A DNA stretch of 34,551 bases, taken from assembly GCA_964590575.1 (NCBI GenBank), contig CAZPWM010000024.1, forward strand, positions 1 to 34,551. The letters run 5' to 3'. The notes beneath the pieces were generated by a model. It did not search any database, was not told where the DNA came from, and saw only the letters and a program-made list of their open reading frames with translations. Made by a program: the position numbers and the translations under genes. Shown here piece after piece: positions 1 to 34,551 of the stretch (the stretch's first letter is position 1; the number at the start of each line of letters is the position of its first letter). This DNA comes from an uncultured archaeon (GTDB taxonomy: Archaea > Asgardarchaeota > Thorarchaeia > Thorarchaeales > Thorarchaeaceae).

Positions 1-1
1 G

Positions 2-721
2 GGGCTGACATGGATTTACTACTTTACTCTAGTAATCGGGCTTTTGTTCCCGATGTACTATGCTATAGGAAAAGAGAATTCAGCCTGGATGTGTCTAGGT
101 CTATCTCTGATTCTTAATTCAATAATATGGATGGCAATACCTGGTGCAAACCTTATAGCTGCGGTATTGGTACTCTTTACTGGTGTTCTTTACTTCATCC
201 CACCATTCATTGAAAACAGAGTTGGGAATTGGGATCTAATAAAGAATTTATTCCATTTCCTGAAAGGTCTGTTTCTCGTTCTCGCCGTTGCCTTCTATGC
301 CAACTTTAACATGGATGCGATGATAGGAGATATGAGCGCCAACCACATTATGCCTCAGTTCATTTACATGGGTGGTGGTATAATGGTCGCGTTTGCAGTC
401 ACCCTTATGATGTACGGTCTTTTCAACATCTTTAAGATGTACATGGGTGATAAGATTGGGGCATTCTTTGGTGACTTAGCAAAGATTTTCTACATGCTAA
501 TGGTTCTCGTATTCCTGCTTGGCATAGTATTCAATGGGACATCCTACATAGCGGGACTCTTGGGTCCAACAAATCCCTGGGGCGCAACACTTCCTTTCGC
601 CTCTGGATCTATTGATTTCTTTGCAGGATTATATGCACTAGGTAACTCGAACCTTGGAGCAATCCTCTTGATCATCCTATTCATTTATGGGATGAGCAAG
701 ATTGCAAAGAAGTTTGAGTAA
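2..721 (+). CDS. Polytopic membrane protein, 5'-truncated by the window edge
   Basis: Frame is open from base 2 (GLTWIYYFTLVIGLLFPM...), so the TTG at 44 is probably internal. About 7 hydrophobic segments; TAA stop followed by a hairpin and T-tract. No family recognised. Confidence 0.75.
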   Translation, partial: GLTWIYYFTLVIGLLFPMYYAIGKENSAWMCLGLSLILNSIIWMAIPGANLIAAVLVLFTGVLYFIPPFIENRVGNWDLIKNLFHFLKGLFLVLAVAFYANFNMDAMIGDMSANHIMPQFIYMGGGIMVAFAVTLMMYGLFNIFKMYMGDKIGAFFGDLAKIFYMLMVLVFLLGIVFNGTSYIAGLLGPTNPWGATLPFASGSIDFFAGLYALGNSNLGAILLIILFIYGMSKIAKKFE

Positions 722-738
722 TAATTTCCTATAGCATT

Positions 739-778
739 GGAAAGGGAGGAATTCCTCCTTTTCCTATCTCTTTCTTTT
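739..778 (+). terminator. Stem-loop plus T-rich tract
   Basis: GGAAAGGGAGG-AATT-CCTCCTTTTCC (739-764, 11 bp with one G-U pair) followed by TATCTCTTTCTTTT, 18 nt after the stop codon. Confidence 0.65.
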
Positions 779-859
779 CGCACAATCTCTTGGTTGGATG
801 TATTGCTAGGTCTTATAGAAACTCTTCCAGAGCTTTAAACACCAAGCTGGTGAGTTAGA

Positions 860-1123
860 ATGGAATCAATCAGAGACCGACGCACTAAGGAAATTGAGAA
901 AGATATACCAAGAATATCTCCTTCAATTTTCGAATCAATCACAGCAAAGTTCCTTTCTTCAGCTCAGAGCGAACAGATAAAGTGCCTAACTTGCGGGAAT
1001 GTACTTGACTTCAAAATCAGTGTCAAGTGGCATGGTCCTGACACCTTCACATGCAACGGGTGTGGCCGTCTATTGAGTATGCAATTGATTCATCGCGCCC
1101 TCAGAGACCTGGGTTTTGAATAA
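860..1123 (+). CDS. Small zinc-ribbon protein
   Basis: 87 aa with CLTC...CNGC (two CxxC pairs). GGTGAG SD-like motif and TTTAAA TATA-like element upstream. Confidence 0.75.
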   Translation: MESIRDRRTKEIEKDIPRISPSIFESITAKFLSSAQSEQIKCLTCGNVLDFKISVKWHGPDTFTCNGCGRLLSMQLIHRALRDLGFE

Positions 1124-1197
1124 CACCTCGACACTTCTTGCCCCTCGCAATATTCAAAGGTAGTAGTTGTTCACCCTTCATGTAACCCGGTGGTACA

Positions 1198-1554
1198 ATG
1201 AAAACTCTCTTTGACATCATCGACAGATTGACCATGAACTGGGACCGTGCACTACTCGAAACCACATTGAATCAGATAGCAGCTCCATTCTATAAACGAA
1301 AGCTCGTATTCTTTCTTTTAGAAGAGTTTTGGGACATTCTCGAACTAATTGATGATCCCCTTGAGTTTATGACTGAAGAGAGGAAAATCGCGCACGTTGA
1401 ACATCTTCTTGGCAAAGAACGAAATGAAAGGGCTGCAAAAACTGTGATGCTAGAAGTTATAGAGTCTCCCGACTTCAAGGTTACAGTGATGAATGTTGAT
1501 GAACTTATTTCACAGCATCCAGGGTGGTTCGAAAAATACGATGGGATGACCTGA
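1198..1554 (+). CDS. Hypothetical acidic helical protein
   Basis: 118-aa ORF with ATG preceded by GGTGG; plausible composition; no family recognised. Confidence 0.65.
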   Translation: MKTLFDIIDRLTMNWDRALLETTLNQIAAPFYKRKLVFFLLEEFWDILELIDDPLEFMTEERKIAHVEHLLGKERNERAAKTVMLEVIESPDFKVTVMNVDELISQHPGWFEKYDGMT

Positions 1555-1599
1555 GATAATTCAATTCAACAATCATATTTGCCATGTTAATGAATAGAA

Positions 1600-1917
1600 T
1601 TATGGAGAAGAAGGCTGTGTTCTTTCTAACTTGTGTGATATTCTTCTAATGTCATCCACAAGAAGATACAACCCCACAGCGTCTACGGAAAGAAATGCTA
1701 TTGCGATGACTAGATCCGTGTTTGTCATCCTTGTTGCCACCAATGCAACAGAACCGATTAACCCTAGAGTGATTAAACCAATAATACCAGTCAACCATGA
1801 CAACATCGAAACCCTATCTTCTTCCGCAGGATAGGTCCGAAAAATTAAGTAGAATAAATACCCTATTAGTAGAAAGAACTCAATGCTAATAGTGATTGTT
1901 AGAAATGCTCCTTGCAT
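1600..1917 (-). CDS. Small membrane protein (about 3 TM helices)
   Basis: 105 aa with three hydrophobic stretches and a polar C-tail; convergent on the preceding gene without overlap. Confidence 0.65.
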   Translation of the reverse strand: MQGAFLTITISIEFFLLIGYLFYLIFRTYPAEEDRVSMLSWLTGIIGLITLGLIGSVALVATRMTNTDLVIAIAFLSVDAVGLYLLVDDIRRISHKLERTQPSSP

Positions 1918-2029
1918 TATTCCATTCTCAAGAGGGTCTTTCTACCTACGAAGATAGATTTTGCTATATAGTCAATTGGAAGCAAATGATTCTTGTTTCA
2001 TTCTCAACGTTTCATATCTTCTTTCAAAG

Positions 2030-3022
2030 TTAGCTAAGAGTCGGTGGTTCTCTCACATCTGCATTCAGAATCTCCTGGTTGGTGATATCCACAAAGGGAT
2101 TCTTGATCCATATCGCAAATCCTACAATCGCTGGAGTCAGGTTGATTGCCATCAGAATGAGCGAGAACGAAACGATAAGTACCGGGTCAATATACAATCG
2201 AGTAAACATGAATAACAGTACCCCTTCTCTAATGCCGAGACCTTGAATGGTCACAGGTATTGCTGTCATCAATATGGTCAAACCCAAAGTAAATGTTAGG
2301 TAAATCCAATCAATTGCCATTCCTAGTGCGAGAGCTAGAACATACGCTTGCGCGATATAGAATACGAAAAGCAACGAAGCCAGTAGCATACTTATCGCTA
2401 ATCTTCTACCCCCAATTTCTGTAAGCATTGAAGGTAGGGTAAAGAACGACCTCCCCCTAATTCCTTCTTTCATCAAACGATTGAGTCGAGCTTGCATGAA
2501 TCTAGTCCAAAGCGTAGCCCTTAGGATGCGATAAAAAGTGTAACCTCCTAAAATCCAAATTCCTGCTAGAAGAAAAGCTTCGATTGTAATATTCACCTCA
2601 AGGATTAGTGCGATTGTAAGTATCCCGATGGTGAAGGGGACAACTGATCCAATTATTGCATCTAATAGGATACTGATTATAGACCTATCAACTAGATTGC
2701 CTCTGTGCTTCATATACGGGACTCTAATCAGATCACCGAAACTTCCCGGAATAACAAGATTAGCTAATTGAGCCAAGCATATCCCCTCAGTAGCCTCCTT
2801 TGTATTCAACTTCAAATCCAACCCCTCAGCTATGACTTTCCATCTTGCACCTCTTAATACAGTAATTGGTATCACAGACAGAAATAGTATGAGTGTCGGA
2901 AAGGGAGGGATTTCAAAGATGGTAGTCAGCAAGCTTTGAATATCAATTCCCATCAAAATGTAAATGAAAACGATAATTCCGATGAGTCTAGCGGCTTGTT
3001 TTAGGAGCCGGGTATATTTCAA
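2030..3022 (-). CDS. Lysylphosphatidylglycerol synthase TM-region / flippase-like (UPF0104) membrane protein
   Basis: Family-type motifs LRGARW, ANLVIPGSFGDLIR and IPVTIQGLGIREG; about 8 TM segments; TTG start with GAAGG upstream. Confidence 0.85.
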   Translation of the reverse strand: MKYTRLLKQAARLIGIIVFIYILMGIDIQSLLTTIFEIPPFPTLILFLSVIPITVLRGARWKVIAEGLDLKLNTKEATEGICLAQLANLVIPGSFGDLIRVPYMKHRGNLVDRSIISILLDAIIGSVVPFTIGILTIALILEVNITIEAFLLAGIWILGGYTFYRILRATLWTRFMQARLNRLMKEGIRGRSFFTLPSMLTEIGGRRLAISMLLASLLFVFYIAQAYVLALALGMAIDWIYLTFTLGLTILMTAIPVTIQGLGIREGVLLFMFTRLYIDPVLIVSFSLILMAINLTPAIVGFAIWIKNPFVDITNQEILNADVREPPTLS

Positions 3023-3243
3023 GTGCTGTACCTTCCTTCTAAATGTCTCGACAGATGCTTGAAGCGATGCAATTTATGCTTGATACATTTCAAGTAAATT
3101 GTAATATATCAATGAATTCCCATGATATTTAGTTGAGGATGGCGATTGGTTTTATCATCTAATCATTTTACCTTCAATTCGAAAAAAACACAATTGAAGA
3201 CGTCTTAATCTGACTGGTTTCTTTCAAGTTTCATCCAGCGGAT

Positions 3244-3283
3244 AAAAAAAAGAAGTTGAATTCCGGAGCCACTGCTCCGGAAT
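3244..3283 (-). terminator. Stem-loop plus T-tract
   Basis: Perfect 10-bp stem ATTCCGGAGC-CACT-GCTCCGGAAT (3260-3283), followed on the minus strand by TCAACTTCTTTTTTTT; 12 nt past the stop of 3296..3856. Confidence 0.75.
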
Positions 3284-3295
3284 AAAATCAATAGA

Positions 3296-3856
3296 CTATT
3301 CTTGGTAGCCTTTCATGTAGCCCTCTCGTTGATTCCATTTCTCCTCGAGGCGTTGCATGATTGTCCATAGACGATAAGTGTGGTTCCAAGCCTCGTCAAA
3401 CTTACCTTGGTTCATTTGGTCCTGGAATTCCTCCACGACGTCATTGATTGCACCAATATCGTCGATAAGAACTGCGTCAAACTCGTAGACTTGGTCGAGT
3501 TCTTTTTCATTGATCTTCTCCTTTGAACCCCATGCGGCATATCCGTAGTCCGCATACCTGATGGCTGATTCAATCTTGTCAGTTAGTGCGAGCATCCTGT
3601 CGAATGTTTCCCACGTCTTTGTGAGATTGTAATCTACAGCCATCATCTGTAGCTTCTCAAGGTCCTGCTTGACTAGCCGAAGCTGGTCAGCCATGAACTC
3701 TCGAAGAACCTTGTCAGCGGCGCGTCTTTCTTCTTTCTCTTGATACCCGTGCCAGCCGGGGATGTAGTGAGTGATCTTGCCAAAGAAGCCTCCCTTGATA
3801 TCCTTAGCAGCCTTCTTTCTGATTCGCTTGGCAATTGGGTCAGTTATTTTACCCAT
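3296..3856 (-). CDS. Conserved hypothetical helical protein (IPGxxGY-x-EKExRRxADK family)
   Basis: Motifs IPGWHGYQEKEERRAADKVLR, IRYADYGY and LDQVYEFD recall a widespread uncharacterised archaeal/bacterial family. AGGAG SD upstream and its own terminator. Confidence 0.8.
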   Translation of the reverse strand: MGKITDPIAKRIRKKAAKDIKGGFFGKITHYIPGWHGYQEKEERRAADKVLREFMADQLRLVKQDLEKLQMMAVDYNLTKTWETFDRMLALTDKIESAIRYADYGYAAWGSKEKINEKELDQVYEFDAVLIDDIGAINDVVEEFQDQMNQGKFDEAWNHTYRLWTIMQRLEEKWNQREGYMKGYQE

Positions 3857-4033
3857 GCTATTAATTCTCCTGAATGTTTACAACCCCTGAGCATGACTAA
3901 TGGGGTTGACCTGCTTGGGACTATACTTGAGTCCTTAAAAAACATGTTACAACTGTGTCCACCTTTTCTTTTGGCCTTCAACAATCGCCGACAAGGCGTT
4001 GCTTAAATACCATTACTGGTTGCTTCGAGAACT

Positions 4034-6013
4034 ATGACAGAGCAGGGCGTAATCCGTAAACCGGACTGGAAAATTAATCCTGCAAAGATGCGGTCCATTG
4101 CGGATGAAGAATTTGAGAAAGCAAAGAAGAAGCTAGATGAGATTGCTAAAACCCCCTCTGGAGAAGTTAGTCTTCAGACCCTCAAGGATTTCGAAGAAGT
4201 CTTGGGATCAGATGACCTTCTTGGGCCGCTTCTCTTCATCAAACATGTTTCGACAGATAAAGATCAACGCGACATGGCTGATGAAATTGAGAAAGACGCA
4301 CGTAAGTTCATTAATGAAATTTGGGGAAGAAAAGACCTCTATGACGTTATAGTTCAACTTGAGCCCGAGATAGACTCTCTAGACCCTGAGGAAAAGACAC
4401 TCCTAGATAAGACGATCAAAGATTTTAGACACCGAGGAGCTGCACTTGATGATGACAAAAGAAAAGAATTCCTCGAGATAGCCAACAACATCACTGTCCT
4501 CCAATCAGAATTTGAAAGAGTTCTCAATGAGATTACAACGACTATTCCATTCACCGAAGAGGAGCTAGAAGGAGTTCCTCCTCCAGTTTATGAGAAATTA
4601 GAGAAAGATGGTGACAAGTATCTCTGCCCACTTGACTATCCTGTTTATTTTCCTGTCGTTAACTACGCAAAGAATCCTGAAACCCGGAAGAAGATGATGA
4701 TCATCTCCTATCAAAAAGGTGGAAAAGAGAATAGCGAACGCCTTTCAGATATTCTTGCCCTTAGAGAACGACAAGCAAAAATGCTCGGATTTCAAAATTT
4801 TGCAGAATACGTAATCTCTAGGAAGATGGCAAAAACCCCAAAGAGAGTATTCGATTTCATGAATGACCTGAAAGAGAAACTTACTCCTTTGAGTGAAAAG
4901 GAAATTCTGAAGCTTAAGGAACTCAAATCAAAGGAACTGAACATCCCTCTTGAAGACACCAATTTTGAGATTTGGGATATTTTCTATTACCATGAGATGC
5001 TAAGGAAAGAGGAATACGATGTGGATCAAAATGAAATCAAAGAGTATTTCCCAATTGATTCAGTAATTAAAGGAGTACTTGATGTCTATCAGACAGTGCT
5101 CAATCTTGAGTTCAAAGAATCTAAGGAACCTAACGTCTGGCATGAAGATGTGAAAGAGTTCAAAGTCACTGATAAGACCAATGGACAGACACTAGGTGTG
5201 TTCTACCTAGACCTCTATCCACGAGATGGGAAGTTCAAACATTACGCTGTCTTCGGCTTTATGGATCGGCACGTCAAAGATGGAAAAGCATACCTTCCAA
5301 TTTGTTCAATGGTATCCAACTATGACAAACCAACTGATGATACACCATCATTACTCAATCATAACGATGTTGAAACATTCTTCCATGAATTCGGTCATAT
5401 AATGCACATGATTAGTAATCAGGCAAACTATGCACGATTTGGACTAGAGGGGGTACTTCCAGATTTCATTGAAACTCCCTCTATGATGTTTGAGAACTGG
5501 GCCTGGAAGGAAGAGGTTCTGAGTAAACTGTCAGGTCACTACAGAGATCCCAAAAAGAAGCTCCCATCAGACCTACTCAAACGAATGATTGATGCCAAGC
5601 TACTTGACGTTGGTGTACTCCAACTAAGACAGGTTGCATATTCTTTGATTGACCTAGTATATCATACTGAAGGTGCTGAAGATACAAGTGCTGTATTTAG
5701 AAAACATTTCAGTGAAACTACAGGTTTCATGATGCCAGCTGAAGTCAAAATGGATGCTGGTTTTGGGCATTTTGCGAACCCTGGCTATACAGCTGGATAC
5801 TACAGCTACCTTTGGTCCAAAGCTTATGCTGAGGATATCTTCACCAAGTTTGAGAAGAATGGATTCATGGATTCGAAGACGGGGACTGAATACCGTCAGA
5901 AGATTCTTGCTCCCGGTGGAAGTCTAGACCCTGATGAAATGGTCATAAGTTTCCTTGGCCGAGAGATGAACGCAGATGCATTCATGAAGTCTCTTGGATT
6001 GGACAACAAGTGA
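4034..6013 (+). CDS. M3A family metallopeptidase (thimet oligopeptidase/neurolysin-like)
   Basis: FFHEFGH zinc motif, FYLDLYPRDGK, DFIETPSMMFENW (third ligand Glu), YTAGYYSYLWS, YRQKILAPGGS; 659 aa. Confidence 0.95.
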   Translation: MTEQGVIRKPDWKINPAKMRSIADEEFEKAKKKLDEIAKTPSGEVSLQTLKDFEEVLGSDDLLGPLLFIKHVSTDKDQRDMADEIEKDARKFINEIWGRKDLYDVIVQLEPEIDSLDPEEKTLLDKTIKDFRHRGAALDDDKRKEFLEIANNITVLQSEFERVLNEITTTIPFTEEELEGVPPPVYEKLEKDGDKYLCPLDYPVYFPVVNYAKNPETRKKMMIISYQKGGKENSERLSDILALRERQAKMLGFQNFAEYVISRKMAKTPKRVFDFMNDLKEKLTPLSEKEILKLKELKSKELNIPLEDTNFEIWDIFYYHEMLRKEEYDVDQNEIKEYFPIDSVIKGVLDVYQTVLNLEFKESKEPNVWHEDVKEFKVTDKTNGQTLGVFYLDLYPRDGKFKHYAVFGFMDRHVKDGKAYLPICSMVSNYDKPTDDTPSLLNHNDVETFFHEFGHIMHMISNQANYARFGLEGVLPDFIETPSMMFENWAWKEEVLSKLSGHYRDPKKKLPSDLLKRMIDAKLLDVGVLQLRQVAYSLIDLVYHTEGAEDTSAVFRKHFSETTGFMMPAEVKMDAGFGHFANPGYTAGYYSYLWSKAYAEDIFTKFEKNGFMDSKTGTEYRQKILAPGGSLDPDEMVISFLGREMNADAFMKSLGLDNK

Positions 6014-6064
6014 AAGAAAGAACATTGTAGGGCAGATTGCTACTGCCCTACCTGTTTTTGTTTT
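6014..6064. terminator. Probable bidirectional stem-loop terminator between convergent genes
   Basis: GTAGGGCAG-ATTGCTA-CTGCCCTAC (6027-6051, 9-bp perfect stem), flanked by an A-rich run on the left and a T-rich run on the right. Confidence 0.7.
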
Positions 6065-6073
6065 ACGAAATAT

Positions 6074-7273
6074 TTACCAGAGCTGGTACTGTCTCTTGAC
6101 AAAACCTTCCCAGACTCTGGGAAGCTTGGCAATGACTTCCTCTGTGATAGACTCTACTGAGGCCTTCACCTTCTCTACGTCGCACTCTCCATAGAGCTCG
6201 ACGTTGATAGCCTTTGGCTCAATGATAGGTGCACCAATCTGACTCACCAGATAGCAGTATACTTGGGAAAGGTCTGGGTGTTCCTTGTAGACTCTCTCAG
6301 TGATTTCTCTGGCTGCGACATTGTATGTCTTGCCTACATGTGACACAGGGTTCTTGCCAGCAGCAGCTTCGAGTGTCATTGGTCTGTATGGAGTAATAAG
6401 ACCATTTGCACGGTTACCCCTGCCTACCTGACCATCGTCCCCGTGTTCTGCAGATGTTCCAGTTACTGTTAAGTAGAATAGATTATCCTTCGGACTGTCT
6501 GCGGTATTGACACTGACTTCAGTTTCCATATCAGTGATCTTGGCCGCGTGGTCTTTCACAAGATCGGTGATTCCCTGCATGACACTTGCGTACTCATCCT
6601 TGTCCTTTGTTTCGCTGGAGATGATAGCTGCAGCGACTTGCATGTGGATTTTGTCATCTATTCGGGTCCCCATGATCTTGATATCCTCACCTATCTGAGG
6701 CCATTGCTTCTTCACTTTCTCGCTGTTCAAGAGTTGCTCTGATTCGAGAGTGATCAACTCAGTAGGTGAGAAAGGCGCGTAGCCAACACCAAAGCTAGTA
6801 TCGTTAGCTCGTGGGATACCGGTCTCCAGATCGAAGTTACCAACGAGGTCGGTGCTACCTGCTCGTATCTTGTAATCAATGATAACGTCTGAGTGAACAT
6901 CAAGATGTGGGAGATCTTTACTCAACCACTCTTTTGTGTGTTGGACTGCAAATTTTCCAACTGGTACTTGGCGCTCGTAGTCTTTGTCAACAAGATCAAC
7001 AGCTCGCCCGCTCATCAAAATGTAAATTGGTTCAATAACATCGCCGCCTCCAAACCTGGAGTTGGATTGTCCCCCAACGAGAAGGACCTTGTCCACATTG
7101 TGGTGCTGAACTTGACCAAAAATCTCCATGTAGTATTCGCTCAAGCGAACTGACAGTTCCTCTGCCGCTTTATCGCAAAGGGTATCGGGATGACCTTTTC
7201 CTTTTCTTTCGACAATCTCAACGGGGAGTTTGTCAACCGAAGGTCCGGCTCCGCGTGTGACTTTCAAATTCAT
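6074..7273 (-). CDS. mat: S-adenosylmethionine synthetase, archaeal type
   Basis: VEIVERKGKGHPDTLCD, HHNVDK, ANDTSFGVGYAP, GEDIKIMG, TVTGTSAEHGDDGQVGRGNR, GKNPVSHVGK; 399 aa. Confidence 0.97.
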   Translation of the reverse strand: MNLKVTRGAGPSVDKLPVEIVERKGKGHPDTLCDKAAEELSVRLSEYYMEIFGQVQHHNVDKVLLVGGQSNSRFGGGDVIEPIYILMSGRAVDLVDKDYERQVPVGKFAVQHTKEWLSKDLPHLDVHSDVIIDYKIRAGSTDLVGNFDLETGIPRANDTSFGVGYAPFSPTELITLESEQLLNSEKVKKQWPQIGEDIKIMGTRIDDKIHMQVAAAIISSETKDKDEYASVMQGITDLVKDHAAKITDMETEVSVNTADSPKDNLFYLTVTGTSAEHGDDGQVGRGNRANGLITPYRPMTLEAAAGKNPVSHVGKTYNVAAREITERVYKEHPDLSQVYCYLVSQIGAPIIEPKAINVELYGECDVEKVKASVESITEEVIAKLPRVWEGFVKRQYQLW

Positions 7274-7349
7274 AATAAATCAACTCGTCTTTTCCACCCG
7301 GCGCAGTGGTAAGTGTATAAAAGAATTACGTTATATCACGAAAAAATAC

Positions 7350-7374
7350 TTATGGAGAATAATATTTCTCATAA
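7350..7374. promoter_or_regulatory. Imperfect palindrome, candidate operator in the mat / HTH-CBS divergent promoter
   Basis: TTATGGAGAA-TAATAT-TTCTCATAA (arms match with one extra G) in an AT-rich 127-bp divergent intergenic region. Confidence 0.4.
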
Positions 7375-7400
7375 TATATTACTAATAGGAATAATAATTC

Positions 7401-7934
7401 ATGATTCTAACGACTGATGACTTAAGAAAACTGAGGCGTAGGTTTGGTCTGACACAAGCAGAACTTGCTATTGAGATAGGAGTATCGCAATCTTATATTG
7501 CTAGGCTAGAGAGAGGAACCATCGATCCAAAATTGTCCCTAGTGAAGAAGATAGTGGACAAGCTCACGAGAAAGACCGGGAAAACTTGTTCGGAGATAAT
7601 GACTGTTAACCCGAAAACAGTCGCTCCTCGAGATGTAGTTTCGACAGCAGTATCGTTGATGCAAAAAAATAACTATTCTCAACTTCCTGTCTTACGAGGG
7701 ACACAGGTAGTGGGTCTCATCACGGAATGGGACATCATTCAGAACTTACAACATAATCTCAACGAGATATCTGTTGAGGCTGTCATGAGTCCAAGCGGCA
7801 CACTCATGGTTGATGAGAATACTTCAGTGGATGTCATCGTTCCGCTCTTTGAAAACTATCAAGCAGTCCTTGTCCTGACTCAAGGACGTATTCAAGGAAT
7901 CATCACACGGTCGGACATATTCAAGCTGATTTGA
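7401..7934 (+). CDS. XRE-family HTH transcriptional regulator with a CBS-domain pair
   Basis: LRKLRRRFGLTQAELAIEIGVSQSYIARLERGTIDP (HTH_3), then CBS motifs YSQLPV...VVGLITE and GIITRSD. Confidence 0.93.
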   Translation: MILTTDDLRKLRRRFGLTQAELAIEIGVSQSYIARLERGTIDPKLSLVKKIVDKLTRKTGKTCSEIMTVNPKTVAPRDVVSTAVSLMQKNNYSQLPVLRGTQVVGLITEWDIIQNLQHNLNEISVEAVMSPSGTLMVDENTSVDVIVPLFENYQAVLVLTQGRIQGIITRSDIFKLI

Positions 7935-8104
7935 GCAACCAACAGGTATAATGCTCTTCGTCATGTGCTAGGTCGAAGAAGGGTAGATACAAGTGAAATG
8001 TTCTATAATGCAGAATCGCCAATGTTCTATTTCGAACATACCTGAGATTTGTGCCCCCGCAGAATGTCTTATATGGTATAAAAAGAAGAAACTGTTGGAA
8101 TATA

Positions 8105-8761
8105 ATGGCACACTACCTAGATACACTTGACGACCTCCGGGAGGGGCTCGATACCTTCGTGGAGAAGTGGGCTAATATACAAAGGAAGTCTGTGAAAGCC
8201 ATTCAAGCAGTCACTAATACAATCATGCAGATTGAGCACTTGGATGGACCTCTAGGTAAGCTTGAATCTTTTTCTAACATTCGCGAGGATGCAAAAGGAA
8301 TTCTTCTGGTCAATCTTTACGACAAGCTTGTACCAGCACTTGAAACCTCGATTAGAGAGTTTACAAAGCTTATGCACATGTTTGAAAACCTTCGTCACAC
8401 ATCCTCAAAGATACAGACCTTGACAGAAACTATGCGTGGTAACCTCCAGGACTCTCCTGAGCTTGAAGACTTGGTTGGATTCCTCGATTTGATTATGATT
8501 AGTGTGCGCGACATCTTGAACATGTATGAGTCAGAGTTCCTAGTTAAACTAACTATCTTCCGGGATTTTGAGGAAGGCGCAATCGAGATTGGTGTTGTCA
8601 GTAACTACTTGACAATCTGGGGTATTGAGCCAAATATCGAACCGCACGCAAGAGACAAGTTGCTCAAGGACCTTGATGAACATGTAGAACTTCTTAGAGA
8701 TGTCTTCGCTGGCAAGACTGGTATCAGAATTCCTGACACCTATAAGAAGATTCAACTCTGA
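8105..8761 (+). CDS. Helical-bundle protein resembling eukaryotic CINP / C1orf109
   Basis: 218 aa from the ATG at 8105 (the GTG at 8051 lies upstream of the TATA-like tract). C-terminal pattern MY..E..VK..I...YL..W..EP.IE matches CINP as recalled from memory. The CDS is likely real; the family call is tentative. Confidence 0.6.
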   Translation: MAHYLDTLDDLREGLDTFVEKWANIQRKSVKAIQAVTNTIMQIEHLDGPLGKLESFSNIREDAKGILLVNLYDKLVPALETSIREFTKLMHMFENLRHTSSKIQTLTETMRGNLQDSPELEDLVGFLDLIMISVRDILNMYESEFLVKLTIFRDFEEGAIEIGVVSNYLTIWGIEPNIEPHARDKLLKDLDEHVELLRDVFAGKTGIRIPDTYKKIQL

Positions 8762-8814
8762 TTTTAGATGAGTAAACCGAAAGAGATAACTCGTCGGACA
8801 CGAACAGTCTAAGT

Positions 8815-9396
8815 ATGAGTGACAGGCGCGATACCTCGTGGATTCGTATTTTTGATGATGTAATAGGTTTGATTGTAATAGTGGTCGGTATAGTGGCAAT
8901 ACTGGAGCTTGCCTTTAGTTATGTTTACGCGCTTGCGATTCTCTCAGTGGGACTAATTGCAATCGGTATTGCATGGGTAATTATGGGGATCTATGTTGTA
9001 CGCACAAATATCTATGCTCGATTATTTATGTTGATTACAGGATTTGCCGCAATCGCCATATCACTCATAGACTTCATTTTCTTCTCGCTCTCACCCGATA
9101 TTCTGATTTATTATCCTGCATTAGCGATGCTTCTTGTTGGTTCTTCACGAATTGTACTTGGTTTCCTTCTTGGTGGTGTACCCCTCTGGATTCAGATGTT
9201 ACAGATACTCTCAGGAATCCTGACCATTAACTTGGCTGCTTTCGTTTTTATCTTCTCAAACATAGAATTCTCTGCTATGATTGTTCTACTTGTTATAGCA
9301 TTCATTGCCAATGGTCTGGTGAGACTGATTGTGAGTCGTACTGATATAAAGCAGAAGATGATGCAGCCGACAGACGAGGCTAGCCCATCCGTGTAG
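8815..9396 (+). CDS. HdeD/DUF308-like membrane protein
   Basis: Six TM helices arranged as repeated hairpins with G-rich motifs; 193 aa. Confidence 0.7.
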   Translation: MSDRRDTSWIRIFDDVIGLIVIVVGIVAILELAFSYVYALAILSVGLIAIGIAWVIMGIYVVRTNIYARLFMLITGFAAIAISLIDFIFFSLSPDILIYYPALAMLLVGSSRIVLGFLLGGVPLWIQMLQILSGILTINLAAFVFIFSNIEFSAMIVLLVIAFIANGLVRLIVSRTDIKQKMMQPTDEASPSV

Positions 9397-9491
9397 TCCT
9401 TCTAGATATACACGTCAAACATTAGGACTGCTTGGATCTAATCACATTTGCACATTCAAGTAACAACTCTACACCTTCAAAGCAGAATCAT

Positions 9492-11225
9492 CTATTCAGA
9501 ATCGGATTTTATCACACGTTCATGCATTTGCATTCGATTCTGATTCTCTTCCAAATCCGCTTCAATCTCATTTCGTAAGTCTTGATAGGCGCCCTCAGGT
9601 AATCTTCCTGATTCGAAATCTTTCTGATAGAATATTAGTTTCTCTTTCAGAAGTTCCTGTCGTATAGAGAGTTCTTTAATTCTTGCGCGTCTTTCAGATA
9701 CTACCCTTCTAAGTTCATCTTCAAGGGTGAATATTTCTTCTTCTAGTTCTGCCTTCATTCGATTGTATGTTTCAAGTTCTACATTCCCCTCTGTGTACAA
9801 ATCAACAAGGCGTAGAAGCGCCTGTCGAGTTGCGTTTCTATGAGCAGTGATTTCACGTGCTCGATCTTCTTTTTCTATTAATCCAAGAGCCTTCGCAAAG
9901 TATGGTGTTGTGAGACCCTTGACTGTAAGACTTACTAATAGCATAATTGAAACAATAGAATAAATTGTCGGACCTATGATATGAGCATTCTCAACGAGAA
10001 TGAACGTGCCTGGATTAAATGGGTCTTCATGAGGAGTTACAATAGCAGTAACAGCAATAGCTGCAAGGGCCGCATTTGTGACACCTTTTACACCTGCCCA
10101 GCTCAGGAAGAGTCTATCCTTCAGATTCACTGACCGGTCAAAAGAGGTGACGAGGAGAACTGATGCAGGTCTAGCTACAAAAATAATGAGAAAAGCAGTT
10201 ATTAGACCAAGTATGATGATTGTGGGATTATTCACGATAAAGGCAATGGTCATCGATTCAGGTTGATTGGCAATCAAAGGAACGCTGAGAGTGTAGCCTA
10301 AGAGTATGAATACACATATTTCAAACAAGAATGATACATTCTTCATGACTCCACGCATGGACCTCTGAGGAAGTGGAGGTAGTTTCATTCGTTTAAAATT
10401 CGCCATGAAGATTCCAGCAAAAACTGCAGCGAGAGCTCCTGGATGAACACCTAATCCGCTGAAGAGTTCTCCAAGCCCAAATGCGAGTACAGGCGTTGTA
10501 GCTGTGAGGATAGATACATTTGTGTCATCAGCTGCTCTCAAGATTGCCCAACCTACAACGCGGGCTACGAGAAAACCCAATAACACACCAAATCCCATGC
10601 TGCCAAGAAATTCTAAGATGACCATCTCAAATGGTTGGAAGAGCGCCGGGATGACCAGTGGTTCGAAGACAGTGATGACAAGTATGACCGCTGTCGCATC
10701 GTTGAATACAGCTTCACCTTCAAGGGTTGAGAACAACTTGCGCTTTACTCTTACTCCACCTGATTCAAGAACAGCAAAAAGAGCCGCGGGATCAGTGGGT
10801 GAGAGGATAGCTCCTATCAGGAGTGCAATGGCAAGCCCAATCTGGGTTGAGAGTTGAATAGTAAATCCAGCTATCAAAGATGTCGCTAGTACTCCAGCAG
10901 TAGCAAGTAAGAGCACGTTTCTAAGTGAAAGCCGAAGTTCCTTTAGATTCATATTCAAGCCTGCATAGAATAGAACACATGCTAGTGTCAACTGAGCTAT
11001 AAAGTCGAATCCAGCAATTTGTATTAGCTCCTCCCCAGGTCCCTGAATATTAAGAAGTACCTGACCAATAATGATACCAGCAACGACTAACGGTATTGGA
11101 TGTGGAATTCGATATCTTTCTGCAACCTTTGCTAGTGCAACGCCTAGAATCAAAAGAGCCGCAACAACGAGCAGTACGTTAGGTTCTAGACTCTCAGCAC
11201 CATTTTGTAGGAGCAAGAGGATCAA
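9492..11225 (-). CDS. Cation:proton antiporter, CPA1 (NhaP-type), with a coiled-coil C-terminal tail
   Basis: LIGAILSPTDPAA, LEGEAVFNDA, FVARP, SWAGVKG; about 13 TM helices plus a roughly 125-aa charged helical tail. TTG start overlaps the upstream TGA by 4 bp. Confidence 0.93.
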   Translation of the reverse strand: MILLLLQNGAESLEPNVLLVVAALLILGVALAKVAERYRIPHPIPLVVAGIIIGQVLLNIQGPGEELIQIAGFDFIAQLTLACVLFYAGLNMNLKELRLSLRNVLLLATAGVLATSLIAGFTIQLSTQIGLAIALLIGAILSPTDPAALFAVLESGGVRVKRKLFSTLEGEAVFNDATAVILVITVFEPLVIPALFQPFEMVILEFLGSMGFGVLLGFLVARVVGWAILRAADDTNVSILTATTPVLAFGLGELFSGLGVHPGALAAVFAGIFMANFKRMKLPPLPQRSMRGVMKNVSFLFEICVFILLGYTLSVPLIANQPESMTIAFIVNNPTIIILGLITAFLIIFVARPASVLLVTSFDRSVNLKDRLFLSWAGVKGVTNAALAAIAVTAIVTPHEDPFNPGTFILVENAHIIGPTIYSIVSIMLLVSLTVKGLTTPYFAKALGLIEKEDRAREITAHRNATRQALLRLVDLYTEGNVELETYNRMKAELEEEIFTLEDELRRVVSERRARIKELSIRQELLKEKLIFYQKDFESGRLPEGAYQDLRNEIEADLEENQNRMQMHERVIKSDSE

Positions 11226-11842
11226 ATCTCCGCAAGGATTTCAGCATACACCTTCAGGTAATCAGATATTTTTTCAAGTTCCCTCACGATTTTTCTCATC
11301 ATATAACATATGAAATCAGACTCTCCACCAGTTGCAACAGTGATCTGTCGACATATAATGATGTTATCCTCATCAATCTCTCGCTCAAGCCTGATAACTG
11401 ACTGCAGTCCTTCTGCCATCCCCTCAGGATTATTGCTACATTCTCCAGTCATCTTCTGGAGTGCGAGATATTGATTCTTGATTTTACTAGTTATTGACTT
11501 TAGAGAAGTCATATACACCTCACCAAAGGATTCTCCACTAACCATATCAACCATCATCAACACATATGCTAGGGTGGATTGGGTTCTGTGCATATATGAT
11601 GCCGCGGCTTGTGTAGCAATTCCAAGATCATTTCTAGGGAGGTTCTCTGAAAATCTATACATTTTGACCAAGTTCCTGAAATACTTCGAAACCGTTTCTC
11701 TGAGTGTATCCCATGGGATTTCCTCCTGATCACAATCTCCACAAAGACGGTTTTCTAAAATCTCAACTATCTTTGATTGTTCTTCAAGAATTTTACATAG
11801 GAATGTAAGAACTTCGATTTTATCTAACGGGTTTCTACTCAT
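11222..11842 (-). CDS. PhoU/DUF47-like helical-bundle protein
   Basis: C-terminal half has IRLEREID...IVRELEKISDY, the PhoU/DUF47 repeat signature; the N-terminal repeat is degenerate. Confidence 0.65.
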   Translation of the reverse strand: MSRNPLDKIEVLTFLCKILEEQSKIVEILENRLCGDCDQEEIPWDTLRETVSKYFRNLVKMYRFSENLPRNDLGIATQAAASYMHRTQSTLAYVLMMVDMVSGESFGEVYMTSLKSITSKIKNQYLALQKMTGECSNNPEGMAEGLQSVIRLEREIDEDNIIICRQITVATGGESDFICYMMRKIVRELEKISDYLKVYAEILAEI

Positions 11843-11848
11843 ATTCTC

Positions 11849-12097
11849 TCACTCCTTTCTGTCAGATATCTTCCATGACATGCTGAGATTGAAATGAATG
11901 AAGCTTTTCCGAAGATTAACTTCAATCCCCGTTTCTACTGGTTCTCCTAATGGGAGTTGAATGAACCCTTCCTTTAGACTAGGCATAGGTAGTTCAAGCT
12001 TCTCACCATCCCGAATTTCGGATGCAATTCTTTCGAGTAAATCAGCTAACCCAACAAGAGTTCTTTCTTCCTCGAATTCATAATCATCAATACGCAT
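11849..12097 (-). CDS. Amphi-Trp domain protein
   Basis: 82 aa: FEEE, helix LADLLERIASEIRDG, then alternating beta strands ending in LSMSW (terminal Trp). GAGGTG SD upstream. Confidence 0.75.
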   Translation of the reverse strand: MRIDDYEFEEERTLVGLADLLERIASEIRDGEKLELPMPSLKEGFIQLPLGEPVETGIEVNLRKSFIHFNLSMSWKISDRKE

Positions 12098-12187
12098 TCT
12101 TTGACACCTCAGAATGTAATAGCATGTTCTAATTGGACTTGGATACGCTCCTTTTTAGCCTAACTCTTTTTTGATACGAATCAAGAT

Positions 12188-13612
12188 TCATTTTATTTCT
12201 GTATGAGACTCACTTCTGATTATGTTGGGTTGTCCCAAATCACTCGGGGGATATGGCATTGAAACAATGTTCATCTTTTCCAGTGCTCTTCGAAGGATTA
12301 GGACTCCAATAACACCTGAAATAAATGAGGCGAGGAGAATCGCTCCTTTTGCAGCGGCGAGCAAACTCCCTGATAGCGATAGTGAGGCAATAAATGTGGA
12401 TATAGTAAAACCGATACCCGCTAAGAATCCTGTACCTATCATAATTTCCCAATTCACACCTTCAGGTAATCCTAGAACTCCAAGTTTTATCGGAATCCAA
12501 GTGAACAATAATATCCCCACTGGTTTTCCAATTGTTAAGCCAATGATAATCCCCAATGTAATTGGGTCAAGGAATTCAATAAGAGATATGTTGAACAAAA
12601 TAATTCCTGAATTCGCTAGTGCGAAAAATGGTATGATAACGAATGCTACCCATTTGGTCAAAGCATGCTCAGCGAGTTGAAGTGGTGTTTCCACATCTCT
12701 GCAAGCTAGTCGTAGAGTTTCGGAGGACTCTTGAAAGTCCTTGGAGTCTATGTTTTCAATTCCGTTTGCTGCTGAATCTTGAATTCTCTTTACTAAGCTT
12801 GAACTGATAATGATGAACTCGGAATAATCAATCTTGGTAGTGGCAGGTATTGTTAATGCAATAAGAATCCCTGCGACAGTTGGATGAACACCTGAAATCA
12901 GGAATTGCAGCCAAACAAGAATTCCAAGTACTGCATATATGAGAAGTTGCCTAATTCCAATTCGATTCATGATTGTCATTAAACCTAGTAAAGCCAATCC
13001 TACAAAGAGCGGAATTAAGAAGATTTCACTTGTGTAGAACAAAGCAATTATGAGAACGCCACCAATATCATCTGTTATAGCTAGGGTTGCTAGAAAGATT
13101 TTCAGTGAAACTGGAACCTTCGGACCAAAGATGGAAAGAAGTCCAAGTGCAATCGCAATATCTGTAGCAATTGGAATTGCCCATGCACTAGCTCCCAGAC
13201 TACCTGGTGGATTGAGCGCAAGAAACAGAAGCCCTGGTACAAGTATACCCCCTGCAGCTGCAATTATTGGAGCAAAAGCCGCCTTAGGTTTACTTAGTTC
13301 ACCAATTAGCACTTCACGTTTAATCTCAAGTCCAATGAGAAAGAAGAAAAATGCCATGAGAAGATCGTTTATCCAAAATACTAGTGGTTTTGTCAAACTA
13401 TAAGTCCCAATATTGATGCCAATGTTTGTTTCCCAGAGTGAAAGGAAATGCAATCCTATGAAGGAGTTTGATATAATGAGTGCAACAACTACGCAAATTA
13501 GAAGGATGACACCACCGGAAGCCTCAAACTGGATAAAATTATTGAAGGGCTCTATAACCCGCAATATTCTATTTTGATGGCCTTTCTTGAAGTGTCTCCT
13601 TTTTGGTGGCAT
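12188..13612 (-). CDS. nhaA: Na+/H+ antiporter NhaA
   Basis: WINDLLMAFFFFLIGLEIKRE, WAIPIATDIA, LAITDDIG (catalytic DD), SGVHPTVAG, GKPVGI, LAGIGFT. Confidence 0.96.
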   Translation of the reverse strand: MPPKRRHFKKGHQNRILRVIEPFNNFIQFEASGGVILLICVVVALIISNSFIGLHFLSLWETNIGINIGTYSLTKPLVFWINDLLMAFFFFLIGLEIKREVLIGELSKPKAAFAPIIAAAGGILVPGLLFLALNPPGSLGASAWAIPIATDIAIALGLLSIFGPKVPVSLKIFLATLAITDDIGGVLIIALFYTSEIFLIPLFVGLALLGLMTIMNRIGIRQLLIYAVLGILVWLQFLISGVHPTVAGILIALTIPATTKIDYSEFIIISSSLVKRIQDSAANGIENIDSKDFQESSETLRLACRDVETPLQLAEHALTKWVAFVIIPFFALANSGIILFNISLIEFLDPITLGIIIGLTIGKPVGILLFTWIPIKLGVLGLPEGVNWEIMIGTGFLAGIGFTISTFIASLSLSGSLLAAAKGAILLASFISGVIGVLILRRALEKMNIVSMPYPPSDLGQPNIIRSESHTEIK

Positions 13613-13740
13613 TAAACTTTCCCTATTTCGTGTGATTAGACTTCTCCAATATAACCACCACTGTTGATACCATCCACCACCACCCTTAATTAGAACACGT
13701 ATTCAGAACTCTCCAGACAATTGAACGGATGTACATCTAA

Positions 13741-14889
13741 ATGGGTGAAGACAAAGATGACTTCGTTGTGACTCCTTGGAAAGTAGAAGGTATTGTCGAC
13801 TACGACCGTCTCATTGAGTTGTTCGGAACCGAGCGAATCACAAAGGAGCTAAGAGAGCGTATCTACAAGGTAACAAAAGAAAAACATGTCTTACTTGAAC
13901 GTAACTTGTTTTTTTCGCACAGAGATCTTGGTTGGATCCTTGATGAGTATGAGAAAGGAAACAAGTTTGTGCTTTACACAGGTAGAGGTCCTAGTGGCAT
14001 TACTCACATCGGACATCTTGTTCCATGGATCTTCACCAAATGGATGCAGGATAAATTTGACACAACCCTTTACTTCCAAATGACAAATGATGAGAAGTAT
14101 TTCTTTGAACCTCATCTCAGTTTAGATGATGTTAAGAAATTCACTTATGATAACACGTTGGATCTACTTGCCCTTGGGTTCGAACCTGAGAACACCTACA
14201 TCATCCAGGATATTGAGCACATCGACCTACTCTATGAGATTGCAGTCGAAGTGGCAAGAAAAGTGACCTTCTCCACTGTGAAGGCTGTGTTTGGATTTGA
14301 CAATAGTACCAACATTGGCTCTTCTTGGCATCCTGCAATTCAAGCAGTGCCTGCATTCCTACATTCATGGATTCATGGGAAGAATACTCCTTGCATCATT
14401 CCTTCTGCAATAGATCAGGACCCGTTCTGGCGTGTAACTCGCGATATCGCTGAGCGACTTGGCTACTACAAACCCGCCGCCATCCAATGTTCGTTTGTCC
14501 CAGGTCTGAAAGAGGGTGGCAAGATGTCGTCATCCGAGCCTATGTCTGCTGTCTTTACAACTGACACACCAAAGATGGCTAAAAAGAAGGTCATGGCCGC
14601 TTTCACAGGTGGTCGAACCACAGTGGAAGAACAGAGGAAGCTTGGTGCGAACCCTGACGTGTGTAGTGTTTTCAAATACTACAATTTTATCTTCATGCCA
14701 GACGACAAAGACCTTGCTGATATCGAGAAGAAGTGTCGAGGTGGAGCGATTCTCTGTGGTGAGTGTAAGCAAATTCTCGCCCCGATGATGATGGAATTTC
14801 TTGAGAAGCATCAGGCTGCTCGCGAAGAGGTCAAGGACCGCGTTCACGAGTTCTCAGCTGATAGACTAAGAGATGAGATTCGCTGTTGA
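13741..14889 (+). CDS. trpS: Tryptophanyl-tRNA synthetase, archaeal/eukaryotic type
   Basis: VTPW, LYTGRGPS, HIGH, AIDQDPFWR, KMSSS, AFTGGR, CGECK. Confidence 0.97.
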   Translation: MGEDKDDFVVTPWKVEGIVDYDRLIELFGTERITKELRERIYKVTKEKHVLLERNLFFSHRDLGWILDEYEKGNKFVLYTGRGPSGITHIGHLVPWIFTKWMQDKFDTTLYFQMTNDEKYFFEPHLSLDDVKKFTYDNTLDLLALGFEPENTYIIQDIEHIDLLYEIAVEVARKVTFSTVKAVFGFDNSTNIGSSWHPAIQAVPAFLHSWIHGKNTPCIIPSAIDQDPFWRVTRDIAERLGYYKPAAIQCSFVPGLKEGGKMSSSEPMSAVFTTDTPKMAKKKVMAAFTGGRTTVEEQRKLGANPDVCSVFKYYNFIFMPDDKDLADIEKKCRGGAILCGECKQILAPMMMEFLEKHQAAREEVKDRVHEFSADRLRDEIRC

Positions 14890-14950
14890 GAGATCAGTTA
14901 TCAGGTAGTTCTCATAAGTTTGAATCAGTATCAGTAAGTGGGGTGAACAG

Positions 14951-15676
14951 GTGTTTGAGTGGATAGTCGCTCTGTTGATTGGTGTTGGAATTGCACTCGT
15001 TACTTATTTCATTGCTTTCTCCCTGTTGATGATAACTTCAAAGAAAGTAAAATCAATAGGCAGTGCTCTGGAAAAACACTCTTGGATTTCGAATATCATC
15101 ATCGGCCCAATAATCCTTGTTCTGTCTCTGCTGATCATATACGTTCTGAGTCAGGGAAATATCCATCAGTGGGGTTTTCAATGGATGGATTTGTGGGAAC
15201 TATCTTGGCTCATTTTAGTTGGTGGATTTATTGCAATCTTTACTGTTGGAATGGCTGAGATTCTATCTCCATCTCCCCCTGAGATGAAACCACCACCAGA
15301 TCCTAGGAGTCGAGTCCTGTTCTTCGTTCTGATTGTCGTACTGGCAAGCATTTCAGAAGAAGTACTGTTTAGAGGCTTTCTGCAGGGAATTCTTGATAAT
15401 ACACTTCTACTAGAAATCGAATTTGGTAACTTGTCGCTGACAGGTGGATCGATAGTTTCCGCCATTGTTTTTGCAGTTGTTCATGCAATGCCAGCTAAAA
15501 GAATGGGTATGAATCCTGTCGTTCTTATAGGATCTTCTTTTATTCTAGGTATTATATCTGGCGTTGCTCTAGCGACTACTGGGAGTCTAATTGCTCCAAT
15601 TATCGTTCACTCTCAATTCAATTTAGTTGGGTTTCTTGAGTCCTTTACCTATACGTCGAAAAATAAACCACAATGA
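14951..15676 (+). CDS. CPBP (Abi/CAAX type II) intramembrane glutamic endopeptidase
   Basis: EEVLFRG, FAVVH and HSQFN motifs; multiple TM helices; GGGGTGA SD before the GTG start. Confidence 0.92.
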   Translation: MFEWIVALLIGVGIALVTYFIAFSLLMITSKKVKSIGSALEKHSWISNIIIGPIILVLSLLIIYVLSQGNIHQWGFQWMDLWELSWLILVGGFIAIFTVGMAEILSPSPPEMKPPPDPRSRVLFFVLIVVLASISEEVLFRGFLQGILDNTLLLEIEFGNLSLTGGSIVSAIVFAVVHAMPAKRMGMNPVVLIGSSFILGIISGVALATTGSLIAPIIVHSQFNLVGFLESFTYTSKNKPQ

Positions 15677-15768
15677 TGAAGGTTTTACTCCCACTTGCAC
15701 CTCTGACGAAGTCTTAAATGCCTACATAGTGATTTTTCCTTCAGATACAGACTCCGGAGAGTTTGACT

Positions 15769-16797
15769 ATGGGTTCAGAAACAGAAGCAGTGGACATATT
15801 CAAGTGTCCTGTCTGCAATGGAAATGTTAAGACCGGACCCGACGACATTGTTATTACTTGTACCTATTGTGGTAGCACTACCACTGATGAAGGAAAAGCA
15901 ATTGGCGATCATCTAATGGAACCCGCTGTTGACGAGGAAGTCCGAATAGAAGGTTTCCGCAACTTTCTCGATAAGAACAAAGGACTGAACAAGTCTCTTG
16001 TTAAAATGGCCCAAGTTGTAGAAAATCGCTTGATTTATGTTCCTGTCTGGACAGCTAAAGTAAAAGCTGATTCATACTACAAGGGGTACAAAACTGTCCA
16101 AGTTCCGGTTCAAAAAACGAGAACTGTCAGGGATTCTGATGGTAAATCGAGGACTGAAACGTACACTGATTATGAAACTGGGTACGTGCCTGTTCAAGAT
16201 GAGATTCACACGGATGGCGACGAACCTCTGTTGGCCAGGAAAGGTGCTAGGTTTTATGGTATTGAGGATTATCTAAAAACCGTCAGTCCGAGTCACTCAG
16301 TTCCTTATGATTTTGAGAAAATCAAAGGTCTTGAACCAGAAATGCTGAATGCAGAGATTGGTTCAGAAGAGTTTGAAAAGACAGCTCATGGGCGTGTAGC
16401 TGATAGACACAGAGCTCAAGCAGCTAGTGGACTGACCGAACTCTTTGATTGCAGAACAACAACCAATGTTAGAGGTACAACATACCTTCAAGCACCGTTT
16501 TCCTTGATACGTTACAAATTTCAGGGAGACCTCTACAAATGTGCAATTGATGGTAATACTGGCAAGGTTGTCCTGGGCGAGATTCCGATTTCTCGCAGCC
16601 AACGCATCCTTTGGGCAATCGTAAGCTTGATTGGCATTATTATATCTGGGGCAGGAGGAGAACTTCTCATGATGGGTATGAGCGTAGATGAAACTCTATT
16701 TATCGTAGGCGGAATCGCATCTGCAATTCTAGGAATGGTAATGACATTCTTTGGGTTCCGGATATTGATAATGACTGAGCGGACCAAGAAGGGGTGA
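15769..16797 (+). CDS. Zinc-ribbon membrane-anchored protein (paralogue A)
   Basis: CPVC...CTYC, IYVPVW, YKFQGDLYKCAIDGNTGKVV.G.IP, two C-terminal TM helices. GGAG lies 9 nt before the ATG at 15769 (alternative TTG at 15763). Confidence 0.85.
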   Translation: MGSETEAVDIFKCPVCNGNVKTGPDDIVITCTYCGSTTTDEGKAIGDHLMEPAVDEEVRIEGFRNFLDKNKGLNKSLVKMAQVVENRLIYVPVWTAKVKADSYYKGYKTVQVPVQKTRTVRDSDGKSRTETYTDYETGYVPVQDEIHTDGDEPLLARKGARFYGIEDYLKTVSPSHSVPYDFEKIKGLEPEMLNAEIGSEEFEKTAHGRVADRHRAQAASGLTELFDCRTTTNVRGTTYLQAPFSLIRYKFQGDLYKCAIDGNTGKVVLGEIPISRSQRILWAIVSLIGIIISGAGGELLMMGMSVDETLFIVGGIASAILGMVMTFFGFRILIMTERTKKG

Positions 16798-16801
16798 TAA
16801 T

Positions 16802-17773
16802 ATGGCAAGATGTGCGTTTTGTGATGCTGATTTTGAAACAGGACCTGGAGACCTTTTACTAGTATGTCCGTTCTGCGGCACTGCCCAGATGACAGATGGT
16901 ACAAAGTTCAAGGACCATTATATGATACGTGTACACTTTGATCAATATGAATCACAGACAACCCTTCTCGATTGGGTGTCCAAGCAGCTCGGTGCTCCTG
17001 CTGACCTTCCCGTGCAAGCGAAGTTTCTACAGGCGCATCAGATATGGTATCCATTTTGGATAAGTAGAGTTGATGCAGATACTACATACCGTGGACTCGG
17101 TAGGGATGCTCACTTTCATAATGAGTGGCCTCAGCGGAGAGGTGCCTACAAACAAATCGAGTACTTCTGGAAACCAGAATCTGGTCAATTCACGCGAAGA
17201 CATGAGATTAATATCGCAGCTGTGAAGGACATTGATCCTGATATTCGAGGTTTTCCAATTCCAACGCGGTCAAAGGAATACTTTAGCCATGCTCATGCTG
17301 AAGAGTTTGATGGCAAGGTGTTGCACAGTAATATGACTATGGAACAAGCCAAAGAAACTGCCAAACAGATAGCCATTGATCGACAAACCCAATTGGTTCT
17401 TTCAGAAGTTGACAAGATTGAGTCAAGGGAAGATAAAATCGATGTTGGTGAAACATTTCTAATTCATATTCCAGTGTGGGAACTTGAGTATAGATATGGC
17501 AATAGGAAGTACCAAGCATCGGTATCCGCTCCAACTGGATACGTGATTGAAAGCAAATATCCACGATCTATGGCATTCAGAGCAGCAGGACTTGGGGTGG
17601 GCTTCTTCATGCTATTGATTGGCATTGGTCTGATTGCTTTAGCCCTAGATCTTCTTGGGATTGGACCAATACTTCCTGGTGGTGGTCTTATTTCTGGTGG
17701 TCTTCTAGCGATACTAGGTCTAGTCTTAATGTATAAGGGAGCTTCTAGGAAAGAAGCAAAAGAGAAAGTGTAG
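16802..17773 (+). CDS. Zinc-ribbon membrane-anchored protein (paralogue B)
   Basis: CAFC...CPFC, IWYPFW, IPVWELEYRYGNRKY...TGYVI...P, two C-terminal TM helices; 4-bp gap after paralogue A, with GGGGTGA SD. Confidence 0.85.
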   Translation: MARCAFCDADFETGPGDLLLVCPFCGTAQMTDGTKFKDHYMIRVHFDQYESQTTLLDWVSKQLGAPADLPVQAKFLQAHQIWYPFWISRVDADTTYRGLGRDAHFHNEWPQRRGAYKQIEYFWKPESGQFTRRHEINIAAVKDIDPDIRGFPIPTRSKEYFSHAHAEEFDGKVLHSNMTMEQAKETAKQIAIDRQTQLVLSEVDKIESREDKIDVGETFLIHIPVWELEYRYGNRKYQASVSAPTGYVIESKYPRSMAFRAAGLGVGFFMLLIGIGLIALALDLLGIGPILPGGGLISGGLLAILGLVLMYKGASRKEAKEKV

Positions 17774-17806
17774 GGCACACCTACACTTTGCCTTTCTTTT
17801 TATTTT
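17765..17806 (+). terminator. Stem-loop overlapping the stop codon, plus T-tract
   Basis: AAAGTGTAGG-GCACA-CCTACACTTT (17765-17789, perfect 10 bp) followed by GCCTTTCTTTTTATTTT. Confidence 0.7.
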
Positions 17807-18972
17807 AACAATCTACTTAGTGGTGTTGGATTTTCCACAGTTTTGAAGACACCACCAAAGTCGTCAAGGAGAGATTCCTCTTTTGTCCAGACACTAATAC
17901 TTGGTGTCACCAATGATTCCAGAACCGAGATGGCATTCTCTTTTGTATCTAGGATCAATCGGTCTGACTCAATAGCAGCATTGACGCCTGCACGAACAAG
18001 CCATGGCCCGAGACCACCATTGTTATTATTGCGCGCATAATGAAAGATGGTCACATGTGCTGATTCCTTTTGTTTGATCATGCCCTCATAGGCCGAGAAT
18101 CGGGCATGGTCTGCAAAGACTGAAGTTTTCGAATCCAGAGTGATATTCCTAACACCTTCTAGACTAACATCACGTTCAAAGCCTTGCTCTGTTCTTTCGA
18201 TTCGGAAGTAATCCACTCTTGGTTCTCCTGGCTGACAAAAAACGGTGAAGTTCTCCCCATGAATTTCAGATATTCCGATTCCGAAGGTTGATGAAGATTG
18301 TTTATCGGCGAGCTCTATCAAACTTCGACTAATGTAAGCGTCAATAACTGCCTTGTAGGCACCCCTTGTTGGGACAAACCTTCTATTTTGAAGTCTACCT
18401 AGTAGCCCCACAGACATCAATCGAGCAACTTGGTCCAGCGAATAATCATAGTCCAGTAACTTCCAAGCTGCTTCAGATGCAGGGATATCAAGTTCTGTGA
18501 TTCTCTTTGCAACCCTACTTATTTCTGGGTCTGATACGATCTCCAGTGAGCTAATCTTAACTAGGGAACTTGCTGGCAATTGTCCTCCCAATTGATAAAG
18601 CCCCCTTGGGGGTAGGCTGGTCGTTTCGACTTCAATAGCTATAGGGCTGACGGACAAGGCTATTGTCTGCAGCACCTCTACGAACTGAGCGGGTTCCATT
18701 GTACGCGCATCAATTGGAACGGTGAATCTGAATAATTGTCGTCTCATGGACATGATCGCTTCTCTGTCCAGACCCATCCATGATTCAGGATGATCGAAAA
18801 TAGAGAGATACTCAGAAGGTTCAGTTGAGGCCAACACACTTGCCATCATAATCGGATATTTTGCTGCCTCTACAACTATTCCGGGTGGACTGAATGCTGT
18901 TACTTGACGACCTGTCACAGCTTGTCCAAGCTGCATCTGAGTCGTTTGAACATGGTCGAGCGCCATTGCCAT
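17800..18972 (-). CDS. Divergent Nre-family (archaeal DNA repair, NreA-like) protein
   Basis: SPPGIVV...KYP, D.PE.W.G, LMSVGLLG...RRFVPTR and LGPWLVR are colinear with Nre motifs; the N-terminal Cys cluster and canonical PIP box are missing. Confidence 0.75.
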   Translation of the reverse strand: MAMALDHVQTTQMQLGQAVTGRQVTAFSPPGIVVEAAKYPIMMASVLASTEPSEYLSIFDHPESWMGLDREAIMSMRRQLFRFTVPIDARTMEPAQFVEVLQTIALSVSPIAIEVETTSLPPRGLYQLGGQLPASSLVKISSLEIVSDPEISRVAKRITELDIPASEAAWKLLDYDYSLDQVARLMSVGLLGRLQNRRFVPTRGAYKAVIDAYISRSLIELADKQSSSTFGIGISEIHGENFTVFCQPGEPRVDYFRIERTEQGFERDVSLEGVRNITLDSKTSVFADHARFSAYEGMIKQKESAHVTIFHYARNNNNGGLGPWLVRAGVNAAIESDRLILDTKENAISVLESLVTPSISVWTKEESLLDDFGGVFKTVENPTPLSRLLK

Positions 18973-19141
18973 ACCCCTTATTGAAAATAGACCCGTTATG
19001 AGGTAATGCAGGCTTGCTAAGTCAGTTCTTCACTAATTCAGTCCCATTGGATGTATTCTAAGAGAGGGGGGGGAGGTACCCGAAAGTAACTATATCACGA
19101 AAAACATATAGATTCCTACACCATCGGTCTGGTGAAGTGGT

Positions 19142-19597
19142 ATGGTAGATATACAGGATCAACTTGAGGATTATCTAAACCTTCTAGACTTGAAGCATTA
19201 CTGGAATGAAAAAGAGAATGTCTTCGAACTCGTGTTCAGTGAAAGGAAGGATGAACAGTCTGCAAGCGAGTCGGCTGAAGATGATGCATTGACATTCAAA
19301 TACACAATTTTTGTACGCCCAGGAATCAAGTGGGTTCAGATATATACTGATGTTTATCCCTTAAGCAAGATTCCTGATGAGCAGAAACCTACAGTTTTTC
19401 TGGACCTTCTTAGCTCCAACAGGAAATACGCGGAAGTCTGTTTTGACTTGGATAAAGCTCGAGAGTTCATTGGCACTTCTCAAGAGATGATGGTTCAAGG
19501 ATTGACTTTTGATGTTTTTAGAGAGGAATTCTTAGCTGTACCTTGGGCTGTAAAGAAATTCTGGACAGAGATCGCCAAGAAGCATAATCTGGAATAA
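19142..19597 (+). CDS. YbjN / type III secretion chaperone-like fold protein
   Basis: 151 aa acidic alpha-beta3-alpha-beta2-alpha pattern with LLSSN helix end; GGTGA SD. Fold call made by pattern only. Confidence 0.6.
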   Translation: MVDIQDQLEDYLNLLDLKHYWNEKENVFELVFSERKDEQSASESAEDDALTFKYTIFVRPGIKWVQIYTDVYPLSKIPDEQKPTVFLDLLSSNRKYAEVCFDLDKAREFIGTSQEMMVQGLTFDVFREEFLAVPWAVKKFWTEIAKKHNLE

Positions 19598-19648
19598 TAC
19601 TTGTGTGCCGCAATTTTAAAATACAGGGTTTGAGGGATTTGGTTGTGA

Positions 19649-20851
19649 TTAGGCAATAGATTTCCGAACTTCACACACCAATTCGTCGAACAATTTCATC
19701 GGATCCTCGATATCTACAAACCCTCCTGTGAAGACCTCTCCTTTCCCTCCTCCTCTCCCTCCAAGACTTAACACTATTTTTGAAACATAGTGAGAGGCTT
19801 CTTGTGGCATCTCATTGACACGCAGAACGACTTGTGATTTCTTCCCTGGTGCAAATAGAAGAATTACTGCTGGTCCTGTAGCTATCAACTGATTTACCAA
19901 TATTCTAAGAGAACTCGCATCATATCCTGGTAGATATTCATACATAAATCGGACTTCTGCAATTTGCTCTAATGCGGGACCATTTGACAGTAACTGAGTG
20001 GTCTTCTGTATCAACTTCTGTTTATCGTCAACAGCTAGTTTTGCTCTATCTAAAACTGCATCTAATTGCTCCATCTCAAAAGGATATGAGTACTTTTTTC
20101 GAAGTACCACATTGTAGATCTTGGAAACCAGACTTCCCGCTTTCGTTCCTGTTACGAATTCAATGTGTGTACTTCTCTCACTCGTTTTTACATCTAATAC
20201 TTTGAAGAATCCAATATTCCCTGTTCTAGTCACATGAATGCCAGAACAAGCAGAACTATCTAATTCGCCCACTCGTACAATTCTAAGTTGAGCGTGTTTT
20301 TCTGTGAGGCCTTCGCGGCTCCTAACAGATGAATCGATACTGCTTGAATCTACATACTCACTCTTTACAGGTATGTCTTGTTCGATAATTTTCATGACTT
20401 CATGCTCTACTTCAAAAATCGTGTCAAGATCCAATGCAGCGCCTAAGATTTCGACAGTACCATGTTCTCCATCGATCCAAAGGTTTCCAACAGAGATGTC
20501 TTCATATCGGTTTTTAATGATGGACACAAAGAGATGTTCTGCTGTGTGGTTCTTCATCATTGATGAACGCCAGTTCATGTCGATCTCCAGATATCCTCTC
20601 ACTCCTTCAGTCAAAGCCTCGTTAGTGATTAAAACAATATTATTTGAATCACTAATTGTGTCCAGAATCGTTACGCTTTTGTTCCCATCATTAATTCGAC
20701 CCCTCTCCCCTGCTTGTCCTCCGCCTGCTGGTCGAATGACATTCTCCTTGATTACAATATGATAGCAATCATTGTGTTTCTTTACTGATTCTATCAACAC
20801 CTCGAACTTGTCAATTCCAGGGTCTCTCCAATATTGAGGCAATTCGTTCAT
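19649..20851 (-). CDS. alaX: Alanyl-tRNA editing protein AlaX (long form with C-Ala/DHHA1 domain)
   Basis: PAGGGQ, HTAEH (HxxxH) and CSGIH (CxxxH) zinc motifs, C-terminal GGRGGG. Confidence 0.92.
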   Translation of the reverse strand: MNELPQYWRDPGIDKFEVLIESVKKHNDCYHIVIKENVIRPAGGGQAGERGRINDGNKSVTILDTISDSNNIVLITNEALTEGVRGYLEIDMNWRSSMMKNHTAEHLFVSIIKNRYEDISVGNLWIDGEHGTVEILGAALDLDTIFEVEHEVMKIIEQDIPVKSEYVDSSSIDSSVRSREGLTEKHAQLRIVRVGELDSSACSGIHVTRTGNIGFFKVLDVKTSERSTHIEFVTGTKAGSLVSKIYNVVLRKKYSYPFEMEQLDAVLDRAKLAVDDKQKLIQKTTQLLSNGPALEQIAEVRFMYEYLPGYDASSLRILVNQLIATGPAVILLFAPGKKSQVVLRVNEMPQEASHYVSKIVLSLGGRGGGKGEVFTGGFVDIEDPMKLFDELVCEVRKSIA

Positions 20852-21019
20852 GGATTCTCACCATTGCAGTAGATTGACAATTGTGGATACGGATTTGGTT
20901 TCAAAACTTTTCCTCTCACCAAATTAGTCAACGATGAACTGTTACTGTCAGCCGAAACCGATATAGCCGGTGCTGATTGACCAAGTGGTGTTCAGAATTG
21001 CAATCCGAGGTACCAATCT

Positions 21020-22270
21020 ATGTTCAAGTTTCTGAAATCTGATCCAGTTAAGGCTGCCAAGAAATACATTGAGAAAGCACTCATTGAGATTGAGGAAGGG
21101 TATCCAGAATATGCAAGCGTGGAATATGAGAAAGCCGCCCGCAAATTTTTAGAAGTTGAACAAACAGATTTTGCTGTCAAATATTTTCGAGAAGCCGCAT
21201 ACTGTGCGTTGGAAAACAATGACCACTTTAGATGCTCTGAAATGAAGATAGCTGCTGCAGAATGTCTCCTCCAAGAAGGTCGATATGATGAAGCTGGAGG
21301 TCTCTTTTCAGAATCCTCTGATCACCTTCATCGAGAAAAGAAGGTGAAGGAATCTAATCGTTCCTTGGGAATTGCTATTGCTGGTTACCTTGCGGCGAGA
21401 AACTTCAACACAGCTACAAATCTGATGCGAAAAGCTGAGAAGCGCCTAAAGGAAACCTCTTCAAAGAAGGATTCTCTCTACTTACTAGCTGAATTATGCG
21501 TGAAGATACTATGTGAGGGCATTGATGTTCCATCTGAGGAATTTGAGAAAGCTGCTAAGAGCGCAAAACCAAATGAAACTGAACAACCACTTATTGACTT
21601 TCTGATAACTTCAACAAGACTGGCTATCAAAACTGAAATCATTCTAGACTGGGCGGGAGCGCCTCAAGAGGAGGTCAATGTTAAAGAACCTGTTGAGATT
21701 GAATTAAGGTACAAATGCCCCACTGAAGTTCAGATTATTGATCATAGACTTTCTCTTTCAAACAGTGTCATCATGACGAAGGAACCAGAATATACTCAGA
21801 ATCCTGCTAAGGAAGAATCATGGCTGCTTGAATTTAAACCAGTCCTGAGTGGTTCAGGTAGTATTGGCCCCCTCACAGTCACTCTTGAAGGTGACAGAGT
21901 ATTAGTCAATAAGCACAGTAACACTTTGGAATTCACGATTGCCAGAGCTCCATCCAGTATAGCCTTGGAAGTGAAGCCCGAACGAGTCTCTTGCAATCTC
22001 GGAGAGGAAGCTGTGTTGCAGGTAACTATTCTAAACGAGGGTGATGGACCAGCTGAGAATATCGAGGTAAAAGTCGAACTCTCTGATGGTCTCGAGATGT
22101 CGCTTGGCATCGAAGAGAAACTGATTAATTTCTTGGGTAGTGGGGAGAATATACGTTTCCAAGCATTTGTGAGGGCTGTTGGTCAAGGCGAGGAACTGGT
22201 CACCATCAAAGTGATAGATGGACGTTCAGGTCAGGAAGTTGTGAAAACGTCGATGGTTAGAATAGGTTAG
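21020..22270 (+). CDS. SNAP/TPR-like alpha-solenoid fused to two Ig-like (CARDB/DUF11-type) domains
   Basis: Residues 1-200 are Ala-rich helical repeats (ASVEYEKAARKF, AVKYFREAAYC, AGGLFSESS). Residues 205-416 have alternating beta patterns including VTILNEGDGPAENIEVKVELSDGL. Confidence 0.8.
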   Translation: MFKFLKSDPVKAAKKYIEKALIEIEEGYPEYASVEYEKAARKFLEVEQTDFAVKYFREAAYCALENNDHFRCSEMKIAAAECLLQEGRYDEAGGLFSESSDHLHREKKVKESNRSLGIAIAGYLAARNFNTATNLMRKAEKRLKETSSKKDSLYLLAELCVKILCEGIDVPSEEFEKAAKSAKPNETEQPLIDFLITSTRLAIKTEIILDWAGAPQEEVNVKEPVEIELRYKCPTEVQIIDHRLSLSNSVIMTKEPEYTQNPAKEESWLLEFKPVLSGSGSIGPLTVTLEGDRVLVNKHSNTLEFTIARAPSSIALEVKPERVSCNLGEEAVLQVTILNEGDGPAENIEVKVELSDGLEMSLGIEEKLINFLGSGENIRFQAFVRAVGQGEELVTIKVIDGRSGQEVVKTSMVRIG

Positions 22271-22272
22271 TC

Positions 22273-23010
22273 CTACTTCTTCCTTCTCTTTTTCTTCTCA
22301 ATCTCCAATCGGATGCTAAGGCAGGCTCCCATAACCTGCTCGATGGTTTCCTCTTCTTTAAATGCTTGAAGCATGTCATCTGCATCGTCAAGATTATTTT
22401 GAACAAGAGCCTCACTGAATGAGAGAAGGGTCTGAAGCCAATCCCATCTTGTTTTTGGAATAATCTTCTTTGCCTTCTCTATCCTCTCTTTGGCTTTGTC
22501 CATCTTTTCAATCGTGGCAAATCCCATTGCAGCGAGTGATAAGTTGATCACAGCTCTTTCGGCATTACCATCGTTGATTGCTTTGTCTGCAGCTTTGTCA
22601 TAGAGATTTCCCATATTTTCAGCTGCAGTGAGAAAATATTCTCGATTCCCTGTTTTATGGCAAGAGTATGCTGCCCAAAGATAGGCTTGGGCTGCTGTTT
22701 CTGTCATCCTCTCCAAAAGAGCCTCCTTGGCTGCGTTTTCATAGAGTGTCATCGCAGTGGAAAAGTCACTAACTTGTCGGTATTGTGTAGCTGCTTCGAG
22801 ATATGCAGTTGCCGCAGATTTATGATCGTCTTGCTCAACCCGATCCTCCGCATACATATGATAATACTCAGCGGCTTTCTTGGTCATCTCGAGCACTCTT
22901 TCAAGAAAACAGCTTGCTGCATTTTTGAACTGGTTCGCAGCTTGATAGTATTTATCTCTCTCAAGAAACTCATTGGCTAATCTTTCCCATTGAGCACATT
23001 CATTTTCCAT
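22273..23010 (-). CDS. Alpha-SNAP-like TPR protein
   Basis: 245 aa, all helical; repeats AANQFKNAA, AAEYY, AATAYLEAATQY, AMTLYENAA, AAQAYLWAA; basic C-terminus KKKRRKK. Confidence 0.75.
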   Translation of the reverse strand: MENECAQWERLANEFLERDKYYQAANQFKNAASCFLERVLEMTKKAAEYYHMYAEDRVEQDDHKSAATAYLEAATQYRQVSDFSTAMTLYENAAKEALLERMTETAAQAYLWAAYSCHKTGNREYFLTAAENMGNLYDKAADKAINDGNAERAVINLSLAAMGFATIEKMDKAKERIEKAKKIIPKTRWDWLQTLLSFSEALVQNNLDDADDMLQAFKEEETIEQVMGACLSIRLEIEKKKRRKK

Positions 23011-23370
23011 GGTATCTCGACCTACCCATATTTAGTCCAGACAAAGCCAACTCTGAACCCGAACTGGTTGTGTCTAGAGTGATTGTGCTCTACAAAAATG
23101 TAGCTCTGATGTAGAAACCCCGATTTATCGACGCAGTTTCAAAAAACCACACTGATTAAGAGAGCCATCATTGATTTCGCTCATTCTATTTCTCAATTTT
23201 TTCCTTACACCATACAGCTTATCAATTACAATGATAATTTTACTTACATGTAATTTAAATACAAGTTACACACATAATTCTTGTTGAGCTACGTTAGTTT
23301 CGTGAGAAGGGAGCTGTGTAAGAGAACTGGCCCTGCTGACTAGAACCGAATTCTCGACATGGAACCGAAC

Positions 23371-23394
23371 GTCGGGAACCATGGAGTTCCCGAC
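23371..23394 (-). terminator. Stem-loop 3' of the HMG-CoA reductase gene
   Basis: GTCGGGAAC-CATGGA-GTTCCCGAC, perfect 9-bp stem 13 nt past the stop; no adjacent T-tract. Confidence 0.5.
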
Positions 23395-23407
23395 ACCTTA
23401 TACTTCT

Positions 23408-24670
23408 TCATTTTACGAGTTCGTCAAGGAGCTCCTTTGCTCTTTCAACTTTGACATTCTTTTCATTAACCAGCTTTTCAGCTATGATATCCACTTGGTC
23501 TCCACGTGCCCCTGCAGTAGCCGCAACATTTCGGGCGTGAAGTGCCATGTGTCCTTTTTGAATTCCTTCCGATGCTAATGCCCGAAGAGCTGCTAGATTC
23601 TGCGCGAGACCAACACTTGCAATGACATGGCCTAGCTCAGTTGCAGTCTTGACACCAAGGATCTTCACACTAGCTCTAGCTGCTGGATGCACCTTTGTTG
23701 CTCCGCCAACTAGTCCCACTGCCATAGGTATCTCAATGCTACCAATAAGATGACCCTCTGGGGATTTTTCGTACTTTGTCAGTGAGCTGTAGCCATTCAT
23801 CGCGGCGTAGCTATGTGCTCCTGCTTCGATTGCTCTGAAGTCATTTCCAGTGGCAATGACAACTGAATCGATCCCATTCATGATTCCTTTATTATGAGTA
23901 GCACATCGATACGGGTCTGCTTCTGCAAAAGCCCAAGCTGCAACAATATCATTGACGACTTCCTCACCACCGAGCATATCTCTATCAAAGGTTGCACGAA
24001 CACGGACCAGTCTGAATTCAGCCAGGTTTGACAGGATTCGCAGTATAACCCGTCCACCAGTGATTTTTTCAATTCTTGGTGCAAGAGCCTCCGCCATTGT
24101 GTTCACTGCATTAGCTCCCATGGCGTCCCGAGTGTCAACAATGATTTCAGCGACTAACATGACGCCAACCTTGGAATCAAAGATTCTCACCCTGAGGTCT
24201 TTAGCCCCTCCCCCGAATCGGACAAGTATTGGGTCTTGCTCATTGGCAAATGCGAGCAGTTCATCCTTGCATTCCATTATTCTTGACTTTGCCTTTTCAG
24301 GAGCGAGAACATCAACAACTTGAATCTGTGCAATCATGTTTGGTCCTGTATCTGTGGCCGTGAAGCCCCCATGTTCTCTCGCCATTCGAGCAGCGTTACT
24401 GGCTGCTGCAACAACTGACGGTTCTTCAATGGCCATTGGAACAAGGTAATCTTTGTCATTGACCAGAAAATTCGTGGCGATTCCAAGTGGAAGGGTCATC
24501 GATCCAACAACATTCTCAATCATATGATCGAGTATTCCCATATCTACTTCCCCCGGGTTCACCAGCGGTCCAAGGTCCTCATCACCTAGTCCAGTAACTT
24601 CTTTCAGTTTCTTAACGCGGTCTTCTCTGGAAAGTTTGTAAAAGCCTGAAATCCTCGAATCCTCAACCAT
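23408..24670 (-). CDS. mvaA: HMG-CoA reductase, class II (bacterial type)
   Basis: SRISGFYKL, MIENVVG, EEPSVVAAAS, DAMGAN, THNKGIMNG, GIQKGHMALHARN. Start placed at the ATG at 24670 (GAGGT SD 7 nt upstream); the ORF track start at 24703 is an alternative. Confidence 0.96.
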   Translation of the reverse strand: MVEDSRISGFYKLSREDRVKKLKEVTGLGDEDLGPLVNPGEVDMGILDHMIENVVGSMTLPLGIATNFLVNDKDYLVPMAIEEPSVVAAASNAARMAREHGGFTATDTGPNMIAQIQVVDVLAPEKAKSRIMECKDELLAFANEQDPILVRFGGGAKDLRVRIFDSKVGVMLVAEIIVDTRDAMGANAVNTMAEALAPRIEKITGGRVILRILSNLAEFRLVRVRATFDRDMLGGEEVVNDIVAAWAFAEADPYRCATHNKGIMNGIDSVVIATGNDFRAIEAGAHSYAAMNGYSSLTKYEKSPEGHLIGSIEIPMAVGLVGGATKVHPAARASVKILGVKTATELGHVIASVGLAQNLAALRALASEGIQKGHMALHARNVAATAGARGDQVDIIAEKLVNEKNVKVERAKELLDELVK

Positions 24671-24766
24671 CTTAGAGACCTCACTAGTGTGAATACCTCT
24701 CATCTAAGATAACATAAAAGTTCGACCATAGGGTTTAAGACTCAAACAACCGAGGGTGCTGAGTAG

Positions 24767-26293
24767 TTGAGCACAATGAATTCAGAGCGAGATTTCAGTG
24801 ACATCATTACAAGCCTAGCGAAGAAACGCGGGTTCTTTTGGGGGCCGTCACCAGAAATTTACGGAGGCATCTCTGGATTCTATGACTTGGGACCTCTAGG
24901 CAAATTACTCAAGAACAGACTTGAGAATCAGATACGTTCAGCTTTCGTGCGTGCCAATTTCTGGGAGGTCGAATGTCCCACGGTCAGTCCTGCTGAGGTC
25001 TGGAAAGCATCAGGTCATCTTGATGGTTTCATTGACCCGGTGACTCAATGCACAAAGTGTGGTCAAGTCTACCGAGCTGACAACCTGATTGAAGAGAAAG
25101 CACCGGACATTAACATCGCTGGTCAGTCCGTAGAACAGCTAAGTGAAACAATCACTAAGGTTGGAATCGTCTGTCCTTCCTGCAAGGGAACTCTTGGACC
25201 TGTTGAAACATACAACCTTATGATGCAAACTCGTCTGGGTTTGGATCAAGATGCCTATCTGAGACCTGAGACAGCAACAACAACCTATCTCTTGTTCAAA
25301 CGTTTTCTCACCTTCTTCAGGGACAAGCTCCCTATGTCGGTCTTTCAGATTGGAAAAGCTTACAGGAATGAGATATCTCCTCGCCAAGGTATGCTTCGAC
25401 TGAGAGAGTTCACACAGACTGAGGGTCAGATTTTTCTTCTTGAAAAAGACGAGTTGGAATGGCCGCAGTTTGAAGACATCAAAAATGAGAAACTCCCTCT
25501 AGTCACATATCAAGCTCAGGGGAAAGACAAGCTCGATCCAGTCATGACAAGGATGTCTGAGGCAATAAAGAAAGGATATTTTCAGAAACCCGCTTATGCT
25601 TGGTGCGTTCATTTAGCCTATACTATCTTCTGCAAGATGGGTTTCTCCGAGAAGAAGATACGTCTGCGGCAACATCTCCCCACTGAGAGGGCACACTACG
25701 CAGCAGATGCATGGGATGTTGAGATCCATACAGACAGCTTTGGTTGGGTTGAGTGTTGCGGTGTACATGATCGAGGGAACTATGACCTAACACGTCACCA
25801 AGAGTTCTCGAAGGAGAATCTCCATGTCAAGGTGGACAAGAAACCCGTTGTACCCGAGGTATTGGAGATCGCATTTGGAATTGAGAGACCATTATTCTGT
25901 CTCATCGATAATTCATTCCAACCTGAGAGTGAAGAACGTGACACAGATTGGCTAAGGTTTCCCCCAGAGGTGGCTCCGATTCAGGTTGCAGTTTTCCCTC
26001 TAATGGGAAAACCTGAACTTCTTGGACCAGCTACAGAGATATTCAACCAAATCATGGATGCTGGATTTGTTTCTCAGTTTGATACTGGTGGTTCAATTGG
26101 TAAGAGGTACAGACGTCAGGATGAGGTCGGTACTCCTTTCTGTGTCACTGTTGACTACACCACAATTGAAGATGGTACTGTTACTGTGAGGGAGCGCGAT
26201 TCGATGGATCAGGTCCGGATTCACAAGGAAAATCTTGTTGAAGGCTTGAAAAATCTTATTCGAGGGACTATTCAGTTCAGCTCCTTTAAGTAG
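24767..26293 (+). CDS. glyS: Glycyl-tRNA synthetase (alpha2, archaeal/eukaryotic type)
   Basis: KKRGFF...EIYGG, YLRPETA, QIGKAYRNEISPRQGMLRLREFTQTE, AHYA, EIAFGIER, SIGKRYRRQDEVGTPFCVTVD. Start is the TTG at 24767 or the ATG at 24776. Confidence 0.97.
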   Translation: MSTMNSERDFSDIITSLAKKRGFFWGPSPEIYGGISGFYDLGPLGKLLKNRLENQIRSAFVRANFWEVECPTVSPAEVWKASGHLDGFIDPVTQCTKCGQVYRADNLIEEKAPDINIAGQSVEQLSETITKVGIVCPSCKGTLGPVETYNLMMQTRLGLDQDAYLRPETATTTYLLFKRFLTFFRDKLPMSVFQIGKAYRNEISPRQGMLRLREFTQTEGQIFLLEKDELEWPQFEDIKNEKLPLVTYQAQGKDKLDPVMTRMSEAIKKGYFQKPAYAWCVHLAYTIFCKMGFSEKKIRLRQHLPTERAHYAADAWDVEIHTDSFGWVECCGVHDRGNYDLTRHQEFSKENLHVKVDKKPVVPEVLEIAFGIERPLFCLIDNSFQPESEERDTDWLRFPPEVAPIQVAVFPLMGKPELLGPATEIFNQIMDAGFVSQFDTGGSIGKRYRRQDEVGTPFCVTVDYTTIEDGTVTVRERDSMDQVRIHKENLVEGLKNLIRGTIQFSSFK

Positions 26294-26294
26294 T

Positions 26295-26654
26295 TCAGAA
26301 GATGATTTCTTTACTCATCTTTACCTTACCATTCTGAATGGGAACTCCTTCATCCTCGCAATGCTTACATCTTCCTGCCGCTCTTTGCCTGTCTCCACCA
26401 AAACTACCATCTTCTTTTACTACTCGATGACAAGCAACGACAGGAAAAAGTGGGTTCTTGTGTAATGAATTTGCTACAGCTCTGAAGGCCTTTGGATTCC
26501 CAATCATCTTGGCGATTCTACCATATGTGCTGACCTTCCCCTTGGGAATCTTGAAAGTGGCTACATAGACCTTAGCATCAAACTCTGTATAACCAGGTAT
26601 CTCTAAGGTCTCTCTCTTTACATCTGATTCCGTCTTGATTTTGCTAAGAGTCAT
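26295..26654 (-). CDS. ogt: MGMT-family O6-alkylguanine-DNA alkyltransferase, C-terminal domain only
   Basis: IPKGKVSTYGRIA...RAVANSL..NP...ACHRVV; the active-site Cys is retained (ACHR instead of PCHR). Confidence 0.88.
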   Translation of the reverse strand: MTLSKIKTESDVKRETLEIPGYTEFDAKVYVATFKIPKGKVSTYGRIAKMIGNPKAFRAVANSLHKNPLFPVVACHRVVKEDGSFGGDRQRAAGRCKHCEDEGVPIQNGKVKMSKEIIF

Positions 26655-26818
26655 TTTTGTTTCCTCTGATTAATAATAGAATGATCTCGATAGCTCATGA
26701 TAGGAATATGGCTCTTTCACTCACAGCAGCCGAGTATAGTGATGATGTATTAACTTTGTCAATTATGAGAAAGAGAGATAAGGTCTGTATCATATCTGAG
26801 GTCAAGAGAGGCTGTGTG

Positions 26819-27268
26819 ATGAACAATACTGATGAACGCATTGAGATCAAAAGTATACTTGTCGCAGTTGACGGCTCAGAATACTCACTGAAGGCAGTTC
26901 GGTACGCGTGTGCAATGGGTCCTCTTTTGGGGGCAGATGTTGTTTTGCTTCATGTTGTACCAATGCTTGTGTCCGCCACACCTTATCACGACACAGTTTC
27001 AGACCAACCGTTCCTAGCACTTCAGAAAGTGGGTGAAGACATTCTCGCTCGTGCGAAGGCTATAGCAAATGATTGTAACTGTCAAGCCATCGACTTAATA
27101 TCACACGGAGATCCTGCCTCGAAGATTATCGACATTGCAAGCGAGAGAAATACTGACCTTATCATTATTGGTTCTCGCGGAGTTAGTGGTATCCGCAGAT
27201 TGTTCGTGGGGTCAATCAGCACCAAAGTTGCAAGACAGGCACACTGTCCTGTAATGATTGTACGATGA
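26819..27268 (+). CDS. Universal stress protein (UspA family)
   Basis: ILVAVDGSEYS, LLHVV, GDPASKII, IIIGSRGVSG...GSIS, CPVMIVR. Start placed at the ATG at 26819 (149 aa). Confidence 0.94.
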   Translation: MNNTDERIEIKSILVAVDGSEYSLKAVRYACAMGPLLGADVVLLHVVPMLVSATPYHDTVSDQPFLALQKVGEDILARAKAIANDCNCQAIDLISHGDPASKIIDIASERNTDLIIIGSRGVSGIRRLFVGSISTKVARQAHCPVMIVR

Positions 27269-27298
27269 ATCAGAAAGACCAGGATGTGAATTCATTCA

Positions 27299-28555
27299 GT
27301 GGTCAATTCTGAAAGGTATGGCATTTCAGTTGATATTGGCACCACAAACATAACGATTCACCTTACCAATCTAGAAAACGCAAAACTCCTGAGAGAGATA
27401 ATAATTAGGAACCCGCAGCGTGAGTATGGCGAAGAGATCATATCTCGTATCGATTTTGCAAGGACCCCAGAGAACGCATCGTTATTAACAAGTCTTGTTC
27501 GTGAGAGCGTCAATAATGGTATATCTATTATTCTTCGAGATTCAAAATGCGAACGGGATTTAGTTGATTCAGTAGTTATTGTCGGGAACACTGTGATGCA
27601 CCATTTGTTCTTTGGATTTTCAACGGATTCCCTTCTGAAGCCTCCTTACAAAGCAGAACGCAAAAACTCCTTACTAATCAACCCTATTGAAGTTGGTCTA
27701 AATCTGCATGATAGCACGCTATGTTACTCACCACCCCTGATTGAATCATTCGTGGGCGCTGATGCCGTGGCAATGATGATTGCAAGTGGATTCTTGGATT
27801 CAGACTCAAGTTTGGTTTCTATAGATGTTGGCACAAACACCGAGATCGCTGTACTCAATGATGGGAAGATATGGGTCGCCTCCGCAGCCTCTGGACCTGC
27901 TTTCGAGGGGATGTCCATCGAATGTGGAACGCCCGGAGAATATGGTGCCATCAATCGCGTTCTGGTAAATCCTCACGACTACAAACCGCAAATATCGGTT
28001 TTAGGCGGGGGTAAGCCAACTGGTATTTGCGGAACCGGTGTTATTTCAGCGATTGCTAGTATGCTTGAAACAGGGATTCTGTTTCCAAGGGGTTCATTTA
28101 ACAGAGATTTGAACACATCTTGGCTAGTTACTGATCAAACAATAGTTCACTATATCCTCTCAACAGCATCTGAATCCGCCTCTGGCACCAACATCATCCT
28201 GACACAGCTAGATATCCGCATGATACAACAATCGAAGGCATCAATTCGTGCTGCACTTGAACTGGTTCTTCAAAAAGCAGGATTGGATACTTTTGATGTA
28301 AGTACGCTTTATCTCACGGGTATTTTCGGTTCAGGTCTGGTTCTCGATAATGCAATTCGGATTGGTCTACTACCTGAGATGCCTGGTGCTGAGGTGAAAC
28401 AAGTGTGTGGAGGTGCCAGTCTAGGAGCTGATTTGTTGCATAGCTCAGACTTTCAAGATTTTGCCAAAGCTCTAGTTGCAAAATCAAATTACATAGAATT
28501 GAGCGACAACAATGAATTCAAGAGAAGATTTGCTGAGCATTTACCCTTTTCCTAG
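27299..28555 (+). CDS. ASKHA-domain RACo-family (DUF4445) corrinoid reductive activator-like protein, lacking the ferredoxin domain
   Basis: DIGTT, GEEIISRI, GNTVMHHLF, FVGADA, IDVGTNTEI, GPAFEG, GICGTG, TQLDIR, YIELS; 418 aa with no Fe-S Cys motif. Confidence 0.88.
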   Translation: MVNSERYGISVDIGTTNITIHLTNLENAKLLREIIIRNPQREYGEEIISRIDFARTPENASLLTSLVRESVNNGISIILRDSKCERDLVDSVVIVGNTVMHHLFFGFSTDSLLKPPYKAERKNSLLINPIEVGLNLHDSTLCYSPPLIESFVGADAVAMMIASGFLDSDSSLVSIDVGTNTEIAVLNDGKIWVASAASGPAFEGMSIECGTPGEYGAINRVLVNPHDYKPQISVLGGGKPTGICGTGVISAIASMLETGILFPRGSFNRDLNTSWLVTDQTIVHYILSTASESASGTNIILTQLDIRMIQQSKASIRAALELVLQKAGLDTFDVSTLYLTGIFGSGLVLDNAIRIGLLPEMPGAEVKQVCGGASLGADLLHSSDFQDFAKALVAKSNYIELSDNNEFKRRFAEHLPFS

Positions 28556-29040
28556 TAGATAAGCTCCTCCTCATGGAAAATTTCTCCGCGTCGAGTTCTT
28601 GATGAAGAGAGTGGTCTCCCATCCTTTGTTCTCACTCTTGGAATTATTATGATGTGAAACCTCCTTAGTCCATTGTCAATTCGCATCTGGTTGATGTCAA
28701 AAGCATTTTGAACAACTCCGATTTCGTCAGATATAATCAGGGCTTCTAAGTCAACCATCTTGTCAGCACCACCCTCTGTTGTTTCAATTGGGAAAATGCT
28801 TGACCTCTCAATCTCGAACTCGGATTGGATGAACTTCTCCAACTCTGTATACCGTTCATTGTAAGATTGAATGAGCTTTCTATCACTCTTGTAAGCCAGC
28901 ATTTGGTCGGTTGTTAATCCAAATGCTACGGTCTTACTGAGTTTGAATGCTGTTCGAATAATATGCTTATGTCCCTCGTGTAGATGGTCGAATGTGCCAG
29001 CAAATACTACTTTGTTGTATTGCCAGCAATTCGACTCCAG
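28552..29040 (-). CDS. coaD: Phosphopantetheine adenylyltransferase, archaeal/eukaryotic type; start uncertain (CTG proposed)
   Basis: Manual translation upstream of the ORF-track ATG gives LESNCWQYNKVVFAGTFDHLHEGHKHII...GLTTDQ-MLAYK...SYNER...LSSSRTRRGEI, with the GTFDxLHxGH motif. No in-frame ATG/GTG/TTG precedes the motif. Confidence 0.88.
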   Translation of the reverse strand: MESNCWQYNKVVFAGTFDHLHEGHKHIIRTAFKLSKTVAFGLTTDQMLAYKSDRKLIQSYNERYTELEKFIQSEFEIERSSIFPIETTEGGADKMVDLEALIISDEIGVVQNAFDINQMRIDNGLRRFHIIIIPRVRTKDGRPLSSSRTRRGEIFHEEELIY

Positions 29041-29043
29041 AAC

Positions 29044-31035
29044 CTACACACTCCTAGAATCAATAATCCCTGCTTCTGTGAGGTCCTTTACTATCTCGAT
29101 CATTTTAACTGGCTCTATCTCTTTGAATTGGAAGCAGATCATGTCCCAGATGATATCTAGAGATGTCCAGTCCTTTGCCATGTTGAGCATCTCGTCGATT
29201 GACGCGAAAATTCGCTCACGCTCTTCACTCATTTTCCTGTACTCATCTGCTTTTTCACCTAAGCTTGTCATGAAGAACCCAGGACTCATTGCATGGTCAT
29301 GAATTCGCTTTACTTCAATTCCAAAACTTTCAGCATCAAGACTAATCTGGTCTTCCTGCATCGCCTCAAGTCCAACTTCAGCACAAGCACCCTCATACGC
29401 CTTTCTAGCTACAACCATCTCTGTGGTATAGACCATCTGAAGACTTGTCTTGAGGGACTGTCGAAGAGCTTCTTGTTCTGAAATGAGTGACCATTCCTCA
29501 GTGGCTCTGTCAAGGGTTTCTTGTCCAAGATCATGAGCGAGACCCAACCAGCGTAGGACTCGTGGATAGAGCTTCTCAGGGTCTCCAAGACAACGTGAGA
29601 GTTCAGTCACGCCGCGCAGACTCACTTCTTGCATCAGTTCTACAAACTCGTTTCTACACACAGTAAGGATTGTTTCTTCATAGACATGTTTTGGAAGAAC
29701 CAATGATAGAGCTGAGAGGGCTCCTATACGAGATGCATAACCCATCTGTCGTGTGTCCAATTTATCAGCTGTGTCTGTTGATGTGTGATAGAATCTGTCT
29801 GGGTCTTGATTTAGCATGACTGCTGGAATCCCAACAGTGCTGTCCGTCAACATAAAGTGGTCGCTACCTGCTGAGTATCGACTGTATTTATATGGCAATG
29901 GGGCAACCATGCCGCCCTCGCGTCTCTCATCTTTCCTTTCAGCTTCCTTCTGCTGCCAATATCTCACGACATTGTTCAAAGTGCTTGGTAACGAAAAAGG
30001 TGTTCGAAATAGATGAAGGACTGAACCTGCTTTTGTAGGGTCTGCTCCCACCATGTCTAGATTAATCATTGCCTTACAACGGTTGAGAATGTCTTTCTCA
30101 TTTTCAATGAACTGAATAGTACCTGACCATTCAGGTATCCAGAGGAATCTGATTGAGAATACTGGCTTTGGAATCTTCTCTTCTTTGATTAGTTGAGATA
30201 ATGCCCGTAGAATCTCCAGGAGCGCCCCACTACCTGAGGCATTATCATTTGCTCCTGGATGCGGGTGGCATACATGAGCTGCTAACCAAATCTCCTTGGA
30301 TTTGTCTTCACCTGGAAGTAGGGCTGAGAGGACCTGAAGCTTGCCCACGCTGAGTGTTGCATCAACCTTAGCTTTCACACGAACTACCTTTCCTTCCAGA
30401 AGCCATTGTTTCATCTTCACGCCGTCGCCTTGTTTCAATGCAAAACCAAACGTAGTTTTTTCTTTTTCATTAGCACTAGGCCAGATAGCATCATATCGTC
30501 TCAGCTCTGCGATTTCGTCAACTCCTTTTGGAGGTACAAATGTCAGTACACCAGCAGCGCCATGTTTGATGCAAGCTTCTTGGTGAACGAGTCGAGCTAG
30601 ACTCTCGGTCAAGGCTAAATTTCCTTTCACAACTTTTCCTTCGTAATCTGCCGCTCTGAGTCCCTTACCAACATAGACGACATCTGTTTCAATCTCCGTT
30701 TGAGTTGAATGTGCAACCAAAGAGATTGGTTCTGTACTGAAGTCTGCTAGTGTTTTTTCTTCGGGCTCAAGTAGCTCAAGTTTTCCAAATTTCGCTTCCC
30801 ATCCGAATGGGTTTTGCCAAGTACCGATTTGGATTTTCCCATCTGCAGGGTATTCAAACACCTTCACCTTAGCGTCTGAAATGGTGGCGATGGTGTCCTT
30901 AAGATATTCAATTGAATCTGAGAATCCTGGACTAGCCTGAATTCTATGAAATCTAGAGATTGCCGTAGCATAATCCTTTGCGCTGATTCCAGAAATGTTG
31001 TCTGTTACAGCTTTGACGATGTGTTCTGGTAGCAT
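29044..31035 (-). CDS. M28-family peptidase with PA domain (DUF4910-like)
   Basis: FHRIQASPG, AHVCHPHPGANDNASG, RFLWIPEW, INLDMVG, GSDH, FYHTSTD. Confidence 0.9.
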   Translation of the reverse strand: MLPEHIVKAVTDNISGISAKDYATAISRFHRIQASPGFSDSIEYLKDTIATISDAKVKVFEYPADGKIQIGTWQNPFGWEAKFGKLELLEPEEKTLADFSTEPISLVAHSTQTEIETDVVYVGKGLRAADYEGKVVKGNLALTESLARLVHQEACIKHGAAGVLTFVPPKGVDEIAELRRYDAIWPSANEKEKTTFGFALKQGDGVKMKQWLLEGKVVRVKAKVDATLSVGKLQVLSALLPGEDKSKEIWLAAHVCHPHPGANDNASGSGALLEILRALSQLIKEEKIPKPVFSIRFLWIPEWSGTIQFIENEKDILNRCKAMINLDMVGADPTKAGSVLHLFRTPFSLPSTLNNVVRYWQQKEAERKDERREGGMVAPLPYKYSRYSAGSDHFMLTDSTVGIPAVMLNQDPDRFYHTSTDTADKLDTRQMGYASRIGALSALSLVLPKHVYEETILTVCRNEFVELMQEVSLRGVTELSRCLGDPEKLYPRVLRWLGLAHDLGQETLDRATEEWSLISEQEALRQSLKTSLQMVYTTEMVVARKAYEGACAEVGLEAMQEDQISLDAESFGIEVKRIHDHAMSPGFFMTSLGEKADEYRKMSEERERIFASIDEMLNMAKDWTSLDIIWDMICFQFKEIEPVKMIEIVKDLTEAGIIDSRSV

Positions 31036-31097
31036 AGTATCCTCTCACAGTGAAAAATTCGAGAGTATTCTCACATAAGTAGTCTGCGACTCATGCT

Positions 31098-31162
31098 AAA
31101 AAAAATTAGGTATGACAAAAATGCCTTCACCGGAGGTATGTTATCTACCTCCGGTTGCGTTT
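31098..31162 (-). terminator. Stem-loop plus T-tracts 3' of ferritin
   Basis: ACCGGAGGTA-TGTTATC-TACCTCCGGT (31129-31155, perfect 10 bp), followed on the minus strand by T5 and T8 runs. Confidence 0.7.
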
Positions 31163-31184
31163 TGGAAGCGTGTAATCTAAACAG

Positions 31185-31712
31185 TTACGGGGCTATTGAA
31201 GATGCGGGAACAGGAGGCGCTGGTGGACGAGCAGCTACCTGAGCATCAATTTGTAATAAAGCTGGTAGTGAGTCCCCAATCTGCTTGAGTCTGTCACGAA
31301 GCTCCATTGTATTGGCTTCTTCCTCAGTTTGTTCATTGTAAAACCAGTGCAGCATTGACTGAGCTGATCTGTCACCCAACCTATCAGCAATGTCACCAAT
31401 CTTGTAAATTCTCTCAGTGACGATTGTTTCGTGATGGTAAGCAACCGCGAAGACATCATGAGCTGATTTCCATTCGGTCGCTGGGGCATCAATCTGTTTC
31501 ATTATAACTCTGGCTCCACGTTCTGTTAGATGTCTGTAGAATCTCATAGCGTGGTTAAATTCTTCTTGATATTGTACTTCCATCCAATGTGCCATGCCTT
31601 TGAGATTTTGACTCTCAAACCACGCGCCCATTGAGAAGTAGATGAATGCGCTATATAACTCAAAATTGATCTGATCGTTTATTGCGTCAACTAGTTCTTG
31701 ACTAATTTTCAT
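31185..31712 (-). CDS. ftnA: Non-heme ferritin
   Basis: INDQINFELYS..Y, EEFNHA, HETIVT..I, WFYNEQTEEE ferroxidase ligands. ATG at 31712 with GAGGTG SD. Confidence 0.96.
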   Translation of the reverse strand: MKISQELVDAINDQINFELYSAFIYFSMGAWFESQNLKGMAHWMEVQYQEEFNHAMRFYRHLTERGARVIMKQIDAPATEWKSAHDVFAVAYHHETIVTERIYKIGDIADRLGDRSAQSMLHWFYNEQTEEEANTMELRDRLKQIGDSLPALLQIDAQVAARPPAPPVPASSIAP

Positions 31713-31723
31713 TATTGTGCACC

Positions 31724-31763
31724 TCAACTTTCATGTTGATTTCTTCAACTCTCAGTTGATTTC
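31724..31763 (-). promoter_or_regulatory. Tandem palindromes in the ferritin leader
   Basis: TCAAC-TTTCAT-GTTGA (31724-31739) and TCAAC-TCTCA-GTTGA (31745-31759), each followed by TTTC on the plus strand. Confidence 0.6.
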
Positions 31764-31788
31764 ACTTCACGATAGTAAACTCTTTGTC

Positions 31789-31801
31789 TTTAAACTTTCG
31801 G
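31789..31801 (-). promoter_or_regulatory. BRE-TATA promoter of ferritin
   Basis: Minus strand reads CCGAAAG-TTTAAA, a canonical archaeal BRE plus TATA box; predicted TSS near 31765. Confidence 0.6.
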
Positions 31802-31910
31802 TAGGACAATAAGGAACCAAACCTTCCTTTCCGCTCCCACGTCTGTCCAACGAATCTTTTTCTTTAGGAATTCAAAGCGCAACTCAATATTTCGCCCGGA
31901 GTGATTGATA

Positions 31911-34551
31911 ATGACGTTAGAATACCTCACAGTTCTTACAATTATGTTCGAGTTTGTTCCCCCTTTGATTGTAACGCTTGCGTACTTTCTCTTCTTTAGA
32001 AAACGGAAGAGCAAGTTCATTGAGGCGTTCATTATCTTGATGTATCTAAAGACCGTGACATATTTTCTCATGAATATTGCACTATGGGGATATCATGTGG
32101 GGGCTAGTTTTGATGCCTTTGTGGATACAGGCATCTTGTCCTGGCTCTTCCTAACGGATCTGCTGTACCAATTCGTCACCTCACTTCAGGAATATATGAT
32201 CTGGGTGATGGTATCGTTTTTCGCAGCCCTGATCGGTATGTTTGTTCTGGCAGCCAAACTATCTCTCCAAGATCCACTGAAAATGAGGTTCAAGAATCTC
32301 ATTAGAAGTATTACACAGCATGAACCGGAGAGTGATGGATATTCAGGGTTTAGTGACCGTGTTTCACACATTGCTTTCGAAGGTGTGGAACCTCAGCCTT
32401 TGGATCCGGAAGTTCAAGCCAGTGCTTGGAAACATTCCTGGAAAGACTATCTTATCATTGGTTTGGCAACCGTTGTACCATCTATATCGGTCTATATTGG
32501 AAGTATACCTGAATTTATTGCAGGGACTCAGCGCGATGTCTACCTTGTAAATATCTACATCTTTCTCACATGGATATATCGATTCGGATACCCCGCATCA
32601 AATCGAATAGCGAAGAGTGCTGGTCTACGGTTAGGTAATCGTGACATTGGTGGAGAGATGATGCGTGGCGTACTTGGCTGGTTCTTTCGACTCAACATAG
32701 TGCTTAGCTTAGGTATCATCATATTACAATCCTATCAAGCACTTACATCTGGAGTGGCAAATATCATTAGCGTCTTAATGAGCTACTATAGACTAGGCTT
32801 AATCCTTGCGGTACCTCCAATCATCTTTGCAATCCTGATACTTCCTCTTGTCGAAGATTTCGCTGTTGGACTCTACAAGAAAATCTTTGACTCTATAACT
32901 CAGGTCAAAACCAAGGTATCAGGTATTAGCTTGGGTGGTGCCATCAGGAATTTTAGTGCTGGTGTTGGCACTGGTCTTGTTGTAGCAGGTGCCTTTGTAG
33001 CGGCAGTATTTGCAACGACAGTGAACTATGCTGTAGAACATGGACAATATCTTTTCTATCCCGGTCAAGTGGATGATGAGTTTATTAAAGGAGTACTACT
33101 CAATCCTGCCAGCAATATCCAGATGATTGGAGAAATAATCTGGTTATTGATTATACTATCTATTCCTTTCGCTATGATGATAGTTCTTGGAATCCTTGGC
33201 CACGTTGTAATAAAACGAACTGATCGAGGCATTGAATCATTCGCATTATTCTCTGGTGTGACTCTATCAGTAGTGACTTATTTCCTGCTTCCAAATTTGG
33301 ACTATATTGTCAATTTTGATATCACTCCCGCTAGATACCTCGGATTAATTTTCAACAGGTTGAGACCGGTTCTCGAATTACCAGAAGCCGATCAGCAGCT
33401 AGTCCGTCTTGCTTTACAGTTCATAATGAATCTTCCAATCTTTGTGTTCAGTGCGCTCTTCATTCTCTATTTCTTCAAATACCGAGAATCTTGGAGAGAA
33501 ACAATAGGTGAAACCGCCGGTCCTCTATTGAATGTGCACAGAAAGGACTTGGTTCAGTCAGCAGTTATGTTCTTTGGCGGCCTTGTGATTGCGATTTCGG
33601 GTGTGTGGGCAATATCAATAATACTCGCTAATCCGGAGTTAGTAAGGAATCTTCTCCAAGGCTTGCTATCAAAGATTGGCTCGCCTGATGGACTTGAAGG
33701 TGTTCTTCCTCCTCCTGCAGATTTTCTAAATCGAATCGATCCGATGGGTTGGTTTGTTGTTTTCATTGAGCACAATATGATTCGGACCATATTGATGCTA
33801 GTCATAGGACCAATATTCTGGTCAGCAGTCCTCTGGTTTACTGGAGTGAAGAAGACAGACTCTGAACAACGAATTGGTGTGTGGAGTATTGCGTCATTGT
33901 TTGTTGGTGGCGCAGCCACATATATTTGGACTGCATACGATGCAAACCTAGGATTGTACAACCCCCTAGATCCAAGGTGGGGGTTTGCAGCTCAATTGGG
34001 TCTTAGAGCACTCATTGTCTTTGGAGGAATGTTCTTACTCTTTGGATTGGTTGCATTGGTAAAAAATCGTGGAGGAAAAGGTTCAGGTGCATGGTGGTTC
34101 CCACTCTTCATCACCATTTTTGCGGCTGAATACTTCGTTTATGATGATCAGTTCACTTTGATTGCATTGATTGTGCTTCCAATGGCTATTGCTGCAGGGT
34201 ACAAACTGGTTGGCAAAGGAAAGGGTGAAGATTTCATTATTACTTTCATCAAGTTCAGCTTGATGTCCTTGGCAATTGCGGAAGTCCTCTCAACAGCATT
34301 GACACTTGGAGGAATTGCGATCATTGAGATTCAGTTCATAGGAATACGTCCTTGGGAGTTCCTAGCAAGGATTCTCCCTCATGCCATCGTCGAAATCCCG
34401 ACTTTCTTGGTTGCTGCCGCAGCATCAATCAGGATTGCCAAAGACCTATGGCCAACTATTGAAGCTGAGGACTGGGCATCAGTGCCCTCTAAGACTCGGT
34501 CTCTACTTGGTGATGAACGAACTTGGAGGACCTACGCATTAATCGTGTTCC
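31911..34551 (+). CDS. Large polytopic membrane protein with a C-terminal SpoIIM (DUF95)-like motif, 3'-truncated
   Basis: Not in the ORF track because it has no stop in the window. ATG at 31911 after GGAGTGA; MTLEYLTVLTIMFEFVPPLIV...; the same frame near the end reads ILPHAIVEIPTFLVAAAASIRI. Start, middle and end were translated by hand, and the track lists no closed ORF in this frame. Confidence 0.85.
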   Translation, partial: MTLEYLTVLTIMFEFVPPLIVTLAYFLFFRKRKSKFIEAFIILMYLKTVTYFLMNIALWGYHVGASFDAFVDTGILSWLFLTDLLYQFVTSLQEYMIWVMVSFFAALIGMFVLAAKLSLQDPLKMRFKNLIRSITQHEPESDGYSGFSDRVSHIAFEGVEPQPLDPEVQASAWKHSWKDYLIIGLATVVPSISVYIGSIPEFIAGTQRDVYLVNIYIFLTWIYRFGYPASNRIAKSAGLRLGNRDIGGEMMRGVLGWFFRLNIVLSLGIIILQSYQALTSGVANIISVLMSYYRLGLILAVPPIIFAILILPLVEDFAVGLYKKIFDSITQVKTKVSGISLGGAIRNFSAGVGTGLVVAGAFVAAVFATTVNYAVEHGQYLFYPGQVDDEFIKGVLLNPASNIQMIGEIIWLLIILSIPFAMMIVLGILGHVVIKRTDRGIESFALFSGVTLSVVTYFLLPNLDYIVNFDITPARYLGLIFNRLRPVLELPEADQQLVRLALQFIMNLPIFVFSALFILYFFKYRESWRETIGETAGPLLNVHRKDLVQSAVMFFGGLVIAISGVWAISIILANPELVRNLLQGLLSKIGSPDGLEGVLPPPADFLNRIDPMGWFVVFIEHNMIRTILMLVIGPIFWSAVLWFTGVKKTDSEQRIGVWSIASLFVGGAATYIWTAYDANLGLYNPLDPRWGFAAQLGLRALIVFGGMFLLFGLVALVKNRGGKGSGAWWFPLFITIFAAEYFVYDDQFTLIALIVLPMAIAAGYKLVGKGKGEDFIITFIKFSLMSLAIAEVLSTALTLGGIAIIEIQFIGIRPWEFLARILPHAIVEIPTFLVAAAASIRIAKDLWPTIEAEDWASVPSKTRSLLGDERTWRTYALIVF

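Follow-up and report, generated by a model that had tools for sequence, protein, structure and literature searches.

Does this Thorarchaeial locus encode a relative of CINP and C1orf109, the disease-linked partners of the SPATA5/SPATA5L1 ATPase, and, if so, might such a protein already have served a Cdc48-type unfoldase as an adaptor in an archaeal cell? The question is raised by an open reading frame on the forward strand of the window (the whole 34,551-nucleotide stretch of DNA analysed here), which spans positions 8105 to 8761, stop codon included. It runs from an ATG at 8105 to a stop codon at 8759-8761 and translates into a protein of 218 amino acids (P0001). A sequence-only reading of the DNA had described an all-helical, 218-residue protein at this position, similar in length to both CINP and C1orf109, and had proposed that it descends from a single pre-duplication ancestor of the two that acted as an adaptor of an archaeal Cdc48/VAT ATPase. 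The description is borne out: the translation and an AlphaFold2 model agree with it, as do the lengths, and the coding sequence is further supported by its homologues and by the profile match to CINP.

The list of open reading frames also contains a longer form of the gene with a GTG start at 8051 (236 amino acids). This start is unlikely, because the alignment with homologues begins at the ATG and because a TATA-like box, which recurs in three other Thor-type loci, sits between the two codons. Taken together, the homologue alignment and the position of the box favour ATG 8105 as the start; the leader would be very short, with transcription predicted to begin ~5-10 nt ahead of the ATG. The box itself (TTATAT, 8069-8074) lies 31-36 nt upstream of the ATG within a putative archaeal promoter on the forward strand (8060 to 8085), which comprises CAGAATG at 8060-8066, the TATA-like box and a second A/T-rich stretch. 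We infer this promoter from the sequence, and a CAGAATG..TTATA element could be aligned in four of the five Thor-type upstream regions compared, including that of the P0001 locus; a sigma-70 scan of the same region is not applicable to archaea. Two short contigs from the RNA libraries of two metatranscriptome studies fall inside the reading frame, one at 8144-8414 (271 nt with 5 differences) and the other at 8406-8638 (233 nt at 100% identity), and between 7300 and 9500 such matches were confined to the frame. They give a weak hint of transcription, as the libraries may contain DNA and the contigs do not reveal start, end or strand. P0001 is a real, conserved, single-copy gene of Thorarchaeota.

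The surroundings of the gene are conserved within lineages only. Upstream in the window (6074-7934) lie an archaeal-type SAM synthetase on the reverse strand and a regulator with HTH_3 and CBS-pair domains on the forward strand, which recur in 7/7 and 6/7 Thor-type loci, respectively, a case of order-wide synteny with no obvious functional link. On the other side, a Na+/H+ exchanger (9492-11225, reverse strand; PF00999, 167 bits) is extended at its C-terminus by ~100 aa that weakly match the CdvA-like coiled-coil domain (PF18822, 26.7 bits, cut-off 30), and four other Thor-type loci have exchanger-like genes (cluster c12) close to the CINP-like gene. The lineage-specific neighbours elsewhere include phosphoglucomutases, RtcA/HypF and unknowns, and across 21 loci no neighbour was shared between lineages. 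In genus g36 of family f11 (five loci, L039-L042 and L055), two conserved proteins border the CINP-like gene, one of 714-730 aa (divergent) and one of 467-505 aa (convergent), and neither of them has a Pfam match even at E<=0.01; as this arrangement is limited to a single genus, it says little.

The relation to CINP can be detected with the single sequence and becomes strong with family profiles. When 177,635 PDB sequences were searched with P0001 using phmmer, the top four matches were human CINP constructs (E 0.014-0.025), and the alignment paired the same C-terminal segments that the sequence-only reading had set side by side. A profile built from 18 Asgard sequences (A1) matched CINP at E 7.4e-10, aligning profile positions 7-184 with residues 5-181 of 196, and its runner-up in the PDB was a designed coiled coil at E 0.005. 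A profile made without Thor sequences (A3) gave E 7.4e-11 for CINP. With either profile the E-value gap between CINP and the runner-up amounted to seven orders of magnitude, and ~178/196 CINP residues were covered. As judged from these alignments, the resemblance of P0001 to CINP exceeds chance.

The positions that align are those that the Asgard family conserves. W22 in helix 1 (codon at 8168-8170, forward strand) is invariant in 18/18 and in 53/53 sequences and is paired by HMMER with a tryptophan of human CINP, in line with the N-terminal tryptophan match suggested at the outset. Two C-terminal motifs encoded on the same strand, MYESEFLVK in helix 3 (residues 140-148, 8522-8548) and YLTIWGIEP in helix 4 and the following turn (residues 168-176, 8606-8632), align with the matching segments of CINP. 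Among 53 family sequences W22, M140, E142 and P176 are invariant, and E144, K148, Y168, T170, W172 and E175 are at least 90% conserved, so that the MY..E..K and YL..W..P patterns, on whose conservation the sequence-only reading had staked the case beforehand, correspond to residues that are invariant or at least 90% conserved.

The predicted fold points in the same direction, with less power to discriminate. AlphaFold2 modelled P0001 as an all-helical protein with five main helices (mean pLDDT 89.3, pTM 0.83). With this model as the query, the first Foldseek matches were chains of four 55LCC/CINP entries, CINP and partner chains alike, and none of the matches reached E<=1e-3. VIA aligned the model with CINP at Z 15.8 (rmsd 3.3, 183/188 aligned), followed by designed bundles at 13.6. 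In a scan of 48,161 chains that was independent of Foldseek, CINP ranked first (Z 14.4) and 9gwj_C fourth (Z 13.4, 186 residues aligned, 12% identity); designed helical bundles scored 13.9, 13.6 and 13.3, and CINP and 9gwj_C were the best natural matches. From the entry titles and the known CINP chains, we infer that 9gwj_A/C, 8rhn_A/B and 9lgo_G/H correspond to C1orf109. For a second Asgard member of the family, P0139, the modelled structure placed C1orf109-type chains at Foldseek ranks 1-4, with CINP chains after them; the first nine matches were all 55LCC adaptor chains, one of them at 1.0e-3, and came before any unrelated protein.

Fold scores that are tied with those of designed bundles mean that structure alone would not prove kinship, and it is here that a generic four- or five-helix bundle, resembling CINP by chance or convergence, has to be weighed. 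Designed bundles do score like C1orf109 (Z 13.3-13.9), and the Foldseek search with P0001 returned nothing at E<=1e-3. CINP and C1orf109 are the best natural chains, with the designed bundles level with them. Against a chance likeness, however, stand the full-length profile matches to CINP at E 7e-10 to 7e-11 with their gap of seven orders to the runner-up, the coincidence of the positions shared with CINP and the invariant residues of the family, and the concordance of an independent Pfam model, PF15011 (CA109-like). This alternative is effectively refuted.

The PF15011 model provides the link to C1orf109. P0001 itself scores 23.2 bits (E 7e-5), residues 19-123 aligning with profile positions 13-112 of 161; this lies below the cut-off of 27, and so the score of P0001 by itself does not qualify it for strict membership in the Pfam family. 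Six of ten distant Asgard relatives exceed the cut-off (35.3-54.5 bits), the model matches 44/53 Asgard family members at E<=1e-3, and many database entries of P0001 homologues bear a precomputed PF15011 label. By transitivity, through homologues above the cut-off, P0001 can be placed in the PF15011 family on profile scores. In the ESM Atlas, 18 of the 30 nearest clusters were PF15011 clusters of eukaryotes, including one with the name C1orf109 homolog; without the PF15011 clusters the best score went down to 0.87 and no cluster was named CINP, which says little either way. Human C1orf109 was absent from the PDB matches of the Asgard profiles at E<=1 (A1) and at E<=10 (A3). The resemblance to C1orf109 proposed from the sequence thus holds at the level of the family, through the 44/53 members matched by PF15011 and through the fold matches. 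P0001 almost certainly belongs to the helical-bundle family of CINP and C1orf109/AIRIM (Pfam CA109-like), and the predicted folds and the sequence comparisons together show the Asgard family to be, as gauged by model and profile scores, about equally far from CINP and from C1orf109.

We then turn to where this family occurs. A first protein search found P0001 homologues in 145 clusters at E<=1e-3, of which the best 120 were 65-98% identical, those with names bearing Thorarchaeota-type labels; in another search the best 120 of 155 matches were all Thor-type. An exhaustive search of 1.84 billion representatives returned just 20 matches at E<=1e-3, and in it distant Asgard relatives matched P0001 at E 1e-19 to 7e-5. 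Ten distant full-length relatives that were looked up share 19-30% identity with P0001 and, where they have a name, are labelled as other Asgard archaea. Among the matches listed in the protein homologue searches, all had archaeal names or none, and eukaryotic CINP or C1orf109 did not appear.

Across 400 Asgard genomes, the family profile matched 130 and left 270 without the gene, with a patchy distribution by family; two of the 130 carriers rest on ~20-bit matches within long unrelated open reading frames. The gene is present in 79/85 genomes of f1, the family to which P0001 belongs, in 21/22 of f11, 17/19 of f14, 5/5 of f30, 2/2 of f12 and in the single genomes of f2 and f3 (1/1 each). It was found in 0/31 genomes of f8, 0/12 of f10, 0/12 of f13 and 0/14 of f21, and f22, the largest family, gave one weak match in 135 genomes.

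Carriers are essentially single-copy throughout the 400 genomes scanned. In the P0001 genome (91% complete), the family profile had one match and PF15011 hit the same open reading frame plus a 13.7-bit noise match only, so that neither model revealed a second adaptor paralogue that could be a heterodimer partner. All non-Thor carriers have one match each, and where a second match exists, in six Thor-type genomes, it is a fragment at a contig end, part of a split open reading frame or a short partial duplicate; no solid second copy was seen among the 130 carrier genomes. Two Thor-type cases illustrate such irregularities. At G313:C1:1404635-1405339 the match falls in two pieces within one 270-aa frame, which suggests an insertion of ~30 aa, and at G362:C33:15509-15646 a 46-residue copy of the C-terminal part lies ~900 bp from the full gene.

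Since Asgard archaea have one copy where animals and plants have a CINP-type and a C1orf109-type protein, P0001 looks like the undivided form, and a single ancestor of both adaptors is a reasonable synthesis of the single-copy status and the equal distance to CINP and C1orf109. As to the pre-duplication ancestor put forward by the sequence-only reading, its homology to both proteins was right and the single copy in this genome and in essentially all carriers fits it; the ancestry itself remains at the strength of that synthesis. Alternatively, P0001 might be an orthologue of CINP only, if the split between CINP and C1orf109 predates the sampled Asgard lineages and a C1orf109-type copy was lost later. 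The Asgard profiles reach human CINP and not human C1orf109, which would suit this history, as would the published tree, in which, going by the passages concerned, the Asgard proteins figure as homologues of CINP and eukaryotes are sister to Hodarchaeales (PMC12962969). Yet Asgard members reach up to 54.5 bits with the Pfam model of C1orf109, Foldseek places C1orf109-type chains above CINP for P0139, and a second paralogue is lacking from the P0001 genome, as is a solid second copy from the 130 carriers, so that we regard orthology to CINP alone as quite improbable.

Candidate ATPases for such an adaptor are present in the genome. P0001 is encoded alongside two full Cdc48/VAT paralogues, P0186 (G000 C116:2142-4349) and P0187 (G000 C28:318-2507), which are 55% identical and both contain the N-domain fold; the genome also encodes PAN-like and Vps4-like single-ring ATPases. 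In the PDB, P0186 scores ~656 bits against p97 and 616 against SPATA5, and P0187 ~709 and 600, respectively. The relatively lower likeness of P0186 to p97 at which these scores hint was judged too weak for use. Both paralogues end in hydrophobic-Tyr-X tails (IYG and GYV), which we take to be of the proteasome-docking motif type. The D2 Walker A loop reads GPPGCGKT, with a cysteine, in P0186 and GPPGTGKT in P0187; a P-loop cysteine of SPATA5 is described as redox-regulated in the relevant passages of PMC12019325.

A stand-alone Cdc48 N-domain protein of 167 aa, P0188 (G000 C194:634-1137, L058), was considered as a partner and set aside, as its contig looks foreign. The contig is 2.5 kb long, and the best relatives of P0188 (57-66% identity) are stand-alone open reading frames of 171-196 aa in family f22, whereas P0188 matched nothing in the genus of P0001 (27 genomes) and gave only three weak matches in the family of P0001 (85 genomes). 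The contig is probably contamination, and free-standing Cdc48 N-domain proteins seem to be common in f22.

The claim that P0001 acts as a Cdc48/VAT adaptor gained no support from gene neighbourhood, co-distribution or a candidate substrate. None of 21 loci from eight families (the window plus 20 others) has an AAA+ neighbour of the CINP-like gene. Beyond the P0001 genome, the 15 genomes examined, of which 5 are carriers and 10 non-carriers, each encode 2-4 Cdc48-like genes, and in a tree of 40 such proteins from 16 genomes (6 carriers, 10 non-carriers) all three main clades mix both kinds; the carrier label required 13 changes, where shuffled labels needed 12.7 on average, and so showed no clustering beyond chance, and no Cdc48 paralogue specific to carriers emerged from this 16-genome tree, a quick LG+G4 search with midpoint rooting from which four fragments of <650 aa had been dropped. 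Finally, L24e in the 91%-complete P0001 genome is represented by a single PF01246 match, a 67-aa open frame, with no Rlp24-like paralogue. This single short L24e means that the genome has no Rlp24-like placeholder substrate.

One clade of Cdc48-like paralogues from several Asgard families (L067, L068, L081, L083 and L098-L100) matches P0187 only from ~residue 139 onward, and the first ~140 residues of its members are therefore a different or very divergent N-domain. Carriers and non-carriers of the CINP-like gene both have members of this clade, but none turned up in the P0001 genome.

These results would also be compatible with binding to a general Cdc48/VAT, such binding being our interpretation of the homology; in the part of the literature consulted, yeast Drg1 is described as working without adaptors. 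They also suit a different account, in which P0001 is a member of the same family that works without an AAA+ ATPase and is instead a stand-alone helical scaffold for some other molecule, for instance rRNA, replication proteins or a GTPase of ribosome assembly, with recruitment to Cdc48-type ATPases having arisen in eukaryotes only. The absence of a neighbourhood tie to any AAA+ gene, of a Cdc48 paralogue that co-varies with the CINP-like gene and of an Rlp24-like L24e paralogue all favour such a scaffold, and human CINP itself is reported, in the passages of PMC12019325 on this point, to contact the pre-60S particle with GTPBP4 and ES27A, an example of partner binding apart from the ATPase. 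On the other hand, the animal and plant members described in the portions of the literature consulted were found bound to SPATA5/CDC48D-type ATPases, and the N-domain fold that such adaptors bind is present in both P0186 and P0187. We consider the scaffold possible but doubtful.

Our tentative preference, held at something short of even confidence, is for a conserved CINP/C1orf109-family protein that acts as an adaptor of Cdc48/VAT. P0001 has no catalytic motif and would, by homology, most likely be a non-enzymatic adaptor. It would dock on the N-domains of a Cdc48/VAT double-ring AAA+ unfoldase, here P0186 or P0187, and may there contribute to the recognition of a ribonucleoprotein, with a late precursor of the large ribosomal subunit as the most plausible substrate, in a manner similar to 55LCC or the plant OPENER complex. 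This mechanism, which draws on analogy with the eukaryotic complexes, is a possibility that we put forward with some reserve. The sequence-only reading had imagined a homo-oligomeric adaptor; a complex prediction for two copies of P0001 (alignment A2, no controls alongside) gave an ipSAE of 0.01 in both runs, the mark being 0.42, an outcome that speaks neither way on self-association.

Most of this picture is already in print. Koestlbacher et al. (Nat Microbiol 2026, PMC12962969; preprint 10.1101/2024.07.03.601958) report, in the passages on this family, that CINP has homologues in five major clades of Asgard archaea and in no other prokaryotes, with eukaryotes as sister to Hodarchaeales. Their CINPL, as described there, is the same protein family as P0001, which is thus an Asgard CINP-like protein already published, and the caution that such proteins might be known proved well placed. 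A Cell Rep 2022 paper (PMC9004343) describes CINP and C1orf109, in the section concerned, as related and structurally very similar. Going by these passages, the Asgard origin of the CINP family and the kinship of CINP and C1orf109 are already known. The passages on CINPL in PMC12962969 are silent on a C1orf109-family match, on the number of gene copies, on the genomic surroundings and on any ATPase partner, and beyond the papers cited here our searches, as far as main texts go, found none that links C1orf109 itself to archaea. What we add is modest: the Asgard family also fits the C1orf109 Pfam model, it is single-copy, and neither its genomic context nor its phyletic distribution ties it to a particular Cdc48 paralogue.

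In their sections on the adaptors, recent papers on 55LCC call these animal- or eumetazoan-specific or human-specific. An Asgard member that is about equally close to CINP and to C1orf109 places the origin of the family before eukaryotes. P0001 may further be an image of the common ancestor of the 55LCC and OPENER adaptors, one that already served as the lid of a Cdc48/VAT hexamer in archaea, acting in the proteostasis of the large ribosomal subunit or the replisome, although we hold this to be unlikely. If it were true, a module of adaptor and unfoldase would predate eukaryotes and would later have been subfunctionalised through duplication of both the adaptor and the ATPase. In any case P0001 provides a simple setting, with one gene only, in which to study the ancestral role of the adaptor.

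Among the known systems, the Arabidopsis OPENER complex is, in the parts of PMC12332008 that describe it, composed of OPNR and OAP1, the structural counterparts of C1orf109 and CINP, together with OAP2, CDC48D and CIP111, and its two Cdc48-type ATPases extract RPL24C from the pre-60S particle. Plant counterparts, as portrayed there, imply that the module is older than animals. Taking the likeness from that description, OPENER extracts RPL24C, whereas the P0001 archaeon has no L24e paralogue. In 55LCC (SPATA5-SPATA5L1-CINP-C1orf109), the SPATA5/SPATA5L1 hexamer has an N-terminal funnel whose inner wall is made up of CINP and C1orf109, according to the structural passages of PMC12019325 and PMC11055677. 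C1orf109/AIRIM resembles the Asgard family through PF15011, which matches Asgard members, and through a fold match at Z 13.4 over 186 aligned residues; the human C1orf109 sequence, unlike that of CINP, lies beyond the reach of the Asgard sequence profiles. Human CINP (PDB 8cih, 9gwj, 8rhn and 9lgo) works with a heterodimer partner, whereas the P0001 archaeon has no gene for one; it is only 16-19% identical to P0001, and in the A1 alignment it lacks E142 and E175, which are conserved in Asgard archaea, at the matching positions. It is nevertheless of similar length, matches the Asgard profile over nearly its full length, and shares with the Asgard family the helix-1 tryptophan and both C-terminal motifs.

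Follow-up and report, generated by a model that had tools for sequence, protein, structure and literature searches.

Genes of the locus and the encoded protein

The window analysed in this study, a stretch of 34,551 nucleotides from an uncultured archaeon of the Asgard family Thorarchaeaceae, carries genes that include those for archaeal AdoMet synthetase, Nre, HMG-CoA reductase and RACo. The gene of interest encodes a protein of 245 amino acids with similarity to the SNAP family and is preceded, at a distance of 397 bases and on the same strand, by the HMG-CoA reductase gene. The positions of the gene, of the parts of its product and of the convergent neighbouring gene are listed in Table 1.

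Table 1. Positions in the window of the SNAP-like gene, the parts of its product and the convergent neighbour
Feature	Position	Strand	Description
Gene with SNAP-like product	22273..23010	minus	245 aa; ATG start; stop codon 22273-22275
Residues 1-59	22834..23010	minus	Helix 4-17 and a single long helix 21-59
Residues 15-180	22471..22968	minus	TPR-like hairpin repeats; portion matching SNAP by sequence; internal repeat
Residues 126-245	22276..22635	minus	C-terminal half of six helices, superposing in the predicted model on the Sec17 C-terminal domain (170-291)
Residues 239-245, KKKRRKK	22276..22296	minus	Polybasic tail; the counterpart position in SNAP is acidic
Convergent neighbour	21020..22270	plus	416 aa; weakly SNAP-like helical front half and DUF11-like beta-sandwich rear

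The product is a soluble, all-helical protein that is rich in Ala and Glu and acidic, with a pI of 5.3 that falls to 4.9 when the last ten residues are left out. Its predicted model (mean pLDDT 93.6, pTM 0.83) consists of 11 helices and contains no strands. An earlier description of the gene, made without database searches and referred to here as the sequence-only reading, had identified the product as an alpha-SNAP (Sec17)-like protein and had quoted several strings from it, all of which are present in the open reading frame: AANQFKNA (residues 24-31), DHKSAATAYLEAATQYRQ (62-79), FSEALVQ...GACL (198-231) and the ending KKKRRKK. It had further stated that the protein lacks both the N-terminal membrane loop and the acidic, Leu-ending tail of SNAP. 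Both statements are borne out: the first 20 residues consist of a charged helix and a turn of three residues, and the C-terminus is basic.

The 245-aa protein matched none of the families of NCBIfam and PADLOC, and Rfam and tRNA scans of the window gave no matches. Interpretations of the gene as part of a defence system or a mobile element were rejected in view of the lack of PADLOC matches and the location of the gene in a stable housekeeping synteny. In the RNA-library search, one 250-base contig from one library, of a kind that can also contain DNA, was placed on positions 22652-22901 with 3 differences and gives a weak hint that the gene is transcribed; the rest of the window was without RNA cover, a gap that proves nothing. 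Two other open reading frames of the window showed sub-threshold similarities. The C-terminal 90 residues of a 577-aa Na+/H+ exchanger (9492-11225, minus strand) gave a CdvA-like coiled-coil match of 26.7 bits (cut-off 30), and a 236-aa product (8051-8761, plus strand) matched the C1orf109-like family, a eukaryotic ribosome-biogenesis family, at 22.5 bits (cut-off 27).

Distribution and conservation of the family

A word-indexed search yielded 135 homologs at E<=1e-3, which bear Thorarchaeota names; the 120 that were listed are 241-274 aa in length and 64-93% identical. In a scan of one genome per species, 70 loci were found. Among 400 genomes of the phylum that were scanned, the gene was present as a single full-length match in 78 of the 85 genomes of its own Asgard family and in the one genome of the sister family, and the seven genomes of its own family without the gene have a completeness of 65-87%. 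At the 33 loci holding all five of the genes compared, the mean identity to the window copy was 75.8% for the SNAP-like protein, 81.5% for HMG-CoA reductase, 75.1% for prolyl-tRNA synthetase (ProRS), 62.0% for the convergent neighbour and 46.5% for the product of an AlaX-like gene. The SNAP-like gene is a real and strongly constrained gene that is about as conserved as that of prolyl-tRNA synthetase.

In a HMMER search of 1.84 billion representatives, E<=1e-3 was reached by no more than 12 proteins. Five of these belong to the same family or are fragments of its members; the remaining seven comprise TPR/NB-ARC proteins of very large size, archaeal multi-repeat proteins that score 100-132 bits against the Pfam SNAP model, and two eukaryote-type SNAPs of full length (246 and 304 bits). 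Weak matches in the phylum scan led to distant homologs of 251-253 aa in two other Asgard families, in which 3 of 5 and all 6 genomes, respectively, encode them. These distant homologs and the Thorarchaeota family can be aligned from end to end (hhalign 96.9%, E 2e-10, 1-220 to 1-234).

All 35 aligned sequences, distant homologs included, share the cysteines C5 and C34, whereas C117 and C230 are conserved in the Thorarchaeota family and both lost in the sister lineage. Judging by the helix positions in the model, C5 and C34 should face each other across the first hairpin, and the conserved cysteines may possibly form a disulfide or a metal site. The polybasic tail is also a lineage-specific feature: 32 of the 35 aligned members have at least five Lys or Arg among their last 14 residues, and the tail is absent from P0123, P0159 and P0160, which represent the sister lineage and the distant homologs.

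Sequence relationship to the SNAP family

The Pfam SNAP model (PF14938) matched the 245-aa protein at 29.8 bits (curated cut-off 25; E 5.3e-7), with the best stretch at residues 18-94. This match is short and covers 74 of the 282 profile positions. All 35 family members matched the model at E<=0.01, while any other repeat family was matched by at most 3 of them. As for the TPR models, the protein itself (P0001) had no match at E<=1, and any single TPR_n model was matched at E<=0.01 by at most 2 of the 35 members. One of the distant homologs, P0160, matches TPR_12 at 40.7 bits, and the wider group therefore borders on TPR. In control searches, the same SNAP model matched proteins in 4 of 14 control prokaryote genomes, bacteria among them, and exceeded its cut-off in two; in addition, it gave 30.6 bits to a plain TPR_12 protein encoded in the same genome as the window. 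Therefore, the Pfam match alone is not diagnostic, and an alignment of 22 true SNAPs was built for profile comparison.

Compared with these 22 SNAPs, the Thorarchaeota family profile gave an hhalign probability of 89.5% (E 2e-6). A profile comparison with the SNAP family had been proposed as a check by the sequence-only reading, and when the distant homologs were added to the profile, it gave 97.2% with an E-value of 3.3e-11 over 212 columns (15-237 to 29-252). The TPR_12 protein of the same genome, which is a single sequence and hence weaker as a control, reached 75.6% (E 2.4e-5) against the SNAP profile and 11.6% (E 0.0026) against the Thorarchaeota family. A profile search of the PDB placed alpha-SNAP first (E 6e-8), followed by consensus TPR designs (2.4e-5) and Pins/LGN (1e-4), with Sec17 (6.6e-4) and gamma-SNAP (0.011) further down. 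In an ESM Atlas feature search, the nearest clusters were the family's own, two Asgard SNAP/TPR clusters (0.93) and gamma-SNAP (0.92), which we regard as leads only. At the level of sequence profiles, the protein is related to SNAPs, with a likeness greater than chance would give.

This relationship has no single register. Two placements of residues 15-121, on SNAP 29-118 and on SNAP 108-213, score almost the same: hhalign aligned residues 15-180 to SNAP 29-185 at 97.2% and, as an alternative, residues 15-121 to 108-213 at 93%. The protein also matches itself (9-147 to 71-194 at 90%) with a shift of approximately 60 residues, and the ambiguous register is due to this internal repeat, as expected in a repeat protein. 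The pairings of short strings made by the sequence-only reading differ in outcome. The alpha-SNAP strings that it quoted were seen in HMMER alignments to solved alpha-SNAP chains. The pairing of AANQFKNA with AANMFKMA was not reproduced, because hhalign places the strings 7 residues apart within the same helix and HMMER places them one helix apart. The pairing of DHKSAAT... with KHDAAT... was recovered by hhalign with the profile that includes the distant homologs.

The TPR_12 protein used as a control has a neighbourhood of its own. It is 291 aa long, scores 83 bits against TPR_12 (against 30.6 bits for SNAP) and ends with an acidic tail in which Asp, Glu and Leu are abundant; on contig C4 of the genome (L085, 594-2286), the start of its gene is overlapped by the gene for a 277-aa small GTPase (Ras 39.6 bits, Arf 32.5 bits).

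The C-terminal bundle and the predicted fold

The sequence of the last 60-120 residues shows no significant likeness to SNAP (hhalign 0.6-13.6%), and a search of the PDB with the C-half profile yielded four matches at E<=10, none of which was a SNAP. The C-terminal pairing with alpha-SNAP that the sequence-only reading had drawn stands in part. It is the top-scoring placement, was obtained in three profile comparisons and is supported by structure; its P-values are weak (0.048 and 0.0094, and 0.097 in a further comparison), and the realigned alignment obtained with the profile that includes the distant homologs places the segment elsewhere. The P-value of 0.0094 belongs to the comparison in which stand-alone copies of the module were added, where residues 157-231 were placed on SNAP 203-278.

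At the level of structure, a Foldseek search with the full model gave HAP40, alpha-SNAP and Sec17 as top matches (E 3-5e-4), with ordinary TPR proteins within a factor of ten, and in a ranking of whole-model folds the SNAPs tie with Rap, LGN and designed repeats. Residues 1-28 are omitted from most structural matches. Residues 59-245 align with Sec17 115-292 at 3.0 Å over 152 residues. When the C-half was compared alone with 48,161 chains, Sec17 was the single top match, and the alignment took in 115 of 120 residues; in another fold comparison of the C-half, Sec17 occupied the top six rows of the ranking. Its lead over the other solved chains for the end domain is about 2-2.5 Z, a margin obtained with predicted models. 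The predicted fold matches the Sec17 C-terminal domain best. The SNAP-like C-terminal bundle described by the sequence-only reading holds structurally, since the end domain of the predicted models superposes on Sec17 better than on other solved chains, and the outcome that had been named as fatal to the claim, a failure of the bundle to superpose on Sec17, did not occur.

The structural register of the C-half, with an offset of about +45, agrees with the weak sequence placement of residues 157-231 on SNAP 203-278, while in the N-terminal part the sequence alignment and the structure alignment differ in register. Structurally, residues 29-184 correspond to Sec17 19-175 and residues 126-245 to 170-291. 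From these two registers, the protein would be about 50 residues, or roughly one repeat, shorter than Sec17.

In the distant homologs, the C-terminal module of approximately 100 residues is separable. It is found as a stand-alone 111-aa open reading frame (L127, 2231-2566) or at the N-terminus of proteins of 311-421 aa (L129, 1127-2389; L092, 255-1190), which also contain a linker rich in Pro, a winged helix of PCI-like type and, at the C-terminus, a zinc ribbon.

Search for SNARE and Cdc48 genes and the convergent neighbour

SNAPs recruit NSF to disassemble SNARE bundles, and the sequence-only reading had called for a search for SNARE-like proteins. The genome from which the window derives (91% complete) contains no SNARE domain above the cut-off: the best score against PF05739 was 12.6 bits (cut-off 26.8), a level that was also reached in 11 of 14 control genomes. 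Three CDC48_N genes were found, and all of them are located on contigs other than that of the window. The suggestion that the protein is an adaptor delivering helical bundles to a Cdc48-like ATPase is thus left unsupported, and the earlier interpretation as a whole is partly supported.

Only in one distant Asgard family does a 252-aa homolog lie near cdc48, at a distance of about 4 kb and three genes. The gene order in this family (L133 of genome G117, 2446-13427) is cdc48, padR, a gene for a 329-aa SNAP-like protein, an ACT-domain gene, a 421-aa gene, the 252-aa homolog, a 224-aa paralog, argG and argH. The orientations are mixed, and the arrangement is one of proximity, not an operon. The 421-aa product shows near-cut-off matches to a PCI-like winged helix and a zinc ribbon; a search of the genome of the window with this single protein as the query found no counterpart, and such a query does not show absence.

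The convergent neighbour of the SNAP-like gene ends tail-to-tail with it, with 2 bases between the ends of the two genes. Its product is soluble, and the helical front half weakly resembles both the SNAP-like family (hhalign 68.6%) and the SNAPs (38%; Pfam SNAP 16 bits). The neighbour is adjacent to the SNAP-like gene at 66 of the 70 loci, and the other four loci end at or just past the SNAP-like gene. However, the whole region is syntenic, with the HMG-CoA reductase, AlaX-like and ProRS genes present at 59, 55 and 53 of the 70 loci, respectively, and the adjacency of the neighbour is therefore not special. In the sister lineage, the two genes are 6.7 kb apart and on one strand. The family profile of the neighbour gave no match in two genomes of other Asgard families.

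Interpretation

We consider it likely, with a probability of roughly 60%, that the 245-aa protein is a shortened and divergent member of the SNAP-fold class that acts as a lineage-specific protein-binding scaffold or adaptor and is no working equivalent of SNAP in SNARE disassembly. Because the working parts and the partners of SNAP are missing, a binding scaffold in the shape of SNAP is the most fitting description. The protein would be a cytoplasmic, acidic, all-alpha solenoid in which a few SNAP-type TPR-like hairpins are followed by an end domain with the topology of the Sec17 C-terminal domain. A partner of helical or extended shape would bind in the groove and on the faces of the solenoid, and the polybasic tail, which is specific to Thorarchaeota, would provide an additional electrostatic contact with an acidic surface, for example a lipid, a nucleic acid or an acidic protein.

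Alternatively, the protein could be an ordinary TPR-type repeat protein, whose likeness to SNAP is that of any antiparallel alpha-solenoid with a capping end and involves no specific common descent. The response of the Pfam SNAP model to bacterial proteins and to a plain TPR_12 protein, the ambiguous register with its internal repeat and the non-significant C-terminus are consistent with this explanation. We nevertheless regard it as rather unlikely, given that the family fits the SNAP profile (E 3.3e-11) far better than it fits the TPR_12 protein of its own genome (E 0.0026), that all 35 members match Pfam SNAP compared with at most 3 for other repeat families, and that a search of 48,161 chains with the C-half ranked Sec17 alone at the top (115 of the 120 residues aligned).

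Two further explanations assign the protein a more definite partner. The first sees in it a functional archaeal precursor of SNAP that would bring substrates in the form of helical bundles to a Cdc48-like AAA ATPase. This would fit with the SNAP-like fold and its end domain, which in SNAP faces NSF, and also with the very strong conservation, the three CDC48_N genes of the genome and the location of a distant homolog about 4 kb from cdc48. However, the gene has no linkage to cdc48 in its own genome, the genes between cdc48 and the homolog in the distant family are three and of mixed orientation, no SNARE-like domain was found in the genome of the window, and the charge of the tail is opposite to that of the NSF-activating end of SNAP; such a role is very unlikely. 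We judge it just as improbable that the protein and the product of the convergent neighbour, which combines a SNAP-like helical domain with two Ig-like domains, form a two-protein scaffold. The tail-to-tail adjacency at 66 of 70 loci, the presence of both genes in the family and in the sister lineage and the SNAP-like nature of both products would fit such a pair, but the synteny extends over the whole region, convergent genes cannot share a transcript, the genes are separated in the sister lineage, and the neighbour evolves faster (62.0% versus 75.8% mean identity).

SNAP and NSF belong to the core machinery of membrane traffic in eukaryotes, and their origins in prokaryotes are unsettled. 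Our literature search found no report on an Asgard relative of alpha-SNAP/Sec17, and the available part of a preprint on Heimdallarchaeota SNAREs does not mention NSF. A conserved Asgard protein with a predicted Sec17-like end domain, together with its relatives, would offer a concrete basis for questions about the origin of the SNAP fold and its role before SNAREs. It is conceivable, albeit as a speculation with long odds, that the whole SNAP fold with its end domain predates SNAREs and NSF in Asgard archaea, that the Thorarchaeota family and its relatives of 251-253 aa are survivors of the stock from which eukaryotic SNAPs came, and that they may already serve a Cdc48-type ATPase as adaptors. 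The case is built on predictions together with profile scores of weak to moderate strength; for the present it serves as a pointer for structural and binding studies and does not amount to a finding on eukaryogenesis.

Comparison with known systems

Several classes of helical proteins can be compared with the 245-aa protein. It does not conform to the 34-residue repeat models of the classical TPR clan (TPR_1, TPR_2 and TPR_12). Matches to MIT domains span no more than approximately 60 residues and are typical of TPR-like three-helix units in general. The PCI-type subunits of the proteasome lid and the COP9 complex (Rpn, CSN8) have a winged-helix domain that is missing from this protein, which has no PCI match and whose model is without strands. 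The TPR regulators of the RRNPP type (Rap, Rgg and PrgX) are, unlike this protein, bacterial receptors for peptide pheromones with extra N-terminal domains; their Z-scores for the C-half are below that of Sec17, and a sequence match to them is absent.

The SNAP family (alpha-, beta- and gamma-SNAP and yeast Sec17; PF14938; PDB 1qqe, 2ifu, 3j96 and 9cru) is all-alpha, with TPR-like hairpins followed by a helical end domain, and provides both the best profile match and the best fold match of the C-half; both proteins are soluble and acidic. The differences are nevertheless considerable. The protein has 245 residues, whereas SNAP has about 290, and the identity in structural alignments is only 7-18%. 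Sec17/SNAP has 14 helices in all, with an N-terminal sheet of nine. The 245-aa model has 11 helices, lacks the full N-terminal sheet of nine and has one long helix (residues 21-59) where SNAP has a hairpin. The alpha-SNAP string ffsglfgg, seen in the PDB profile alignment, is the N-terminal hydrophobic membrane loop, for which the 245-aa protein has no counterpart. The SNAP tail is acidic with a penultimate Leu and stimulates NSF, whereas the tail found here is polybasic, and the genome that encodes it contains Cdc48-type genes only, with no NSF matches and no SNARE matches above the cut-off. The huntingtin-associated protein HAP40 (PDB 6x9o and 9pn0) is the top Foldseek match of the model (E 3.3e-4, TMq 0.46); it has a SNAP-derived fold and functions as a scaffold without NSF or SNAREs.
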